NCBI GenBank assembly: GCA_963665845.2 | Contig: OY762492.1 | Span: forward strand, 800,001 to 864,000 | Length of the DNA: 64,000 bases | Direction of reading: 5' to 3' | Origin: Candidatus Poribacteria bacterium | GTDB lineage: Bacteria; Poribacteria; WGA-4E; GCA-2687025 | Shown: positions 1 to 64,000 of the stretch, piece by piece | How the letters are laid out: the number at the start of each line of letters is the position of its first letter | Position numbering within the stretch: position 1 is the first letter of the stretch | Made by a program: the position numbers and the translations under genes | The notes under the pieces: generated by a model | The model's input: only the letters and a program-made list of their open reading frames with translations | Told to the model about the DNA's origin: nothing | The model's database searches: none

Positions 1-1789
1 CCTCAAGAAGCGAGTAGAACAGCTGCTCCGCCGTCAACGGACGGATGCGCGCGCGCGTCAAAAGGTAGTCGTCGTTCTTGTTCAGGTCGGAGGTCTGCGC
101 GGAGCGCTGATACATCTCCGAGTTCAGGATCATCCGCGTCAAATAACGCAGATTGTACCCGTGGCGGACGAAATCCTCCGCCAGCCAATCCAGCAGTTCA
201 GGATGCGACGGAATCGTGTTGACGCCGAACCAGTCGATCGGATCCACGATGCCCGCGCCGGTGAAGTAGTCCCAGATGCGGTTGACAGCCGCTTTGGCGA
301 AGTACGGATTCTCGCCGTCTGTCATCCAGTTCGCGTACGCCTGGCGCCCCGATATTCCCTTGACGCCTTTCCATTCCTGTCCGTCCAGGAAGGTCGCCGG
401 CATATCCATCTCTTTTTCAGGGACGCGCGCCGTGCGAAGCTTGCGGTCTTCCAAATAGGAGCCGATGTACACATCGTTTCCGTCGTCGTCCTTTTCCTCA
501 ATGCGCACGCGGCGCACCGAGTCGAAGAACGCTTTGACCCCGAAAAACTGCTCCTGAAGCCACGGTTCCGACTTATGGTCATGGCACTGCGCGCACTGCA
601 GCGGCAAACCCAAGAAGGTGCGCGATGTGCGCGAGGTCATTTCGTTGGAGTCCAGATCGAACCGAACATAATACTCGGCGGCTCCGATCTCCTGCGTCGG
701 TCCATTGGTGGCGATCAGCTCGCGCACCATGACGTCGTACGGCATGTTGTCTTTGAGCGCGTCGCGCACCCAGGCGCGCAGCCGCGTCGCTTCGCGGCTT
801 TCAGGGTTGTTTCGACCGATGAGCCAGCCCGTCCACAGGTCCGACCAGTGGTCAAGATACTCCTCCGATTTGAGCAGGTTGTCGATGACGCGGACGCGGT
901 TCACACCCGATTTGACATGCTCGCGCGCCGTTTCGGACGGCGGAATGACGCCGGCGAGGTCGAGCCAGATGCGCCGCAGAAACGCGCCGTTCGACGCCTG
1001 TCCAGACGCTTCCAGCCCCGCTTCTTCGATCTTGGCGTACACAAAGTCGTCAATGCGTTTTGAGGACGCTTTGATCTCTTTATCCGAAACCCATTTTTCC
1101 ACTTTGCGCGGACGCTTGCCCGGTCCCTCGGCGGACAGTTTCTTCCCAGGCGGGAAGAGGGAGACGTTGGCGGGACGCGCCGTCGATTTGCCCATGCCGG
1201 GCGGCGTTTTGGCGGCGGCTCTCGGATTGGCGGCGCGCCGTTTAATCGAGGCGGCGGCTCCCTGCGCAGCCAGTTTCACCAGATTCTCGCTGTCGTTTTC
1301 AGCGAGGGCGGTCAAAAGAGCCGCGTCTGAAGGCTCGCCGATGCGGCCGAGAGAGCTTGCGGCGCCTTCCCGCACGCCCCAGTTGCTGTCCGCCAGCATC
1401 GCGCGAACGGCGGTCAACGCTGTCTTGGAGCCTTTCGTCTTGCCGAGAGCCGACACCGCCGCCCAGCGGACGCCGGAGTTGTTGTGCGCCAACAGATACA
1501 CAAGACCCTTGACGCTCGGCTCGGCGCCGGCGGCGAGGCGGTTCAGGTAGTCAACGCGGAGAGCCGCCTTTGCCGCAACCGCTTTTTCAACCAGTTCCAG
1601 CACGCTGGGGGCAAGGTCCGTTTTTTCTACGGTCGGCAGCTTCGGCAGTTCAAGCGCCGCGCTGGAATCGTTCGCAGCCGACGCGGCAGGGGCGGCGCTC
1701 CCCTTTTCAGCCGAGATCATCGGCGGCGCCGCAATCAAAGCCGCGGCAAGAACCGCAGCTAAGACAAAAATCCATTTGCGAGTCGTCAT
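1..1789 (-). CDS. DUF1549/DUF1553 (PSD1-type) protein with N-terminal signal and HEAT repeats; 3' end runs off the window
   Basis: Not in ORF track (no stop in window). Manual translation: MTTRKWIFVLAAVLAAALIA... HEAT-like VRWAAVSALG / VREGAASSLGRIG, then IDDFV, FLRRIWLDLAGVIP, FLGLPLQCAQCHDH, NPYFAKAAVNRIW, PSHPELLDWLAEDF, RPLTAEQL. Alternative in-frame ATG at 1810. Confidence 0.9.
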   Translation of the reverse strand, partial: MTTRKWIFVLAAVLAAALIAAPPMISAEKGSAAPAASAANDSSAALELPKLPTVEKTDLAPSVLELVEKAVAAKAALRVDYLNRLAAGAEPSVKGLVYLLAHNNSGVRWAAVSALGKTKGSKTALTAVRAMLADSNWGVREGAASSLGRIGEPSDAALLTALAENDSENLVKLAAQGAAASIKRRAANPRAAAKTPPGMGKSTARPANVSLFPPGKKLSAEGPGKRPRKVEKWVSDKEIKASSKRIDDFVYAKIEEAGLEASGQASNGAFLRRIWLDLAGVIPPSETAREHVKSGVNRVRVIDNLLKSEEYLDHWSDLWTGWLIGRNNPESREATRLRAWVRDALKDNMPYDVMVRELIATNGPTQEIGAAEYYVRFDLDSNEMTSRTSRTFLGLPLQCAQCHDHKSEPWLQEQFFGVKAFFDSVRRVRIEEKDDDGNDVYIGSYLEDRKLRTARVPEKEMDMPATFLDGQEWKGVKGISGRQAYANWMTDGENPYFAKAAVNRIWDYFTGAGIVDPIDWFGVNTIPSHPELLDWLAEDFVRHGYNLRYLTRMILNSEMYQRSAQTSDLNKNDDYLLTRARIRPLTAEQLFYSLLE

Positions 1790-1829
1790 TTTATAAGTCC
1801 CTTCGTTCATCCAAACGATGCGCTCCTTA

Positions 1830-1859
1830 ACTATACCATGCCGAGAGCGCGTCTGTCAA
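1830..1859 (-). promoter_or_regulatory. sigma70-type promoter
   Basis: TTGACA-18-TATAGT with TGn extension, followed by AAGGAG. Confidence 0.6.
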
Positions 1860-2142
1860 AGCGCGCCGTTCCATACGCATCATACCCGACGGCGCCATGA
1901 TACGCAACTGCCCCGATTCCGACCGCGTCCGCGGCGCTTTTCTAGACTCCCTCTTGAAAAGGGGCAGAGGGATTTTTGCGGAGCGAGACGGTTGGTTGTC
2001 TGAACTAGGATTTTTAGGATTGACCGTCTGCCGGAGCAGGATGGGGGACGGATGCGGACGGCGTCGGCGTAGTCTAAGATTCCCGCGCGTTTTACCGCAA
2101 GGGCGGAAATGACAGGCGGAGAGGCGGAAATGGCGGTCCGCT

Positions 2143-2757
2143 TTATTTTTCTTGTTTGATGCGCCTCTTCGCTTTTGCTTTTGCTCGGTTGATGCTGCCT
2201 TTTAAGCGGCGCGCCGGGGCGAAATTGGCGTTAAGGCGGAGCGCTTCGTCAAGGCATTCCATGGCGGCGTCTACGTTGACCACTTCGACATACGCCTTTG
2301 CCAAGTGAACGTACTTATCGGCGGCGGGTTCCAGTTCTATTGACTTGGTAAAATCCGCCGTTGCGGAGCGGAGCGCGCCCGTCCAATTGTCCTCCAACAA
2401 GTGCAAGGTGAAAGCGGCAATGCCGCGGAAATGGTAAAGAATCCCCGACATAGCATGCGCAATCTCCTCCAGTTCAACCTGCTCCGTCAAACGGATCGCT
2501 TCGTTGAAATGCTCATGCGTCGTTTTAAGCAAGCGGCGGCAAAGGCTGGTTTGGGCGGCGTTTTTTTCGGCGGTATAAAGCGTTTTGCTTGCGCTTAACA
2601 CCGCCGCCGACATCTTCTCCATTCTCGCTGCGTCGGCGGAATTGTCCAAATGAACGACGAACGCATTTGCCGTCTCGCCAATCCTCTTGACGCCGTCGGC
2701 AAATTCGCCGAAATGAATCAACATCCGACCGTCTGGCGAAATCCCTGTCTTGGACAT
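2143..2757 (-). CDS. TPR-containing hypothetical protein
   Basis: C-terminal TPR-like ATADFTKSIELEP...AMECLDEALRLNANFAPA; AAGGAGG SD upstream. Confidence 0.8.
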   Translation of the reverse strand: MSKTGISPDGRMLIHFGEFADGVKRIGETANAFVVHLDNSADAARMEKMSAAVLSASKTLYTAEKNAAQTSLCRRLLKTTHEHFNEAIRLTEQVELEEIAHAMSGILYHFRGIAAFTLHLLEDNWTGALRSATADFTKSIELEPAADKYVHLAKAYVEVVNVDAAMECLDEALRLNANFAPARRLKGSINRAKAKAKRRIKQEK

Positions 2758-2781
2758 GCGCGCCTCCTTTCTTTACAGCAT

Positions 2782-2810
2782 ATTATATGCGTCGGCGCAG
2801 ACGATGTCAA
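2782..2810 (-). promoter_or_regulatory. consensus sigma70 promoter
   Basis: Exact TTGACA-17-TATAAT upstream of the 2143..2757 gene. Confidence 0.8.
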
Positions 2811-2820
2811 CGGCGCCTCA

Positions 2821-2988
2821 CTGACCTTACGTCTACAGCTGGGACATGTCGGCGGGCAAACGCGGACGTCTTCTGTGGCGCCTCTAGATTCCCGCTTACG
2901 CGGGAATGACGGTTTGGTTGGCGACGCCTTTTTCCCATGAATAAAGGCTCTGCGCGTCTAACTGTCCCAACTTTATGCATGAGGTCAG
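2821..2988. mobile_element. MITE-like element type A (168 bp, 26-bp imperfect TIRs, internal REP)
   Basis: Ends CTGACCTTACGTCTACAGCTGGGACA ... TGTCCCAACTTTATGCATGAGGTCAG; same-length homologous copy at 61976..62143. Confidence 0.75.
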
Positions 2989-3038
2989 GGCTGGGGGGAT
3001 TTCTGGACTCCCCCTTGAAAAGGGGGGCAGGGGGGGTT

Positions 3039-4055
3039 TTAGCCGCCGTTCTTTTGAAAAAAGCGGCGGTAGACGCGGCGCGCCCAAGGCTCCGCCGTAC
3101 GCCAAAGCCGAAAACGGACCGGCGACAGCGCCTTCTCCCACACCCCGAACTGAAACGCGGACGCCCCAAACGACGCCTTGAACGCCGCCACCCCCGGCTG
3201 GTCGGGAGGCGACGCGCCAAAATCGACCCGCTTATAACCGCGTTCAACCGCCCAGCGCAGCGCGTCGTCATACAGCAGCCGATTGGCGGCAAACGGGCGC
3301 GACTCCAGCGTACCCGCCGCCATCCAGATCGACGCCTCCCGCGCGTAATGGAGCAGCAGCAGTCCGGCGGCGACGCGCCCCTCCCGCTCCGCGACCGTCA
3401 ACCGCCCGATCGGCGACAGCGCGAGCCGACGCACCAACCCAAACGGCTTTGCGGGGCTTCCGAAACGGCGCATCGTCTCCGCGTAGATGGCATAAAACGC
3501 CGCCGCGTCCGCCTCCCCCTCGGCTTCCCGCGTTGTCACGCCGCTTTTGCGCGCCTTTCGAATGTCGGTGCGCGCGTTGCCTTTGTAGCGGTTCCAGAGC
3601 GTTTCAGCGTCCGCGGGGAGGCGCAGCCTGTGGGTCGTTTTGCGTTCTTTTAAAGAGAACCCCGCCCGTTTTAATATCGGCTCGTCCAGCGGGCATGCGA
3701 TCGTCAACCCGCACTGTCCGCGGCTTTTCGCCGCCTTCTCCCATGCGTTCAACGCTTCCTCAATGTCCATATCGGAGAGCGGTTGAAGCGGAAGCAGACC
3801 CCCCGGCAAGTTCCACGGCAGCGCCTCAGAAAAGGAGAAAAACGGCGCCGGCGCAAACGAAAATCCCGCCCATAAAGCCGCCCGCTCCCCGCCTCGAGTC
3901 GCCGCCCGCCGCTCCGTTCGATACTGCGGAAACGCCTCCTCCAGCGCGCGCGCCCATTCGGTGGAATGAAACGCGTTCGCGCCGCCGCAGGCGCCGATGA
4001 GCGCGTCCCACTCCTCCGCGTCGATCGGCTCCAGTCGCATATCTGTATGGTTCAT
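3039..4055 (-). CDS. GNAT-fold FemAB/CelD-BcsL-like acyltransferase
   Basis: NAFHSTEW, RTDIRKARKSGV, ANRLLYDDALRWAVERGYKRVDFG, GVAAFKASFGA typical of Acetyltransf_6/FemAB-like proteins. Confidence 0.85.
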   Translation of the reverse strand: MNHTDMRLEPIDAEEWDALIGACGGANAFHSTEWARALEEAFPQYRTERRAATRGGERAALWAGFSFAPAPFFSFSEALPWNLPGGLLPLQPLSDMDIEEALNAWEKAAKSRGQCGLTIACPLDEPILKRAGFSLKERKTTHRLRLPADAETLWNRYKGNARTDIRKARKSGVTTREAEGEADAAAFYAIYAETMRRFGSPAKPFGLVRRLALSPIGRLTVAEREGRVAAGLLLLHYAREASIWMAAGTLESRPFAANRLLYDDALRWAVERGYKRVDFGASPPDQPGVAAFKASFGASAFQFGVWEKALSPVRFRLWRTAEPWARRVYRRFFQKNGG

Positions 4056-5008
4056 TTATGTTGGTGCGCTTTCATGCCGCCCCGTCCCGTCCACAGCGAT
4101 AGGACGCCCGCCCCCGCCGCGTACAACAGCGCCGCCGCATGGAGAGCCAACGCGGACGAAACGGCGGTTTTCCCGTCCGAGCCGACCAGCGACAACGCCC
4201 ATGCCCATGGCAATTCCGCCGCTCCGATTCCCGCAAAGCCTTGTATCGGCAGCAGATTTGCCAATCCTGTGAATGTCATCGCAAAAAGCCCCTGCGCTGC
4301 GGACAGGTCGGGAAACATCGCCCAGAGCAGATACAGCTGAAAACCGAAACGCGCCGCCAAACAGAGCGCCGAGTACAGCGCGCCCTTCGCCAAAATCGGC
4401 GCGGGCGTCTGCCGTTGAAGCTCCTTCTGCAGCCGGGCGAGCTGTTTTCCTAAAAAAGGGAGCCTGTCGAAGCGCCAATTCCGCCGCGCGACAGGCACGG
4501 CAACCGTCGCCGCGGCGCATCCAGCGACCGAAAACCATGTCAAAATGCGCAGCGCAGGCGACTCGATTCGCGCCAAAAAATACGCCCCTAAACCCGCCGA
4601 CAACGCAAGCCGCATCCATGCGTCCGCCAGACCCGCCAGCAGAAACGACGCCGCTCCGCGGTCGACAGGCTCCCCCATCCGATCTTTGAGCAGCGGGATG
4701 TAGGACAGGTCGCCGAGGCGCATCGGGAGTATGTTTGACCAAAACGTCTGCGCGCAAACGACGCCGTACAACGCCTTGCTAAACGGCAGTTTCAAAAACG
4801 CGGCGAAGCGCAGAGCCTTCAGCGCGACAAACAGCAGATACGCCGCAAACCCGACCGCCAATCCCGCCGCGCCGAGCCTCCGCGCGGGCGTCCACAGGTC
4901 GCTCCACTCGATGCCGCGCGCGATCCAGACGAGACCCGCCGCGCCCGCCGCCGACAGCAGAACGAAACGCAGCGCGCTCCAAACGCCGCTCCGTCGGTCA
5001 TTCCTCAA
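4052..5008 (-). CDS. lysylphosphatidylglycerol synthase TM / UPF0104 flippase-like membrane protein
   Basis: Multiple TM segments, KALRF, NILPMRLGDL, LPIQGFAGIGAAE; probable TTG start at 5008 overlapping the upstream gene end. Confidence 0.8.
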   Translation of the reverse strand: MRNDRRSGVWSALRFVLLSAAGAAGLVWIARGIEWSDLWTPARRLGAAGLAVGFAAYLLFVALKALRFAAFLKLPFSKALYGVVCAQTFWSNILPMRLGDLSYIPLLKDRMGEPVDRGAASFLLAGLADAWMRLALSAGLGAYFLARIESPALRILTWFSVAGCAAATVAVPVARRNWRFDRLPFLGKQLARLQKELQRQTPAPILAKGALYSALCLAARFGFQLYLLWAMFPDLSAAQGLFAMTFTGLANLLPIQGFAGIGAAELPWAWALSLVGSDGKTAVSSALALHAAALLYAAGAGVLSLWTGRGGMKAHQHK

Positions 5009-6293
5009 AGGCGAAATCGACCCTCCGCAGACGGCGCGCCGCCTCCTCAATGACGGACGCCTCGGTCGGCAAGCCGCACTCTGGGATCGGTCGGATCGTC
5101 GCCGCCCAGCGCAGCCAGATCCGCTCATCCACCGTGTAATGCATGAGCGAGATGCGCAGCTCTTGGCGAAACCACTGGACGCACTCAACGGCGTTTTCAA
5201 ACGGATGCCCATTTGCGGCGGTCGGTCCGGGCGTGAACTGGCACAGCCCCGCGTCCGGCATGGCGCTCTGGAAGCCCGCGCCGACCAGCGCTTCATACAG
5301 CCGCTCATGCAGATGCGCGTAGGCGGCGCGCGTCTCGTCCGCCCAGTCGGGTCGGCTCAAACACTCCAGCGCCGCCGCGATGGAGGGACCGAACATCCCC
5401 GAATCTTTCACATCGGTCGCCTTCCGAACCGCCTTGATGAAGGTCGGATGCGCGGCGATCCAGCCGAAACGCAGCCCCGTCGCGTTCCACGCCTTGCTGA
5501 CGCTCTGCAGAACGACGCACCGCCGCTCCCAGCCGGGAACGGTCAAAACGCTCGCGATTTCAGGCTTGTAAGCGATGTCGATATACGCCTCGTCCACAAT
5601 CAGCATGGCGTCGTTTTCGTCCGCCCATTCCAGAAGCCTCGCCCAGTCGTCCGCCGTGTAGCCCGTCCCTGTCGGCGTGTGCGGAATGTTGACATACATG
5701 AACAGCTTCCGCCCTGTCGGGAGGTACATCTGCGTGTTGATGCGCCATTTTCCGCCTTCGCGGGTCATCGGCGCGTCGATGGCGTCGGCGCCGCGTTTGT
5801 TGAGCGCGCTTTTGATGACAGGATAGCCGGGCGACGGAAAAATGAGCGTTGAGTTCTCGTCAAACAGAACGGACGGCAGATACTCGGCGAGGCACCGCTT
5901 GATCGATCCCGGCGAGTATTGAACCCAGTCGGCGTTCAGCTGGACAGGCGAGTCGGGGCGCCGTTTGTTGAGATACGCCGCAATCGCCTCATGCGTGTCC
6001 TGAAAACCGGCGCCTTCGCGGACGCCCGCGTTGTCGGTGTAACGGGTCGCGTCGGGCGAGTTTTCATAATACCGCCGTGCCGCGTCCATCGCTTCTGGGC
6101 GCATCTTCCATGTCGGGTCCGCAATCGATAGCGTCAACAGCGCCGAGCTTGCGTCGCCTGGTCGGTTCGCTTTGGAGAGGCCGCGCTCCTCCGCCAGAAC
6201 GTTGCTGAAAGCGTATCCGCCGCCGGGCGCGTCAAAATCGGCTCCGCCCGCCCTCTCGGCGATGACGGAGCGCCAACGAGCTTCAACATCCAT
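4998..6293 (-). CDS. PLP-dependent aminotransferase class I/II (LL-diaminopimelate aminotransferase-like)
   Basis: PSPGYPV, NIPHTPTG, IVDEAY, SVSKAWNATGLRFGW (PLP lysine), KDSGMF. Confidence 0.85.
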   Translation of the reverse strand: MDVEARWRSVIAERAGGADFDAPGGGYAFSNVLAEERGLSKANRPGDASSALLTLSIADPTWKMRPEAMDAARRYYENSPDATRYTDNAGVREGAGFQDTHEAIAAYLNKRRPDSPVQLNADWVQYSPGSIKRCLAEYLPSVLFDENSTLIFPSPGYPVIKSALNKRGADAIDAPMTREGGKWRINTQMYLPTGRKLFMYVNIPHTPTGTGYTADDWARLLEWADENDAMLIVDEAYIDIAYKPEIASVLTVPGWERRCVVLQSVSKAWNATGLRFGWIAAHPTFIKAVRKATDVKDSGMFGPSIAAALECLSRPDWADETRAAYAHLHERLYEALVGAGFQSAMPDAGLCQFTPGPTAANGHPFENAVECVQWFRQELRISLMHYTVDERIWLRWAATIRPIPECGLPTEASVIEEAARRLRRVDFAFEE

Positions 6294-6328
6294 ATCGTTC
6301 TATCCTTTCATCATATTTTCAACCCGCC

Positions 6329-6428
6329 GTCATTCCCGCGCAAGCGGGAATCTAGAGTTTTTTCAGACAACATCTGCATTCCAAAACGGCTCTAAAATCA
6401 AAATCATCGTCTATATAGAGACTGCCCG
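6329..6428. mobile_element. partial MITE type B with REP
   Basis: GTCATTCCCGCGCAAGCGGGAATC...ATCATCGTCTATATAGAGACTGCCCG, homologous to 10731..10879 and 24098..24249. Confidence 0.65.
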
Positions 6429-7334
6429 CGCTTGACATGGATCATCAATCGTTTTCATCGGCTGATGGTCATGGCGGACAACCGCCTCAAACGCGCGCCA
6501 TTCATTCATCGTCAACGCGCGTTGAACCGCCCAGCCGCCTTCTTGAAGCGCCGCCGACAAATAGGCAGCCTCGTCCGCCGTGAAGCCTGAAAAGACCGCC
6601 TTTCCGCCCCGTTTCAACAGCCCGTCCAGATACGGCATTTCTTGGATAATGGTCGGCGCCAGTATGTTCATGAGCAGCAGGTCGAAACGTTCCTCGATCT
6701 CCGCAGCGCTTCCCTGTCTCGTTTCAACGCGGTCGGAGACGCAGTTTAGACGCGCATTCGCCTCGGCGACAGGAATCGCCTTCGGGTCAATATCGACCGC
6801 TAGGCAGCGCGCCGCGCCCAGTTTCGCCGCCGCGATGGCCAAAATGCCGGAGCCGCATCCAAGGTCAAGTACCGTTTTGCCGTCCATTTCCGCCTCGGCG
6901 AGCGCCTGAAGACAGAGCCGCGTCGATTCATGCCGCCCCGTTCCAAACGCCATTCCAGGGTCAAGCCGCACCACCGCCCGCGGCGCGTCCGCCGGCAGCG
7001 GCTCCCACGACGGCGCGACCAGCAGCGCTTCCCCAAAACGCTGCGGCGGAAAATAGGAGCGCCAATCGATCCAGTCCGTTTTTTGAAACGTCCGCGACGA
7101 CACCCGCCCCGGCGCCGTCTCCAAGCCGCATGCTTGAATCTGCGCCAGCGCCGCCCGCGTCTGTCGAACCCGCGCCTCCGCGTCGTCCGACAGCGCAAAA
7201 CAGCCGCTCACCGACCATGACCCGTCCGCCTCTTCAGAATACACCCCCTCGGCGCCCATCCGCTCCATCTGATGCATGAGAGCCTCCACCGCTTCAAAAG
7301 AGACGACCGCTTCTATAATGTGAACGGGGTTCAT
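6411..7334 (-). CDS. prmA: ribosomal protein L11 methyltransferase
   Basis: [32 protein letters not shown]; follows dnaJ. Confidence 0.95.
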
Positions 7335-8488
7335 TCGTCTTTCTGCTCGCCGGTGAACAGGTCTTTGATCTCCTTAAAAAAGCTGCGCTTTGGTTTCGCG
7401 TCCCGCTTCAGGTTGTCCGCCCCCTTGACTTGACGCTTCTTTTCGGAACGCAGCGCGTCAAATTCGCGCAACAGCTCCTTCTCTTTTTCGGTTAATTTCG
7501 TCGGCGTTTCCACCGCAAACAGCAGCTTCAAATCGCCGCGTCCGCTCCGCTGAAGGCGCGGCATTCCCTTCCCGCGCAGCGTCGCCACATGCCCAGACTG
7601 CGTCCCAGGGGCGATGCGGATCGTCTCCTCGCTTCCGTCGATGAGCCGTACCTGTATGTCCGCGCCGAGCGCCGCGTCCGACATGGAGACCCGCTCTTCA
7701 ACGAACAAATGCGGACCATGCCGTTCAAAACGAGGATGCGGCTGGACGCGCACATCGGCGAGCAGGTTGCCTGCCGGCGCCCCCCGTTGACCCGCATGCC
7801 CCTCTCCGTTGACGCGCACCGTCTGTCCGTCGCTGACGCCGGGCGGCGCCATGACGCGCGTTTTTGCGGTCGCTCGGACGCGCCCTTCGCCTCGGCAGTC
7901 GGCGCATGGAGTTTCAACAACGCTTCCGCGTCCGGAGCAGCGGGGGCAGGTTTGCTGAACGCTGAAAAATCCCCGCTGAAACACGATCTTGCCAGCCCCG
8001 CCGCATTGAGAGCATGAAACGGGCTGCGTTCCAGGCTTCATCCCGTTTCCAGAGCAGGTTCCGCACCGTTCCAAACGCTGCGCCTCAATTAAAAATGTCT
8101 TGCCTTCGTACGCCTCTTCCAGCGTCATTTTCACGCGAACGCGCAGGTCGGCTCCGCGCCGCTCGCGGACGCCGCCCATGTTCATCATGTCGCCAAAATC
8201 GCCGAACATTTGCGCAAACAGGTCCATAATGTCCGACGTTGACCCTGCCGAATACCGCCCGCGGTCCTGCATGCCCGCATGCCCGAACCGGTCGTACTGC
8301 GCGCGCATTTTCGGATCGCTTAGCGTCTGGTACGCCTCGCCGACCTCCTTGAAAGCCGCCTCGGCGGCGGGGTCGTCCGGGTTCTTGTCAGGGTGGTACT
8401 GCTGCGCGAGCTTCCGAAACGCCCTCTTGATCTGCTCCTGCGACGCTTCCCGTTCAACGCCTAGCGTTTCGTAATAGTCTCTCGGCAT
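7331..8488 (-). CDS. dnaJ: chaperone DnaJ
   Basis: Start at [11 protein letters not shown]; HPD motif; four CxxCxGxG repeats. Confidence 0.97.
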
Positions 8489-8489
8489 T

Positions 8490-9380
8490 TCACGCCTCGG
8501 TCTTGTTGTCGTTCGTTTCTTCTGCGGCTTCTTCGGTTGAGTTTTCGTCGCCCGCTTCCGCCGCCTCTGCAGTTTCTTCCGCGTTTTCTTCGGTTGAGTT
8601 TTCCGCGCTCTCTTCCGGCGGAACCTCGGTTTCCGCGTCAGGTTCAACAGATTCCGCCGCGTCCGCGCCCGCCACAATCACATCGGCGTACCGCAGTACC
8701 CTGCCGCGCAGCTGATAGCCGCGCCGCTGAACCTCCACCACATCGCCTTTGCGAAAACCTTCCACCGGAAAAGGAACCTCCCCCGTCGCTTGATGCGCAT
8801 TTGGATCCATCGGCTCCCCCTTCGCCGGCTCAATCGGCTCCAGATCGGCGTTTTCAAACGCGGCGTCCATCTTTTTGATGATGCCCTTCATCCCGTCCTG
8901 AATGGCGCTGACGGAGACTCGCACCATCTCGGACGCTCTCAACGCGAGCGTCATGTCGTCGCGGACCGGGATCAGCTCCTTTAAAAGACCCGCCGATCCA
9001 AAGTTGAGCGCCTCGTCCCGCGCCTTTTCAGCGCGTTTGCGCTGCTCGTCGTAAACCGATATGGAACGCGCCGCCTGATCATACTTGCCGCGCAGTTCCT
9101 CCCGCTCCGCGTACGCCGCCTCCAATTGAGCCAGCAGCTCCTCCCGCTCCGCGTACGCCTCCTCCAAGGCTTTCGCCAGCTGGTCGTTTTCTTTAACAAG
9201 GGCGATGAGAACATCCTCTTCGGTCGGCGTTTCGGTTTCTTCTTCGACAGATTCGGTTCTTTCTTCGGTCGGTTCGCTGTCGATCTGTATCGTCACGCTG
9301 CCGTCTGGTTCGATGGAAGTACCCGCTTTTTCCGTTTTCTGCGCATCGTCCTGCGTCTGTTTTTTATCGCACATGCTCAA
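8490..9380 (-). CDS. grpE: nucleotide exchange factor GrpE with acidic extensions
   Basis: [42 protein letters not shown]; between hrcA and dnaJ. Confidence 0.92.
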
Positions 9381-9407
9381 TGGCTCTCGCTTTCGATGTT
9401 GCCTGAA

Positions 9408-10490
9408 TTAAGGCTGCGCCTCAAAATAGGAGGTGAGCTGGCGCGCGGTGAGACTCACCAGCGGAATCACGCGCCGATACGGCATCCGTATCGGACCGAT
9501 CACGCCGAGCGACCCGACGCGCCGATCCGCCAGGCGGTACGCCGCTGAGACGACGCTGTAACCGTCCAGCCCGGCGCCCCGCAGTTCGCTGCCGATGCGC
9601 ACCGTCACTTTGGAGGACTCGCCGCGCGGAAGCCGAAACAGCGACACCACCGAATCGGGCGACTCCAGCGTTTCATACAGCGCGTCCAGCTTTCCGGCGC
9701 TTTCCAGCAGCGGCGGAATGAGCAGATTTCGGATGCCGTCAAAATACACATCGGACTGAAACTCGGTCAAAAACGCGCTCTGGGCAATCTCAACAGCCGC
9801 GTCCCGCTTTTCCTCGTCAAACATGTTTTCGACGGCGCCGTATTCTTGCACAAGCCGCCGTATCTCGCGGAGACGCTTGCCGGCAAACAGCCGATTCAAC
9901 GCCCGCTCCGCCGCCTCCACAACGGCGCGCGACACCGGATTGCTCAAAATCAGCATGCGCTGCTTGACGAGACCCATGTCCAAAATGAGCGCCGCAAGGA
10001 CGCTCCGCTCCGCAAACCGATACAACGCGAGGCGCGACAGAACCGCCTCCCGCGTCTCGCCGTCCAAAACGACGCCGATATAATGCGACAAGCGCGCCAA
10101 AAGCTGGCATGCGGCGTTCAGCAGATCGTCCCACTGCTCGGCGTTGGCGGCGCCGCGCCGGGAGGGGAGTCGGCGCCGTATCGCTTCTTTCAGCGGCGGG
10201 GCGGAGTCCAGGTTTCGGGCGAGCAGCCTGTCCACATAGAGCCGATACGCCTTTTGCGTCGGGACGCGCCCGGCGGAGGCATGCGGGCGGCGCAGGTACC
10301 CGCTCTCTTCCAGCGCCGCCATGACATGGCGCGCCGTCGCGGGGCTGATTGTCCATCCGCGCGTTTCGACCAGCCGCTTGGAGCCGACCGGCTCCGATCT
10401 GGCGGCGTGAATCTCGATGACAGCGTCCAGAACCTGAATCTGCCGCTCGGTCAATGTTTCGGGCGGAGGGGGCGCCGCTCGTTCAACCAT
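9408..10490 (-). CDS. hrcA: heat-inducible transcription repressor HrcA
   Basis: LTERQIQVL, EPVGSK, SPATARHVMAALE, PHASAGRVPT, GSLGVIGPIRMPY; start codon uncertain (10490-10523). Confidence 0.95.
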   Translation of the reverse strand: MVERAAPPPPETLTERQIQVLDAVIEIHAARSEPVGSKRLVETRGWTISPATARHVMAALEESGYLRRPHASAGRVPTQKAYRLYVDRLLARNLDSAPPLKEAIRRRLPSRRGAANAEQWDDLLNAACQLLARLSHYIGVVLDGETREAVLSRLALYRFAERSVLAALILDMGLVKQRMLILSNPVSRAVVEAAERALNRLFAGKRLREIRRLVQEYGAVENMFDEEKRDAAVEIAQSAFLTEFQSDVYFDGIRNLLIPPLLESAGKLDALYETLESPDSVVSLFRLPRGESSKVTVRIGSELRGAGLDGYSVVSAAYRLADRRVGSLGVIGPIRMPYRRVIPLVSLTARQLTSYFEAQP

Positions 10491-10525
10491 AAAAGACCGC
10501 TCCATGCGTCGCATACACTGCATAT

Positions 10526-10554
10526 AGGATAGCGCCGTTCGCCCGCTTGGTCAA
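10526..10554 (-). promoter_or_regulatory. sigma70-type promoter of hrcA operon
   Basis: TTGACC-17-TATCCT. Confidence 0.6.
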
Positions 10555-10574
10555 GGCGCCTGCGCTGACGGGGA

Positions 10575-10715
10575 GTACGCTCATGCGATGATAGTCGTTT
10601 TTTAATCCTAAAGCGTCCGCGCCGCCGGTCCGTCATTCCCGTGAAAACGGGAATCTTAGGCGTCGCAGACGCCGTCCATATCGCGTCTCCGACCAACATC
10701 ATCGTATGGGCGTAC
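10575..10715. mobile_element. MITE-like element type C (about 141 bp, 18-bp TIRs, internal REP)
   Basis: GTACGCTCATGCGATGAT ... ATCATCGTATGGGCGTAC (16/18 inverted match); internal GTCATTCCCGTGAAAACGGGAATC; end fragments near 28873 and 54827. Confidence 0.6.
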
Positions 10716-10730
10716 AGCCGCGCTGACGGG

Positions 10731-10879
10731 AGTCTCTATAGACGATGTTTTCGATTTTTAGAGCGCCGTTTAAAATGCGGAGGCGGTCTGGAAAAACTCT
10801 GGATTCCCGCTTGCGCGGGAATGACGGTTTAGATCGGCGGGCCGCTGCGCAAAAATGAACGTCATCGCCTGTAGAGACT
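10731..10879. mobile_element. MITE-like element type B (about 149 bp, 17-bp TIRs, internal REP)
   Basis: AGTCTCTATAGACGATG ... CATCGCCTGTAGAGACT (15/17); inverted homolog at 24098..24249. Confidence 0.7.
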
Positions 10880-10889
10880 TCCAATAACG

Positions 10890-10960
10890 GAGCCTGCTTG
10901 CGCCGCCGCCCCGCCTCGTTTATTCTGCATCAACGAAACAGCGTGAAGCGGAGAGACGAT
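10890..10960 (+). repeat. 71-bp direct repeat copy 1 (promoter and leader)
   Basis: 70/71 identical to 11954..12024; contains TTGCGC-17-TATTCT and GGAGAG SD. Confidence 0.9.
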
Positions 10961-11066
10961 ATTGAGGGTGATCCAGATCCTCACGGTTGCGGTCACATTA
11001 AACTTCGCTTACAATAGGATTGAAATGTCCCATGGAACAGCTCCCTAAGAAAGAAATACATTCTCC

Positions 11067-11915
11067 ATGAAACGTTTTTGGGCGGCTCTTGTATTCGCTG
11101 CGTGCGTTGCGCTTGCTGTCTTCGTGTGGTTATGGGCAAATCGAGACGGCGGCAAGGGCGTTGAAAACGGCGCGGAGCTGACTCTGCAACAGCAGTCGCC
11201 GCGAATAAACCAGCCCGATGTCCAAGAGGCGCCGCCCCGCGCCGACATCGAAACGCCAAAGCCTGTGTCGGCGGACACAGACCAACCGCATCGAACAATT
11301 CCCCTCGCTGCGAACGCGGGCGAACTTAAGTTTGCGACGATAGACGCGACTCTTGACGAATATACGCGCCTTGTGGTCATTGAATATGACCGATTGCTGG
11401 ACGAAGGTCTCGAGCAACTCGCTGCGCAGATGCAGGCGAGAGTGATTGTTCAAGATCGTATTTACAAAGGCGGCGCCTATCCTGAGTTGTGGAGGTCGCT
11501 CGTCTATTTTCAGGACGAGATACCGCCTCACGAATTAAGCTCAACGGCTCTGCTCGTTCGGGGAGGGCGTATCTCAAGGACGCTGTTGCCCAATGTGTTC
11601 ACCTTACCGAACGGAGAGCTTTACACGATCAAGGAGCCGAATACCAAAGTGGTCGTGCGCTATCAAACGCGGCCGTTTTCAACGAAAAAGAAACTTTTAG
11701 ATTTGGAAATGTTGATAAATGATGAGCGAGATTTGTTGGAAAGGCAAAGAAACGGGGAGCTGTCTTTGGAGCGGCAGCTGCAATCTGTCCGCCTTAAGAT
11801 TGAGTCCATGGAAAATCCGCCTCCCACCCATAAAACTTTCAAATATACATGGGGTTATGAGGATCATCCCGATTTCAAAATCATTGAGCTGAATTTGGGG
11901 CTTATTGAGAATTAG
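11067..11915 (+). CDS. hypothetical protein with N-terminal membrane anchor, lower GC
   Basis: 282-aa ORF, MKRFWAALVFAACVALAVFVWLW, visibly AT-richer codon usage. Confidence 0.75.
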   Translation: MKRFWAALVFAACVALAVFVWLWANRDGGKGVENGAELTLQQQSPRINQPDVQEAPPRADIETPKPVSADTDQPHRTIPLAANAGELKFATIDATLDEYTRLVVIEYDRLLDEGLEQLAAQMQARVIVQDRIYKGGAYPELWRSLVYFQDEIPPHELSSTALLVRGGRISRTLLPNVFTLPNGELYTIKEPNTKVVVRYQTRPFSTKKKLLDLEMLINDERDLLERQRNGELSLERQLQSVRLKIESMENPPPTHKTFKYTWGYEDHPDFKIIELNLGLIEN

Positions 11916-11953
11916 TTTCAAAATTGCCTGGCTTGCCGTCCGCCTTGAAAAGT

Positions 11954-12024
11954 GAGCCTGCTTGCGCCGCCGCCCCGCCTCGTTTATTCTGCTTCAACGA
12001 AACAGCGTGAAGCGGAGAGACGAT
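11954..12024 (+). repeat. 71-bp direct repeat copy 2 (sulfatase promoter and leader)
   Basis: Ends on the AT of the sulfatase ATG (12023). Confidence 0.9.
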
Positions 12025-13441
12025 GAAACGCCCGAACGTCCTTGTCCTGTTTGCAGACCAGTGGCGCGCCCATGCGACCGGCTTCGACGGAAACGCTCAA
12101 GTCGAGACGCCGCATCTGGACGCGCTCGCCGACGAAAGCGTCCAGTTCAAACATGCGATCGCCGGCGTCCCTGTCTGCACGCCGTCCCGCGCCTGCTTTC
12201 TCACAGGGCAGACGGCGCTGACGCACGGCTTGTTTGTGAACGACGTCCCGCTCAACACGCGCGGAACCAGCGCCGCCGAAGCGTTCCAATCCGCGGGCTA
12301 TCAAACCGCCTACATCGGCAAGTGGCACATCAACAACCACGGGCGCGCCAACCCCGTCCCGCCCGACAGGCGCCTCGGCTTCGATTACTGGAAGGCGCTG
12401 GAGTGTACGCACAACTACAACAACTCTTTCTACTACGAGGGCGATTCAACCGAGCGGCGCGTTTGGGACGGGTACGACGCCTTCGCCCAGACGAAAGACG
12501 CGGAGCGGTATATCCGCGAACGCGGCGGTTCCGCGCCGTTTTTCTTGACGCTCGCATGGGGACCGCCGCATGCGCCGTACCACACCGCGCCGGACGAATA
12601 CCGCGCCCGTTTCAACCCTGACGAGGTACAGCTCCCGCCGAATGTTCCGGCGGAAGTGGAGGCGGCGGCGCGGCGCGACCTTGCCGGCTACTACGCCCAC
12701 TGCGCCGCGCTGGACGACTGCGTCGGCTCCCTTTTACAGACGCTGCGCGAAACGGGTCAGGACGAAAACACGCTGCTGCTTTTCACCTCCGACCACGGCG
12801 ACATGCTCGGTTCGCAAGGCTTATGGAAAAAACAGTGTCCGTGGGAGGAGTCGATTCGCGTCCCGTTTCTGCTGCGTTGCCCCGCTAAGCTGGGGCGCGA
12901 AGGGCGCGTCATCGACGGCGCCGCCATCGACCTGCTGGACGCGATGCCGACGCTGCTGGGGCTGGCGGAGGCGGAGATACCGGACACGATGGAAGGCGCC
13001 GACTTCTCCGCCTGCGTCCAGGGCGGCGCGCCTCCGAACGACGGCGCGGTCGTCACCGCCTGTTACCACCCCTTCGGTCAATGGCGCGCCGACAACGGCT
13101 GCCCCTCTCTCGGCGAGTATCTGCGCCGTCTGAACGAGGAACAGCGGGCGGACATCCTGAAACGGAAAGCGGGGCGCGAATACCGCGGGCTGCGAACGCC
13201 GCGCTACTCGTATGTTCGTTCGCTGGAGGGGCCGTGGCTGCTGTACGACCTGGAGAAGGACCCGCATCAGCTGAACAACCTGATCGGATCGCCCGAAGCG
13301 TCGGAGGTACAAGGCGAACTGGACGCTTGGCTGTCGCGGCGTTTAGAGGCGCGCGGCGACGCCTTTTTGCCGGGTCAAGCGTATCTGGAGGAGTGGGGGT
13401 ATCAGGTGAACGCGCATGGGACGGTACCCTACACGGGCTAG
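12023..13441 (+). CDS. sulfatase (formylglycine-dependent)
   Basis: RPNVLVLFADQ, CTPSR motif, GYQTAYIGKWH, FTSDHG. Confidence 0.95.
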   Translation: MKRPNVLVLFADQWRAHATGFDGNAQVETPHLDALADESVQFKHAIAGVPVCTPSRACFLTGQTALTHGLFVNDVPLNTRGTSAAEAFQSAGYQTAYIGKWHINNHGRANPVPPDRRLGFDYWKALECTHNYNNSFYYEGDSTERRVWDGYDAFAQTKDAERYIRERGGSAPFFLTLAWGPPHAPYHTAPDEYRARFNPDEVQLPPNVPAEVEAAARRDLAGYYAHCAALDDCVGSLLQTLRETGQDENTLLLFTSDHGDMLGSQGLWKKQCPWEESIRVPFLLRCPAKLGREGRVIDGAAIDLLDAMPTLLGLAEAEIPDTMEGADFSACVQGGAPPNDGAVVTACYHPFGQWRADNGCPSLGEYLRRLNEEQRADILKRKAGREYRGLRTPRYSYVRSLEGPWLLYDLEKDPHQLNNLIGSPEASEVQGELDAWLSRRLEARGDAFLPGQAYLEEWGYQVNAHGTVPYTG

Positions 13442-13519
13442 ACGGCGAGGGGCGTTGAGGCGGGAACCTCTACAAACGATGATGTACGAAAACCCTGTTC
13501 AAATCAAGCAGTACGTCAT

Positions 13520-13731
13520 CTGACCTTACGTCTTTAGTTGGGACATGTCGGCATGACGTCTTACCGCAAGGGCGGACGGTTTCGGGTTCGCCTCTGGATT
13601 CCCGCTTGCGCGGGAATGACGGTCTAGTTGAGCGCGCTTTTTTCGGCGGTTCTCTTGGCAATCTTTTCAATCTTGGCAATCCTAGTTCAGACGACAACTG
13701 CGTCTAAGATTCCCACTTGCGCGGGAATGAC
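13520..13731. repeat. truncated MITE type A plus REPs
   Basis: CTGACCTTACGTCTTTAGTTGGGACA left end; REP at about 13597-13620 and 13708-13731; AATCCTAGTTCAGAC motif. Confidence 0.65.
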
Positions 13732-13751
13732 GGCCTGGATCAGCGGGCGCG

Positions 13752-15068
13752 TCAACTGAAAAGCGCGCCGCGCATCCGCCCGCCCTCTATCGCTTGAAGG
13801 CGGACGCGCCGCAGTTTGCCGATGTCGTCTGGCGCCGCGTCGGTCAATACGCGGAGATAGTTGCCCGTGTAGCCCGCGAGCGACCCGTCCGCGCCTTCTC
13901 TCACATCCTCAATGAGAACCTCGGCAGAGGAGCCGAGCGACGCCTCTTGAAAACGGCGCGTCAGTTTTGCGCCCAGTTCGCGCAGGGCGGCGCTCCGCTC
14001 TCCCGCTGTCCAAGGGGGTATCTGGTCGTCAAACTGCGCCGCCGGCGTCCCCTCCCGCGGGGAGTAGCGGAACGCATGCAGGCGGTGAAAACCGCATCGC
14101 TCCACAACGCGCATCGTCGCCTCAAAGTCCGCGTCCGTCTCCCCTGGGAAGCCGACCATGACGTCGGTCGACAAGCCGATGTCCGGCATCGCTTCCCGCG
14201 CCGATTCCACAAGCGACAGAAACTGACCGGCGGTATAACGGCGGCGCATGCGCTTCAAAACGGGCGTCGACCCGCTCTGCAGCGGCAGATGCAGATGCCG
14301 CGCGCATTTCGGCAGCTCCGCCATCGTCTGTATCAGCTCGGGCGGGACATCCATCGGCTCTATCGATGAGAGGCGCAGCCGTTTCAAGCGGGGCAGCTCA
14401 TGGAGGGCGCGCAGGACATCCGCGACGCTCCAGCGGCGCCGAATATCCTTGCCGTATGCGCCGAGATGAACGCCTGTAACGACGATTTCGGCGTATCCGT
14501 TCTCGGTCAGGCGGCGCGCCTCGTCGGCGATCTCATCCAGCGGACGGCTGCGCATGCGCCCGCGCGTGTAAGGGATAATGCAGAATGAGCAGAACTGGCT
14601 GCAGCCGTCCTGTATCTTCAGGAGGGCGCGCGTTTTTTGGTCAAAGGAGGCGACGCTTAGCCCAAACTCGCCCAGGTCGACGCGCGCGTCCGGGTCGCCG
14701 ACATACTCGCGCTGCAAGGTTTGCGCCCGCTCCGCCTCGCGTACCAGTTCGGTCAGGGCAAACTTTTCCGCGTTTCCAAACACCTTGTCGACGCCTTCAA
14801 TTTCCAGCAGCGCGCTGCCCGCGTTCTGCGCGTAGCAGCCCGTGACGAATATCGTCGAGTCGGGGCTGATGCGGTGAATGCGCCGTATCGCCTTGCGCGC
14901 CTTGGCGTCCGACTGCCCCGTCACGGAGCATGTGTTGACGATATACAGATCGGCGCGTTCGGGCGGGTGAACCATGCGGTAGCCGGCGTCGGTCAACGCT
15001 TCGCCCATCGCCTGCGAGTCGTACTGGTTCGCCTTGCATCCGAAGCTGACGATGGAGGCGGTTTTCAT
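13752..15068 (-). CDS. mtaB: tRNA t6A37 methylthiotransferase MtaB
   Basis: GCKANQYDS, NTCSVT, radical SAM GCSQFCSFC, LHLPLQSGS, YSPREGT, TRAM-like C-terminus. Confidence 0.93.
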   Translation of the reverse strand: MKTASIVSFGCKANQYDSQAMGEALTDAGYRMVHPPERADLYIVNTCSVTGQSDAKARKAIRRIHRISPDSTIFVTGCYAQNAGSALLEIEGVDKVFGNAEKFALTELVREAERAQTLQREYVGDPDARVDLGEFGLSVASFDQKTRALLKIQDGCSQFCSFCIIPYTRGRMRSRPLDEIADEARRLTENGYAEIVVTGVHLGAYGKDIRRRWSVADVLRALHELPRLKRLRLSSIEPMDVPPELIQTMAELPKCARHLHLPLQSGSTPVLKRMRRRYTAGQFLSLVESAREAMPDIGLSTDVMVGFPGETDADFEATMRVVERCGFHRLHAFRYSPREGTPAAQFDDQIPPWTAGERSAALRELGAKLTRRFQEASLGSSAEVLIEDVREGADGSLAGYTGNYLRVLTDAAPDDIGKLRRVRLQAIEGGRMRGALFS

Positions 15069-15751
15069 GGGTCGCTCCTTTGGGCGTTTGCGGCGGCTTG
15101 GCGTATGTTGTCGGCGGCGGCGGCGAGGTCGTCGGAACCGAACAGGGCGGAGCCGGCGACAAACGCGGACACGCCCGCCCGCGCCAGCGTCGGCGCCGTC
15201 TTGGTTGAGACTCCGCCGTCCGCTTGAATGCGTACCTGCAGCCCGCGCCGTTCGATCTCATCGCGCGCCGCGGCGATCTTTGGGACGACTTCAGGCAAAA
15301 AACGCTGCCCGGAAAAGCCTGGATAAACGGTCATCGGCAAAAGCAGGTCGATCTGGTCAAGATACGGAAACGCCGCTTCTGCCGCGGCGTCCGGTTTTAA
15401 GGCGAGGCCGGCGCGGCAGCCGGCGGCGCGGATCGTTTCTAAAATGGACGCCGTATCGCCGCCCGCCTCCAGATGAATGGTGATCTGGTCAGCCCCCGCC
15501 GACGCAAACCGCTCCGCCCAAGGCAGCGGATCGTAAAGCATCAGGTGGACGTCCAAAAACAGCTCGGCGCCCCGCCGCAGATCCGACACCGTCTTGGGAC
15601 CGAAGGAGAGGTTTGGGGCAAATCTGCCGTCAAACAGATCGATATGAACCCATTCGCAGCCGGCCTCTTCGATGCGTTTCAGTTCGCCGCCGAGGTTCGA
15701 CATATCGGCGGAAAGAAGCGAGGGGGCGATGACGATCGTCGGCTTGTTCAT
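15065..15751 (-). CDS. rpe: ribulose-phosphate 3-epimerase
   Basis: IAPSLLSAD, HIDLFDGRFAPNLSFG, DVHLM, PGFSGQ, ADGG. Confidence 0.96.
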   Translation of the reverse strand: MNKPTIVIAPSLLSADMSNLGGELKRIEEAGCEWVHIDLFDGRFAPNLSFGPKTVSDLRRGAELFLDVHLMLYDPLPWAERFASAGADQITIHLEAGGDTASILETIRAAGCRAGLALKPDAAAEAAFPYLDQIDLLLPMTVYPGFSGQRFLPEVVPKIAAARDEIERRGLQVRIQADGGVSTKTAPTLARAGVSAFVAGSALFGSDDLAAAADNIRQAAANAQRSDP

Positions 15752-16764
15752 GGCAAGCGTTTCCGTTGTATGGGGCGTTTCATGTCGTTTTCATAGATGA
15801 GCAGCCGCGCGTTTCCGACGACCGTTCTCGGAAAGCTGAGCGGGCTTCCGCCTTGAACGCGGTCATCGATCAGAATATGCCTGCCTTCGTCATCCTCAAT
15901 AACAAGCCGAACATGTTGGTAGGCGCCGCGGCTGCCTGTTACGGTATGGGAAGCGACGACCAGCCTGCCCGCTCTGGAGCCGCCCGCCGCGTTCAACGTT
16001 AGCCGAACGAACGCTCCTTGGTAGGTCATTTCGCCCGGCGCCGGCTCCTGCGACAGCGCGATCGGGCGCCGCGGACGGCTCGGATCAATCCCGATCTTCA
16101 CATCGCCGATGCGCAAGCCGCGCTCGGCGAGTATCGCTTCCGCCTCCGTGAATTCCTTGCCAATCAGGTTCGGCATGCGAACCTGGATTCGGCGCGGGCC
16201 GAGGCTGACAAGTATATCGATCTTTGAGCCGCTCTCAACGGCGTCGCCGCTTTGGGGGGTTGAGGCGATCACCTTGCCGGCTTCAACGAGCGCGTCTGAA
16301 TACGCATAGGCGGCGGCGCCGAGGCGCAATCCCGCCGTTTTGATCTGCGACTCCGCCTCCCGCTCCGAGTAGCCGACAATATCCGGCGCGGAGACCATCT
16401 CCGGACCGTTGCTGACGGTGAAAACGAGCGCGCGCGTCGCTTTCACCTTCTGCCCAGGGCGCGGCGTGTGAGAAATGATGTAGCCGAACGGCATCTCCGC
16501 GCTGTGCTGATACGTTGTCTTCGCGTAGTCGACGCGGAAGCCAACATCAAGGGCGCGTTCGACCGCCTCTTTATAGGACAATCCGATCAGGTCGTCCGGC
16601 ACGGCAACCTCCTCTCCCGCCACAAACCCCGGCAGCCAGACATACGCAAACAACAAAAACGCTACAGCCCAGATCAGCGCGGCGGCGACCGCCAGAATGA
16701 ACAAGCCGTTCAACGTGGAGATTGTTCTTAAAAAAAGAAGCGCCCCGCCGACCGCCCATTTCAT
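15748..16764 (-). CDS. PASTA-domain membrane protein (three PASTA, no kinase)
   Basis: TM segment then VPDDLIG, APDIVG, MPNLIG repeats. Confidence 0.9.
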   Translation of the reverse strand: MKWAVGGALLFLRTISTLNGLFILAVAAALIWAVAFLLFAYVWLPGFVAGEEVAVPDDLIGLSYKEAVERALDVGFRVDYAKTTYQHSAEMPFGYIISHTPRPGQKVKATRALVFTVSNGPEMVSAPDIVGYSEREAESQIKTAGLRLGAAAYAYSDALVEAGKVIASTPQSGDAVESGSKIDILVSLGPRRIQVRMPNLIGKEFTEAEAILAERGLRIGDVKIGIDPSRPRRPIALSQEPAPGEMTYQGAFVRLTLNAAGGSRAGRLVVASHTVTGSRGAYQHVRLVIEDDEGRHILIDDRVQGGSPLSFPRTVVGNARLLIYENDMKRPIQRKRLP

Positions 16765-17717
16765 GACGGCTCTCCAGAAAGAAAACGGGATGGAACCGCG
16801 CCGCGCAGACCGTTCAGATAATCGGCGGCGCTCATATCGGCGCGGTTGGGCAGACGGACGGTCAACAGTTCCAGCGCGCCTTGACCTGTCTTAACGCGCA
16901 GAATTCCGCGCGCCGCCTCAACCGTCCCCGGCGGACCGCCGAGCGGCTTCGTCAACTCTTTCACCGCGCTGCACGCAACGATCTTCAGCCGCTGTCCGTC
17001 GGGCAGATATGTCCATGCGCCGGGCCATCCAGCGCAGGCGCGAAACCTGTTATATAAGGTCAACGCGGGCTGGCTCCAGTCGATGCGTCCGTCTTCCCGT
17101 TCCAGCTTCGGCGCCTTTGTCGCGCGCGCGTCGTCTTGAGGCTTCGGCGCCGGCGGGTTGTCAGGGTAACGCTCCACGACTGACGCGAGCAGGTCGGCGC
17201 CGATCTCGGCGAGGCGGGTGGACAATTCCAGCGCCGTATCATCCTTACCGATTTGAACGGGAAGCGACGCCAAGACGGGACCCGTATCCTCCCCCTCATC
17301 CAGCTGCATGATGGTCGCCGCCGTTTTGGTATCGCCGTTCCAGAGGGCGCGCTGTATCGGCGCGGCGCCGCGGTATTTCGGCAGCGCGGACGGATGAAGG
17401 TTGATGAATCCAAAGCGCGGTATCTCTAAAATCGACTTCGGCAGCAGCTGCCCATAAGCGACAACCGCGGCAATGTCCGGTTTCAAACGGCGCAGCGTTT
17501 CGATAAACGCGGCGTCCCGAACGCGCGGCGGCTGTAAAACGGGAATGCCGAGACTCTCCGCGGCAACCTTGACCGGCGGCGGCAACAACTTGCGCCCGCG
17601 TCCGCGCGGACGGTCAGGCTGCGCGACAACCGCCGCCAGCTCCGCCGACGACGAAGACGCCAAACGGCGCAAACTTGGAACCGCAAACTCTGGAACGCCA
17701 AAAAAAACGCATCTCAC
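16761..17717 (-). CDS. fmt: methionyl-tRNA formyltransferase
   Basis: GTG start (GTGA overlap), FFGVPEFA, QPDRPRGRG, NLHPSALPKYRGAAPIQ. Confidence 0.95.
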   Translation of the reverse strand: MRCVFFGVPEFAVPSLRRLASSSSAELAAVVAQPDRPRGRGRKLLPPPVKVAAESLGIPVLQPPRVRDAAFIETLRRLKPDIAAVVAYGQLLPKSILEIPRFGFINLHPSALPKYRGAAPIQRALWNGDTKTAATIMQLDEGEDTGPVLASLPVQIGKDDTALELSTRLAEIGADLLASVVERYPDNPPAPKPQDDARATKAPKLEREDGRIDWSQPALTLYNRFRACAGWPGAWTYLPDGQRLKIVACSAVKELTKPLGGPPGTVEAARGILRVKTGQGALELLTVRLPNRADMSAADYLNGLRGAVPSRFLSGEPS

Positions 17718-18721
17718 AACGGCAGCGATACCGCCTTCCCCGACTCCGACGACAAATACGCCGCCTGCATCAGCTCCGTCAACAGGCGCCCGTCCTGTAT
17801 GTTGATCGTCATCGGCGCGTCGCTGCGTATCGCGTTCACCCACTGCGCCATCGGAATCGGCAAGGCGGCGGGCGCGTTCTCTAGATAGGCGTCTCGCGCC
17901 GCGTCGTCCAGCCGGCGCGTTTCAAGGCGGGGCGGACCTGCGCCCATAACAAGCGAGCCTTCCGTTCCATATAACTCCAGCGGATTCGGACCGGAGCGGT
18001 GAACCCATGACACATCCACGACGCCGATGCCGCCGTTTTCAAACTCGATGAGCGTGACGCTGTTGTCGTCGATCTCATAGGAATCGCTGACGTTGTTGAT
18101 GATCGCCGTCACCTTTTTCGGCTCGCCCATGAGCCACGGGACCACATCCATGCGGTGGCAGCCGAGGTCGAACAGGGCGCCTCCGCCTGCCCGTTCCTTG
18201 TCGGCGAACCAGGCGCTGGGTCCGCCGAACCATCCGTCTAAGGAGGCGGAATGGGCGACTCGTCCGCGCCCGAAAGTCAGGTCGCCGAGGAGGCCGTCTT
18301 CTACCGCTCTTTTGGCGAGAAGCAGGTCGGGTTGGCAGCGGGAAGGGAGCGAGATCATGAACTTGACGCCCGCTTTTTCAACCGCGTCGATGATCGCGTC
18401 GCATCCGTCGATATCAACGGCGAGCGCTTTTTCGGTGAAGATATGTTTGCCTGCCTGCGCCGCTTTGACCATGACATCGGGATGGGCGGAGGTGATCGCG
18501 TTCACGATGACCGCGTCGATGTCGTCCCGCGCGAGCAGGGCGTCCAGGTCGCTGTGGAAATCTAGGTTGTGCCGTTCGGCGCCCTGTACGCCGCCGTATT
18601 CTTCTTCGTCCCAGACGGCGGCGAGCTGAATGCCGTCCAGATCGTTCGCCTGACGGGCGTACCCCTCCGCGTGGACATGGGCGAAGCTGAGCATGGCGGC
18701 TCTCACGATAGGCGGGTTCAT
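17714..18721 (-). CDS. Gfo/Idh/MocA family oxidoreductase
   Basis: AGKHIFTEKALA, GGGALFDLGCH, ELYGTEG. Confidence 0.92.
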   Translation of the reverse strand: MNPPIVRAAMLSFAHVHAEGYARQANDLDGIQLAAVWDEEEYGGVQGAERHNLDFHSDLDALLARDDIDAVIVNAITSAHPDVMVKAAQAGKHIFTEKALAVDIDGCDAIIDAVEKAGVKFMISLPSRCQPDLLLAKRAVEDGLLGDLTFGRGRVAHSASLDGWFGGPSAWFADKERAGGGALFDLGCHRMDVVPWLMGEPKKVTAIINNVSDSYEIDDNSVTLIEFENGGIGVVDVSWVHRSGPNPLELYGTEGSLVMGAGPPRLETRRLDDAARDAYLENAPAALPIPMAQWVNAIRSDAPMTINIQDGRLLTELMQAAYLSSESGKAVSLPL

Positions 18722-18762
18722 GCGTTTCTCCAGTCGGTTGATCTGCTTAAACTATACACCCT

Positions 18763-18824
18763 TCGGCGCGTTTTCTGAACTACGATTTTCAGGTCGGCGC
18801 GTTTTCTGAACTACGATTTTCAGG
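18763..18824 (+). repeat. 31-bp tandem duplication
   Basis: TCGGCGCGTTTTCTGAACTACGATTTTCAGG x2; related TCTGAACTAGGATTTT motif near 2000 and inverted near 13680. Confidence 0.8.
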
Positions 18825-18932
18825 ATTGAAAAGAAGGATAGGATTAGACAGCCGGCGGACAAAGAATTCCCCTTGAAAAAGACGCATTCGCATTCCCCCT
18901 TGAAAAGGGGCTAGGGGGGTTTTCGCCCGCCG

Positions 18933-20489
18933 CTAAAACAGCCCCTGCTGCATCCGCTTGCCCGTGTACGGGTTGGTCATCGGCGGGAGAGGGCATGGGC
19001 GGTTGTTGAAATAGTCGTCCATTGACCAGAGAAGCAGCCGCTGATACGATTGACCGCGGACGACGATCGTACCCTGCTCCACGGCGTTCGATTTTGCAGT
19101 CGCCGACGCGACAGGATCCAATGTGATGAAGCGTCCGATCGCCGCCTCGTCGCTGTTGATGACGCCGATAAAGTCGCGCAGCGCGCCGGCGGTGAACTTA
19201 CCGCCCTTCACCTGCGCCAGCGCGAGACGCGAATCCCAATCGTCCGGCTCGTCATACAGCATGCCGCGGCCGTCCACGCCGCCGTCCGCCACCTGCTTCG
19301 TGTTCGGCGCGAAACCTGGAAGGCGCGTCACCGCCCAGGATTCAAACTCAAACGGCTTCTCGCGCGCCAACTTGCGCGCCGACTCCAGATCGGCGGGAAT
19401 GCCCTTGACAGGGATCGACTCATCCTGCAGCCGCTGCTGAACGAGATCGATGGCGAAGGAGCTGATGTCGACGCCAGCCCAGCGGCGGTTGAGACGGCGC
19501 GCCGCTTCCACCGCTGTGCCGCAGCCGCAAAACGGATCCAGGACAATATCGCCTTCGTTGGACGACGCCTCAATAATGCGGTTTAACAGCGCCAGCGGCT
19601 TTTGCGTCGGGTAGCCTAAGCGTTCGCGCTGATTTGCCGTGAGGACATTTATATCTGACCATACGTTCGTCATTAGGCGCCCTGGAACATCAGCCAGGTA
19701 TCGCTTGCGTCTGGGAATTCCCTTGTCGTTAAAAACGAGCAGACCTTCGCGCTCATATTTCAACATCGTTTCTTTTGAATACCGCCATTGGCGGACGTTC
19801 CCATGAAACTCATAGACCATATTTGGCCTGTGAGCGTTATTCGTGCATGATGTGGTCGTGTATCGTCCGCGTTCATCTTCGAAGCGATAGTCGCGCTCAA
19901 CCTGACGCGGATTTAAGGGGTCGTATTGCGGATTCCATGTCCATGTTTTGCCTTTAGTGTAGTAGAAAAGCGTTTCTGACGCGCGACGCCATTTCTTTCG
20001 CGATAAGTTTTCCGCGCTGCGATTCCACACAATTTCATTGCGGAAATTGCGCCTGTCGAAGATAGCGTCCATGACGGTTTTAAGGTAGTGGCTGGCAGTC
20101 GAATCGCAGTGGAGGTAGATGGAGCCTGTCGGTTTCAGGATACGGCGCATCTCCTCTAGACGCTCCGCCATGTAGGTCAGGTACGCCAACATTCCGGAGC
20201 GGCCGAGTATGCGGCGCAGCCCGACGATGGCGTCATGCGCAAGGCGTCCGGGGGCGTTTTCAAACTCCGCATACCGTTTGGCGGCCGCGGCGTCCCAGCT
20301 CCATGTATCGCTGAAGGCGCGGTATTGCGCTTTTCCGTCGCCTTTATCGCTGAAGAGGACGTTGTAATTCGCGTTGGAATTGAACGGCGGGTCAAGATAA
20401 ATCAGGTCGACGCAGTCCGATTCCCACTCGCGCATCCAGTCTAGGCAGTCGCCGTAGTAGAGGGTGTCGGGGTTGAAGTCTTGCGCCAT
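18933..20489 (-). CDS. beta-class N6/N4 DNA methyltransferase fused to Mrr-like restriction endonuclease domain
   Basis: LIYLDPPF precedes YPTQKP and VLDPFCGCGT; C-terminal FESWA...DGGVDG...AQVKGG; start at MAQDFNP. Confidence 0.88.
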   Translation of the reverse strand: MAQDFNPDTLYYGDCLDWMREWESDCVDLIYLDPPFNSNANYNVLFSDKGDGKAQYRAFSDTWSWDAAAAKRYAEFENAPGRLAHDAIVGLRRILGRSGMLAYLTYMAERLEEMRRILKPTGSIYLHCDSTASHYLKTVMDAIFDRRNFRNEIVWNRSAENLSRKKWRRASETLFYYTKGKTWTWNPQYDPLNPRQVERDYRFEDERGRYTTTSCTNNAHRPNMVYEFHGNVRQWRYSKETMLKYEREGLLVFNDKGIPRRKRYLADVPGRLMTNVWSDINVLTANQRERLGYPTQKPLALLNRIIEASSNEGDIVLDPFCGCGTAVEAARRLNRRWAGVDISSFAIDLVQQRLQDESIPVKGIPADLESARKLAREKPFEFESWAVTRLPGFAPNTKQVADGGVDGRGMLYDEPDDWDSRLALAQVKGGKFTAGALRDFIGVINSDEAAIGRFITLDPVASATAKSNAVEQGTIVVRGQSYQRLLLWSMDDYFNNRPCPLPPMTNPYTGKRMQQGLF

Positions 20490-20658
20490 GGTCCGCCTTT
20501 CGCGCGATTCCTGTTTGCCGTTTTGGGCAGTATGCCAAAGGCGGGCTGTTTGCGCAACTGCTTTCCTCGCGGGCTGCCTCAATAGGCGATGGGCTGGTTT
20601 TAGAACCGCTTTGGAATGTGTAGGCTGTCTAGAAATACTCTGGATTCCCGCTTGCGCG

Positions 20659-20827
20659 GGAATGACCCCCGTTTTCACGGGGGCAGGCTATTTGGAGGCG
20701 GAATGACCCCCGTTTTCACGGGGGCAGGCTATATGGGGCGGAATGACCCCCGTTTTCACGGGGGCAGGCTATTGGAGGCGGAATGACCCCCGTTTTCACG
20801 GGGGCAGGCTATTGGAGGCGGAATGAC
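20659..20827 (+). repeat. tandem array of four 40-41-bp hairpin units
   Basis: GGAATGACCCCCGTTTTCACGGGGGCAGGCTA(T)TGGAGGC x4, growing out of a REP at about 20643-20666. Confidence 0.9.
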
Positions 20828-20830
20828 GAA

Positions 20831-22453
20831 TTATTCAGCGGGGCGGCGAATAACGACCGAGCGGTTGACAGACGTCTCTACAGGCGCTGACGTTTGCCCG
20901 TCGCGCCAGCGAACCGAAACGGAGGCGCGCCGCGCGTCCCCGACGCCAAACAGCAGCCGCATGTCGGAATGGGAGCCGTAGCTGCCGTCGCCGACCGGCT
21001 CGTCGATGACCGCCGTTCCGCCCTCCGCCGTCAACTGAACGCGCGCGCCCTGCGCCCATTGCGTCGGCTCCAGAACGACGCGAATCCATCCGTTCAGGTT
21101 GCCTCCGTCGTTGCGGTAGAGCGCCGCCTGCCCATGCAGGTTGTTGACCAGTATATCGATGTCGCCGTCGTTGTCGATGTCGCCGAACGCGGCGCCTCGG
21201 CTCACCGCTGGGAGAGAAACGTCCCCGCTCCGCGCCGACACATCCTCAAAGGTTCCGTCTCCCCGATTTCGGAATGTCAGCTGCGGCTGCGCATACACGC
21301 CGCTCTCCGACCATTCCGCGATGTTGTCATGCAGATGCCCGTTGGCGATGAAGATGTCTTTCCAGCCGTCGTTGTCAAAATCGGCAAACGCGCAGCCCCA
21401 TGACAGCTTCGGCAGGCTTGGGACGGCGATCTCGGAGGGGAAGGAAACGTCCGTGAAAAACCCGTCCGGATCGTTGCGGTACAGCGCGTTCACCTGGTCT
21501 TGAAAATTCGTCACGAGCAGGTCGAGCCGCCCGTCGTTGTTGAAGTCGGCGAGGTCGACCCCCATCCCGTTTCCCATCGCGGCGTCTTCGGTCAAGGCGG
21601 TTCCGGCGATGAAACCGATCTCGTCGAAGGTTCCGTCGCCGTTGTTTTGGTAGAGAAAGTCGGGGTTCATGTCGTTGGCGATGAACAGGTCGGCGTCGCC
21701 GTCGTTGTCGTAGTCGGCCGCGGCGGCGGCGAGTCCCCGCCCCTCAAACAAGATCCGCGCTTCGTTGGAGATGTCGGTGAAGGTTCCGTCGCCGTTGTTT
21801 CGGTAAAGGGCGTCCTGCAGCGGCAAAAACCGCTCCGGCCCGCAGTACACCCGTATTTTGTCTAGGGCGCACTCGTCCAGCTCTTTTTGATAGTCGATGT
21901 AGTTGACGACAAACAGGTCCAGGTCGCCGTCGTTTTCCATGTCGAAGAAGACGGCGGCGGAGCTCCACCGCGGATCGGCGACGCCCGCTTCCTGCGCGGC
22001 GTCGGTGAAGGTTCCGTCGCCGTTGTTTCGGTAAAGGGCGTTCTGGCGGAAGTTGCATACGTAAAGGTCTTCCCATCCGTCCCCGTTGTAGTCGCCGACC
22101 GCCGTTCCGACGCCGAAGCCGCTGCCCCCGACGCCCGCTTCCTCCGTCGCGTCTATGAACATTTGGATGGCGCCGGAGCCTTGATTTTTGAAAAGCTTAT
22201 TGGGCGCGCCGTTTTCTTGAAAATCGCCCGCGTTCACCAGATAGATGTCAAGCAGCCCGTCCCGGTTGTAATCGAAAAGCGCGCAGCCGGAGCCGAGCGT
22301 TTCGGGCAGCCGCCGTTCGCCTTTCGCGCCGTTGTCATGCTGAAAAGAGACGCCCGCTTCCTGCGCAATCTCTTTAAAGGCGACCCATGCCTCCGCCGTT
22401 GAGAGAACGGTTAAGGCGAACGCGCATATGCAGGCGCCGAGCGCGCGCTTCAT
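20831..22453 (-). CDS. CRTAC1-like FG-GAP/ASPIC-UnbV protein
   Basis: Repeated DYNxDGxxD and LYRNNGDGTF; SRGAAFGDIDNDGDID; ASPIC-type GSYGS..LLFGVG. Confidence 0.92.
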   Translation of the reverse strand: MKRALGACICAFALTVLSTAEAWVAFKEIAQEAGVSFQHDNGAKGERRLPETLGSGCALFDYNRDGLLDIYLVNAGDFQENGAPNKLFKNQGSGAIQMFIDATEEAGVGGSGFGVGTAVGDYNGDGWEDLYVCNFRQNALYRNNGDGTFTDAAQEAGVADPRWSSAAVFFDMENDGDLDLFVVNYIDYQKELDECALDKIRVYCGPERFLPLQDALYRNNGDGTFTDISNEARILFEGRGLAAAAADYDNDGDADLFIANDMNPDFLYQNNGDGTFDEIGFIAGTALTEDAAMGNGMGVDLADFNNDGRLDLLVTNFQDQVNALYRNDPDGFFTDVSFPSEIAVPSLPKLSWGCAFADFDNDGWKDIFIANGHLHDNIAEWSESGVYAQPQLTFRNRGDGTFEDVSARSGDVSLPAVSRGAAFGDIDNDGDIDILVNNLHGQAALYRNDGGNLNGWIRVVLEPTQWAQGARVQLTAEGGTAVIDEPVGDGSYGSHSDMRLLFGVGDARRASVSVRWRDGQTSAPVETSVNRSVVIRRPAE

Positions 22454-24045
22454 CGTTTCGCCCGCGTTTCGATGAACTTCCGCGCCGAGAGCACATCCGG
22501 ATGCTGCGCGTCTTTTTGAAGAGCTTCACCCAGAAGGCGGCGCGCCGCGTCCGCCTCTCCGCGGGCATGTCGCGCGACAGCATACGCCGCGGCGCTTTCG
22601 GCGCTCTGCGCGGCTTCATGCGCCTCTTCAGACAACTTCAGCGCTTCGTCCAGGCTTCGCCCGTTTTCCGCCAGAAGACGCGCTAGGTCGATCTTTGGAA
22701 ACGGCGACGCCGGCGCGATGCGCATGCTGGCGCGGAAGTCGCTTTCCGCCTCCGCCGTTTTGCCGAGCCTCGACAAAGCCCTTCCCCTGCGCCATAAACC
22801 GGGCGCCCATTCCGCGTTTCTTTTCAGCGCCTCGTTGAGCGTTTGAACCGCCTCCTCCATCCGATTTTGCGCCTCAAAAACGCGCGTCAGCTGCTGATAG
22901 GCGTCGGTCATATCGGGACTTAACTGAATCGTTTGGCGGAAAAGCCGCTCCGCCTCGTTCATCCGCCCGCTTTGGAATTCGCACACGCCGAGATACAGCA
23001 GCGCTTGGGGCGAGTTCGGCTCCAGTTTCAGCGCCGTTTGAAACTCGGCGCGCGCCCGTTTCAGATGTCCCAAGCGCAGATAGCAGAACGCGAGGTCGCG
23101 CCGAGGAACGGCGTAAAGCGGATCCGTTTCAACGGCGGGAAGCAGACGGGCCAGCGCGCTCTTCCATTCTTTTCGGCGCATGTAGTTCAGCGCCTGAACG
23201 TAATAGGTCTCCGACTTGGCGCGGCGATACTTTTGAAGCGCTTTTTGATAACCTTCGCGGTCGCCGAGGCGGAGCATCGTCTGCGCGGCGGCGTAATGGT
23301 AGGTCGGTTCATACGGATCCAGCTCGGCGGCGCGCAGATACCGGTCGCGCGCCGCGTAGAGGCTCCCGCGCCGCTGCGCGATCTGCGCCCGTCCAAAAAA
23401 CGCCTTTGCGTTGCGCGGGTTCAGCTTGAGGGCGAGGCGGTATTGTTCGTCCGCTTCGTCCAGGCGGTTGAGGCGGAGCATCGCCGAGGCGAGGTTATGG
23501 CGCCCGGCGGCGTTGTTCGGTTCTATTTCAAGCGCTTTTCGGCACCATTCCGCCGCTTTCTCATGCTGATTTCGCTGCGAGGCGATGGTACCTAAGGAAA
23601 GCATCCATGAGGCGCGGCGCATTTGAGCGTCCGTTTCAAGGGCGCGGAGATACGAAGCCTCCGCCTCTTTATGCCGTTCAAGCCGCATGAGCGCGTCCCC
23701 CAGCTCGCCGAGGAGCGACCCGTGGTGCGGCAGCGCGTCGGAGGCGATGCGGTAATGTTTCACGGCAAGCGCGTTTTTGTCCAGATGCGCGGCGGACGCG
23801 GCGGCGCCGATATGCGCCAGCGGAATCTCTGGATGCGCCTTTTCTATGTCAAGGTACAATTTCAGCGCCAGTTCATATTTTTGGGCGGCATACGCCTCTT
23901 CAGCCTGCTTGACCAACTGCGCGGTCTCTTCAGGATATTTGGACGGGTCCCATGCTTCCCTGCGGGCATTCTGCTCCGCGCTTAAAAGGAGGCATGCGGA
24001 CAGCAAGACAGCCGCCGCGATGATGTTCGCCGCTCTGCGTTTCAT
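22450..24045 (-). CDS. secreted multi-TPR protein
   Basis: Signal peptide and many TPRs (ALEIEPNNA, ALKLNPRNA, ALKLEPNSP). Confidence 0.9.
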   Translation of the reverse strand: MKRRAANIIAAAVLLSACLLLSAEQNARREAWDPSKYPEETAQLVKQAEEAYAAQKYELALKLYLDIEKAHPEIPLAHIGAAASAAHLDKNALAVKHYRIASDALPHHGSLLGELGDALMRLERHKEAEASYLRALETDAQMRRASWMLSLGTIASQRNQHEKAAEWCRKALEIEPNNAAGRHNLASAMLRLNRLDEADEQYRLALKLNPRNAKAFFGRAQIAQRRGSLYAARDRYLRAAELDPYEPTYHYAAAQTMLRLGDREGYQKALQKYRRAKSETYYVQALNYMRRKEWKSALARLLPAVETDPLYAVPRRDLAFCYLRLGHLKRARAEFQTALKLEPNSPQALLYLGVCEFQSGRMNEAERLFRQTIQLSPDMTDAYQQLTRVFEAQNRMEEAVQTLNEALKRNAEWAPGLWRRGRALSRLGKTAEAESDFRASMRIAPASPFPKIDLARLLAENGRSLDEALKLSEEAHEAAQSAESAAAYAVARHARGEADAARRLLGEALQKDAQHPDVLSARKFIETRAKR

Positions 24046-24097
24046 ACGAACAGCATAGCGCCTTTGGGCGGGCATGTGAATCGCGTTCGCATTGGGC

Positions 24098-24249
24098 AGT
24101 ACCTAACAGGCGATGACGTTCATTTTTTGCGCGACGGCCCGCCGATCCAAACCGTCATTCCCGCGCAAGCGGGAATCCAGAGTTTTTTCAGACAGCCTCC
24201 GCATTCTAAAACGGCGCTCTAAAAATCGAAATCATCGTCTATAGAGACT
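24098..24249. mobile_element. MITE-like element type B
   Basis: Inverted homolog of 10731..10879 with internal REP. Confidence 0.7.
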
Positions 24250-24267
24250 GCCGCGTTGAGGTTCGCT

Positions 24268-24296
24268 TTGCGCTTTGCCGCCAGGTTGTGTATAAT
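24268..24296 (+). promoter_or_regulatory. sigma70-type promoter
   Basis: TTGCGC-17-TATAAT. Confidence 0.6.
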
Positions 24297-24368
24297 AGAA
24301 ACAGGTATGCAGCCAAAACGCTGCATTCAACAGAAGAACGCGCACACACTCAACACGCATAGGAAAGC

Positions 24369-25700
24369 ATGATGCGCACCATTGCCGCTCTTTTTCTCGC
24401 CTCCGCCGCGCTTGTCAACCTTCACGCCGCCAGCCATGGCGACCATGCCGACGAAGCGTTTCAGCAGCTGAAAAAAACGAACGACGCTTACGCCGCCATC
24501 GACAAAGGCTCTTTCGAATGGAAAAAAACCCTCAGCTTCAACACCCCGCAAGGCAGCCGCGCCATTGAACAGCTCAGCCAGACCGACACGCTGGAGCTCT
24601 CCTCTGACAATCTCGCCCGATCCTCCAGCAGCATGGAGAATCCTGCCGGGCCCGAACTGCTGGACGCCGTTCTGATCAGTAACGGCAGCTTTTGGATCGC
24701 ATCGCCCGATTTTGGGGAGATCATGAAGACCGACTCCGCGCAGATTCGGACCGGATTTGCCGCATACACCTTTGCGGACAAAAACGGCGGATTTGCAACC
24801 AGCGGCCTCCCAGAATCCCCCCATTCCATTGACGAGATTGCCGTTCTGGAACTGCTGCCGGACGAAACGCTGGAGCTGAACGGAACCGAAAAAACATACA
24901 AAACGCTCAAAGTGTCGATCCAACCAGGCGCGCATGACAAGGCGCTGCAAAGGGCGTTTAGAGAGAAGGTGGGCAGACTCGGAATACTCCATGCGTTCCT
25001 TAATGTTGACCTGTATGAGATGAGCATGATTCAGTTCCATGTAGAAGAGCCGCCCATGGAAGCGACTCTCTGGATCGATCCTGAAACAAACCTCATCGCA
25101 AAACAGACCTTCGACGTTTCCGTCACCGCGAACGAACAGAAGCTCACCTTCACCTACAACATCGTTCAGAAAAGCGCATCGCTCAACGAGGATCCGCCCG
25201 CCGAACGGTTCGAGCCGGATCCGAAATGGAAAATGGTGGAGGAGTTCGGTCAACTGAAACCGGAAGTCGGCAAGCCGGCCATCGACTTCACGCTCAAAGA
25301 TCTGAGCGGCGGCGAGGCGACCATCTCCGATCTGAAAGGCAATGTCGTCGTTCTCGACTTCTGGGCGACATGGTGCGGTCCCTGCATCCAAGCGATGCCG
25401 CATCTCCAAAAGCTGTACGAAGCGTACAAGGATGACGGGCTGCTTGTCTACGGGGTCAACCAGGAGGATCCTCAAAAACCCGCGGAATTCTTAGAAGCGG
25501 GCGGATACACCTTCCCGACCTTCATCAACGCAAAAACCGCTTTCGTCCGATACCATATCAGCGGCATACCCGCCACCTATGTGATTGACCGCGACGGAAC
25601 CCTTGTCAACCACATCGTGGGATACGGCGGGGAAGACGACAAACGGCTTGAAGAAGCGTTGGAAAAAGCGCTCGCCAAAGGCTCTGAAGAAGCGGAATAA
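24369..25700 (+). CDS. TlpA-like redoxin with N-terminal LolA/DUF2092-like region
   Basis: Signal peptide; AIDFTLKDL, VVLDFWATWCGPC, GIPATYVID. Confidence 0.9.
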   Translation: MMRTIAALFLASAALVNLHAASHGDHADEAFQQLKKTNDAYAAIDKGSFEWKKTLSFNTPQGSRAIEQLSQTDTLELSSDNLARSSSSMENPAGPELLDAVLISNGSFWIASPDFGEIMKTDSAQIRTGFAAYTFADKNGGFATSGLPESPHSIDEIAVLELLPDETLELNGTEKTYKTLKVSIQPGAHDKALQRAFREKVGRLGILHAFLNVDLYEMSMIQFHVEEPPMEATLWIDPETNLIAKQTFDVSVTANEQKLTFTYNIVQKSASLNEDPPAERFEPDPKWKMVEEFGQLKPEVGKPAIDFTLKDLSGGEATISDLKGNVVVLDFWATWCGPCIQAMPHLQKLYEAYKDDGLLVYGVNQEDPQKPAEFLEAGGYTFPTFINAKTAFVRYHISGIPATYVIDRDGTLVNHIVGYGGEDDKRLEEALEKALAKGSEEAE

Positions 25701-25704
25701 AACC

Positions 25705-25900
25705 GCGCCGGGTCCGATTCCCCCTTGAAAAGGAGGGCTAGGGGGGTTTAAGCCGGCAACGGCTGCGACGGTTAAGATTCCCGCTTACGCGGGAATGACG
25801 ATCAGCGCCGAGTCCGATCCCCCCTTGAAAAGGGGGAGGGGGGTTTAAAGTGCCGGCAACGGCTGCGGCGGTTAAGATTCCCGCTTACGCGGGAATGACG
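25705..25900 (+). repeat. two tandem composite palindromic units (BIME-like)
   Basis: CCCCCTTGAAAAGG(G/A)GG...GGGGTTT plus AGATTCCCGCTTACGCGGGAATGACG repeated twice between convergent genes. Confidence 0.85.
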
Positions 25901-25952
25901 ACCTGTGGCGCGCTGGAGGGGAAGGCTTAATGCCGACCCCTCCAGCCAGCGC

Positions 25953-27218
25953 TCATTTCTCCCCAATCGCGTAAAGCGCCTTGTAGGTGCGGATGTAGAG
26001 CCGCCCGTTTGAAACGGCCATGGAGGCGGAGGCGGTTTCGCCCATGTCGCTGAACCCTGCGGGTTCATATGTCCGCCCAGCCTTTACCGCCGTGACGACT
26101 CCTCTTCTGGAAATCAGGTAGATTTTACCGTCCGCATAGACAGGGGATGAGCGGTAGTCGCCGCGCGCCGCTTCCACATTGTAGACCTCCTCGCCCGTTT
26201 CGCCGTCCACGCAGACCAGAAAGCCGTTGATTCGGCAGATATACACCAGCCCGTCGTAGATGAGCGGCGAGGGAACGTCGCCTGTCGTGTCGACTTTCCA
26301 CTTGAAGTTCACATTCGCTTTCAGCGGCCCTTTCAAGCCGACCGTCGGTCCGCGTTTCGCTGTCGGGATGACGACGAGGCCGTCCCGCGCGACCGGCGAC
26401 GCCACAAAGCGGAAACCCGAATTGTAACTGCTTTGCGGATTCAAGCCGCCGAGGCGCCACAGCTCTTCGCCGTCCTCCAGGGCATGCCCCGTCGCGTAAT
26501 CCGCGCCATGTACAATGAGCGACTCATGCCCGTCCGCGCGCCATAAAAACGGAGAGGCGTACGACTGCTTCGATTCGCCGCGCGCGTCGCTGCCGCGTTT
26601 ATACCGCCAGATCTCCTTGCCGCCGCTTTTGTCAAGCGCGACGACCAGCGAGTCGCGGGCGTGGATCAGCTGCAGATAGAGCCTGCCGCCGTCCAAAACA
26701 GGCGTGGAGGCGAAGGTGAACCCCATCTCAATGCGCCCGTACCTTTTTTCTAGGTCCAAAGCCCATACTTCGCCGCCTTTGAAGTCGTAGCAGGCGAGGT
26801 CGCCGTTGCTGGCGAACGCCCAGACATGTTTGCCGTCCGTGACGGGCGAGGGGGAGGCGGCGTTTCCGTCTCCGCCGCGCGCCGACCAGTTTTCATCCGC
26901 AAAGCTTTTTTGCCACAGGATGCCGCCGTCCAGGTTGAGGCAGAGCAGCGCCACCTCCTCCTTGTCGGGCAGTCCGGCAGTCAAAAAGATGCGGTCTTCC
27001 CAGACGATCGGGGTCGCGCCTGCCGCGCCGGGCAGTTCGCGCCGCCATAGAATGTTCTTTTCGGTCGACCATTCGGCGGGCAGGTTCGTTTCAAGGCTCA
27101 CGCCGTCGCTGGTCGGTCCGCGCCAGTTGGGCCAGTTTTCCGCCTCGGCATGCCGCGGAACGATGAACGCCGCCGCGCACAGAACCGCCGCGATCCATGT
27201 TGTATGACGCATGCTCAA
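25953..27218 (-). CDS. PQQ-like beta-propeller protein (BamB-like)
   Basis: ENWPNWRGP, NILWRRELPG, SPV/SPL repeats. Confidence 0.9.
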   Translation of the reverse strand: MSMRHTTWIAAVLCAAAFIVPRHAEAENWPNWRGPTSDGVSLETNLPAEWSTEKNILWRRELPGAAGATPIVWEDRIFLTAGLPDKEEVALLCLNLDGGILWQKSFADENWSARGGDGNAASPSPVTDGKHVWAFASNGDLACYDFKGGEVWALDLEKRYGRIEMGFTFASTPVLDGGRLYLQLIHARDSLVVALDKSGGKEIWRYKRGSDARGESKQSYASPFLWRADGHESLIVHGADYATGHALEDGEELWRLGGLNPQSSYNSGFRFVASPVARDGLVVIPTAKRGPTVGLKGPLKANVNFKWKVDTTGDVPSPLIYDGLVYICRINGFLVCVDGETGEEVYNVEAARGDYRSSPVYADGKIYLISRRGVVTAVKAGRTYEPAGFSDMGETASASMAVSNGRLYIRTYKALYAIGEK

Positions 27219-27226
27219 ACTCCTTT

Positions 27227-28510
27227 TTACTCTGACGCGCGCAGGCAGTAAAGCGACTTTTCGCCGCGCAGGTAGATGTCGCCGCCGAGAATGATCGGCG
27301 ACGCGCTGAACTTGTCCTCCAGCATGTTGACGCGGAGCAGCTCAAACTTCGGTCCTGCCTTCAAAACGAAGGTGAACCCGTCCCGCGTCGGAATATACAC
27401 GCGCCCCGCCGCGCCGGCGGGAGAGGCGTACACCATATCGTCCGCCCCGTCCAGCCTGACCGGCCCGAAAAGCAGATCGCCGCTCAGGGCGTCCCGCGCC
27501 GAGATGTATGCAGGCCGCTTGTGGTAGTAAAGAATGTTCTGGTAAAGCAGCGGCGACGGAACATACGGCGTGTCCCTGTCCGCCTCCCAGACGACCGCGT
27601 CCGTTCCCGTAATATCGCCCTTCGCCTTGTCCAGATCGATCGCCAGCAGGGCGTGTCTGCGGAAGCCGCTCGTCAAATAGACCATGTTGTCCTGCGCGAC
27701 GGGCGACGGAATGGCGTTTCCCGTCATGCCTTTGCATGACCAGAGCAGGCTGCCGTCGCTGAGATCGTAGCTGCGTATATCGTTTGTGCCGTTCACGACC
27801 GCCTGCGCCGTTCCGTTGCGCTGCACGATGAGCGGGGTTGTCCAGCTGGTGGGTTCGTCGCGCGGCTCTCTCCATATTTCGTCGCCGCTGTTTTTGTTGA
27901 AGGCGGCGATGAACGAGTCGCCTTCATGATCCCACAAGATGAGAAGCGTCTCGCCATGCAGGGCGGGCGAGGAGCCTTCGCCGAAGCGGTTGCGGGTGGT
28001 CATTGTTCCGAGGTCTTTGCTCCATTTGAGGTTGCCGTCCAGGTCGTATGCGAACAGTCCGTAGGAGCCGAAATGCGCGATCAGTACGCTGCCGTCTGTG
28101 GCGGCGGAGGCGGAGGCAAGGGTGTTGGTGCCGTGTCCCCTTTCGTTTTTGGGAAGGGAGACGGCCGTTTTGCTCCACACTTCGCTTCCGTCGCTTCGGT
28201 TGTAGGCGGAGACGATGAAATCGTAATTGCCGCCGTTTCGGGCGGAGGAGAGTACATAGATGCGCTCTTCCCAAACGGCGGGGGTGGAGTGTCCGACGCC
28301 TGGGAGAGGGATTTTCCATTGGACGTTTTGCGTTTCGCTCCATTCGATGGGCGGGTTGGCGTGTCCGTCGGCGGCGCCGGTGGAGAGGGGACCGCGCCAT
28401 TGCGGCCAGTTTTCATTTTCGTTTTCATTTTCATGCGCTTCATGGCCGGCGGAGAGCGCCGCGCCTATCGGCAGCATGAGGAGCAGTAAGGCGAGAGCGA
28501 AGCGTTTCAT
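27227..28510 (-). CDS. PQQ-like beta-propeller protein (BamB-like)
   Basis: Start MKRFALALLL; ENWPQWRGP, NVQWKIPLPGVGHSTP, YVPSPLL. Confidence 0.9.
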   Translation of the reverse strand: MKRFALALLLLMLPIGAALSAGHEAHENENENENWPQWRGPLSTGAADGHANPPIEWSETQNVQWKIPLPGVGHSTPAVWEERIYVLSSARNGGNYDFIVSAYNRSDGSEVWSKTAVSLPKNERGHGTNTLASASAATDGSVLIAHFGSYGLFAYDLDGNLKWSKDLGTMTTRNRFGEGSSPALHGETLLILWDHEGDSFIAAFNKNSGDEIWREPRDEPTSWTTPLIVQRNGTAQAVVNGTNDIRSYDLSDGSLLWSCKGMTGNAIPSPVAQDNMVYLTSGFRRHALLAIDLDKAKGDITGTDAVVWEADRDTPYVPSPLLYQNILYYHKRPAYISARDALSGDLLFGPVRLDGADDMVYASPAGAAGRVYIPTRDGFTFVLKAGPKFELLRVNMLEDKFSASPIILGGDIYLRGEKSLYCLRASE

Positions 28511-28737
28511 GAGCGTCTTTCTTCCATGATGAGTCGCGTTCGATGCGGCATTGGCGTTCACATGCGCATCATACCGCGCCGCAGCGCCGAACGCAAGCGA
28601 CAGGAGAGAGACGGTACGCTTATCTCGTCATTCCCGCGCAAGCGGGAATCTTAAAAGCTAGATATTTCGATCAAACGCCGCTTGAACGTACTAGAGAGAG
28701 TTTTGTTTTTAAAGCAGGGAGCGGCGGCTAAAATGGA

Positions 28738-28812
28738 TGGGGCGGGCGATGGGACTTGAACCCACGACCCTCAGCTTGGGAAGCTGACGCTCTACCGCTG
28801 AGCTACGCCCGC
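28738..28812 (-). tRNA. tRNA-Gly(CCC)
   Basis: GCGGGCGTAGCTCAGCGGTAGAGCGTCAGCTTCCCAAGCTGAGGGTCGTGGGTTCAAGTCCCATCGCCCGCCCCA; full cloverleaf, encoded CCA; TTGACG...TAACAT promoter upstream. Confidence 0.97.
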
Positions 28813-28945
28813 GCCGTTTTATGTATGTTAACCGAAAGGCGGGCGCGGCGTCAACTGGATCGACTCGCCGGCAGTACGCTCATGCGGCGCCTTAAGATTC
28901 CCGCGCGTTACATTTTACCGCAGGCCAAGGGCGGGAATGGCGCGG

Positions 28946-29803
28946 TCATTCGTCGGCGTATGCCTGCCACGCGGCTTCGATGTCCGCTTCATCGGGTCCG
29001 TCTTTGTGGACGACGATGCGGTGTTTCAGACGCAGGATGTCTCCTTTCGGCAGCGTTTCGGCGCCGGTGAAGAGATGCCCCTCGCGCGGCGAGAGCGGCC
29101 CGTATTCGCGCGTGAACCATCGATTCGGGTGATGCGGGTTGCTTGGATGGTCTAGGCAGGCTAAGCCTTCGCGCTTATGCCGTCCATACCGTTCGGGGAC
29201 GGGCGCGCTGTAATCGACCCAGCGGGCGGGCTGTCCAAAGGTCTCTTTTTCGCCGCGTCCGCCTTCGCTGTTGAGTATCGCGCCGCCCGCTTTTCCGTTG
29301 AAGGCGTCCCCCATGCGTATGATCGGCATCGCCGACTCTTTGGTCGTTCCGAACGCGATGTCGGTCTGCGCTTCATAGGCGGATTCAAGGTCAAGCGCAT
29401 ACCCGCCGCTTCGGTTGAAGAGCAGCGCGATCCGGCGCGTTTCTTGAAGGAGCGTCTCGCCTGTCGGGGCGTTCCAGTCCAGTATTTGAGTGAATCCGAC
29501 CGCCTCTTTTTTCAGGTCGAGGCTGACATATTCGCGGTGGAGAATGCGTCCGGGGTTATGGCTCGGCAGCTCCAGGTAGAAGGTGACTCCGTTGACGTCG
29601 CCATGCCCCCACCAGACGCCGTGGTGATGGATATGGTCGTGCGGCGCGTCTGCCAGCAGGTTGCGTCCGCTGGGAGCCGGCAGGACGGAGATGTACGGCT
29701 TCAAGGCGGCTCCGTTCATGAGATAGGCGGCATAGACGCGGTTTCCGTCATGGGCGATCCAGCGCCCTTCTTCGCAGATATAGTTCAGGTTTTTTGGGTT
29801 CAT
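28946..29803 (-). CDS. PmoA-like (DUF6807/PF14100-type) family protein
   Basis: DHIHHHGVWWGHGDVNG, LLQETR, ARWVDYS, LDHPSN; start uncertain. Confidence 0.75.
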   Translation of the reverse strand: MNPKNLNYICEEGRWIAHDGNRVYAAYLMNGAALKPYISVLPAPSGRNLLADAPHDHIHHHGVWWGHGDVNGVTFYLELPSHNPGRILHREYVSLDLKKEAVGFTQILDWNAPTGETLLQETRRIALLFNRSGGYALDLESAYEAQTDIAFGTTKESAMPIIRMGDAFNGKAGGAILNSEGGRGEKETFGQPARWVDYSAPVPERYGRHKREGLACLDHPSNPHHPNRWFTREYGPLSPREGHLFTGAETLPKGDILRLKHRIVVHKDGPDEADIEAAWQAYADE

Positions 29804-29875
29804 GCTTTTTCGCTTCCGGTTATATTTTCCATAGCTGTTCAAATGTCCTAGTTTAAGGGGTATGTCGGCGAAACT

Positions 29876-30874
29876 TCAGCGGAAAAGGAGCGTGAACGAA
29901 ACCCTGTGCGCGCTCCCAAGCTCCGCCGCCGGCGTGAAGGCGTAATCGATCTCATACGATCTGCCTGCGAAGCCGAACCCGCCTGTCAACGGGGCGCCGG
30001 TACGGTAGCCCGCCCGAATCGCAAAGCCGTTTTGAAACACATATTCCGCGCCCGCATGCAGCCGCGCCGACGCCCCCCGTTCAAACGACACATCCGCCGC
30101 AATCGTCAAAAACTCCACCTTCGACACGCGCGCGGGAGCCGCCGCCAGCTCGATCGGTATCTCCATCGGCGGCGCCGATTCGATCTGCCGTTCATACGCC
30201 GCGCCGAGACGCAGCTGACGCGGCAGAGGTATCGAATCGCCGTAAAAAAGAGCGTCCGACCCTAAGCCGCGCACGGTTCCCCCGACCTTCAACCCAGAAA
30301 ACGGCGGATGCCAGATTCCGCCGAGATGAACCGCGTACCCGTCCGAACGCGCTTCAGAAAAATCGGACGACCCCGCCGTCTCGCTCAATGAAAAATCCAG
30401 CCCCTGCTGAAAAATCTCCAGCGAACCGCCGACGCGCAGATCGCCCATCCGCCTTGACGCCGCGGCAAACTGCGCATGGCGCGACGAATACTGAAACGAC
30501 CCGATCGTCTCATAACTGCCTGCGCTGCGCGTTGTGTGCGGGACATCGCCGCCGGACAGGATCGACGCCGCGGCGGCGACGCTGGCAATCTCCTGAACCG
30601 GCTGGACGAACCCCGCCCATTCGCGCCGTATTCCGCCGACCCACTCCAGATGCTCGCCCAGAAAACGCGGCTCCGAAATCTGCCCCAGCCCCGCCGGGTT
30701 CCAGTACAGCGCCGAGACGTCGTCCGCGACCGCGGTGAACGCTCCGCCCATCGCGGCGGCGCGCGCGCCTCCCTCCATGTTCAGCGCGGCAGGACCGGTC
30801 AAGCCGCCCGCCGAGAGCCAGCATGGAAAGGCGAGCCATATCGCGCAGCAGGCGCCGAGCGCGGACAAACGCAT
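29876..30874 (-). CDS. PorV/PorQ (UPF0164) family outer-membrane barrel
   Basis: GARAAAMGGAFTAVADDVSALYWNPAGL; C-terminal IDYAF..ELGSAHRVSFTLLF. Confidence 0.9.
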   Translation of the reverse strand: MRLSALGACCAIWLAFPCWLSAGGLTGPAALNMEGGARAAAMGGAFTAVADDVSALYWNPAGLGQISEPRFLGEHLEWVGGIRREWAGFVQPVQEIASVAAAASILSGGDVPHTTRSAGSYETIGSFQYSSRHAQFAAASRRMGDLRVGGSLEIFQQGLDFSLSETAGSSDFSEARSDGYAVHLGGIWHPPFSGLKVGGTVRGLGSDALFYGDSIPLPRQLRLGAAYERQIESAPPMEIPIELAAAPARVSKVEFLTIAADVSFERGASARLHAGAEYVFQNGFAIRAGYRTGAPLTGGFGFAGRSYEIDYAFTPAAELGSAHRVSFTLLFR

Positions 30875-30882
30875 CGTTTCCC

Positions 30883-33800
30883 TCACCGTATCACAAAGAT
30901 TTGGCCGACTCGGCTCCCTGCCGCGGTCGACGCCGAGTATAGATACAAGCCCGTCGCCGCGAGATCCCCCCCGCGCGTTCTGCCGTCCCATTCCGCCGTT
31001 CCTGCCAGGCTTTTTTCAAGCCGCCGAACGAGCCGACCGTCCAACGTGTAGATCGCCACCTCGGCGCCGCGCGGCAGATTTTCAAAACGAAGCGATAAAC
31101 CGCCCAACCGAAACGGGTTCGGGTACACAACGACTCGGTCGAACGAAGCGGGCAGCTTTAAACGCCCGGCGCGGAAAAGCCCAAACTCGCGCGTGTTGGC
31201 GGAAACGGCGCCCGCCGATGTGTCGGTCTGCTGCTGTCCGGACAGCAGCTCCCAGCGGGCGGGGACAGCGTCCGCGTTCAGACGAAAGATCATGATCGGC
31301 GCCTCCGCGGAATCGCCGGCGACCGGCAGGGCAGGGAAGCCGAGCGTGACGGTCGCGGGGCGGTAAAGGCGCGGGGCGTTGGAAACGAACAGGCGCGCTG
31401 TGCCGCGCAGCTCCTCTTCAAAAGCGTCGTCCATGTTGGCGCGGGCGAGGTTCGCGTTCGCCTCTTTCATCGCTTGAAGCAGCGCGTCGCCTGTAGGCGG
31501 AACGATGTTGACCCAGGCGCCTTCCGGGGCGGCGCCTGCAGGGATCAGCGCCGTAGCGCGCGCGTCAAACCCGGCGCGTATCAGAACGGCGCTGTCGACA
31601 GACGCCTCGTTGACGACGGAGCGCACAGGTCCCGCGGTGGAGCCTGCCCCGACCGCCGGCGGACCGGCGGAACCGTCCGAAGCGGCGACCGTCACATAAA
31701 ACGGAACATTGTCGGCAGGCGTCTCGACAGCAACCGATGGACGCGGCGCGTTCGGCAGGCGCAGAACCGAGCGCGCCGGTTGTACGCCCTCTAAAGAGGC
31801 GCCGTTCCGCGCGGGACTTTCGGTCAAATAGACGCGGTATTCGCCTATCGTCGGGTCGTCAATGTCGTTCCACGAGACAATCAGAAAGCCGCCCTTGTCG
31901 CTTGGCGCGTCGATAGCGGTCGCGCCTGACACCGCTTCAGGCGGGATGTCGTCCGTTGAATAGACGGGTCCCGCCGCCTGCTCTGGACGCGCGGGGGACA
32001 GATTTCCGTTCACATCCCGCGCCAGAATGGTCACATAAAACGGACCCTGTCGGTTTGTCTCGCCGGGGTCTGCGGCGGGCGTCGGCGCGGGAATAGGAAT
32101 GAGCGCCTGCGAAGCGGCGCTGTCGCCGACAACGGCGGCGGGGCGAAGGTCAGGCGGAAGCGGATCGGAAAGCGGCGCCGCCGTCACATAAAGAACATAC
32201 GCCTCAAAGTCAGGCTCCGGCGGACCGGGCGTCCATGTCGCCAGAAGGCGTCCGCCTTGATCGTTCGGCGCGTCTTCGGCGGCGGCGTTCGACGGTCCGG
32301 CGGGGCGGATATTGTCGACCGCCGCTGCAGGTCCGGCGGTCGATTCGCCGGCGAGAAGAGCGCTCTCGTTCTGCGCCGAGTCGATCGCAACGACCGCGGC
32401 GTAATAGTCCGCGTTGTTGATGGGCGCGTCCAGATCCAGCGCGTAGGAGCCTCCGCCGCCTTCCGCCGCATGCTTCGCCGCAGGTATCAGCCCTCGGACG
32501 CTGTGAATCGGAAACGTTTCGCGGTACACATAAAAACGGCGGATGTCGCGCGCGTCGCCGCTCCATTCCCAGGTCAAGTTCAAAACGTTCCCTTGATCGT
32601 TCGGCGCGTCCGCTATGCGCAGCGCCATGACGGGCGCCGGCGCGACAGCGTCTAAGGTAACGCGGCGCGCCGCCGTCAACGAGGCGCGGTTGCCGTTCGC
32701 GTCTTCAAGGCGCCCTGTCACCGTTTGATCAATGAGATGATCGTCCTCCTGAACCGCGTATTCGCCGACATACAGCCCGTCGAACGGCTCCATATCGGCG
32801 CCCGCCCCGTCGTCAAACATGAGAATGCCGCGCCTTGCCGTTCCGATGTCGAAGGACGCCTTGCCCCCAGGTTCCCCTTGAAGTTGAACCGTCAAGAGAG
32901 CGCCTTTAGCGAGCGGCTGATCAGCGTCATGCGAGACGGAGTCGATGCGGGGCGGAACGGTGTCGATCGCCGCGGGGAACGGCGCCGCCAGCGACGCTTC
33001 GTTCCCTGCCGCGTCGACAAGAACGACCGTGACAACGGCGGCTTCAGCGTTGTCGTTTGGAAAAATCGCCGCGGAGCCTGTGTAAAAACCTTCCGCCGTC
33101 TCCGTCATCGGGATGTCTTCGCGGACGCCTTCGATATGAAAGCGGGCGTCGGCGCCAGGTTCCCCCTCCGCCTCGACGGTCAAAACGCCGCCCGCGCCGA
33201 GAGCCGAGACGCCGTCATGCCGAACGCTGTACACGGCGGGGGGAGTCGTGTCGATGTCGATCGGGGCGGGCGTCTCTCGGCTTGCTAAGTTTCCGACAGC
33301 GTCCTCCACATAAACCGTCGCCGTTCCGTTTGTCATGTTGTCGCCGGGGCGCGCTTCGTAAGCGCCTTCATACAACCCTGGCTGTTCTTCGTTTTCGGTG
33401 AGAACAACGACCGCCTCAAAAACGCCGTCAGTAAGTATCGCATACGCCGCCGCGCCGGTCTCGGAACGGACGGAGATGTCGACCCGTTCGCCCGCGCGCA
33501 GCGGCTTCTCGGCGTTGTGCCGGGCGCCGAAAATGGCGGGCGGTTTTGTGTCGATTGTAACGCGCCGATCCATCGGCAGCTCCGCCTCGAAACGCAGCGC
33601 GGGAGAGTCGGACGAAATGCGAACGATGAGCGGCGCGTTCTCGGCGTTGTCGCCTTGTTGAACCTCGTAGGAACCGATGTAGTTTCCGTCCCCGTTCTCC
33701 TGAAGCGAAAACTGAACGGCGGTACCTTCTATGAAAGCGGACGCGCTCCAGCCGGGCGGCGCGGTCATGGCGGCGCTCAAGGTTCCGCCGATCCCGATCG

Positions 33801-36800
33801 GCTCGAACCCGTCATGGTCGGCGCGTTCGATCCAGTAAGCGGCGAGTCGATACGGCGCCGGCTGACTGGCGGAGACGCGCAGATAAAGCGAGCGCGCGTC
33901 GGCGGGAATCCACGCGGCATGCGCGTTCAACGGAAAGCCGACCTGCCCGTTTTCCTCTGACAGCGGCTCAAGACGCGCCTCCCCCTCCAACGCGGCGAGA
34001 ACGCCGTAGCCCGCCGACGCATCAACCGATAGGCGGAACCAGTCCTCGTCTGATTTGCCCCATACCGCCCCTTCCGTTTCGGCGTTCAACGGCAGGGAGA
34101 GGGCTAATTGGGGATTGCCGTTCGGCTCTTGTTCGCGCCGTTTTTCGTCGGGCGCGGGACGCTGCTCAATGCGAATCTGGTACGGCGAACCGCCTATTCC
34201 AACCGCCTTGATGTAATACGCGCCTGCGGCAAGGCTGGACGGCGGCGTTTGCGCCGTTCCGTTCAGCTCGCCAAACGGCTCAAGCTGTCCGTCTATTTCT
34301 TGGTAAAATTCTATCTGTCCTGAGGCGGCGGCGACCGTCCATAGACGCTCTTCGCCGTCCGTTGCGTCCCATCGAAACCAGTCCTCGTCGTTCGGCTGAG
34401 TCGCCGCGCCGGATATTTCTACGGTCTCGCCGGATACGGCGTTTGCCCGCAGGGGCGTTCCGTTCGGCTCCATCTCCCATACGGCATCGGGCGTCGGTCG
34501 GCTTTGGGAGAGGGCGATCTCATACTGTCCAGGGTCGCCGTCAATGCGGACGAGCAGTTCGCCAGGGGGAAGTCCAGCGGCGGCGTAGGCGTGCGGGTCG
34601 GCGTTTCCGTCGGCGGAGATCTGCGCCGCGGCCTCCTCTTCAGCCAACGAAAACGGCAAAAAGAGCGTCGCGCGCGTCTGTCCGGCGGCGCGCCGCGTGA
34701 GACGCATGCCCGCCGGCCCCGCTTCCGAAAGCTGAAAGCGGAACCAGTCGGCGCCGCCTTCTTCTAGATCGCCGGCGATCTCGGCGCCGAACGGAGCGGG
34801 CTGGGCGTCGGCGGGGGAACTGTTCGGCTCCCGTTCCCGCGTCTGTATCGGGTCAAATGTGAAACGGCGCGCCGCGGGCGGAAGGCTCCCGTCCGCAGGC
34901 TCCACCGTAAAAAGATGTTCGCCGGGGGGCAGGTCGACCAGCAGCGCCTCGTTGGAAGTTGTGTATTGATAGGCGCCTTCGTCCACCTTAAAACGAAAGC
35001 CGCGAATCGGCTTCCCGTCCGCAAAACGCGACCATCGAAACGCCGCGGAGCCTGTATGCACAGCCCCGAACGGACCCGACAGAATGCGCAGACCGCCGTT
35101 GTCGACAGGGGGCGGGTTCGGAATGGAGCGGGTCGGGCCGACAACGCTTATCGGCGCGAGGCGCGACTCGTTGCCGGCGCGGTCGACCGCTGTGACGGCG
35201 GCGTACAGATCCGCGCCGTCGATGGGGGTCGGGACGCTCGCCGCGGTGAGGCGCCGGTCAGGCAGCTGCGCCGCGGCGGCTCCCTGTTCAGATGCCGTTT
35301 TAGACAGGTCGAACGGCGTCCGCGACAGATAGACGCGGTATTCCAAAAAATCGGGCGCGGGGGACGCTTCCCAAGCGGCTGTCAGATAGCCGCCGTCGTC
35401 GCCTGGACGGTCAAGGGCGCGGGAAAGGCGGACGGGCGGCGGGGGCAGGTTGTCTAAAGGCGCCGCCGGACCGGCGACCGAACCGCCTTCGTCAAAACGC
35501 AACGCCGAAAGGTTGCCCGCCTCATCCTCCGCGGCGACCGCCGCATAATAGGCGCCAGGCGACTCCGTCAACACAAGAGCGGGAGGGCTGTCGGTCAACG
35601 CCGCCGCCTCCTCCATTAAACGTATATCCACGATTGGATCCCGCGACAGATAAATGCGGTATTGAGACGCGCCGATGGACGCCTGCCAGTTGACAAGCAG
35701 CGCGCCGCCCTCGTCGCCCGGCGCGTCTTCAACCGACGCGCCCAGAACGGCGGCAGGCGGATCCGCGTCCAGACGGACAGGGCGCTCCGAGGTTCGCTCC
35801 GCCGTCTTGCCGTTGGAGAGGCGCAATTCCGCCTTGACGCGGCCGTCTTCCAGCAGGTCGCCGTCCATCGGCGCGTATGTCCCAGTGTAGACGCCCGGCT
35901 CCGTTTCCAGCATCGGAATGGGGCCGCGGTAGGTCTCTCCGTCGGCGCCGATGAGCGAGAAGGCGGCGTCCGCGTTTGGGCTGCCTTCCAGCGCGGCATG
36001 CAGCTCGTCGCCGACGCGCATCGGATGGACGGGCGCGTTATGCGTCAACCGCTCAATGAACGGGTAAGCGGCGTCGAATGCAAGGTCGTAGGGCGTTTGC
36101 GCCTCGGCGGCGTTTCCTGCGGCGTCGGTCAATACAGCGCGAACCGCCGCGTTTTCAACGATTTCCCCCGGCGCGGCGGCGTATTCTCCGACATAAACCC
36201 CGCTGCCTGCAGGCTCTTCAAACAGCGGCAGATCGGTTCGAAACGGCGCGTCGGGAAGAAGGATGGAGAACATGCCGAAGACGCCCGATTCGCCCCGCGC
36301 CTCGACGCGCACCGTTTCGCCGTCGACCGACGCCTGAACCGAGTCGATGCGCGGCGGAACCGTATCGATGCGCAGCGGCTGTACGACAGGATAAACGGCG
36401 GAGTTTCCCGCGGCGTCTTTGGCGGTAACGCGGATATATCCTTCGTCCGTTTGATCATGCGGCTGAATAACAATTTCAGCTTCGTAGGCGCCGGGTTCCG
36501 TTTCGTTTTGGTTAAAAAGGAAACCGCCGCGGATGACGGAGCCGTCTTTCCGCGCTAGGCTTGCCTCTAGGGCGAGGTTCGGTTCGCCTTCGGCGCGCAG
36601 CGTCAAGAGGCCGCCCGCTTTGAGCGGCTTGGAGGCGTTGTGCCAGACGCGGTCTAGTCGGGGCGGTATGCCGTCTACCGAGAATTGCCCTGGGAAGAAG
36701 GCTGCCGCTGCGGCGCCGTCCATTTCAAGGCGCGCTTGGAGCCGTAGGTTTTCCCCTGCGGCGCCTTCAGGTATCGCCATCTCCGCCTCGTACGCTCCGC

Positions 36801-38370
36801 CGCCGATGTCTGTCATCAGAACTGGGGGAACGGCGGCGCCGTCGATTTCAACCCAAACGCGCCCTCCAGAACGCCATCTCAAATACGGGCGGAGAACGGC
36901 GCCGGCGGGCAGCGTCTCCCCCGCAGGGCGGTCTGCGTCAACGCGCATCTCGTATAGAAAAAACGGGGTCAGCGCATACGGCTCATACGCCGCGCCGGTC
37001 GATTCGGCGGCGATCCAGTACTCGCCCTGCGCCAGCTCTGCCTGCAGTTTCCCGCTTGTAGACTCTGTCAGAACGCCCCCCGACCTGTCCATCAGCCGCA
37101 GCGACGCCGGCGCCGACAACGGACCTTTAAAAGAAAGCGCCAAAATTCCGTTCGACGGCGCCTCGAACCGATAAACATCCACATCGCCGGGGAAGCTGAA
37201 CGTCCCGCGCGCCGTCCCGCCGACCTGTATCTCGCCGGCGGAGGCGGGCGTTCCGTTCGGCTCCATTTCAAGCGTTTCGTCGTTTGCCGGCGTTTCAAGT
37301 TTGAGCGCGATCAGATACGGCGCGGGCTTTTCTTCTGGCGGATGATGAACGCGAAGCGTCCATTCTCCGAACGCCGCGCCTGTTTGCGCCGCTTCCGCCT
37401 GCCGATTTGCCGGCGCCGCCGGGAGACGCGCGGCAAGGCGCGACGGATCAGCCGAGCCGCCGGCGTAAGCGTCCAGAACCGCCCCGCCCGACGCGCCGAG
37501 CCGGTAAAAACCGAGACGCAAACGCCGCGGCGAAGGGATGTCCAGAACCGCGCGAACCGCCGCGTCCGTATCGCCTAAAATAAGCGCGGACGGCTCCCGT
37601 TCGCTCAACCGAACCGGCGCGCTGTTCTCGTCCGCCCGGTAGATTCCGTCGGGCAGCGCCATGACAGACGCCGTGAGACGATACGCGGCTCCGCCTTCCA
37701 CGCGCACATGCCAGCCGCTTCGTCTGGACGCAAACGCAAAGGCGAGCGTTCCGCTGTTGTCCGCCGTTCCCTCAAAAGCGGGAACCCAAGCCGCCTCGTC
37801 CAACGGCGTTGAGCCTTCATAGATGAGAACGCGCCCCGGCGGCCCGTTTTCCTGTCGATACAGTACATGTACGACAGCGCGCGCGTTTCCCGTGTCGATG
37901 CGGAACCAGTCGGAATCGCCTGAATCGTCCGCGGGGACGGCGGACGCGATACCGTTTGGTAAAAGCGGCGCTTCCTGCGGCGTTCCCCCTGGCTGCGCCG
38001 TCTCTTGAAGACCGCCGTACTCGGCGCGGAAATACCATACCGCGGGCGTCGGGTCTTCCTGCGCATTCACATCCACCGCCGCGACCGAAACGGCATGGGC
38101 GCCATGCTCGATTCCGTAAAGCGCGAGGCGGTTTTGAAACGTTAAAAACGGCTCCCCGCCGTCGATGCGGACGCGGTATGCGGCGACAGGTTGATCCAGC
38201 CGGTCGGGCATTCCCGCCCATTCAAACAGGGCGTCCGGACTGCGCAGAACCTCCGTCGGTCCCGCCGCCGGGAACGTGTCCGGCGGGGCGGACGCTCCCG
38301 CGCATACGCATAGCGCGCACAAAAGAAGCGCGGCGGCGTTTAAAGGCGCAAGACGAACGTCACGGCGCAA
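30883..38370 (-). CDS. very large (about 2500 aa) secreted repeat protein with PPC-like, Ig/Fn3-like repeats and FlgD/T9SS-type CTD
   Basis: Signal peptide; ExEPN..P..A PPC-like repeats; five DxPxDxG(G/N)..L..W repeats; C-terminal VYPNPF...IYTLDGRLVRRL...WDGR..G...ATGLYLY; start approximate (TTG 38370). Confidence 0.88.
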   Translation of the reverse strand: MRRDVRLAPLNAAALLLCALCVCAGASAPPDTFPAAGPTEVLRSPDALFEWAGMPDRLDQPVAAYRVRIDGGEPFLTFQNRLALYGIEHGAHAVSVAAVDVNAQEDPTPAVWYFRAEYGGLQETAQPGGTPQEAPLLPNGIASAVPADDSGDSDWFRIDTGNARAVVHVLYRQENGPPGRVLIYEGSTPLDEAAWVPAFEGTADNSGTLAFAFASRRSGWHVRVEGGAAYRLTASVMALPDGIYRADENSAPVRLSEREPSALILGDTDAAVRAVLDIPSPRRLRLGFYRLGASGGAVLDAYAGGSADPSRLAARLPAAPANRQAEAAQTGAAFGEWTLRVHHPPEEKPAPYLIALKLETPANDETLEMEPNGTPASAGEIQVGGTARGTFSFPGDVDVYRFEAPSNGILALSFKGPLSAPASLRLMDRSGGVLTESTSGKLQAELAQGEYWIAAESTGAAYEPYALTPFFLYEMRVDADRPAGETLPAGAVLRPYLRWRSGGRVWVEIDGAAVPPVLMTDIGGGAYEAEMAIPEGAAGENLRLQARLEMDGAAAAAFFPGQFSVDGIPPRLDRVWHNASKPLKAGGLLTLRAEGEPNLALEASLARKDGSVIRGGFLFNQNETEPGAYEAEIVIQPHDQTDEGYIRVTAKDAAGNSAVYPVVQPLRIDTVPPRIDSVQASVDGETVRVEARGESGVFGMFSILLPDAPFRTDLPLFEEPAGSGVYVGEYAAAPGEIVENAAVRAVLTDAAGNAAEAQTPYDLAFDAAYPFIERLTHNAPVHPMRVGDELHAALEGSPNADAAFSLIGADGETYRGPIPMLETEPGVYTGTYAPMDGDLLEDGRVKAELRLSNGKTAERTSERPVRLDADPPAAVLGASVEDAPGDEGGALLVNWQASIGASQYRIYLSRDPIVDIRLMEEAAALTDSPPALVLTESPGAYYAAVAAEDEAGNLSALRFDEGGSVAGPAAPLDNLPPPPVRLSRALDRPGDDGGYLTAAWEASPAPDFLEYRVYLSRTPFDLSKTASEQGAAAAQLPDRRLTAASVPTPIDGADLYAAVTAVDRAGNESRLAPISVVGPTRSIPNPPPVDNGGLRILSGPFGAVHTGSAAFRWSRFADGKPIRGFRFKVDEGAYQYTTSNEALLVDLPPGEHLFTVEPADGSLPPAARRFTFDPIQTREREPNSSPADAQPAPFGAEIAGDLEEGGADWFRFQLSEAGPAGMRLTRRAAGQTRATLFLPFSLAEEEAAAQISADGNADPHAYAAAGLPPGELLVRIDGDPGQYEIALSQSRPTPDAVWEMEPNGTPLRANAVSGETVEISGAATQPNDEDWFRWDATDGEERLWTVAAASGQIEFYQEIDGQLEPFGELNGTAQTPPSSLAAGAYYIKAVGIGGSPYQIRIEQRPAPDEKRREQEPNGNPQLALSLPLNAETEGAVWGKSDEDWFRLSVDASAGYGVLAALEGEARLEPLSEENGQVGFPLNAHAAWIPADARSLYLRVSASQPAPYRLAAYWIERADHDGFEPIGIGGTLSAAMTAPPGWSASAFIEGTAVQFSLQENGDGNYIGSYEVQQGDNAENAPLIVRISSDSPALRFEAELPMDRRVTIDTKPPAIFGARHNAEKPLRAGERVDISVRSETGAAAYAILTDGVFEAVVVLTENEEQPGLYEGAYEARPGDNMTNGTATVYVEDAVGNLASRETPAPIDIDTTPPAVYSVRHDGVSALGAGGVLTVEAEGEPGADARFHIEGVREDIPMTETAEGFYTGSAAIFPNDNAEAAVVTVVLVDAAGNEASLAAPFPAAIDTVPPRIDSVSHDADQPLAKGALLTVQLQGEPGGKASFDIGTARRGILMFDDGAGADMEPFDGLYVGEYAVQEDDHLIDQTVTGRLEDANGNRASLTAARRVTLDAVAPAPVMALRIADAPNDQGNVLNLTWEWSGDARDIRRFYVYRETFPIHSVRGLIPAAKHAAEGGGGSYALDLDAPINNADYYAAVVAIDSAQNESALLAGESTAGPAAAVDNIRPAGPSNAAAEDAPNDQGGRLLATWTPGPPEPDFEAYVLYVTAAPLSDPLPPDLRPAAVVGDSAASQALIPIPAPTPAADPGETNRQGPFYVTILARDVNGNLSPARPEQAAGPVYSTDDIPPEAVSGATAIDAPSDKGGFLIVSWNDIDDPTIGEYRVYLTESPARNGASLEGVQPARSVLRLPNAPRPSVAVETPADNVPFYVTVAASDGSAGPPAVGAGSTAGPVRSVVNEASVDSAVLIRAGFDARATALIPAGAAPEGAWVNIVPPTGDALLQAMKEANANLARANMDDAFEEELRGTARLFVSNAPRLYRPATVTLGFPALPVAGDSAEAPIMIFRLNADAVPARWELLSGQQQTDTSAGAVSANTREFGLFRAGRLKLPASFDRVVVYPNPFRLGGLSLRFENLPRGAEVAIYTLDGRLVRRLEKSLAGTAEWDGRTRGGDLAATGLYLYSASTAAGSRVGQIFVIR

Positions 38371-39982
38371 AACGCATCCATTCCAGAGACGCCTCAATAA
38401 ACTTGACAAACAGCGGATGCGGCGCGAGCGGGCGCGAACGGAATTCAGGGTGAAACTGCGACCCGACCATCCAAGGGTGGTCGGACGCCTCGGCGATTTC
38501 AACAAGCGACCCGTCCGGCGAAAGCCCGCTCCACACAAGCCCCGCCTCTTCCAGCCGCGCGCGGTAGGCGTTGTTCACCTCATACCTGTGGCGGTGCCGC
38601 TCTTCGATGCGGGTCTCTCCGTAGGCGGCGTGAGCGCGCGTATTGGGTTTGAGAACGCATGGGTACAGCCCCAGCCGCTGCGTTCCGCCTTTGTCGCCTT
38701 CGCGGTCCTGCGTTTCCATGAGATGGATGACGGGGTGCGGCGCGTTTTCGTCAAACTCGGCGCTGTTTGCGCCCGCGAGGCCGGCGCTCCGCGCCCGTTC
38801 AATGACCATGCACTGCAAGCCGAGGCACAAGCCGAGGTACGGCAGGCGGTTTTCACGCGCGTAACGGATGGCGCAAATCATGCCTTCGATGCCGCGGTAG
38901 CCGTATCCGCCGGGGACGAGCATTCCGCCGACGCCTTCAAATCGGCTCGACAGATTGTCCGCTTCGGTCAGTTCGTCTGACTCGATCCAGCGGATTTGGA
39001 CGCGCGCTTCGTTGGCGATTCCGCCATGCTTCAGCGCCTCCTTGACGCTTAGGTAGGCGTCGCCATGCTCGGTGTATTTTCCGACGACCGCGATCTCGAC
39101 GGCGCGCTTCGGATTTTTGAGCCGACGCGTCATCGCCTCCCATTTGCCGCATTCAACCTGTTCCCGTTGCGGCAGGCGCATGCGTCGGACGACAAGGTCG
39201 CCGACGCCCTCGCGTTCAAAGAGCAGCGGCGCCTCTTCGATCTCCTCAACGTCGGAGGCTTCGATGACCGCTTCCACCGGGACGCCGCATGTGGAGGCGA
39301 TCTTGCGGCGTATCTCTTTCGACAGGTCAACCGAGGTTCTGCAGATCAGAACATCCGGCTGTATGCCGAGCGCGAGCAGGGCGCGGACGCTGTGCTGCGT
39401 CGGCTTCGTTTTCATTTCGCCCCATGGGGAGGCTTGCGCGATCGGAATCACATGCATGAAAAGCGTGTTTTCGACGCCGCGCTCAATGCGTATTTCCCGT
39501 ATCGCTTCCACGAAGGGCGGCGTTTCAAAGTCGCCGATGGTGCCGCCGATTTCAACAATCAGAATGTCGGAGCGGGTCTCGCTGAGGGCGTAGTAGATGC
39601 GCTCCTTGATCTCGTTGGTGATGTGCGGGATCAGCTGCACCGTTTCGCCGAGGTACTCTCCCGCCCGTTCTTTTTCGATGACCGCCTGATAGACGGCTCC
39701 GCTGGTGAAGTTGGAGTACTGCCTGCAGTCGACGCCGAGGAAGCGTTCATAGTTGCCGAGGTCTAGGTCCGTTTCGGCGCCGTCGTTGGTGACGAACACT
39801 TCGCCGTGCTGGAACGGGTTCATGGTTCCCGCGTCGACATTGACGTAGGGGTCGATTTTGAGCGCGTTGACGCGGTATCCCCTGCTGGTTAAGGCGCGTC
39901 CGAGCGAGGCGGTTGCAATGCCCTTTCCGATGGAGGACATGACGCCGCCCGTTACAAAGATCATTTTGCCTTCGCTTCTCAT
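38360..39982 (-). CDS. pyrG: CTP synthase
   Basis: FVTGGVMSSIGKG, KIDPYVNVDAGTMNP, GLCLG, ERHRHRYE, QFHPE. Confidence 0.98.
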   Translation of the reverse strand: MRSEGKMIFVTGGVMSSIGKGIATASLGRALTSRGYRVNALKIDPYVNVDAGTMNPFQHGEVFVTNDGAETDLDLGNYERFLGVDCRQYSNFTSGAVYQAVIEKERAGEYLGETVQLIPHITNEIKERIYYALSETRSDILIVEIGGTIGDFETPPFVEAIREIRIERGVENTLFMHVIPIAQASPWGEMKTKPTQHSVRALLALGIQPDVLICRTSVDLSKEIRRKIASTCGVPVEAVIEASDVEEIEEAPLLFEREGVGDLVVRRMRLPQREQVECGKWEAMTRRLKNPKRAVEIAVVGKYTEHGDAYLSVKEALKHGGIANEARVQIRWIESDELTEADNLSSRFEGVGGMLVPGGYGYRGIEGMICAIRYARENRLPYLGLCLGLQCMVIERARSAGLAGANSAEFDENAPHPVIHLMETQDREGDKGGTQRLGLYPCVLKPNTRAHAAYGETRIEERHRHRYEVNNAYRARLEEAGLVWSGLSPDGSLVEIAEASDHPWMVGSQFHPEFRSRPLAPHPLFVKFIEASLEWMRFAP

Positions 39983-40073
39983 GGTGGTTCCCCGCTTGAA
40001 CTGGATCGACTTTCCGCTCGTTAAGAGAACGCGCGCATGCCCGTTTGCGTTGCGATCTTAGCGTCCGGCGGTA

Positions 40074-40102
40074 AGGATACAGCATGCGGGGCTTGAGCGC
40101 AA
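40074..40102 (-). promoter_or_regulatory. sigma70-type promoter of pyrG
   Basis: TTGCGC-17-TATCCT. Confidence 0.55.
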
Positions 40103-40167
40103 CGTTCGCATGACCTTGTGTCTTTATTTTGGACATGTCGGCATGACGTCTTACCGCTGTCTCCTTT

Positions 40168-40850
40168 TCATGACGCGTCCGCCGGCGGTTTTTCCTCCGC
40201 GTCCGCTTTCTTCTTTCTATGGTTTCGCCATATCTCTATCGCTGTTGCAAACAGGTTATGGAGAAAATGTGAGACCGCCGTCACCCAAAAGGCGGTCCAA
40301 AAGCTGTCCTGCAGCCAGAAAGCGAATGCGAATCCCCAATACATCCCGCCGTGTATCCCGACGCCAACCCCAGCCTCAATAGAATCTGCAAAATGATCCC
40401 ACGCAAACAGAAACGCAGAGACGGCAACCTGCGTTCCCAAGCCCAGCCCCATCCATTTGAAAGCGCCGATGACCAGCGCTTGAAACAGCAGCGTTTCAAC
40501 GACGGGCGCAAACAGCAAAAGACAAACGCTTCCTCAACCGAGCTCGCACCCTCAAAACGCCCTTTCTTTTTGGGCGCTTTGACCGACTTTCGAATGAGAA
40601 TTCGCGCAAACAAAAGTACAAAATTTACGGCTAGGCATTCTGATGTGATGAGCAGGCAGAACGGCCATGGCGAAAACCGTTCATACCGCCGCAGCCAGCC
40701 GACCGCCCACTCATGCTGATTGGTATGCCGACCCAGCCATGCAATCAACGCTGCCGCGGCAAGCGCCGCGCCGATCAACAGCGCCCGTCGGGGTCCGCTT
40801 TTTCCGCCTTTTTTGTCAACAGACGGTTCCGCGTTCTCATTCTCGCTCAA
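40168..40850 (-). pseudogene. frameshifted CPBP/Abi-family membrane protein (paralog of 40989..41672)
   Basis: ORFs 40281..40943 and 40168..40518 together match the neighbour; one base missing in a T4 run at 40517-40520. Confidence 0.8.
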
Positions 40851-40988
40851 CGGGCGGCTCTTCCTGTTCGTTGTTGCGTTTCTGAAGGAAAGAAGGCGGG
40901 TTCTACTGAACATTACGTTTGCCGAAAACGGCGGCTCTGTCAAGAGAGAACGGCTAAAGCGGCGCAGAAACCGTCCGCTGTCTCCTTT

Positions 40989-41672
40989 TCATGACGCGTC
41001 CGCCGGCGGTTTTTCCTCCGCGTTTGCCTTCTTCTTTCTATGTTTTCGCCAGATAAGTATTGCGACTGGAAACAGGTTGTTGAGAAAATGCGAGACCGCC
41101 GTCACCCAAAAGGCGGTCCAAAAGCTGCCCTGCAGCCAGAAGGCGAATGTGAACCCAAAATACAGCCCGCCCGGGATCCCGGCGGCAACCCCCACTGCAA
41201 TAGACTCCGCAAAATGAATCGAAGCAAACAGAAACGCAGAGGCGGCAACCTGCGTTCCCATGCCCAGCCCCAGCCATTTGAGAGCGCCGATGATCAACGC
41301 CTGGAACAGCAGCGTTTCAACGACGGGCGCAAACAGTAAAGTAAAAAACGCGAGCTCGGCCGAGCTTTTATCCTCAAAGCGCGCCTTCTTTTTGGGCGCC
41401 TTGACCGCCTTTCGAATACGAGTGTGCGCGATTGACAAGGCAACGCTCACGGCTAAACCCTCTAATGTGATGAGCAGGCAGAACGACCATGGCGAAAACC
41501 TTTCATACCGCCGAAGCCAGCCGACCGCCCACTCATGCTGATTGGTATGCCGACCCAGCCATGCAATCAACGCTGCCGCGGTAAGCGCGGCGCCGATCAA
41601 CAGCGCCCGTCGGGGTCCGCTTTTCCCGTCGTTTTCATCAACTGACGGTTCCGCGTTTTCATTCTCGCTCAA
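40989..41672 (-). CDS. CPBP/Abi (type II CAAX-like) intramembrane protease family protein
   Basis: APVVETLLFQ, FASIH, VSHFLNN motifs. Confidence 0.8.
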   Translation of the reverse strand: MSENENAEPSVDENDGKSGPRRALLIGAALTAAALIAWLGRHTNQHEWAVGWLRRYERFSPWSFCLLITLEGLAVSVALSIAHTRIRKAVKAPKKKARFEDKSSAELAFFTLLFAPVVETLLFQALIIGALKWLGLGMGTQVAASAFLFASIHFAESIAVGVAAGIPGGLYFGFTFAFWLQGSFWTAFWVTAVSHFLNNLFPVAILIWRKHRKKKANAEEKPPADAS

Positions 41673-43101
41673 CGGGCGGTTCCTCTTGTTCGCTTTTGCG
41701 TTTCTGTTCGGTACGCTCTACAAGTTTATATGCGGCGACCAGCGCCGCCCCCGGCAGATTATGCAGCGAATGGGCGACCGCCGTTACCCAAAACGCCGTC
41801 CAAAAAGATTCCCCCATCCAATGCGCAAACGCGAAGCCCAGATAGACGCCGCCCGGCAAACCTGCCGCGATGCCTGAACCTGCAGAATTGGTGAAATGAG
41901 CAAACGCAAACAGAGCCGCCGACGCCGCAGCCTGCGTTCCCAGATCCGCTCCAACAAGCCTCAACAGAAGGACGGGAGCCGCCTGCAGCGCAAACGTCTC
42001 ATAGATGGGCGCCTCCGCCAGCACATATGCAGCCCGCATGTTTTTGATTTCAAGGATCGGATCGATGTTCTCTTTTTTCGGTTGAGGGTCAATGTTCTCT
42101 TTTTTCGGTTGAGGCTCGCGCGTCTCTCCGCTCTCATGTTCTTCGTCGGGTTCAACAGGTTTGGGCGGCTTCATCCGAGCGCGCAGTTCAGACAACCTTT
42201 GCCGTAGGCGCGAGCGGTCCACAAATACCGCAATGGGCATTAGCAGCAGGCTCACAACGAGCGTCTCAAGCGCGAGCCATAAACAAAACGCCCACTGCCC
42301 ATGCTTGCTGTATCGCGCCGTTAGCCATTCAAACGCCCACGCAAACGAACCGCCGCTCAACAGGAACGCCAACAGGAGAACAGCCGCGACCGCCAGCAGC
42401 AGCCGCCAGTGCGGAGCCGCCTGTTTTGCGCCGTTCCGCGCCGCTAGACCGAGCGCTACGTAAAGCGTATTCAGCCCATGCGCCGACGCATGCAGCGCCA
42501 ACGCAAGCGCGAACGCGACCGCCCATGAAACGCCGGCGCCGTAGGCGAACGCGGTTGCCGCATACAGATTCTGCGTACCCCAAAACAGCCATGACCAGCT
42601 CCCGCGGCGGTGAAAAAACAGCGCGGACAGATAAACGGAAACGGCAATCTGTCCCACGGCGCCGATGTCGAAGCGGCTCAATAGAAACATCGGAACGGCT
42701 TGAAGCGCCGCCGCATAAAAAGCGGGCGCGGCGGCGAGGTCGATCAAAACATTTTTGACGGAGCGGCGGTTCGATGCCTGAAACGAGGCTTTTTTGCCAA
42801 GTCCAAAAAGACGCAGGACAGGAATCCAATTGCGCAGATTCGGAAGCGCCGCCTCGCGCCCGAAAAGGCGCAGAAGGGTCAAAAGCGCCGCGCCGACCGC
42901 AAACATCTCCACGGCGGCGCGCCAGCCGAAACCCCATGCGGACAGCTCCGCATATCTGTTCAGCCACACATCCGCCAGCCCGATCTTGTCAACAAACCGA
43001 CTCAACCAGACAAGCAGCCCCAAACCGACCAAGGCGGCTCCGACGCGCAGCAGGCGTTTGATCTTGTCCCTTGGCGGCGCCGCGCCGCCCTTCTCGTTCA
43101 T
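41659..43101 (-). CDS. two-domain CPBP/Abi-family membrane protein
   Basis: Degenerate N-terminal copy (ALHASAH) plus C-terminal APIYETFALQ, FAFAH, AHSLHN; 27-bp tandem repeat QPKKENIDP x2. Confidence 0.8.
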   Translation of the reverse strand: MNEKGGAAPPRDKIKRLLRVGAALVGLGLLVWLSRFVDKIGLADVWLNRYAELSAWGFGWRAAVEMFAVGAALLTLLRLFGREAALPNLRNWIPVLRLFGLGKKASFQASNRRSVKNVLIDLAAAPAFYAAALQAVPMFLLSRFDIGAVGQIAVSVYLSALFFHRRGSWSWLFWGTQNLYAATAFAYGAGVSWAVAFALALALHASAHGLNTLYVALGLAARNGAKQAAPHWRLLLAVAAVLLLAFLLSGGSFAWAFEWLTARYSKHGQWAFCLWLALETLVVSLLLMPIAVFVDRSRLRQRLSELRARMKPPKPVEPDEEHESGETREPQPKKENIDPQPKKENIDPILEIKNMRAAYVLAEAPIYETFALQAAPVLLLRLVGADLGTQAAASAALFAFAHFTNSAGSGIAAGLPGGVYLGFAFAHWMGESFWTAFWVTAVAHSLHNLPGAALVAAYKLVERTEQKRKSEQEEPPVERE

Positions 43102-43394
43102 TTCTTGCCCTTTTCTCCCGCTCAAGCAGGTTCCTGGTTTTTATTAAGTGTAAACGAATTATCGGCGCATGGATTCCCTCCCCTTTTTTCATTCATGGGC
43201 GCGCCGCGTCCGATTCCCGCTTACGCGGGAATGACGAATAGCCCAATAACAGCGGTTGGGGCGCGGTTTCTGGACTCCCCCCTTGAAAAGAGGGGCTGGG
43301 GGGTTTTAGTTCCGTGCGCGGAATCACGATTAGCATAACTCGAACGGGATTTTCGTCGTCATCGCCTGTAGAGACTGCCCGCGGCGAGGCAAGC

Positions 43395-43423
43395 TTGACA
43401 CGCGCCGCCGCATCGTGTATCGT
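43395..43423 (+). promoter_or_regulatory. sigma70-type promoter
   Basis: TTGACA-17-TATCGT. Confidence 0.6.
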
Positions 43424-43456
43424 CTTTACGCGGCATACCATAAAGGCGGGAGAAAA

Positions 43457-44842
43457 ATGGCGTCCTCCAAACCGAACATACTTGTTTTCCTGACAGACGA
43501 CCACGGCCAATGGGCGTTGCCAACCTACGGCAACTCCGAAATATCCGCCCCCAACATCGATTATCTAGCCGCCAACGGCGCCGTCATGGAGAACGGCTTC
43601 ACGCCTTCCCCCGTCTGTTCGCCCGCCCGCGCCAGCTTCTTTACAGGGCTGCTTCCGTCCCAGCATGGCGTTCATGACTGGCTGCGCGAATCGGAGCAGG
43701 CGCTGACGCATGACGGCATCGACAACAAAACGAACATCGCCGAGCTGCTTCAAGCGGACGGCTACCACACAGGGCTTGTCGGCAAATGGCACTGCGGCCG
43801 CTCCTCCGAGCCGAAGCGCGGATTCGACCGCTGGTTCAGCTATCAGGTCGCCCAGTATCCCCATTTCGGCGTCCAAAACTTCTCCGATCAAGGCGAGCAT
43901 GTCCAGCGCAAAGGGCATCAATCGGCGCTTTTGACCGACGAAGCGGCAGCCTTCCTGCGCGGCAGACCTCAAGACCGCCCCTTCTTTCTGTTTGTCGGAT
44001 ATGTCAACACGCACGGACCGCACCGCGACCAGCCCGAACGGCTTGTCGACCATTACCGCCGAAACGCGTCGTTCGATGACATACCGAAGGAGACCTTCGC
44101 CGAATGCCATGGGATTCGCGGGCGGCGCGTATGGCCGGCGGAAGATGTCTACCGCGAGGAGCTGGCGCAGTACTACGCCTCCGTCACGATGATCGATGAC
44201 CAGGTCGGGCGGGTTTTGGACGAGCTGGACGCGCAAGGCGCGATGGACGACACCTTGATCGTTTATACGGGCGACCATGGACATATGAATGGGCATCATG
44301 GGATGTTCAACAAAGGGAACGGAACCATCCCGCAAAATTTCATCGAGGAGTCGATACGCATTCCGTATATCGCCATGTGGCGCGGCGGGTTTGAGGCGGG
44401 GCAGCGGCGCGCGGAATCGGTTGACCTGTGCGACTGGATGCCGACGCTGCTGGACGCCGCCGGCATGGAAACGCCGGAGGAGATTCATACGCCTGGGCGT
44501 TCCTTTTTGCCGCTGCTAAAGGGAGAAGCGGTTGAATGGCGGGACGCGCAATTCTGCGAATACGGCAACGCCCGCATGATACGCGCTGACGGATACAAGC
44601 TGATACGGCGTTATCCTGGACCGAACGGACATTTTCCGGATGAGCTGTACGATCTCCAGAACGACCCGCGCGAGCGGGAGAACCGTATCGACAGGGCGGA
44701 GTATGCGGACATCGCGGCGCAGCTGACCGCCCGTTTGGACGCGCATTTTGAAACGTATGAAACGGCTGAATGCTCTGGGCGCGACATCGCCGCGCGTCCA
44801 AGATGCAACGCGAATGAGCCGTGGCGCCGCGCTGTTTCTTAA
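43457..44842 (+). CDS. sulfatase
   Basis: KPNILVFLTDDH, CSPAR motif, GKWH, YTGDHG. Confidence 0.95.
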   Translation: MASSKPNILVFLTDDHGQWALPTYGNSEISAPNIDYLAANGAVMENGFTPSPVCSPARASFFTGLLPSQHGVHDWLRESEQALTHDGIDNKTNIAELLQADGYHTGLVGKWHCGRSSEPKRGFDRWFSYQVAQYPHFGVQNFSDQGEHVQRKGHQSALLTDEAAAFLRGRPQDRPFFLFVGYVNTHGPHRDQPERLVDHYRRNASFDDIPKETFAECHGIRGRRVWPAEDVYREELAQYYASVTMIDDQVGRVLDELDAQGAMDDTLIVYTGDHGHMNGHHGMFNKGNGTIPQNFIEESIRIPYIAMWRGGFEAGQRRAESVDLCDWMPTLLDAAGMETPEEIHTPGRSFLPLLKGEAVEWRDAQFCEYGNARMIRADGYKLIRRYPGPNGHFPDELYDLQNDPRERENRIDRAEYADIAAQLTARLDAHFETYETAECSGRDIAARPRCNANEPWRRAVS

Positions 44843-44847
44843 GGAGA

Positions 44848-45915
44848 ATGATCATTCCGCGCATAGATGTTTTCAGAACGCGAATATGCCTCGGCGCATG
44901 CCTCATGGCGGGGCTGGCGTTCCTCTTTATGGGGTGCGATCAACTGCGCAGCCTGCTTGAGCCGGACGCCGCAACGGACGCGGAATGTGTAGAAGCAGGG
45001 CGCGTTCTCAAGGTCGGCTTTTACGCCGATTTCTCCCCTGTCAGCTACAGCGCCGACGCCGATCCGAACGCCGACGGTTTCAACGAGCATATGGGATATG
45101 AAGCGGATCTGCTGACCGCGCTTGAGGCGGTGGATGACCTGGGCGCGGCCTTCACCCGCAGCGGCATCGCTGAATGGCCGGGCATCTGGCTCAAATCGGC
45201 TGAGCCTGAATACGACCTGATCGGCGGCGGAATCACCATACTGGAGTCCAGGACGCGCGATGAAAACGGCGTCCCAAAGATCGCGTTCACATCGGGGCAT
45301 ATTGTATTTCGTCAATCGCTTTTAGTACGCGCTGAAGACGCCGACCGCCTTGCCTCGCATGCGGCGCTCACGTCCGATGTGCGCGTCGGCGTACTGGCCG
45401 CCACTACCGGCGAAGCGCGCCTGCTTCAACTCACTGGCATGGCGGACAGCGAAGGCGTTCTGACCAAAGGAACGCGCGTCTCAACGCCGAACGGAGAGGT
45501 TGAAGCGGACGGAACGGCCGAGTACATGATCACCGCCGCCCAGGCGTCGCCCAGTCTAGAAGGGCGTACCCACATCATCCCCGCCGCCGACCATATGCCG
45601 CAGGCGGCGTATTTCAGCGGCGACGCGGAATTGCTTGAAGCGCTGGCAGACGGAAGCATTGACGCCATCGCGCGCGGCGAAATCGGCAACCGCGGCGCCT
45701 CCCATGTCTCCGACGGCGCCTTCGTTGTCACGGCGTTGGACGATCAGGTGGAATACGGCGGGTTCACGCTCGCGCTGGAGGATGCCGACCTGCTCGCCTG
45801 CATAGACGAACGGCTCCGTTTTTTGACGGACGGAGGCAATATCGGTTATGGGGAATGGCTAGAGAACCCGAAGATCTTCCTTGAGCGCGCTGCAATGTGG
45901 AACGCGAAAAAATAA
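44848..45915 (+). CDS. extracellular solute-binding (family 3-like) lipoprotein
   Basis: AAGGAG SD; lipobox-like LFMGC; LKVGFYADFSPVSY, GYEADL, GGITILESR. Confidence 0.8.
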   Translation: MIIPRIDVFRTRICLGACLMAGLAFLFMGCDQLRSLLEPDAATDAECVEAGRVLKVGFYADFSPVSYSADADPNADGFNEHMGYEADLLTALEAVDDLGAAFTRSGIAEWPGIWLKSAEPEYDLIGGGITILESRTRDENGVPKIAFTSGHIVFRQSLLVRAEDADRLASHAALTSDVRVGVLAATTGEARLLQLTGMADSEGVLTKGTRVSTPNGEVEADGTAEYMITAAQASPSLEGRTHIIPAADHMPQAAYFSGDAELLEALADGSIDAIARGEIGNRGASHVSDGAFVVTALDDQVEYGGFTLALEDADLLACIDERLRFLTDGGNIGYGEWLENPKIFLERAAMWNAKK

Positions 45916-45952
45916 GCGGGCGCATGTCAGCAAAAGCCCGCGCCCCTCATCC

Positions 45953-46425
45953 TGTCATTCCCGCCCCTGCGGTAAAACGCGCGGGAATCTTAGGCGACGC
46001 AGACGACCTGCATATTCGTCATCCCCGTCCATTCTACACGCTGTCATTCCCGCGCAAGCGGGAATCCAGAGGCGCCGCAGACGACATCCGCGTTCACCTC
46101 AAACGTTCATCCTACCCGCCGTCATTCCCGCGTAAGCGGGAATCCAGAGTCTTCTTGCGGCGCTGAAAACCCCCCTAGCCCCCCTTTTCAATGGGGGAAC
46201 GGCCAGCGACGCACAAGCGGGAATCCAGAGGCGCCGCAGTCGACATCCGCGTTCACCTTAAACGTCCATCCTACCCGCCGTCATTCCCGCGTAAGCGGGA
46301 ATCTTAAGGCACACCAGCCGCCGGGCGCGCCTAAAACCCCCCCAGCCCCTTTTTTCAAGGGGGAACGATGCGCCCGCCGATCGTCATCCCGCCCCTGCGA
46401 TAAAACGCGCGGGAATCCAGAGTTC
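45953..46425. repeat. REP/BIME-like cluster
   Basis: At least six GTCATTCCC...GGGAATC units with duplicated linkers and two CCCC-TTTTCAA-GGGG palindromes. Confidence 0.85.
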
Positions 46426-46455
46426 ATCCAGACAGCTTCCGCAGGGAAGGAGTTT

Positions 46456-46495
46456 TTTAAAACAACATACCCGCCCCATAGGATTTGGAGCGGGC
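46456..46495 (-). terminator. putative intrinsic terminator
   Basis: Minus strand CCCGCTCCA-loop-TGGGGCGGG followed by TATGTTGTTTT, just after the 46528 stop. Confidence 0.5.
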
Positions 46496-46527
46496 GTTTT
46501 CAGGATGCGGAAGGAATCGAAACCGCC

Positions 46528-47196
46528 TTAGCTGGTTTCTTTATTCCGTTTCGCTTTCGGGTTCATTTTCGACTGAATCGCCGCGCCGAGAGCATGCAGA
46601 GCCGCTGCCGCGTCGTCGGTCGACCCTGTATGAACGATATTCGTTCCGTTCTCCGTATGCTGAACAGACGTCTCAATGTTTTTCCGCTGCAGATACAGCC
46701 GCGCCGCGGTCGGCGTGAGGCGTCCGCCGCGCGCCGCCAACTTAGCGAGATGCGGTTTGCCCTTGCTCATCTCATGGCGCATTTCGGCATGCGCTTGGAC
46801 GATCGGGACCCGCTCTTCGTTCTCGGTTGCGATGCGGAGCTCAAATCCGTCGTCGGTCAGATGAACGGAGCGCGACACATCTCGCATGCCGCGCCTGCGC
46901 CGTTCATGTCCATGGCGTCCGCGGCGTTCGGGTCGTCCTCGCCGCGCGCCGCTTCTTGAACCTCGGCGCGCATCGCTTCGGCGTTCGGGTCGTCCTCGCC
47001 GCGCGCCGCTTCTTGAACCTCGGCGCGCATCGCTTCGGCGTTCAGGGCGTCCGCGCCTTTCATGTCCTGGTCTTCCGCGCCGTTCATGGCGTTTCGGACC
47101 TCGCCGCGCGCCGCTTCGGCGTTCTGGTCGCCCTCGCCGTTCATGGCGTTTCGGACCTCGCCGGCTGTTTCCTCGTTCTGTTTCTTTTCTCAACAT
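46528..47196 (-). CDS. hypothetical protein with Arg-rich tandem-repeat N-terminus
   Basis: GGAGGA SD before MLRKETER; RRGRPERRSDARRGSRSGA repeats (57-bp units); globular-looking C-terminal half. Confidence 0.7.
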   Translation of the reverse strand: MLRKETERGNSRRGPKRHERRGRPERRSGARRGPKRHERRGRPGHERRGRPERRSDARRGSRSGARRGRPERRSDARRGSRSGARRGRPERRGRHGHERRRRGMRDVSRSVHLTDDGFELRIATENEERVPIVQAHAEMRHEMSKGKPHLAKLAARGGRLTPTAARLYLQRKNIETSVQHTENGTNIVHTGSTDDAAAALHALGAAIQSKMNPKAKRNKETS

Positions 47197-47274
47197 TTCC
47201 TCCGTTGATTTTGCTTCGCCGCCGCTCCGCATGCTTTCATGCGTTTGGGCGGCTTCTTTTGTCTTTCAATCATC

Positions 47275-47303
47275 TTAGACGCCGCCGCCCGCTAAAAGGT
47301 TGA
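47275..47303 (-). promoter_or_regulatory. putative ECF-sigma promoter
   Basis: TCAACC-16-CGTCTAA, matching the ECF AAC / CGTCnAA pattern. Confidence 0.45.
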
Positions 47304-47463
47304 GCGCATCTGGACGGCGCCTGCGGCGCCTAAGATTCCCGCTTACGCGGGAATGACAACATGGGGGCGCGGGAATGATGAGTTGGGGCGCGGCGCCGTT
47401 CCCTCTTGGGCGCGGTCTATGTTACACTGGATATATCACATAAAAAACGCGAAGGGCGCGAAA

Positions 47464-48219
47464 ATGCGTTTGAAAGGCAAAAGAGCCTTCATCACAGGAG
47501 CGGGAAGCGGCATCGGATGGGAGACGGCGCGGCGGATGGTCTCGGAAGGGGCGCAAGCCGCTCTCGTCAGCCTCCCGTCAGACGAAGTGGAACGCAAAGC
47601 GAAGCGGCTGCGCCCCTCCGCCGTAGGTCTCTCCGCGGATGTCTCGGACGAAGCGCAGGTGAAACATGCGGTCGAAGCGGCTGTCAAAGCGTTCGGCGGC
47701 ATCGATATACTGGCCGCCTGCGCCGGCATTCAGCTCCATGTTGAAGACCGCGATCTCCATACGCTCCAATCGGAAACGTGGGACAGAACGCACAATGTGA
47801 ATTACCGCGGCGTCTTTTTGACGGTCAAGCATGTCTTAAATGAGATGGTTAAATCGGGGGGCGGAGGCTCCATTGCGATCGTCTCCTCCGTCACAGGTTT
47901 GAGCGGTTTTTCAGCAAACCCCGCCTATTTGAGCGGCAAGCATGGCTTGATCGGTTTGAGTCGGTATACCGCCGTCCATTACGGCAAATACGGGATTCGC
48001 TGCAACGCGGTCTGCCCAGGCGCGCTGGAACGGACGCCGAACCATGAGAAGCATCCCAACCCGAAGGGGCGCGCCGAGCGTTTTGAGGCGCGCGTTCCCC
48101 TTGGACGCCTCGGCGCGCCGGCGGAGATTGCCAACGCGCTTGTTTTTCTGTCCAGCGACGAAGCCTCCTACATCAGCGGCGCCTGCTTAACGATAGACGG
48201 CGGACTCTCCGCCGCGTAA
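47464..48219 (+). CDS. SDR family oxidoreductase
   Basis: ITGAGSGIG, YLSGK, IRCNAVCPG, TIDGG. Confidence 0.95.
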   Translation: MRLKGKRAFITGAGSGIGWETARRMVSEGAQAALVSLPSDEVERKAKRLRPSAVGLSADVSDEAQVKHAVEAAVKAFGGIDILAACAGIQLHVEDRDLHTLQSETWDRTHNVNYRGVFLTVKHVLNEMVKSGGGGSIAIVSSVTGLSGFSANPAYLSGKHGLIGLSRYTAVHYGKYGIRCNAVCPGALERTPNHEKHPNPKGRAERFEARVPLGRLGAPAEIANALVFLSSDEASYISGACLTIDGGLSAA

Positions 48220-48248
48220 AGGAGACCTCCCCGCCCAGGCTTCTGAAC

Positions 48249-49139
48249 TCAAAGATATTGGCGCAGCCGCGACGCATGCGGGCGCTGGCGGATGCTGTTG
48301 AAGGCGGCAACTTCCAGCTGGCGCACCCGTTCGCGCGACAGCCCCACCTCTTGCCCGACTTCGCGCAGGCTGCGCGCCCCGCCGTCGTCCAGCCCGTAGC
48401 GAAGACGGACGACGCGCGCCGTTCGCGGGTCCAACTCGGACAGCACCGATTCAAGCTCCTCCCGTTTCATCTTCTCCTCGGCGATGGCGTCGGGGCGGCG
48501 CCGGCTCTCGTCCTCAATCGTTTCATACAGCGGCCGCCCGCAGTCGCCCGCTTTGGCGTCCAGCGACACGGTCTCGCTTTCGGCGCCCAACGCCCGCTTC
48601 ACCTGATCATGCGTCAATCCGCTCGCGGACGACAGCGCCTCTATCGATTCCTCTCCGCTGTTTTGATGCCGGCGAATCTGGCGCCGCCACTCCTGCAGGT
48701 AGGTCGGCACGCGCACCGCGCGCGCCTGATTTGCGACCGCGAGACCCATCCGCTGCCGTATCCACATGGCGGCGTAGGAGCTGAACGGAACGCCGCGCCG
48801 CCAGTCGAACGTTTCGATGGCGCGAAGGATGCCCATGGAACCTTCCTGTATCAGATCCAGCGTATCGACGCCTCGGTTGCGGTACTTTTTTGAAATGGAG
48901 GCGGCAAGACGCAGGTTTCGCCGCGCGATTTCGTCGCGCGCGCGTTTCTCTTCAGCCTCAATCCGTTGAACGACCGCGCGGGGGCGTCCCTGTTTCTCCG
49001 CCTGCCGGCGCGCTTTCCGAAGCATGTCAAGCCGACGGAAAAGGGCGGTCTCCTGCTCCCTTGTCAACAAAGGCGTTTTGCCAATCTCTTTCAGGTATGC
49101 TTCCAGAGCCGTTCCGCTGGGTCGTTTCAAATTGGACAT
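48249..49139 (-). CDS. RpoD/RpoS-like group 2 sigma70 factor (no region 1.1)
   Basis: YLKEIGKTPLLT, NLRL, DLIQEG, FSSYA.MWIRQ, SLREVG...SRERVRQLE. Confidence 0.93.
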   Translation of the reverse strand: MSNLKRPSGTALEAYLKEIGKTPLLTREQETALFRRLDMLRKARRQAEKQGRPRAVVQRIEAEEKRARDEIARRNLRLAASISKKYRNRGVDTLDLIQEGSMGILRAIETFDWRRGVPFSSYAAMWIRQRMGLAVANQARAVRVPTYLQEWRRQIRRHQNSGEESIEALSSASGLTHDQVKRALGAESETVSLDAKAGDCGRPLYETIEDESRRRPDAIAEEKMKREELESVLSELDPRTARVVRLRYGLDDGGARSLREVGQEVGLSRERVRQLEVAAFNSIRQRPHASRLRQYL

Positions 49140-49181
49140 CTCTTTTTCTCCACGCTTTTTACGCCGCTTCCCCCTCCTTTA

Positions 49182-49197
49182 AGCAAAAAGCGTGCCA
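49182..49197 (-). promoter_or_regulatory. sigma54 -24/-12 promoter
   Basis: TGGCACGCTTTTTGCT matches TGGCACG-N4-TTGCW, 42 bp upstream of the sigma-factor ATG. Confidence 0.85.
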
Positions 49198-49268
49198 ACT
49201 TAGGCGGCGGGGCGGCTCGCGCCGTATGCGGCTTTGCGCCCTTATCGGCGGACAGGCAGACGAAAAAG

Positions 49269-49306
49269 TGTCGCGTTTTTGATACAGGTGTATCGTTTAT
49301 GGACGA
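49269..49306. promoter_or_regulatory. putative bEBP upstream activating sequences
   Basis: TGTCGC-N6-GATACA followed by TGTATC; perfect inverted repeat GATACA-GG-TGTATC. Confidence 0.55.
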
Positions 49307-49320
49307 AAGGCGCCGCGCGC

Positions 49321-50751
49321 TTACGATTCTCTTTTGAGCTGATGCGCCTTGATCTTGCGGTGAAGAACGGAGCGGCTGATCTGCAGTCTCTCTGCCGCTT
49401 GAGTCACGTTGCCGTTGGCGCGTTCCATCGCGCATCGGATCATATACTTTTCAAATTCAGCCGACGCTTCCGAGAGCGGCATCTGCGCCAGCATCCGCAG
49501 ATAGCTGTTCGTTTCCCTGTCCGCCCTCTCCTCCAGCGCTTCCTCCTGATCCCAAAAATCGGGCGGGAAGTCGTCGCACCGTATCAGCACCCCGCCGCAC
49601 TGCAGCGCCGCCGCTTCAACAGCGTTGCGCAGCTCGCGGATATTGCCGCCCCATACGCGCGTCATCAGCCGCGGCAGCACATCCTTGTCAAAACCGAACA
49701 CATGCTTTTTCAGCTTCTGGCAATGCCGCATCAAAAAGAACTCGGCGAGCATCGGTATGTCGTCGCGCCGTTCGCGCAGGGGCGGAACCCGTATCGTGAC
49801 GGCGCGTATGCGGTAGTACAGGTCGCGGCGCAGCTTGCCGCTTCGCGCCGACTCCTCCAGCGGTTGATTCGTCGCCGCCACAATTCGAACGTCGCAGCGG
49901 GTCAGCCGCCCTCCGACGCGCTGTATCTCGCCTTTTTCTAAGGCGCGCAGCAGTTTCGGCTGCGCCTCCAGCGACATATCCCCGATCTCATCCAGAAAAA
50001 GCGTCCCGCCCTCCGCCTCCATGAATTTTCCCTCGCGCGCGTCCACATCGGTCGCGACGCGCCGGTCAATGCCGAACAGCTCCGCCTCCACCAGCTCATC
50101 CGGTATGGCGCTGCAGTTGATCGCAATGAACGGCTTGTCGGCGCGGGGGCTGCACTTGTGAATCGCCTCGGCGACCAGCTCCTTTCCGGAGCCGCTTTCG
50201 CCCACAATCAGAACGGTGGAATCGGTCGGGGCGACCCGTCCGACCGTGGTCGTCAATTCAATCATAGCGGCGCTGGATCCGACCATGGTCGTCAATTCGG
50301 AGGAGTGGTCGCGCATCGGCGCTTCATCGGCGTCCAATCGGCGCTCGGCGGAAATGGCGCGCACAACCCGCACCAGCCGCTCGTAATCGATCGGCTTGAT
50401 GATATAGTCGCGCGCTCCCGTGAGGCTGGCGCGCAGCGACGTGTCCGCCGAACTATGCCCCGTGATAATGATCACATCGGCGGGCTTAGCGCCCTTCTTC
50501 GCCTCCTGCAGCGCCTTCAACCCGCCCAGCTTGTCGCGCGCGCCGTCCCGGTCGGGCATCCACAGGTCCGCGATGACAATGTCGTACGGCTCCTCGGCAT
50601 ACCTGATTTTATCCAGCGTCTCATCCCTGTCGTATGCCGCGTCCACCTTGACCGACAGGTCCGACTCCATGAGCAGCTGCTGCGCGATGTAGCGGCAGGT
50701 GTCTCGGTTGTCGTCCGAGACGAGTATGCGGATCGGCTGATCGCTTGACAT
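49321..50751 (-). CDS. NtrC-family sigma54-dependent response regulator (REC-AAA-HTH)
   Basis: SDD, DLWMP, GESGSGKE, LFLDEIG, RRDLYYR, Fis HTH; GAFTGA replaced by RVATDV. Confidence 0.93.
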   Translation of the reverse strand: MSSDQPIRILVSDDNRDTCRYIAQQLLMESDLSVKVDAAYDRDETLDKIRYAEEPYDIVIADLWMPDRDGARDKLGGLKALQEAKKGAKPADVIIITGHSSADTSLRASLTGARDYIIKPIDYERLVRVVRAISAERRLDADEAPMRDHSSELTTMVGSSAAMIELTTTVGRVAPTDSTVLIVGESGSGKELVAEAIHKCSPRADKPFIAINCSAIPDELVEAELFGIDRRVATDVDAREGKFMEAEGGTLFLDEIGDMSLEAQPKLLRALEKGEIQRVGGRLTRCDVRIVAATNQPLEESARSGKLRRDLYYRIRAVTIRVPPLRERRDDIPMLAEFFLMRHCQKLKKHVFGFDKDVLPRLMTRVWGGNIRELRNAVEAAALQCGGVLIRCDDFPPDFWDQEEALEERADRETNSYLRMLAQMPLSEASAEFEKYMIRCAMERANGNVTQAAERLQISRSVLHRKIKAHQLKRES

Positions 50752-50871
50752 ACGCTTCCCCTCAACTGCCCCCTATCTTAAACCATTCGGAGGATGGGGG
50801 CAAGTATGAAAAACAGGCGCGATTCGGTATCATGCAGGCGTTTCAACTCCTTCGGCAAGGTTCACCGCTCC

Positions 50872-51969
50872 ATGCGACTCAAAACGGTATGCATTTTATT
50901 CGCGGCGGCGCTCGGTTTCTCCCTCGGCGCCGAGGCGCAAACGTACACGATTCAGCCCGGCGACAGCCTGCGCATCCTGATCTTGAACAGACCCGAATAC
51001 ACACAGGAGGTGACCGTCGGGCCGGACGGAATGCTGCCGTATTTTTTAGTCGGCTCCATCGACACAAAAGGAATGACGCTTGAGGCGCTTCAAGAGCGAA
51101 TCGCGGAGGGGTTGTCGAAACATTTCAGCGATCCGCAGGCGATTGTGGTTCCGACGCCGCGCAGTTACGGGGTTTATGTCGGAGGGCAGGTTGCGAACCC
51201 CGGTTTTCATACGGCGCCGGAGCCTGAAATCGATCTTCGGCGGGCGGTCATCTTGGCGGGCGGACCGTTGCCGGACAGCGCCAATCTCAAAAACGCGCTG
51301 CTGTACCGCGCGGACGGCGAGACGGCCGCATACGACCTGACACGGTACGCGCAGCCCCCGCCGACGGTGAAAAACGGCGACGCCGTCTATATTCCGCCTA
51401 AAACGCGCATATTGGTGTCGGGCAATGTTCAAAAACCGGACGTCTATTATGTGGACGCGCCGCCGACCGCCGCGTTTGCGCTGGCGCTGGCGGGCGGACC
51501 GATGGAAGACCGCGCCGCCCTGGACCGACTCGTCATCCTGCGTTCAGACGGCGTCAGCGAAACGATCAGCCTGTCGGAGCATTTTTGGAACGACGACCCA
51601 GAAACGCTGCCGCGCCTGCAGTCCGGCGACGCGCTGTTTGTGCCGTACGCTTACGCGGCGGAGGAGATCAGCGTCATTGGATATGTCCGCGCGCCTGGCT
51701 TATATAAGGTGCGCGGACCGATACCGGTCGGACGCGCGCTGGCGCTCTCCGGCGGGGCGGATGTCGCCAAAGCGGATATGAACTCCGCTGAAATACAACG
51801 GCTGGACGGCTCCTGGGAGAAGGTGGACCTGCGGACCGAGGCGACCAGCGTTTTAGTCCATCCCGGCGAAACGGTGCGCGTCCGCAAGCGGTTTCAAGTG
51901 AACTGGTCATTCGTTCTCAGCGCCGTCACAACAGGGGTACTTCTCGCGCGCTTTATTCAAAACAACTAA
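50872..51969 (+). CDS. polysaccharide export / SLBB-repeat protein (Wza-like)
   Basis: YTIQPGDSL, VGPDG, three VxGxVxxPG SLBB repeats. Confidence 0.9.
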   Translation: MRLKTVCILFAAALGFSLGAEAQTYTIQPGDSLRILILNRPEYTQEVTVGPDGMLPYFLVGSIDTKGMTLEALQERIAEGLSKHFSDPQAIVVPTPRSYGVYVGGQVANPGFHTAPEPEIDLRRAVILAGGPLPDSANLKNALLYRADGETAAYDLTRYAQPPPTVKNGDAVYIPPKTRILVSGNVQKPDVYYVDAPPTAAFALALAGGPMEDRAALDRLVILRSDGVSETISLSEHFWNDDPETLPRLQSGDALFVPYAYAAEEISVIGYVRAPGLYKVRGPIPVGRALALSGGADVAKADMNSAEIQRLDGSWEKVDLRTEATSVLVHPGETVRVRKRFQVNWSFVLSAVTTGVLLARFIQNN

Positions 51970-51979
51970 GGGGAACGAG

Positions 51980-52642
51980 ATGCCTGAAACCGCGCCGCTC
52001 ATCTACTGGGATGTGGACACGCAGAACGATTTTATGCTGCCGGACGGGAAGTTGTACATTCAAGGCGCCGAGACGATCCTGCCGAACCTCGCCCGTCTCA
52101 CGCAAAGGGCGCGCGGCGCGGGGCGCGTCGTCGTCGGCTCTGTAGATTGGCATCAACCCTCCGACCCCGAACTGTCGGACGACCCCGATTTCAAAGAGAC
52201 CTTTCCGCCCCACTGCCTCGCCGGTACCGACGGCGCCGAAAAGGTGAAGGCGACGGCGCCCCTCAACCCGCTCTGGATACCGAACGACCCGCAGGAGCCG
52301 TCCGCGCTTCAGGAGGCTGTCCGCGCGCATACGGCAAACGGCGGAGAAGCGTATCTGCAGAAAAGCCGCTTCGATGTGTTCACAAACCCGAACGCAGAGG
52401 CTGTGCTGGACGCGCTCCACCCGGCGCGGATACTGCTTTACGGCGTCGCGCTGGATGTGTGCGACGCGCATGCGATTGAAGGTTTGTTGAAGCGGGGCGG
52501 CATACAGATTTATCTCGCGCTGGACGCGACGCGCGCCATCAACCCTGACGAGGGGGAGCGTCTTGTGAAAGACTGGCGGCGGCGCGGCGTCCGGATCGTG
52601 TCGACGGAGGAGGCGGCGTCGGGCGCGCTGGACGGCGCCTAA
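51980..52642 (+). CDS. pncA: nicotinamidase / isochorismatase family hydrolase
   Basis: DVDTQNDFM, DWH, FPPHC, K, GVALDVC. Confidence 0.8.
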   Translation: MPETAPLIYWDVDTQNDFMLPDGKLYIQGAETILPNLARLTQRARGAGRVVVGSVDWHQPSDPELSDDPDFKETFPPHCLAGTDGAEKVKATAPLNPLWIPNDPQEPSALQEAVRAHTANGGEAYLQKSRFDVFTNPNAEAVLDALHPARILLYGVALDVCDAHAIEGLLKRGGIQIYLALDATRAINPDEGERLVKDWRRRGVRIVSTEEAASGALDGA

Positions 52643-52665
52643 ATCGAACGGGCGGGAGACAGGCG

Positions 52666-52956
52666 ATGGCATGGAAACGGACAGAGTCGCATGAGGTCGG
52701 CGGGTACGAGTTTCACTGGTTCACCGACGAGGAGCGCTGGATCGCCGCCGTTTGGAGCGCGGGAGAGTCGCCCGCCGAGCCGTCGCATACGGACATTCCG
52801 CGCGCGTTGACAGTTCTCCGCCCGCCCCTTTCCGGCAAGGAGGAGCTGCGCGGTTTGTGCATGCGTTTTGTGGAGAACATACCTTACCGCATCCGCGCGA
52901 TCCGCGGCAAAACAACCGCTTTGCGCCGGCTCGGCATGGAGGACATCGACCTTTGA
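52666..52956 (+). CDS. hypothetical protein
   Basis: GGAG SD; fits between co-oriented genes. Confidence 0.6.
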   Translation: MAWKRTESHEVGGYEFHWFTDEERWIAAVWSAGESPAEPSHTDIPRALTVLRPPLSGKEELRGLCMRFVENIPYRIRAIRGKTTALRRLGMEDIDL

Positions 52957-52967
52957 GGCGCTTGCTC

Positions 52968-53321
52968 ATGCGCGCGGCGCGCCTTTTACGGCATATTCTG
53001 TTAAAGCGCGAGGGACCGACCTGGATCGACATCGGCGCGGCGGCGGATTTTCCGTTCAACGCGGCGCGGGTGGTCGTTCGGCGCGGCGTTCCGCTCGCCG
53101 TGTTTCATGACGAAACAGGCATCTCGATCATCGGCGACATCTGCCCGCATATGGGGGCGTCGTTGAGCGAAGGGACGCTCTATCCCGACGGAAGCGTGGA
53201 ATGTCCGGCGCACCGCATGCGCTTTCATCTTAAAACAGGCGCATGTTCCATCGGTCCAGTCTATTCGGCGCGCGTCTTTCGGTTTAGGTTCCGCGGGGGA
53301 CGGCTCGAAGCGTTTCTATAA
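52968..53321 (+). CDS. Rieske [2Fe-2S] ferredoxin
   Basis: CPHMG...VECPAH. Confidence 0.9.
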   Translation: MRAARLLRHILLKREGPTWIDIGAAADFPFNAARVVVRRGVPLAVFHDETGISIIGDICPHMGASLSEGTLYPDGSVECPAHRMRFHLKTGACSIGPVYSARVFRFRFRGGRLEAFL

Positions 53322-53337
53322 CTCCGCCGCCCTTCCG

Positions 53338-54786
53338 TCATTTTCCTGCGACAAGGGCGCGCGCCGCCGCCTGCATCGCCTCCATGCCGCGCGCGCTCGG
53401 CGCGTCCAGATAGCAGCGCACCAGCGGCTCCGTCCCAGACGCGCGCACCGCGATAAACCCCCCGTTCTCCAGAACAAACTTATGCCCGTCGATTCGAACG
53501 ACCCGCTCCACCTGAAACTCCCCAATCCGCTCCGGCGGCGACGACTCCAAGCCGCCCAGCAGCTCCGCCTTCCGCTCCTCGGACAGCTCCAGATCAAGCC
53601 TGTCCACATGCCTTTCCCCGACCCGTTCAAATAGCTCGCGCAGCTGCTCGCCCATCGATTTGCCGCGCGAGGCGACCATCTCGGCGAGGAGAAGGCAGGC
53701 GATCACACCGTCCTTTTCAGGCGTATGCCCGCGCATCGTCATGCCGCTGCTCTCCTCTCCGCCTAAAACGAAGCGGTCGGGGGACGCCAGCATCTCGGCG
53801 CCGATATACTTGAATCCCGTCCCTGTCTCCACCGTCTCGACGCCGCGGGCTTGCGCCGCCGCGTCCAGCAGGTGCGATGTCGGAACGCTCCGCACAACGA
53901 AGCCGCTCCATCCGCGCGACTCGATCAGATAGTCCGCCATGACGCCCAGGATATGATTCGCATGAAGGTAGGAGCCGTCCGCGTCGATCACGCCGAAACG
54001 GTCGGCGTCGCCGTCCACCGCCAGCCCGATGTCCGCGTTGACCGAGCGGACAAGTCGGCTCAGTTCGGTCAAGTTGTCGCCGCTCGGTTCGGGGCGTCCG
54101 CCGTCGAAGCCTGGGTTGGAACCTGTGCGCAAGGCGGTTACTTCACAGCCTGCCTCTACCAAGAGCCGCGGCAGATAGTCGCGCCCCGACCCGTAAAAAG
54201 CGTCCGCCGCGACGGTCAACTTCGCTTTCCGTATCGCCTCTACATCAATCAGCGAGAACAGATGATCGCGGTACGACTCATACGGGTCGACCCGTTCAAT
54301 GCCGCCTTCCGCCGCTGCCGCTTCAAAACGGGAAGCGGACGGGTAGCGCGCCTCTGGACGGCTCTCCTCCATGAGCGCGTTTGCCGTTTCAGCGATGCGC
54401 GCCGTCAGCTCGTTGGAGGCGGGCGCGCCGTCGGCGGGGGAGTATTTCATGCCGTTATACTGCGGCGGGTTGTGGCTCGCGGTGATGACAAGCCCGCCGT
54501 CCAGCCCAAGCGAACGGGTCATGAACGACACGACGGGGGTCGGAATCGGAGCGTCGGGAAGGAGAACGGAGGCGCCGTTTCGAACGAAAGTGAGAGCGGC
54601 GGTTCGGGCGAACGCGTCAGACAGAAAGCGTCCGTCGTATCCGACAGCGAAGCGCGGCGCCTGTCCGCCGGCGTCCTCCGCCGCGACGCGCGCGATCGCT
54701 TCCGCGACGATTTCAACGTTGCGGAAGGTGAAATCCTCCGCGATAATCGCGCGCCAACCGGATGTCCCAAACCGAATGCGTCCCAT
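53338..54786 (-). CDS. phosphoglucomutase/phosphomannomutase
   Basis: FGTSGWR, TASHNP, DGDADRF, GGEES, RASGTEP. Confidence 0.95.
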   Translation of the reverse strand: MGRIRFGTSGWRAIIAEDFTFRNVEIVAEAIARVAAEDAGGQAPRFAVGYDGRFLSDAFARTAALTFVRNGASVLLPDAPIPTPVVSFMTRSLGLDGGLVITASHNPPQYNGMKYSPADGAPASNELTARIAETANALMEESRPEARYPSASRFEAAAAEGGIERVDPYESYRDHLFSLIDVEAIRKAKLTVAADAFYGSGRDYLPRLLVEAGCEVTALRTGSNPGFDGGRPEPSGDNLTELSRLVRSVNADIGLAVDGDADRFGVIDADGSYLHANHILGVMADYLIESRGWSGFVVRSVPTSHLLDAAAQARGVETVETGTGFKYIGAEMLASPDRFVLGGEESSGMTMRGHTPEKDGVIACLLLAEMVASRGKSMGEQLRELFERVGERHVDRLDLELSEERKAELLGGLESSPPERIGEFQVERVVRIDGHKFVLENGGFIAVRASGTEPLVRCYLDAPSARGMEAMQAAARALVAGK

Positions 54787-55000
54787 GATGCTCTCCTGCC
54801 GATAAATCTGCCGTCACTTTTTAAGTAGTACGCTCATACGGGGATATTTGCGGCGCCGCGTCCGATTCCCCCCTTGAAAAGGGGGGCTAGGGGGGTTTAA
54901 AGGACGGGCGCGGCGGTTGCGATGCCTTAAGATTCCCGCTTACGCGGGAATGACGGCATGGATTGGCCGGCTGTCGCGCAAAAATGAATGTCATTGCTTG

Positions 55001-55492
55001 TTAGGTACTGCCCTTTTTCATTTGGCGCGGGAATCGTATTGCCGCGGCGATCTCTGTCGTGGAGCGCGTCTCAATATGCGGCGCGAGAACGACCTTGCCG
55101 CCCCCCTTCTCTACGGCTTCGCGCTCAACGATCTGCTCTATGGAGTAGTCGCCGCCTTTGACATGGATGTCAGGGCGGAGCGCCTGTATCATGGCGATGG
55201 GCGTATCCTCCTCAAAGACGACGGCGAACGCCACAGGCTTGAGCGCGCCAATCAGCTCGGCGCGTTCGTTGTCGGGAAGAAACGGGCGCGGCGCGCCTTT
55301 CAGCCGGCGCGTCGACTCGTCGCTGTTCACCCCGACAATGAGCATGTCCCCCAGCGACCGCGCATGGCGCAGATACCGAACATGCCCGACATGGAGAAGA
55401 TCGAAGCAGCCGTTCGTTGTGACGATCGTTTGTCCGTTTTGACGCGCCCTCCGCGCCTCTTCCGCCGCCTCTTCCAGGGTCAAGACGCTCAT
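55001..55492 (-). CDS. rfaE2: D-glycero-beta-D-manno-heptose 1-phosphate adenylyltransferase
   Basis: TNGCFDLLHVGH, VGVNSDES, HVKGGDY, RSTT. Confidence 0.9.
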   Translation of the reverse strand: MSVLTLEEAAEEARRARQNGQTIVTTNGCFDLLHVGHVRYLRHARSLGDMLIVGVNSDESTRRLKGAPRPFLPDNERAELIGALKPVAFAVVFEEDTPIAMIQALRPDIHVKGGDYSIEQIVEREAVEKGGGKVVLAPHIETRSTTEIAAAIRFPRQMKKGST

Positions 55493-55581
55493 TCGCCGCT
55501 CTCCGTCTGGCGGCGCTGCCATCCCCAATCGATCCCGCCTTCGTAAAACCGCTCTGGGTTTTCAACCGCCCAGATCTGTTT
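55489..55581 (-). repeat. diverged duplicate of the last 31 codons of the upstream selenoprotein gene
   Basis: 84/93 identical to 55695..55787. Confidence 0.9.
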
Positions 55582-55694
55582 TAAGAAGGTTCCCGACAAA
55601 CCGTCATTCCCGCGTAAGCGGGAATCTAGAGGCGGGGCAGAAACCGTCCGCCTTTGTCTGCCGCTATGCCTAAACTGAAACGTCAAGGTCTCGT

Positions 55695-56861
55695 TCACTC
55701 TTCTCTCTCCGCCTGTCGGCGCTGCCATCCCCAATCGATCCCGCCGTCGTAAAACCGCTCTGGATTTTCAACCGCCCATATCTGTTTACGGATGATGTAG
55801 TTTTTCGGGTCCAGTTTGAGCGCCGCTTTCATCTGCTCGGCGGCTTCCTCTTTTCTGTTCAGTTGAAGGAGCAGCTTGGCGTATCGGAAACGGCGGGATG
55901 CGTCCTGCGCGTCCAGTTCCACGGCGCGTTCGTAGGCGTTCAAGGCGCGCTCCGCCTCTCCCTCCCGTTCATACAGCTCGGCGCGCAGCGTGTGAAACGC
56001 GGCGTCGTACGGCAAAGCCAGCGACAGCGCCTCAACCGCCTTGAGCGAGGTTTCATGCGCAGGGTCAGGCTTTTTAAGCGGCGCGCCGATCGGTTTTTTC
56101 GCCCACTCTTCCGCCTGTTGTTGAGACGCCTTCCCGACAAACCTGCCTTTTTCATCGATGAGCAGCGTGTTCGGAACCGCCCTTAGCCCAAACAGCTCTC
56201 CCAGCAGGTTGTTCGCGTCAATCAGGTTCACATATTCCGCGCCTGCTGCTTCGATATAGCGCCGCGCCGCTTCGGCTCCCTGTATGTCGATGGCGGCGGC
56301 GATGACGATGAAGTTGTTGTCGCGGCGCTTATCATATAACGCTTGCCAACCTGGCAAGTTGTCCCGGCACCCTCACCAGCTCGCCCAGGTGTAGAGCGCG
56401 ATCCGTTTGCCGATCAAGCTGGAGAGGCGGATCATCTCGCCGTCCAGGTCGGGCAGGGCGATGTCCGGCATCCGTTCGCCCGGTTGAATGGAGCGGGTCG
56501 GCGCCGCCCCCGGCAAGAGAGCCGGCGCCTCCGCGGTCTCGTCCCAACCGAAATGCGCGTTCAGCAGCTCCGGCAAACGGGACGCCGACGCATAGAGGCC
56601 GCGCTCGGTTTGGAGAACGCGCCGGTCGCTTCCGTCTAAAAATATGTTGACGCAGAACTGGTTGATGCAGATGTTGACGCTTCCGTCGGGGAGCGGCTCT
56701 AGTTTGGCGTTGAAGGCGTCCGCGGCGGGTTGAAGCGGAACATACGCCGCGGCGCCGAACCGCCGGATGTCCAGCTCTAGGGCGGTTCCGTTCGCGTGGA
56801 TGCGCAGTTCGTCTGCCTGCGCGCATGCGGCGAGGGCGATCAGGGCGGCGTATATCGTCAT
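55695..56861 (-). CDS. secreted redoxin-TPR selenoprotein (Sec at UGA 56373-56375), about 388 aa
   Basis: ORFs 56373..56861 and 55695..56357 are in the same frame: MPDIALPDLDG...ALYTWASW*GCRDNLPGWQ...AVPNTLLID, then TPRs. Confidence 0.85.
56342..56358 (-). promoter_or_regulatory. bacterial SECIS-like hairpin
   Basis: CTTGCCA-GGT-TGGCAAG, 14 nt 3' of the UGA, with GGU at the apex. Confidence 0.75.
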
Positions 56862-57094
56862 GCGTCTTACCTGCGCTTCGGTTTAAAATAGGAGGTTCTG
56901 CCGCGATCTTAGCGCCGACCGCGCCGGGATGCAACCGCCTTCCCTCCGACCTTACCCTTAGAGTTAGGATAATTCTGGTTGTGAACGCGGACGGCGCCTG
57001 CGGCATCTAAGATTCCCGCTTGCGCGGGAATGACGGGCTGATTGGCGCGCCTTTTCCCATAAGACGGAATGACGGACCGGCAGGCGGATTGAGG

Positions 57095-59530
57095 CTAGAA
57101 ACGCATCGACAAGCCGATGAGCGGAATAATCGGGAGCTGGTAGATTTTTTCTTCGGCTGAATAATCGTCGTTGTAGCTGATGTCGAGAACGTTGCGGCGG
57201 TAAAGCGCGTTCAAGACTTCCAGATACGCCCCGATCTCCGCCCCCGCCAGCGTCCAGTTGCGGGAAGCCCGCACATCCAGACGGCTATAGTAAGGCAGCC
57301 GCGCCGAGTTGGTCGCGCCGTACACCGGCTCGTACCGATACCCGCCTGCGCCGTCTATAGCAAGGTTCGCGTCCACAACAGGCGTATAAGGCAGCCCCGT
57401 CGCATAATGCCATTTGAACCCGATCTCCCACTTCGGGCTGGGCGCCAGAACGGCGGCGACTGTCGCGACATGCGTCTGGTCAAAACTGAACAGCCGCTCT
57501 TCCTCGTCGGGGCTGTCTTTGCGGGCGGAGCGCCCGTAGGCGTAGCTGAACCAGCCGAGGAGTTTTTCGGACGGGCTGTATTTGGCAAACAGCTCCACGC
57601 CGCGCGCCGTCCCTGTCCCTTGGTTGATGTAGATGTCCACCGGGTCGGAGATGGCGAGGCCGCTTTGCCGCTTCTGGTACGCCGCCGCCTTGATTTTCAG
57701 CGATTCTCCGATCTGCCGTTCCGCTTCGGCGATGAAATGAACGGCGCGGCGCGATTTCAGCCCCGAGTTCCCCCACGGCTCCAGTATCTGATACGGCTCC
57801 GGGCTTTGGCTGTACAACCCCCATGCGAGCCGCAGCGACGATTCGTCCGACGGCGCGTAGGAGAGGCTGAGGCGCGGGTCAAGGTTCACATCGCGCGTGA
57901 GGTTGAAACGCTGTATGCGCGCGCCGACGGTCGCTTTGACCGTGTCGGACAGCGAGGCGGTGTCCTTGAGATAGGCGGAGAGCCGGATCATCGGCTGGGT
58001 CGACTCGGCGCGTATCTTTTCGGCATCGACAAAATCGGGCGCCTCGGAGCCTTCGTCCGGCGGACGCGCGAAGAAGGAGCTGACGCTGGAGGTTCCCGCG
58101 TACATTTCAGCCCCCGCTTCAATCAGATGCGCGTCGTTCAGCGGATATACAAGGTCTTCCCGAAGCGTCCACATGTTCTGGTTTATTTTCAGAAAAAAGC
58201 CCTGCCCGATGGTGAAATCGAACGCGAACAGGTTCTGCGCCAATGTCGTGTCCAGAACGCCGCCGTTCTCTAAGCGGCTTTCAAGCGTCGCGCCGCGCCC
58301 GGCGAAGCTGTACTTGTAGCGCAGATCGCCCGCCAGCTCCGGGTCTTCAGTTACATCCTCATCTTTCAGGAACAGCTGCATGAAATCCTGCGAGCCGAAG
58401 GCGGACACCCGTAAAAACTGCGTCGGCGACAGGTCGTACTCCGCGCCCGTTTGATAATCCCAGAAGCGCGGAAACGCGGTGATCGTGTCGATGTTCAGAA
58501 CTTTGGGAAGTATCAGGTCGTAGTAGCTGCGCCGACCCGCCAGATACGCCGTCCCGTCCGCGCCCAGCGGCGTCGACAGAAACCATTCCGACAGCAGCAG
58601 ATTCAGGTTCGATTTCAGCCCGGCGCTCCGCTTCTCCAGCCGTCTCGGCGCAATTTCAATGACCGCCTGCGCCTCGCCGTATTCGGCTCCGAAGCCGCCC
58701 GCATGCACATCGATGCGGTCGATGATTTCGCTGCTGATGGTTGAGATAAGCCCGCCGAAATGGTACGGGTACCCTAGCGCAATGCGGTCAAAGTAGTATT
58801 TGTTTTCTTCAGAGCTTCCGCCGCGTATGTACAGTTCGCCGCTTAGGTCGTTCGCGGTGGCGACGCCCGGCATGGAGCGGAGCGCCCGGAGGGCGTCGCC
58901 TCCTGTGCCGGGGAGGCGTCGTATGTCGGCGCCGCTGATGGTCGCCTTGCCAGGTTTTATGACAGGCGGGCGCGTTCGGACGCCGGGGTCCAGATCCGGC
59001 GCCGCCGTCCGTTCGGCGCTGATCCGCTCCCGTTCGGGCGGATTGAGCCGCGCGGCGGGAAGGCTTGAAGTTGTCAAGAGAGCGGGCGTTTGCGAGGGGC
59101 GCATCGCCGGCGGATTCGCCGTCATGGGTTTGAATTCGGGCGGATCGGGCTGGCTCGCAGGCGGCGCGGCGCGCAAAGCGGCAGGCTCCCGTAGAAGCTG
59201 CGCCGTTTCAACGATCCCCCCGCCGCCGTCTCCGTACGCCGGGGCAATCTGAATGACCCCGACCCCGTCCTGCCGCGAGCCGTAGAGCAGCTGCGCCGGC
59301 GCGCCGCTTCGAACAGCCGCCTCCATCTTCGTTTTTGGCAGTTCAGGGCGGTCGCGCCGCATGGACGGCTTCCGTTTTTTTTCTTCAGTAAGAACGATCT
59401 CCGGCGCCTCCGTGTCCAGCATTTTCACCCGCTCAATGATGAAGGTGAGCGCCAGAAAGACGCCGATGATGAGATGCGCCGCGAGCGACAGAAGAAAGGC
59501 TGCGCTGCTTCGTTTGCGCCGCATGTTCAT
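57095..59530 (-). CDS. TonB-dependent receptor with TonB-like N-terminal anchor and Pro-rich linker
   Basis: Plug LPGTGGDALRAL..PGV..YIRGG..GGFGAEYG; barrel ending in F; N-terminal LSLAAH TM. Confidence 0.88.
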   Translation of the reverse strand: MNMRRKRSSAAFLLSLAAHLIIGVFLALTFIIERVKMLDTEAPEIVLTEEKKRKPSMRRDRPELPKTKMEAAVRSGAPAQLLYGSRQDGVGVIQIAPAYGDGGGGIVETAQLLREPAALRAAPPASQPDPPEFKPMTANPPAMRPSQTPALLTTSSLPAARLNPPERERISAERTAAPDLDPGVRTRPPVIKPGKATISGADIRRLPGTGGDALRALRSMPGVATANDLSGELYIRGGSSEENKYYFDRIALGYPYHFGGLISTISSEIIDRIDVHAGGFGAEYGEAQAVIEIAPRRLEKRSAGLKSNLNLLLSEWFLSTPLGADGTAYLAGRRSYYDLILPKVLNIDTITAFPRFWDYQTGAEYDLSPTQFLRVSAFGSQDFMQLFLKDEDVTEDPELAGDLRYKYSFAGRGATLESRLENGGVLDTTLAQNLFAFDFTIGQGFFLKINQNMWTLREDLVYPLNDAHLIEAGAEMYAGTSSVSSFFARPPDEGSEAPDFVDAEKIRAESTQPMIRLSAYLKDTASLSDTVKATVGARIQRFNLTRDVNLDPRLSLSYAPSDESSLRLAWGLYSQSPEPYQILEPWGNSGLKSRRAVHFIAEAERQIGESLKIKAAAYQKRQSGLAISDPVDIYINQGTGTARGVELFAKYSPSEKLLGWFSYAYGRSARKDSPDEEERLFSFDQTHVATVAAVLAPSPKWEIGFKWHYATGLPYTPVVDANLAIDGAGGYRYEPVYGATNSARLPYYSRLDVRASRNWTLAGAEIGAYLEVLNALYRRNVLDISYNDDYSAEEKIYQLPIIPLIGLSMRF

Positions 59531-59559
59531 GCTTCGTTCCTTGCCTCCGTTGCGTCGGT

Positions 59560-60774
59560 TTAGTCGTCGGCGGCGCGCGGGTCGCCCTTGAGCGTGATGA
59601 TCGGCTCCAGCGTGTGGACAGGCTCAATCAGGTCGGTCTGCCGCTGGATCACCTCATGAATGTTTTTATAGGACTGCGGCGCCTCGTCCACATATCCGCG
59701 GGCGGGGCGCGTGTAGGTGTGCGCGAGCGCGTTTTCATAGTCGTTCTGGTCGATGGTCTTCCGCGCCTTCGTCCTGGACATAACGCGCCCGGAGCCATGC
59801 GAGCATGAGCGGAAGCTGTCGGGGTTGCCGCGCCCTTTTACAATGTAGGACGGCGTTCCCATAGAGCCTGGGATGATGCCGATCTCGCCGTCTTGGGCGG
59901 AGGTGGCGCCTTTTCGGTGAACGACGACGCTCTCGCCGCCATGGTTTTCGATGCGGGCGAAATTGTGGTGGATATTGACGCCGCGCCCGCGCACATCCGC
60001 TTCGGCGCTTTCGCCCTTAAACAGCTCAAAAAACTGTTCAACGGCGCGCTCCAGCATGCGCCAGCGGTTCTCAAGGGCGAAGCGCACCGCCCAGCCCATG
60101 TCATGCAGATAGTCGTCGAACAGGCGGCTGTCCGCGCGCAGATAGGCGAGATGGGTCGGATATTTCGTCCTGGAACGCGCCAGCAGCGCCTCCGCCTGGC
60201 GGTTGTAATGCTCGGCGATGCGGTAGCCCGTGTGCCGGGAGCCGGAATGTACCATGAACCATACGCGTCCGTTTTCGTCCGTTTGCGCCTCCACAAAATG
60301 GTTGCCGCCGCCGAGCGTTCCGAGCTGAAGACGCGCTCTTTGTTCAAGATAGGTTTGAACGGGCTTGGCGCGCAGGTCAATATTGAACCCGTTCCAGGGC
60401 TGTTTCTTTTTAAACCAGTTGAAGCCGACCGGTATCGTTTGGAGCGCCGCTTTTTCCCATGTCCGCCAGAATTGCGGTTCGCCGCCGTCTATTTCGTTCA
60501 GCCGCTCTCGGCGTACGCCCGTGTTGTAGGCGCTGATGCCGCAGCCGATGTCGACGCCGACGATGTTCGGGACGACCGCGTCCTTCGCCGGCACAACGCT
60601 GCCGATGACGGCTCCCTTGCCGAGATGGACATCCGGCATGACCGCGATATGCTGATGGATAAACGGCAGCCCGCCCATCTGATGCAGCTGCTTCTGTGAC
60701 AATGTTTCGATCTCTTCAAGGTTGTCGACCCAGACCTTGATGAGCGTTCCGCCGCTTGTTCTGAATTCGACCAT
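59560..60774 (-). CDS. rtcB: RNA ligase RtcB
   Basis: MPDVHLG, GVDIGCG, GTLGGGNHF, HSGSR, HHN, HRKGA, PGSMG, SHGSGR, DEAP..YK. Confidence 0.96.
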   Translation of the reverse strand: MVEFRTSGGTLIKVWVDNLEEIETLSQKQLHQMGGLPFIHQHIAVMPDVHLGKGAVIGSVVPAKDAVVPNIVGVDIGCGISAYNTGVRRERLNEIDGGEPQFWRTWEKAALQTIPVGFNWFKKKQPWNGFNIDLRAKPVQTYLEQRARLQLGTLGGGNHFVEAQTDENGRVWFMVHSGSRHTGYRIAEHYNRQAEALLARSRTKYPTHLAYLRADSRLFDDYLHDMGWAVRFALENRWRMLERAVEQFFELFKGESAEADVRGRGVNIHHNFARIENHGGESVVVHRKGATSAQDGEIGIIPGSMGTPSYIVKGRGNPDSFRSCSHGSGRVMSRTKARKTIDQNDYENALAHTYTRPARGYVDEAPQSYKNIHEVIQRQTDLIEPVHTLEPIITLKGDPRAADD

Positions 60775-60933
60775 GCCGTTCTCCGCGCTCTTGAGTTGCC
60801 CGCTTCTCTAATCATAACATAAAAAGGGGCGTATCGACAGCGGACGCGGCGTTTTAAGTTGGGATGCGGCGCAAAAAGCCTTTCTATTGGTAAAAAGGCT
60901 TCGATTGCAGCGCATTATTTCGCGCCATCGGTT

Positions 60934-61929
60934 TCAACTGAAACGGAGAATTTTGACGTCCGCTTGTTCAGCTTTTTCGATCTGCGGATCGGAGATGTTG
61001 TATCCTGCAACCGAAGCGAACGCCCGCTTTCCCAGTACGCGCTGTATGATGTCGGCCGATTTGGCGGCGCGTTCAATATCGTCGTCGTTGATGGTAGCGG
61101 AGATTTCAAGCGCGACCCAGACCTCATCGTGTTCGCCGTTCCATGTGAACGCCTTGAGTATAAGGTCTGTATTCCATATGCGCGCATATTCTTCCTCTGT
61201 CAAACGCCCCTCATCTTTCGCGTCATCCAGGTCCTCCATAAGATTCCTGTCCATGTCGTGCAGGACGCTCCACAAAATCGTATGGCGGCGAAGATTCCAT
61301 TTTGTGCGGAGACGCGCGCCGATTTTTTTCGGCATCATCCTTTCCAGATCGTTGCCCCAAAGATGATCCGTTCGGCTTTCCACCGCCTTTGTTCGGCTTT
61401 CTATCGCCTCTGTTCGGCTTTCCACCGCCTTTACGTGGTTTTCCACCGCCTTCAGTTGATTTTGAATCGGTAAAAGAAAGGCGCCGAGCTCCTGCAGCCG
61501 CATAAATTCCGCTTCAAGCGTTTCTATCTTGGCTAAAGCGCGGCGCATCGGCTCCCGTATCCTTGCCAACGCTTCGTTTTGCGCCGCCGATCGTACCGTC
61601 GTATACACATTTTCCGCCGCCTTAAACTCTTCCCACAGCCGCAACTTTTCATCTGGAGCAACCGCCGGGTCCAGCTTTGCGCCCGCATACGCTTCCCTCT
61701 TGACATCCATCTCCGCGCGCGCCGCTACCACCCTTGCATTTTGATCCGCCTCCGCGTTGATCATCCGATCCAGCTCGCCCGTTTCGGCTTTCTCCAAAAG
61801 CGCAGCCGTCTCTCGATCATATTCCTCGCGGGCGTTTTCTAAAGCCTTTTTAATGCGGTCAAAACGCGCTCGAAAGTCCTCCGGGTCTTCAATCAGCCAC
61901 ATGGCGCTTTCCCAGTCGTCCCGCTGCAT
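60934..61929 (-). CDS. coiled-coil protein with PD-(D/E)xK-like C-terminal domain
   Basis: Heptad repeats KAVESRT; C-terminal TDLILKA...VALEIS...DDIERA; start at MQRDDW. Confidence 0.75.
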   Translation of the reverse strand: MQRDDWESAMWLIEDPEDFRARFDRIKKALENAREEYDRETAALLEKAETGELDRMINAEADQNARVVAARAEMDVKREAYAGAKLDPAVAPDEKLRLWEEFKAAENVYTTVRSAAQNEALARIREPMRRALAKIETLEAEFMRLQELGAFLLPIQNQLKAVENHVKAVESRTEAIESRTKAVESRTDHLWGNDLERMMPKKIGARLRTKWNLRRHTILWSVLHDMDRNLMEDLDDAKDEGRLTEEEYARIWNTDLILKAFTWNGEHDEVWVALEISATINDDDIERAAKSADIIQRVLGKRAFASVAGYNISDPQIEKAEQADVKILRFS

Positions 61930-61975
61930 CTTCCGCTCCAAACCCAGCCCCTTTAATAAAGTATAGCATAGAACT

Positions 61976-62143
61976 CTGACCTCACGTCTTAAGTTGGGAC
62001 ATGTCGGCATGGGAACGCGGACGTCTTCTGCAACGCCTCTAGATTCCCGCTTACGCGGGAATGACGGTTTGGTTAGCGGCGCCTTTTTCCCATGAATAGA
62101 GCGATCGTCAGTTCAAATGTCCCAACTTTCAGCATGAGGTCAG
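61976..62143. mobile_element. MITE-like element type A (168 bp)
   Basis: CTGACCTCACGTCTTAAGTTGGGACA ... TGTCCCAACTTTCAGCATGAGGTCAG; flanked by TAGAACT on both sides; truncated second copy starts at 62149. Confidence 0.8.
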
Positions 62144-62273
62144 TAGAACTGACCTTATGTCTTAGTTGGGACATGCCGGCATGACGTCTTACCGCAAAGG
62201 CGGACGTCGTTTGCGGCGCCTCTGGATTCCCGCTTGCGCGGAAGGAAGAGGAGCGCTATATTAATTATAACGT

Positions 62274-62810
62274 ATGAAAACAAAACGTCTGAAACCCAAA
62301 TCGACCGCCCTTCTGCTCATCGACGCGCAGGAGCGGATCATGCCCGCGATGCATGACCCCGTACGCGCCCTGAACGGAATGCGGGTTGCGGTTCTGGCGG
62401 CATTGAAGCTCGGTCTGCCGGTGCGCGTGACGGAGCAATACCCGAAGGGGCTTGGACGGACGATGCCGAAGCTGATCGACGCTCTCGGCGAAGCATATCA
62501 GCCCATCGAAAAAACGCGCTTCTCGGCGGGAGACGCCATGCGGGGCGTTGAAACTGAAAGCGTTCTTCTGTGCGGAATCGAAGCCCACGTGTGCGTCTTG
62601 CAGACGGCTCTAGACCTGATCGACGCGGGCTATCATGCGTTTACGCTGGTGGACGCGGTCGACTCCCGCTCACCGCAAAACAAGCGCCTCGGACTGGAGC
62701 GGATGCGCCAGAGCGGAGCTGTCCTTCTGTCGACCGAAACGGCGCTGTTTGAGCTGATGCAAGACGCGCGGCATCCGCGGTTCAAGGAGCTGCAGGGGTT
62801 GATCAAGTGA
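62274..62810 (+). CDS. isochorismatase family hydrolase
   Basis: LLLIDAQER, TEQYPKGLG, EKTRFS, GIEAHVCVLQT. Confidence 0.92.
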   Translation: MKTKRLKPKSTALLLIDAQERIMPAMHDPVRALNGMRVAVLAALKLGLPVRVTEQYPKGLGRTMPKLIDALGEAYQPIEKTRFSAGDAMRGVETESVLLCGIEAHVCVLQTALDLIDAGYHAFTLVDAVDSRSPQNKRLGLERMRQSGAVLLSTETALFELMQDARHPRFKELQGLIK

Positions 62811-62829
62811 GCGCAGGACGTTTTACCGC

Positions 62830-63711
62830 ATGGGGCAGCGCAGGATGAACCTAGACCAGTTTTACGCCTATCCGCCCGGCGCGTTTTTGCCGGGGACGCA
62901 GATCGAAATACGCGGCAAGGCTGCCGCTCTGGGAAAGGCGCGGTCGGCGCTGTTCGATTTTGACGGAACCATCTCGCTCATACGCTCCGGCTGGCAGGAT
63001 GTGATGGTTCCGATGATGGTCGAAACGCTTCAAGAAGCAAGCGGCGGCGAACCGCCCGACGCGCTGGAGCGGCTTGTCCGCGAGTTTGTCGACAAACTGA
63101 CCGGCAAGCAAACCATTTTTCAGATGATGCGCCTCGCCGAAGAGGTGAAAAAACGGGGCGGAGAACCCTTAGAGCCTCTGGAGTATAAACGCCGATATAA
63201 CGACCTGCTCATGGAGCGCATCGGAAAACGGCGCGAAGCGCTGAAAGACGGAACGGCGCGCCCAGAAGACCTGACAATGCCGCGCGCCGCCGAACTGCTG
63301 GAGCGGTTGAGAGCGCGCGGCATCTCCCTGTACCTTGCAAGCGGCACCGATTACGAGTATGTTTGCGAGGAGGCGGAGATGCTTGGCGTCGCGGACTATT
63401 TTGACGGCGGCGTCTACGCGGCGCAGGAGCGCGTCGAAGACTTTTCAAAAGCGCAGGTCATACGCCAGATGCTGCGCGAACATGCATTGAGCGGACCGGA
63501 GCTGCTCTCCTTCGGCGACGGCTATGTGGAGATACTGAACGCGAAGGAGGCCGGCGGGCTGGCGGTCGGCGTCGCCTCGGACGAGGTCGGAAAAGTGAAC
63601 GTGAACGAATGGAAACGCAACAGGCTCATACAGGCGGGCGCCGATCTGATTGTCCCGGGCTATGCGGAGATGGAGCGGATGCTGGCGTATCTACTGGACG
63701 GGGAGAGATGA
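62830..63711 (+). CDS. HAD family hydrolase
   Basis: FDFDGT, LASGT, K, FGDG..E. Confidence 0.9.
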   Translation: MGQRRMNLDQFYAYPPGAFLPGTQIEIRGKAAALGKARSALFDFDGTISLIRSGWQDVMVPMMVETLQEASGGEPPDALERLVREFVDKLTGKQTIFQMMRLAEEVKKRGGEPLEPLEYKRRYNDLLMERIGKRREALKDGTARPEDLTMPRAAELLERLRARGISLYLASGTDYEYVCEEAEMLGVADYFDGGVYAAQERVEDFSKAQVIRQMLREHALSGPELLSFGDGYVEILNAKEAGGLAVGVASDEVGKVNVNEWKRNRLIQAGADLIVPGYAEMERMLAYLLDGER

Positions 63712-64000
63712 CCCCTTACCCCAAATTTGACCGTTCGCGCATTGTGTTGAAGCCGTTGAGCGAGCGGGCGCATGACCTAGACCTGTCGGCGTTGGCGGAT
63801 CTGGAAGAGCCTATCGAGACGTTGGACGCCGCGTCCGAGGCGAAGATGGAGCGGGTCGCCCGGCGGATGATTCAAGCGCGCGAGATCGGCGCCGCATCGA
63901 TGCTCATGATGGGCGCGCATGTTCTGCGGGCGGGCGTTCAGCGTCATCTGATCGACCTGATGGAGCGCGGGCTGCTGACGCATATCGCCATGAACGGCGC
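63708..64000 (+). CDS. deoxyhypusine-synthase-like hypothetical protein, partial
   Basis: Manual translation MTPYPKFDRSRIVLKPLSER...MMGAHVLRAGVQRHLIDLMERGLLTHIAMNG; ATGA overlap with the HAD gene. Confidence 0.65.
   Translation, partial: MTPYPKFDRSRIVLKPLSERAHDLDLSALADLEEPIETLDAASEAKMERVARRMIQAREIGAASMLMMGAHVLRAGVQRHLIDLMERGLLTHIAMNG

Follow-up and report, generated by a model that had tools for sequence, protein, structure and literature searches.

The window, a stretch of 64,000 nucleotides from the genome of a Candidatus Poribacteria bacterium (G000, 3.98 Mb), contains two co-oriented genes on the minus strand, coding for an NtrC-type activator and an alternative sigma70 factor, with a sigma54-type promoter motif and two palindromic boxes between them. 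The features of this module are reported below in window coordinates, along with a kinase gene found elsewhere in the genome.

48249..49139, minus strand: gene for an alternative sigma70 factor of 296 aa, regions 1.2-4, no region 1.1 (open reading frame; Pfam Sigma70 r1.2, r2, r3 and r4)
49197..49182, minus strand: -24/-12 sigma54 promoter motif TGGCACGCTTTTTGCT, 42 bp before the sigma ATG
49269..49286, no strand: 18-bp dyad TGTATCAAAAACGCGACA, a clear TGT-N12-ACA, candidate enhancer site 2
49289..49306, no strand: degenerate upstream copy of the dyad, candidate enhancer site 1, 14 bp past the activator stop
49321..50751, minus strand: gene for an NtrC-type activator of 476 aa, REC-AAA+-HTH_8 (open reading frame call; Pfam)
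50044..50070, minus strand: variant L1 loop I228-V236 (IDRRVATDV), located by alignment, one residue shorter than the GAFTGA type
G000 C1:2458855-2460693, 1.6 Mb from the module: CHASE2 kinase orthologue (E 1e-157)

The activator and the sigma gene

The reading frame at 49321-50751(-) had been presented, in a preliminary description made from the sequence alone, as a co-oriented REC-AAA-HTH activator, and the Pfam domains (REC, Sigma54_activat with its lid, HTH_8) confirm it; the AAA+ domain (PF00158) scores 195.9 bits, against a cut-off of 20.2. The protein scores below every NCBIfam equivalog cut-off shown. In architecture (REC-AAA-HTH_8) and fold it resembles ZraR, AtoC, NtrC1 and DctD, and sites of the TGT-N12-ACA type, as found at the module, are known for bEBPs; unlike these four proteins, it features an L1 loop of the form xVATxV, one residue shorter. 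The AlphaFold model shows a normal fold, the loop region being a weaker part of it. When 30 orthologues, picked by whole-protein similarity, were aligned, the phospho-acceptor D62, Walker A and B, sensor I N295, R308/R314 (arginine fingers) and sensor II R372 turned out to be invariant in all 30. An orthologue at 54% identity, and the same module at another locus, are both found under Ca. Poribacteria.

Divergent from the activator lies a Wza-like polysaccharide export gene (window 50794-51969), a neighbour present in G000 and G001 only. On the other side of the module, low-complexity Arg/Gly-rich repeats (RRGRPERR), overlapped by an Ala/Glu-rich repeat frame and without Pfam match, occupy 46528-47232, and a short element at 47312-47378, where depth is high and loose ends are numerous in both runs, is likely a genome-wide repeat.

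The sigma gene codes for a group-2-like factor, composed of regions 1.2, 2, 3 and 4 without region 1.1 (the region 3 match is below its cut-off); a separate RpoD is present in the genome. The factor had been called RpoS-like, which holds for its architecture only: RpoS identity was rejected, the scores being below the RpoS cut-offs (TIGR02394, 180.8 vs 378.7; PRK05657, 177.7 vs 394). With support of 0.97, the module sigmas group together in a single clade, and they belong to a Poribacteria clade with an altered region 2.4 (consensus WWIQQAIG) and an RpoD-like region 4.2, so that a preference for an ordinary -35 and a shifted -10 element is likely. No targets of the module sigma70 were found. 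A second group-2-like sigma70 gene of G000 (L258, G000:C1:3140003-3140957) is preceded by a near-perfect -24/-12 motif, kept in G001 and G007 (L262, L263), without the module dyad, indicating that other activators do feed sigma genes.

Promoter motif and candidate enhancer sites

The consensus -24/-12 promoter reported 42 bp upstream of the sigma gene stands, at 49197..49182: none of 500 base shuffles of the region reaches its score and, when the 3.98 Mb of G000 are scanned with a matrix derived from the general -24/-12 consensus, not from the sites studied here, it is among the 9 top-scoring matches, another of which precedes what we take to be a glutamine synthetase-like gene. With a second matrix, from which 6 of the 7 family-f1 regions were left out and which contains no f1 site among its 15, the module promoter ranks second of 61 -24/-12-like sites in G000. 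Consensus spacing predicts a transcript start near 49171. The intergenic stretch contains no match to a sigma70-type promoter. Nor is a terminator-like site seen in the stretch separating activator and sigma gene, so that sigma54 transcription may be supplemented, or supplanted, by read-through. Pieces of both genes are covered by contigs of one metatranscriptome, from a differing strain, where neither start nor strand is resolvable.

Of the palindromic TGT...ACA boxes previously indicated upstream of the promoter, one is a clear dyad (49286..49269), while in the second (49306..49289) the outer half is degenerate; the counterpart of this second copy is stronger in relatives. The family consensus is TGTCAC-N6-GTGACA. 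At the module loci, dyads are found 81-343 bp upstream of the promoter, with a tandem period of 19-21 bp: in 20 of 21 regions, G001 being the exception, a second copy 19-21 bp away is within the three best sites, and both copies are weak in G002. Such variation in distance from the promoter is expected of an enhancer, and not of a steric repressor or of an activator working from a fixed position. Position and co-occurrence suggest that the activator binds these dyads.

A search for the junction pattern in five closed genomes returned matches no commoner than in a reversed control. None of the 17 junction loci inspected, 3 of which are the module itself, featured a tandem dyad with a promoter, and no second conserved target emerged from them. 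One candidate target, at C1:28140, was rejected: its dyad score is high, but the dyad is broken in G001. The same position (L261:2140-2447, G000:C1:28140) features a perfect -24/-12 motif before a gene of 81 aa, kept in G001 and G007.

Conservation of the module in Poribacteria

By profile search, the activator is present in 35 of the 121 genomes of the phylum and in none of the 82 of family f8; in this family, kinase and activator are both not found in 17 of the 17 genomes searched. Of 41 genomes, 24 contain the loop pattern: 22 matches correspond to the module activator and 3 further ones are found in G011, G031 and G038. Activator and sigma gene are adjacent in 18 of 20 first loci, and in all 20 of the previously unused genomes described below; in one of the two exceptions the sigma gene has moved, in the other the contig ends. 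In G003, where the sigma gene is away from the activator, it still features a dyad and GG-N10-GC.

A -24/-12 score of at least 12.6 is found before all 20 module sigmas, vs 3 of 26 paralogous sigma70 genes, in a comparison from which 6 rows lacking the anchor motif were dropped, with one sigma gene at a contig start and G002 providing a weak match only. Among genus representatives (one genome each), the motif beats at least 497 of 500 base shuffles in 10 of 11; G002, which is 64% complete and has frameshifted genes, contains weak motifs only. The preliminary description had named conservation in relatives as a check of the promoter and of synteny; gene order, promoter and dyads are indeed kept there and also in 20 previously unused genomes, analyzed with matrices built beforehand: each of the 20, of which 14 belong to one genus and 2 represent a new family, has within a 7-kb locus the kinase, the xVATxV loop, a tandem dyad with a period of 19 bp, a -24/-12 motif and the sigma gene. 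Many genomes are close kin, and these counts are therefore not independent.

The variant L1 loop

The activator loop reads ELFGIDRRVATDV. As had been proposed, Thr is kept and Phe is lost, with RVATDV in place of GAFTGA. The loop is also one residue short, as first described, but the gap had been misplaced: it sits after the motif, which sets the register as RVATDV against GAFTGA. All 30 orthologues have I228, V232, A233, T234 and V236; the invariance of loop and ATPase residues points to selection, not decay. A survey of L1 loops in G000, likewise suggested at the outset, showed that its 7 other bEBPs carry GAFTGA, GAFTDA or GSFTGA. RVATDV is neither GAFTGA nor an accepted variant with Phe or Tyr at position 3, and published motif filters exclude the activator.

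In recent structures, as far as their available text goes, the loop is a pore loop, whose Phe and Thr pockets hold every second residue of sigma54 region I; in NtrC1, F216, T217, L263 and I203 line the pockets gripping region I, and K213 contacts DNA (PMC11839083). By motif register, NtrC1 F216, T217, L263, I203 and K213 correspond to A233, T234, V279, L220 and R230 of the activator. Three of the four pocket residues are thus kept or conservatively changed (T234, L220 and V279 for T217, I203 and L263) and the DNA-touching basic residue is retained (R230 for K213), Phe alone being replaced, by Ala. The invariant Val/Ile residues around the lost Phe (I228, V232, V236) may rebuild a hydrophobic pocket for region I. 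A complex prediction with four AAA domains and RpoN 1-45 scored 0.00, and is evidence neither way.

xVATxV proteins in other phyla

A pattern scan of 185,579 genomes detected ELFGIxxxVATxV stretches at at least 118 loci. Among the matches listed, most are from Acidobacteriota, others from Myxococcota, Desulfobacterota, Zixibacteria, Eisenbacteria and Nitrospinota; nearly all of those listed are GVATGV-type bEBPs, non-bEBPs amounting to 3 of 80 flanked matches. Their input domains vary (GAF, FHA, REC, kinase-TPR). The length of the loop, measured to the next Gly and not part of the search pattern, is 13 residues in 89 of 89 xVATxV proteins, vs 14 in all 27 measurable rows of 30 GAFTGA proteins. 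The Poribacteria activator carries E[LM]FGIxxxVATxV and a 13-residue loop, the signature of GVATGV or DVUA0100-like proteins.

A strict -24/-12 motif lies within 3.5 kb in 22 of 70 xVATxV loci; shuffles give 3.0 and, of 564 background windows taken from G000, 31 contain one. The 70 are the flanked 80 minus 3 false matches, 1 from Poribacteria and 6 missed by the Walker A pattern. No such motif is nearby in 48 of the 70, nor in any of the 7 GAFTGA-type loci in G000. rpoN was found in 47 of 50 host genomes searched, two double matches being fragments, and region I is ordinary in the 22 sequences readable from 30 loci. In a tree built with the loop included, 89 xVATxV and 5 GAFTGA rows form one clade (support 0.94); with the loop masked, a single xVATxV clade is rejected (p-AU 0.003), in an analysis of 43 of 119 rows with unsupported deep branches. 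The nearest relatives from outside Poribacteria (L127, L132, L170) are found at loci with a hybrid kinase and the activator, followed by a -24/-12 motif that precedes a response regulator and a Ser/Thr kinase.

From these data it is reasonably likely that xVATxV represents a second, Phe-less way to grip and thread region I, used by a large subfamily working with ordinary sigma54, and spread over Poribacteria, Acidobacteriota, Myxococcota, Desulfobacterota and other little-studied phyla.

The sigma54 gene

rpoN, whose presence had been indicated as a point to verify, is found once in G000, where it passes TIGR02395; closed relatives with the module have canonical rpoN only. Region I is of the ordinary MTPKLQQAI type in module-bearing genomes, and is slightly drifted in G000 (MTAKMHQ for MTPKLQQ). 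The idea of a divergent sigma54/bEBP interface that co-evolved is not upheld by the single canonical rpoN of G000 and the ordinary region I of its relatives; it is disfavoured also because the same RpoN would have to serve the 7 GAFTGA-type activators of G000 as well.

A very divergent second sigma54-like gene, coding for about 450 aa, occurs in 8 of 41 Poribacteria genomes (L215-L222, e.g. L217:7482-8855, G023). Its product keeps the RpoN box (RRTVTYYR), has an N-terminus without the Gln/Leu-rich region I and aligns poorly in the core-binding part; it could represent a novel class of sigma54 or a variant that needs no activator. The gene did not turn up in G000, nor in G012, G017 and G030, which are single-contig genomes; all four carry the module. 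At one further locus (L223, G010:C922), an RNA-polymerase-beta'-like reading frame, a degenerate sigma54-like one and an atypical bEBP (loop GSWTDL) lie side by side.

The kinase and its neighbourhood

A CHASE2-HisKA-HATPase kinase gene is directly upstream of the activator in 17 of 18 wide loci from relatives, and also on three short contigs; it is detached from the module in G000 and G001. To the earlier statement that the window holds no cognate kinase it must be added that a candidate exists elsewhere in G000, where the CHASE2 orthologue is among the kinases without a neighbouring bEBP. Gene order in the relatives suggests that this kinase pairs with the receiver of the activator. No canonical partner-activator gene is conserved in the neighbourhood.

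Upstream of the kinase, relatives encode, in the same orientation, one or two secreted propeller/Ig proteins with an FlgD_ig tail (about 800 and 1500-1850 aa; L049-L065, L286-L298), a protein of 710 aa weakly resembling UPF0164 barrels and an exported protein of 310 aa, these last two belonging to no family; in G000, neither of the two was found. A -24/-12-like motif precedes the first gene of the series at 10 of 12 loci, each of the 10 belonging to family f2 or f6. The model of the 310-aa protein (L060:5312-6223) shows a beta domain at the N-terminus and, toward the C-terminus, a part with faint similarity to transglutaminase folds (Z about 6). A FecR identity for the protein upstream of the kinase was rejected, as there is no Pfam, PDB-sequence or atlas match; in the fold search its top matches reach Z 7.7 and about 6, within the range of common arrangements, and include no FecR. 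A flagellar role was also discarded, with no flagellin match in G000 (90% complete).

The secreted proteins encoded upstream of the kinase suggest a surface or periplasmic signal. Nothing observed supports the developmental or host-response switch initially imagined; what relatives conserve around the kinase is indicative of sensing at the cell surface. CHASE2 ligands are unknown, according to the portion of PMC5192318 available. The same text describes Burkholderia BiofilmReg, where, as in the relatives' operon, a CHASE2 kinase is beside an extracytoplasmic protein and a response regulator; there, however, the partners are a LysM-FecR protein and an OmpR-type regulator, while in Poribacteria the upstream protein has no Pfam or FecR match and the regulator is a bEBP.

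Proposed cascade and alternative explanations

A sigma54-to-sigma70 cascade with an adjacent activator, as first put forward, is supported by rpoN and by the conserved promoter, dyads and gene order. In its present form, leading from the CHASE2 kinase to the xVATxV activator, canonical sigma54 and a lineage-specific group-2-like sigma70, it is quite probable. It builds on parts found in a set order, conserved together and absent together, on intact receiver and ATPase motifs and on one canonical rpoN. The membrane CHASE2 kinase would phosphorylate D62 of the activator; activator dimers, on the tandem TGT-N12-ACA dyads behind their own gene, would nucleate a hexamer, and the DNA would loop toward the sigma54 holoenzyme at -24/-12. 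Despite the RVATDV loop, ATP-driven threading of region I would then open the adjacent promoter with the single, ordinary sigma54, and the alternative sigma70 would be made. Activation of the promoter by way of the variant loop, like the loop's mode of action, we infer from sequence comparison.

The activator might bind the dyads and be unable to remodel sigma54, acting as a repressor, an anti-activator or a partner subunit of a GAFTGA-type activator. Hetero-oligomeric bEBPs exist, e.g. HrpR/HrpS, and 7 canonical activators are present in G000. Loss of Phe is also reported to abolish activation in model bEBPs: replacements other than Tyr were inactive in mutational work on GAFTGA activators, as related second-hand from PMC3162934, and the available text of PMC7175178 agrees. 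Yet steric repression would not account for sites whose upstream distance varies (80-340 bp), loop and ATPase motifs show no variation, the neighbourhood includes no conserved canonical partner gene and the same loop precedes -24/-12 motifs in other phyla: this explanation is unlikely.

It is very unlikely that the activator has left sigma54, as TyrR, VpsR and Caulobacter NtrC have, so that the sigma gene would be transcribed by a sigma70-family polymerase or by read-through, the -24/-12 motif belonging to another activator or serving as a sigma54 roadblock. GAFTGA-degenerate homologues are indeed known, from the accounts available, as sigma70-dependent, the two genes are not separated by a terminator-like site, and the second sigma70 gene of G000 combines a -24/-12 motif with the lack of a dyad. 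Against this, no sigma70-type promoter match is found in the intergenic stretch, dyad and -24/-12 motif travel with the sigma gene in G003, and 47 of 50 wider-family genomes retain rpoN. TyrR, DhaR, HupR, VpsR and Caulobacter NtrC share with the activator the lack of GAFTGA; in the sources available, TyrR-type homologues show deletions or substitutions and act without sigma54, while the module combines a conserved -24/-12 motif with a loop swapped for another invariant motif, neither deleted nor decayed.

A dedicated, divergent sigma54 matching the variant loop, for which the paralogue seen in 8 of 41 relatives, with its atypical N-terminus, and the small deviations in region I of G000 RpoN might speak, is largely refuted and highly improbable, since the paralogue is not found in G000, G012, G017 and G030, region I is ordinary in the other module-bearing genomes and wider-family genomes have one canonical rpoN.

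Relation to known systems and significance

The cascade from kinase to alternative sigma70 is of a type already known. In Pseudomonas syringae HrpR/S-RpoN-HrpL, likewise, expression of an alternative sigma70-family gene depends on an activator together with sigma54. The same is described, in the accessible text, for Borrelia Hk2-Rrp2-RpoN-RpoS (PMC4014564, PMC1976401, PMC11109971). Unlike both, the module features a GAFTGA-less activator, candidate enhancers behind the activator's own gene and a CHASE2 input, and its sigma is neither an RpoS nor an ECF factor. The new part is the invariant, Phe-less loop, together with a clean enhancer-promoter target and canonical sigma54.

The closest precedent is DVUA0100 of Desulfovibrio vulgaris Hildenborough, with GVATGV, predicted in 2015 to activate type III secretion operons at sigma54 promoters (PMC4641369, from the text available). 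The plasmid gene compared, identified as probably DVUA0100 by its operon and motif, shares with the activator the loop signature and length, EMFGIERGVATGVSARKG aligns without gap and the AAA domains are 46% identical; DVUA0100 differs in being one-component and in its targets, its activation is predicted only, and it was regarded as an isolated curiosity rather than as one of a family. Among the top full-text matches for the loop spellings, only PMC4641369 concerns bEBPs. No description of the xVATxV family or of the Poribacteria module was found in the literature searched, which covers neither subscription papers nor the supplements of PMC3162934 and PMC4641369.

GAFTGA, above all its Phe, is treated as invariant and essential in the texts available, and genome surveys keep only GAFTGA proteins; PMC12316311, in its available part, calls the motif invariant and uses it as a filter. 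If xVATxV proteins do work with ordinary sigma54, GAFTGA would not be defining for sigma54 activators, and motif-filtered surveys would have discarded a whole class, to be added, as a widespread one, to the sigma54 networks of several phyla. A natural Phe-less loop working with canonical sigma54 would directly test the pore-loop pocket model, and the Poribacteria module would supply a ready-made kinase, activator, enhancer and promoter as a proof system. For Poribacteria, it would be the first defined signal cascade in the literature searched, lost as a unit in one family.

Follow-up and report, generated by a model that had tools for sequence, protein, structure and literature searches.

The gene described here belongs to the UGC-containing Prx-like/TlpA selenoproteins, a family predicted since 2008, and does not represent a new kind of system. 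The family appeared as 'Prx-like (UGC-containing)', with 46 Sec sequences, in the 2008 GOS selenoproteome (PMC2398784) and is also treated in two reviews (PMC9312934, PMC13188914); there, as in the present case, a PF00578/TlpA fold is combined with a U-G-C site, Sec alternates with Cys among homologs and the proteins are known by bioinformatic prediction only. No member with measured activity was found in the literature searched. The protein studied here is encoded in a 64,000-nucleotide stretch of DNA from a Candidatus Poribacteria bacterium (the window), and its assignment follows from the family definition, a PF00578 domain plus a U-G-C motif, both of which it possesses; published representatives of the family are MBL6689828.1 and MDE0950781.1. 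With respect to the family as described in 2008, the window form adds a predicted signal peptide, a PF07833-like N-terminal domain, tetratricopeptide repeats (TPRs) and a conserved KQIW tail; neither this architecture, nor export, nor occurrence in Poribacteria was found described in passages on the family in the survey and the reviews.

Among curated models, the best NCBIfam match is NF041054 (WAxxUGC_long, ResA-like, 354 positions), which resembles the window protein in overall length and layout and aligns with its residues 96-369 over profile positions 50-324 (E 5e-47). The score of 161 bits falls short of the cutoff of 300, as do those of all nine homologs scored, four relatives from the phylum (152-157 bits) and five Cys homologs (178-287 bits). 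The motif name WAxxUGC was not found in the literature searched. Also comparable are ResA, CcmG (DsbE) and TlpA, which share with the window protein the fold (Z 18.5-18.8), a W-A-S/T-W-C site and an extracytoplasmic location, predicted in our case, but which have CxxC in place of UxC, lack Sec, the additional N-terminal domain and the TPRs, and are only 20-31% identical; the curated ResA/CcmG/TlpA models, whose cutoffs are 170 and 230 bits, give only about 56, and the peroxiredoxin model NF006960 scores 19.6 bits against 140. A one-residue spacer is also found in the CxC sites of YphP from B. subtilis and CsgC from E. coli, for which an oxidising, isomerase-type potential has been reported (PMC3173608). 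These two proteins are likened to ours by way of working and not by homology, CsgC having an Ig fold, unlike the window protein.

Reading frame, selenocysteine codon and SECIS element

The gene lies on the minus strand at 55695-56861, where a frame of 388 codons is interrupted just once, by a TGA at codon 163 (56373-56375) within the motif W-A-S-W-U-G-C-R, and closed by a terminal TGA at 55695-55697. Under translation table 11 the frame is divided into ORFs at 56373-56861 (162 aa) and 55695-56357 (220 aa). The first-pass annotation, which gave no strand, had described two ORFs in one frame separated only by a TGA at the position of the first Cys, and had read them as one protein of 388 residues that standard annotation would split; all of this was borne out, the public entries P0003 and P0004 corresponding to the 220-aa fragment. 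Reading the locus on the plus strand was discarded on account of multiple stops. A public assembly contig spanning 55618-56950 shows zero letter differences, but it possibly stems from the source study and is hence not independent. In two RNA-library assemblies from a related strain, short low-depth contigs, which may be background, flank the TGA on both sides. The presence of TGA instead of TGC or TGT is upheld by the assembly contig, with the same caveat as to its origin, and by the relatives.

The source genome contains the machinery for selenocysteine insertion: selA (E 7e-149), the C-terminal wing of selB (E 3e-17), selD above cutoff and itself with an in-frame TGA, and a tRNA-Sec with anticodon TCA (70.6 bits), which represents selC. 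A second selA/selB copy occupies a small contig (C3:1436-4711 of the source genome, G000), with selA split across two frames, and may be a haplotype of the assembly or a copy in decay. Across the phylum, the TGA is kept in all 30 translated loci, which read W-x-S-W-U-x-C-R throughout (29 UGC, one UAC), and in every one of the 96 best-ranked matches, drawn from 95 of the 151 genomes sampled, our own included; the remaining 56 genomes yielded weaker matches only, probably generic redoxins or TPRs. Of the 151 genomes, 144 gave a selA match; among the 95 carriers of the gene, 90 did so, and four of the five without one are 73-85% complete. The alternation of Cys and TGA proposed at the outset was recovered among database proteins, in that 40 of 42 matches have C-G-C at the site in a continuous frame, the other two being downstream fragments. 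The three conditions that the first-pass annotation had named as contrary to its reading (a genome devoid of Sec machinery, homologs with a residue other than Cys, TGC or TGT at the site) were all examined, and none of them overturned it. One homolog (L074, G072 C1:4476-4844) stands alone among those listed in having two in-frame TGAs; its genome, 95% complete, lacks a selA match, and the gene may possibly have decayed after loss of Sec decoding, although the assembly is in about 300 contigs.

The perfect 7-bp stem with a GGU apex reported 14 nt downstream of the TGA was found exactly so (CTTGCCA-GGT-TGGCAAG, 56342-56358, minus strand). Together with a weak lower stem, this upper stem and loop make up a bacterial SECIS element at 56338-56363, recognised by its geometry and covariation. 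Published criteria for such elements are a loop of 3-9 nt, a stem of 4-16 bp, a G in the first two loop positions, a spacing of 16-37 nt and a minimum free energy of at most -7.5 (PMC13188914); here the loop is a 3-nt GGU, the stem has 7 bp, the loop starts 21 nt after the UGA and the first 40-50 nt fold with -9.8 kcal/mol, so that all four values lie within the published ranges. Such a hairpin is rare in the genome: among 118,054 TGA triplets in six frames, 298 (0.25%) have a perfect stem of at least 7 bp at an offset of 12-18 nt, and only 16 (0.014%) combine it with a GG loop.

Three of the stem pairs are dictated by the L-P-G-W-Q codons, and covariation was therefore assessed at synonymous sites. 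Across the 30 loci from the phylum, the codon pair for Leu and Gln is CTG..CAG in 26 and TTG..CAA in 4, without a single mixed pair; the count of four double changes in the pair was matched in none of 500 shuffles, a figure that is not a probability, since kin loci are not independent. A scan of metagenomes by degenerate motif matched at least 120 stretches and gave, among the matches listed, 80 loci (76 with TGA and four with TGC), of which 75 distinct TGA loci were kept after one duplicate was dropped. In these, with the reservation that the Cys control is small, all 75 Sec copies have G as the third base of the Leu codon, as does only one of four Cys copies, and a 5-bp core is Watson-Crick paired in 71 of 75 against one of four. 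The same geometry (offset 14, 7 bp, G-loop) recurs identically in three other TGA-split redoxin genes of the genome and almost identically in selD; a relaxed genome-wide screen for TGA plus hairpin gave 43 candidates, mostly noise, and the recognisable ones were selD and four redoxins. Overlapping the L-P-G-W-Q codons and showing clean synonymous covariation, this SECIS element is well suited for testing SECIS models. From sequence evidence of this kind, we consider it highly probable that 55695-56861 is one gene whose TGA is decoded as selenocysteine.

Architecture, predicted export and phylogenetic placement

AlphaFold2 modelled the mature read-through protein, with Cys in place of Sec and an alignment of 60 sequences, at high confidence (pLDDT 93.6, pTM 0.90). 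A predicted signal peptide occupies residues 1-16 (56814-56861), with putative cleavage after A-Q-A. It is hydrophobic, carries an A-x-A word and has a weakly positive n-region, and its hydrophobicity is conserved: all 25 phylum proteins aligned, with starts chosen by eye, have a hydrophobic N-terminus, compared with two of 40 Cys homologs under the same threshold (Kyte-Doolittle 2.0 or more). The leader and its conservation support the earlier claim of an exported protein at the level of sequence features, and the mature protein is predicted to reside in the periplasm. A lipoprotein reading was provisionally set aside, because the lipobox-like word L-A-A-C (residues 10-13) is kept only in an 89%-identical ortholog.

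The leader is followed by an N-terminal domain (56502-56813) that had been called uncharacterised, a description to be corrected, since it appears to resemble Cu_amine_oxidN1 (PF07833): in the ESM Atlas it falls in with clusters of Cu_amine_oxidN1 (0.93, with 179 of 256 features in common), and five of nine relatives scanned pass the PF07833 gathering score of 24.2 with 28.5-38.9 bits. The window protein's own N-terminal domain has no Pfam match, and a fold search with this domain alone, in a single-sequence model of pLDDT only 65, gave nothing above Z 4.2, which is no sign of a new fold. The domain contains a Cys65-x4-Cys70 hairpin (codons 56652-56669), both cysteines of which are invariant in the 60 aligned sequences.

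The middle domain, about residues 124-259 (56085-56492), is a TlpA/ResA-type redoxin, with PF00578 (50.7 bits, cutoff 26) and PF08534 both above cutoff, and it holds the contracted UxC site, as first described, in the form W-A-S-W-U-G-C-R. Its Pro230 is invariant, and we take it to be the thioredoxin cis-proline position. The best fold matches are of the DsbE/ResA/TlpA type (3gl3, Z 18.8, rmsd 1.9, 134 aligned residues; ResA 2f9s, Z 18.5, rmsd 1.9, 132 aligned), with BCP-type peroxiredoxins next (Z 16.7-17.0). The TPR tail likewise holds up, in that about residues 273-350 (55812-56045) pass the Pfam cutoffs of PF13181, PF07719 and others and form helices in the model. The protein ends in a conserved tail, I-R-K-Q-I-W...F-Y...D-W-x-W-Q (55698-55799), which is about 50% identical even in distant relatives within the phylum and exceeds most of the redoxin domain in conservation.

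A quick tree took in 13 proteins from the phylum and 73 matches of 330-445 aa, 86 rows in all, and left out long repeat proteins, fragments and proteins with a canonical CxxC site; as it derives from a quick search and is midpoint-rooted, we claim no direction of change. The phylum proteins, a single Cys form predicted to be exported and six forms with a degenerate motif fall together in a branch of 20 rows (SH-aLRT 99), and the other 66 rows are mostly signal-less forms. A few proteins among these 66 have signal-like leaders too, and export is hence not unique to the branch that contains Poribacteria. The CxC site is kept in 66 of the 73 full-length relatives; one or both active-site residues are lost in seven, six of them inside the Poribacteria-containing branch. 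These six (P0060, P0069, P0090, P0185, P0166 and P0071) retain the architecture with an incomplete CxC, and four of them also lack the Cys pair of the N-terminal domain, a joint loss that hints at a connection between the two Cys centres. What is new, then, is a branch of its own, in which TPRs and a KQIW tail go along with a predicted signal peptide in most members, a modest variant of the family that was not found described, as an exported TPR-bearing branch of Poribacteria, in the literature searched.

Proposed function and alternative readings

We propose, giving it about an even chance, that this TlpA/ResA-fold protein isomerises disulfides or repairs thiols in the periplasm, fed by DsbD. 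SelB would bind the GGU-loop hairpin and insert Sec163, the 16-residue leader would deliver the protein to the periplasm, and the Sec163 selenolate would attack a wrong disulfide or an oxidised cysteine of the client; Cys165 would resolve the mixed bond, leaving a strained Se-S ring for the genome's DsbD to re-reduce. Binding of the client might fall to the TPRs and KQIW tail, and stabilisation of the protein or the relay of electrons to the PF07833-like domain and its Cys pair. Isomerase or repair chemistry is favoured by the potentials reported for CxC motifs, which range from -130 to -200 mV and lie near those of DsbC and DsbG (PMC3173608). By analogy, CxC motifs would be relatively oxidising, as in isomerases. 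Selenium shifts redox potentials, however, and these values may not carry over to U-x-C. The genome encodes DsbD in an 822-aa open frame (G000 C1:890011-892476, minus strand), and neither DsbB nor VKOR was found in it, at 90% completeness. Both of the tandem N-terminal domains of DsbD contain a Cys-x4-Cys hairpin spaced like the pair in the selenoprotein, a superficial resemblance only. A leader with a Kyte-Doolittle value of at least 2.0 was detected in two of 40 Cys homologs, and the other 38 have no signal peptide and appear cytoplasmic, which indicates that the core activity needs no periplasm; the loss of active-site residues in the seven relatives mentioned above means, in turn, that the role may in part be other than redox.

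The alternative that survives best, a selenium-dependent periplasmic peroxidase or sulfenic-acid reductase in which peroxide would oxidise Sec163, Cys165 would resolve and DsbD would recycle, seems to us unlikely. Peroxiredoxins have the peroxidatic motif PxxxT/SxxC, and no such motif precedes U163, where the sequence reads ALYTWASW with a TlpA-type W-A-S-W; the GSHPx match is below cutoff, and the TPRs and conserved tail suggest a protein client. This has to be balanced against the AhpC/TSA match in Pfam, the BCP/Prx folds almost level with the top ones, the name 'Prx-like' under which the family entered the literature in the 2008 account, and the three further Sec redoxins of the genome, also predicted to be exported.

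Gene context bears on a second alternative, rather unlikely in our estimation, according to which the same selenoprotein is a dedicated ResA/CcmG-like reductase that keeps the CxxCH of apocytochrome c reduced, with TPRs resembling the CcmH/CycH chaperone. In family f4 the gene abuts an upstream gene for a small exported mono-haem CxxCH cytochrome of 122-126 aa, usually downstream of a transketolase, in all ten loci (L064, L066-L074); in one genome, G035, the cytochrome-redoxin unit is present twice in tandem. Being kin, though, the f4 loci count as one event, the cytochrome neighbour occurs in none of the eight loci from other families, and a single query did not find such a cytochrome in the 90%-complete source genome. 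The top fold matches to ResA and DsbE and a weak TPR_CcmH_CycH match (E 3e-5, below cutoff) would suit this reading, as would the two cytochrome c assembly (PF01578) genes in the genome; on the other hand, the gene lies far from them, and most homologs lack export signals.

A further reading, distinctly unlikely as it stands, would make the protein a two-centre periplasmic selenoenzyme, in which the Cys-x4-Cys hairpin relays electrons from DsbD to the U-G-C Se-S ring, with the TPR-KQIW tail choosing a particular client. If true, the lineage, in which neither DsbB nor VKOR was found, would have in this protein an equivalent of DsbC/DsbG that depends on selenium. The accompanying suggestion that the exported UGC branch is near-core in several Poribacteria families carries the same reserve.

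We regard as improbable that the PF07833-like domain, thioredoxin fold and TPRs together serve mainly for binding or as a chaperone, with U-G-C as a redox switch or soft-metal site instead of a catalyst: six relatives of the same branch keep the architecture without a complete CxC, the tail is conserved above most of the redoxin domain and PF07833 mediates dimerisation in a Paenibacillus superoxide dismutase (PMC10432803), but U-x-C persists in 30 of 30 phylum loci with its SECIS under selection, and CxC in the large majority of full-length relatives. That the TGA is a true stop, separating two genes or reflecting a pseudogene or assembly error, is very improbable, for although gene callers produce a 220-aa downstream protein with a TTG start, the thioredoxin fold would be cut at its catalytic residue, neither TAA nor TAG replaces TGA in any of the 30 translated loci, Cys homologs are continuous and the SECIS covaries.

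Distribution and genomic setting

Stored as fragments although present in 95 of 151 genomes, the gene represents an annotation error repeated across the phylum and put right here. The wide use of selenocysteine by Poribacteria, to judge from the frequency of selA, was likewise not found described in the literature searched. As no functional study of the UGC family was found there either, a confidently modelled and probably soluble member offers a convenient object for assay. No operon is conserved across Poribacteria families among the 18 loci compared, the window included; of the window's own neighbours, a TonB-dependent receptor recurs in two of these loci and a cytidylyltransferase-like gene in three, counting the window, and in both cases among close kin only.

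The three further TGA-split redoxins of the genome (G000 C1:2982679, 2983206 and 549172, minus strand) share the motif F-Y-R-G-x-W/F-U-P-x-C and have signal-peptide-like leaders; two of them lie about 500 nt apart. To judge from these sequences, the genome seems to hold a small set of exported selenoproteins. The canonical CGPC TlpA cited for contrast in the first-pass annotation is indeed present at 24369-25700 of the window, as a 443-aa protein, predicted to be exported, in which a lengthy uncharacterised N-terminal region precedes a C-terminal WATWCGPC TlpA domain.

The gene's final 96 nt recur 206 nt further downstream at 90% identity, with a palindromic repeat in between (55486-55787). 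The second copy (55486-55581, minus strand) is an orphan 3' end, outside the coding sequence and strain-specific, and it overlaps the start of the downstream cytidylyltransferase-like gene. The 3' end of the 89%-identical ortholog has the sequence of the downstream copy and overlaps the next gene, and the contig of a related strain lacks the 206 nt, both of which point to a recent strain-level duplication or insertion. REP-like palindromic repeats occur at 54924-54956, 55601-55633 and 57008-57036 of the window, and their core pattern has 807 matches genome-wide.

Follow-up and report, generated by a model that had tools for sequence, protein, structure and literature searches.

How TonB opens the plug of its receptors, by pulling or as in other models, and how it resets the cycle are long-standing questions. 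Single chains that bridge both membranes are known from VirB10 and TamB, which have an uncleaved N-terminal helix and a long periplasmic part; to our knowledge, neither carries a complete plugged beta-barrel transporter of its own. Receptors with an N-terminal TonB C-terminal domain are common in Myxococcota. In E. coli the SHLS motif contacts ExbB via Ser16 and His20, and the D-box (I45, V47, M49) has the ExbD dimer as its partner, according to the cited sections of two papers (PMC12215075, PMC10907165), and the Leu and Ser of the motif are described in the first of them as less conserved. Section 8 of Williams-Jones et al. (2025, PMC12204202) deals with SHLS-anchored vWA transducers and describes no receptor fusion. 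In the cited portion of a survey of 34,893 transporters the five N-terminal architectures are none, CarboxypepD, and STN and AMIN combinations (Gomez-Santos et al. 2019, PMC6434023); being Pfam-based, this survey could not detect an SHLS anchor. For Poribacteria, the cited passages of PMC5087111 report highly transcribed ExbB/ExbD and do not mention a fusion. The open-access literature searched, with subscription papers outside its scope, held no description of a TonB anchor fused to a receptor. The fused receptor described here is a real, conserved and new form of the Ton system.

The window analysed is a stretch of 64,000 nucleotides from a Candidatus Poribacteria genome. The fused gene, in which TonB domains I and II are joined to a TonB-dependent transporter, occupies 57095..59530 of the minus strand and encodes 811 aa in a single frame. 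A likely ribosome-binding region (GGAGG and AAGGA, 13 and 7 nt 5' of the ATG; 59538..59548, minus strand) adjoins rtcB on its downstream side. Following the translation along the minus strand, a basic N-terminus predicted to be cytoplasmic (residues 1-7, 59510..59530) leads into a predicted inner-membrane helix (residues 8-32, 59435..59509) with S15 (59486-59488), H19 (59474-59476) and L26 as an SHLS-type motif. The Pro/Ala-rich linker (residues 33-194, 58949..59434; homologous to TonB domain II and predicted to be disordered) is followed by the plug domain (about residues 195-300, 58631..58948) and a 22-strand beta-barrel with a C-terminal Phe (57098..58630). Pfam matched the plug with PF07715 at residues 197-287 (E 2e-9, above the cut-off) and the barrel with PF00593 at 359-762 (E 2e-18). 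The sequence-only reading had given the order as basic N-terminus, S-x3-H helix, linker, plug and barrel, which the open reading frame and the Pfam matches bear out; it was also right about a Pro/Ala-rich linker (15% Pro, 13% Ala), the length of which is 162 aa and not the roughly 150 aa it had estimated.

An AF2 model calculated from a 16-sequence alignment (mean pLDDT 56.5, pTM 0.59) contained a helix at residues 8-37 with low confidence, no fold at 38-191 and 22 barrel strands. Using this model, the top Foldseek matches were all TonB-dependent transporters (FepA, BtuB, ZnuD). Searching the PDB by sequence with a profile of 62 sequences returned no match at 1e-5, and the ESM Atlas gave no usable match for residues 1-195. 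As to expression of the receptor gene, one listed RNA run contained 5% of the words.

For comparison we used a homolog set of 121 proteins, made up of the query with its top 120 out of 674 matches, in which all named homologs belong to Candidatus Poribacteria. Of these 121 proteins, 14 share the anchor, at 41-92% identity. In the databases the fused proteins are annotated either as ordinary TonB-dependent receptors or as hypothetical, so that the architecture is invisible to Pfam-based surveys. The Ser and His of the S-x3-H motif, the conservation of which had been named as a check, are invariant in all 14 fused homologs, and H+7 is Leu in 11 of them; the other 107 proteins have no anchor motif and show ordinary signal peptides or incomplete sequences. 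In the query the motif takes the form S15-x3-H19-x6-L26 within a 25-residue run without charge (residues 8-32), the hydropathy of which resembles that of TonB anchors. The last Ser of the SHLS motif is missing, as it is in all five TonBs compared. With residues 1-200 of P0016 as query, P0016 and P0018 were the only ones retrieved among 1575 candidates. The anchor was absent from 146 further 50%-cluster representatives (best 150 of 20,730 matches); a motif match in one of them, P0241, was judged to be an ordinary signal peptide.

The kinship of the N-terminus was analyzed with a profile made from the N-termini of the fused receptors alone, which was searched against 22,663 sequences (22,653 six-frame open reading frames of the genome and 10 added proteins). 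The best non-self match was the TonB encoded upstream of an unfused relative in genome G015 (E 5.7e-8), followed by a TonB of the source genome (E 3.9e-7), the upstream TonB of G016 (E 8.6e-6) and then a DUF4159 protein. As the first match spans profile positions 5-184 of 205, anchor and linker are both homologous to TonB. Judged by this homology, the N-terminal ~190 aa are TonB domains I and II. In pairwise comparison the N-terminus of P0001 matches a TonB of its own genome better than it does the TonB of the G015 operon, leaving its exact donor uncertain. The TonB/TolA C-terminal domain (PF03544, PF13103) found no match in the fused receptor at E 0.1.

A genome-wide scan with the anchor motif returned seven open reading frames, namely the fused receptor, two TonBs, three vWA proteins and one DUF4159 protein; the third TonB and the second DUF4159 protein of the genome carry close variants of the motif. 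The SHLS-anchored vWA proteins (L044:1044-2618, L045:861-2066, L047:995-2095) extend the transducer family of 2025 to Poribacteria. The two DUF4159 proteins (L046:737-2113, L048:1043-2578) have the same SHLS-type anchor and linker and are candidate force transducers, of a class that does not appear in section 8 of PMC12204202.

The sequence-only reading had also seen no obvious AxA cleavage site behind the helix, and a crude (-3,-1) rule agreed, finding none between H+5 and H+22; A27-L28-T29 would form a weak signal peptidase I site solely if Thr is accepted at -1. By the same rule, candidate sites turn up in five of the 14 fused homologs, though not at a common position, and nine, the source protein included, have none; a conserved cleavage motif was not seen among the 14 by this crude rule. 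An internal second signal peptide was considered and rejected, since the hydropathy of the linker peaks at 1.47 and the signal peptides of the relatives have a median of 2.52.

The linker keeps a length of 160-165 aa in all 14 fused homologs, even though two species of the related genus share only 35-38% identity in it; for comparison, five TonBs have linkers of about 150-179 aa. Nine of the 14 fused homologs have a strand of alternating hydrophobic residues at H+24 or H+25, which is the spacing of the E. coli D-box. Of 84 other linker windows, 25 contain a comparable strand by chance, which leaves only the fixed position of the D-box-like strand informative. In the fused receptor it covers residues 43-47 at H+24 (59390..59404, minus strand) and is likened to I45/V47/M49 as given in the cited sections of PMC10907165 and PMC12215075. 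Throughout the source genus (five of the 14 proteins, the fused receptor included) the strand starts with Pro and is weaker than that of the relatives.

The TonB box was scored with a profile of 49 distinct boxes of unfused relatives, using leave-one-out on identical 9-mers only. P0056, in which the plug pattern is missing, was omitted, as were two truncated proteins. Among the 104 unfused relatives scored, 103 reached at least 6.6, values that are inflated because near-copies stay in the profile after leave-one-out. Near the plug of the fused proteins the scores were -3.9 to -13.9 (14/14). The fused receptor of the window scored -9.7, the lowest of the 10 receptors of its genome; seven of the nine others were positive and one scored -6.1. 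Comparison with the unfused relatives places its decayed box at residues 179-187 (58970..58996, minus strand), where Pro stands at a position with Val or Ile in 99 of 104 unfused relatives and the following Val is kept. A Pro in the BtuB box ends uptake and the equivalent FhuA change keeps 18% activity, according to the cited part of PMC11658791. A relic of the box is visible in seven of the 14 fused proteins, as the second Val in P0001-P0005 and as a hydrophobic-x-Val-Thr-Thr core in P0007 and P0009; P0008 has a box-like 9-mer with a score of 10.8 higher up its linker. By these comparisons the TonB box is decayed, not deleted, in the fused receptors, and the fusion has lost both handshake partners, the TonB C-terminal domain and the TonB box of the receptor. 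As a TonB-dependent transporter the protein has the plug and the 22-strand barrel with C-terminal Phe, with a negative TonB-box test; as a TonB/TolA transducer it has the SHLS helix and the Pro-rich domain II and lacks the C-terminal domain. Strictly, it is in neither family and would behave like a transporter and a TonB joined.

A frameshift joining two genes had been raised as a possible source of the fusion. The contigs of runs X1 and X2, possibly from the same study as the assembly, showed no differences and no gaps over 57011-59800, and the contig of X5, from a different study, bridged the linker-plug junction (58849-59057) without gaps. The contig of X4, with a depth of 2.9, has a single inserted T at 59374 within a T run in the linker. 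Given the gap-free contigs and the recurrence in independent assemblies, the fusion is not an assembly artefact. For four genome pairs dN/dS was 0.13-0.40 in the anchor, 0.10-0.55 in the linker, 0.01-0.16 in the plug and 0.05-0.19 in the barrel. All four segments are thus under purifying selection in all four pairs (dN/dS < 1); the plug is the most conserved segment by this measure, and the barrel keeps the invariant residues of the family.

Of the 176 genomes of the phylum, 171 have the receptor family. We inspected the 29 top loci of the phylum search, which had 630 further matches. Four of them are fused, all in the window's own family, and two have a complete tonB directly upstream; the other 23 have neither a fusion nor a tonB within 1.5 kb. 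The two split loci, in G015 and G016, consist of an anchor-bearing complete tonB followed by a receptor with signal peptide and TonB box; in G015, where the stop of tonB and the start of the receptor gene overlap, Pfam found TonB_C with E 2.7e-18. A second fused copy was found in G011. Among 107 additional loci, six are fused and nine carry TonB as a gene of its own upstream; the organisms of G015 and G016 account for three of these nine. Five further fused loci lie in four other genomes, and among the genomes inspected the fusion is confined to one family.

In a plug and barrel tree of 28 rows, seven fused and five split receptors formed one clade together with P0014, which has no locus context (100/100); the split locus L091 fell outside. 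The split receptor P0017 is sister to the fused P0016, P0018 and P0019, and the N-termini of these three match the G015 TonB best (E 2e-10). An AU test (23 rows, LG+G4) of a group chosen after the first tree had been seen rejected a single fused clade excluding the split P0017 (p 1e-5), which indicates repeated fusion. These trees suggest at least two independent fusions. The complete tonB directly ahead of the closest unfused relatives points to the split form as the ancestral one, and the simplest history would be two in-frame deletions within a tonB-receptor operon. Each such deletion would remove the TonB C-terminal domain together with the signal peptide of the receptor, probably at least twice; alternatively, one fusion may later have been restored to the split form by recombination.

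Besides the fused receptor, the source genome has three TonBs, nine more receptors, one exbB-exbD-exbD operon (ExbB5-ExbD1-ExbD2, C1:2375919-2378225) and genes of the Omp85 family. The neighbourhood of the receptor varies, with rtcB upstream in the source genus and a GHMP kinase gene downstream in another; as it is not conserved, it offers no clue to the substrate. The RtcB RNA ligase gene (59560-60774, minus strand) lies directly upstream of the receptor, a position that G013 alone of the genomes inspected conserves. Just downstream of the receptor, at ~57013-57032, a short inverted repeat (ATTCCC-N8-GGGAAT) coincides with a large depth spike in the contigs; the genome has 868 exact copies of it and the window 20. 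We take this repeat to resemble the Neisseria dRS3 repeat. At 55695-56861 (minus strand) two adjoining open reading frames are joined via an in-frame TGA (~56373-56375) in a W-A-S-W-stop-G-C motif. Both halves match the ResA-like WAxxUGC model NF041054 below its cut-off, and they likely form one selenoprotein.

Some further observations concern the motor proteins. ExbB (L001:775-1941) has an N-terminal carboxypeptidase-regulatory-like domain, in line with the cited passages of PMC5087111. Its first helix keeps an invariant Ser and, by an inferred mapping, has Val or Leu at the position of E. coli Trp38. A 556-aa open reading frame (L049:1136-2803) ends in an ExbD periplasmic domain, and similar ones of 660-1335 aa occur in other Poribacteria. 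At G000:C1:1316000-1327000 (L003, L004) two MotA/ExbB-like open reading frames lie beside three OmpA-domain ones, which we take to be a possible Zorya-like defence locus.

From the sequence comparisons, the product is probably a self-energised importer, which would stay anchored in the inner membrane, have its barrel in the outer one and draw its energy in cis from ExbB/ExbD. With somewhat less assurance we also favour the fuller reading of a natural one-chain Ton machine, in which ExbBD would pull the plug directly and which would have evolved at least twice from a tonB-receptor operon. The helix would stay uncleaved in the inner membrane and dock on ExbB via S15/H19, an ExbD pair would grip the strand at H+24, and BAM would insert the barrel with the chain still tethered, which the linker of 160 residues makes feasible. 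The proton-driven motor would then pull the plug via the covalent link, with no beta-strand handshake. Since TonB cannot let go of the box within one chain, release must happen at the motor end, and the weakened D-box of the source genus might, speculatively, act as the slip point. Energising in cis had been offered earlier beside a plain trans-envelope tether; the TonB homology of the N-terminus, the split form, the decay of the box, the D-box-like strand and the constant linker length now favour the former, the mechanism itself being inferred. The accompanying claim of no separate TonB stands for the fused receptor and not for the genome, with its three TonBs. By analogy, a tethered barrel might be expected to fail: LamB(A23D), the signal peptide of which is uncleaved, ends up in the inner membrane of E. 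coli, fails to assemble in the outer one and proves toxic, according to the cited part of PMC4817254, though it has no long linker. The three free TonBs, the relic box, the Pro at the start of the D-box-like strand and the anchor shared with vWA and DUF4159 proteins may also count against the main reading.

It is unlikely, but the least so of the alternatives, that the helix is an export signal only, that it is cleaved by signal peptidase or the linker clipped by a protease of the periplasm, and that the receptor uses a free TonB via the relic box or works as a weakly gated channel. Normal outer-membrane barrels leave the inner membrane, and the failure of tethered LamB, the relic box in seven of 14 proteins, the candidate cleavage sites in five of 14 and the free TonBs of the source genome and of all five family genomes searched are in keeping with this. 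However, a disposable signal would not hold S and H invariant in 14 of 14 proteins, nor would it be expected to preserve the spacing of a D-box-like strand or to need 160-165 aa of linker under purifying selection; nine of 14 proteins, including the source protein, have no candidate site, and the box scores are negative in all 14.

Slightly less likely again is an uncleaved, motor-coupled tether or tension element spanning the envelope, which would stabilise the outer membrane in a Tol-like way, with the barrel as anchor and not as transporter. The same anchor on vWA and DUF4159 domains of the genome, which points to a general force-transducer module of the kind treated in the cited section of PMC12204202, would fit such a role, as would the lack of a conserved neighbourhood naming a substrate. 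Against it stand the plug as the most conserved segment (dN/dS 0.01-0.16), the invariant residues kept in the barrel, the descent from a tonB-transporter operon and the confinement of the fusion to one family among the genomes inspected, and tethering could be done by the OmpA-domain proteins of the genome. We regard as quite improbable a motor-coupled export, as in Myxococcus Oar, or a signalling of ligand-induced tension to the inner membrane: a TonB-dependent transporter can secrete, and import and export are inseparable by sequence (cited portion of PMC6434023), but its surroundings hold no conserved gene for a secreted partner, a sigma factor or an anti-sigma factor, and the cytoplasmic tail has only ~7 residues. 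That the fusion is an artefact of assembly or gene calling, or a remnant without function, for which the one inserted base in the linker of the depth-2.9 contig could be quoted, is hardly credible in view of 14 homologs of several sources with identities as low as 41%, five more fused loci in four genomes, the gap-free contigs and the purifying selection.

If the reading as a one-chain Ton machine is true, the handshake is merely a handle and pulling is enough for transport; barrel assembly would be possible without release from the inner membrane, against the rule that barrels are cut free. A natural protein with its TonB arm attached covalently to the plug sets the pulling step apart from the rest of the cycle, and the fusion offers a design for E. 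coli, in which TonB domains I and II would be joined to BtuB or FhuA.

Taken together, the fused receptor shares with the Ton system of E. coli (BtuB, FepA, FhuA) the SHLS-type helix, a candidate D-box-like strand, the Pro-rich linker, the plug and the 22-strand barrel, beside an exbBDD motor encoded in its genome; it differs in being one chain, in which the TonB C-terminal domain and an evident cleavable signal peptide are absent and the box is decayed. With the transporters in the cited portion of the PMC6434023 survey it has the plug and barrel core in common. The opposite fusion, with the TonB C-terminal domain ahead of the plug, was found in 51 of 146 distant family representatives (P0122-P0267; best 150 of 20,730 matches); these receptors carry the other half of TonB, have a signal-peptide-like leader in the examples inspected and no SHLS anchor. 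The vWA transducers in the cited section of Williams-Jones et al. (2025, PMC12204202) resemble it in the TonB/TolA-type helix, the motor box, the linker and a non-TonB C-terminal module, whereas the C-terminal module of the fused receptor is a complete outer-membrane barrel, so that its chain would cross both membranes.
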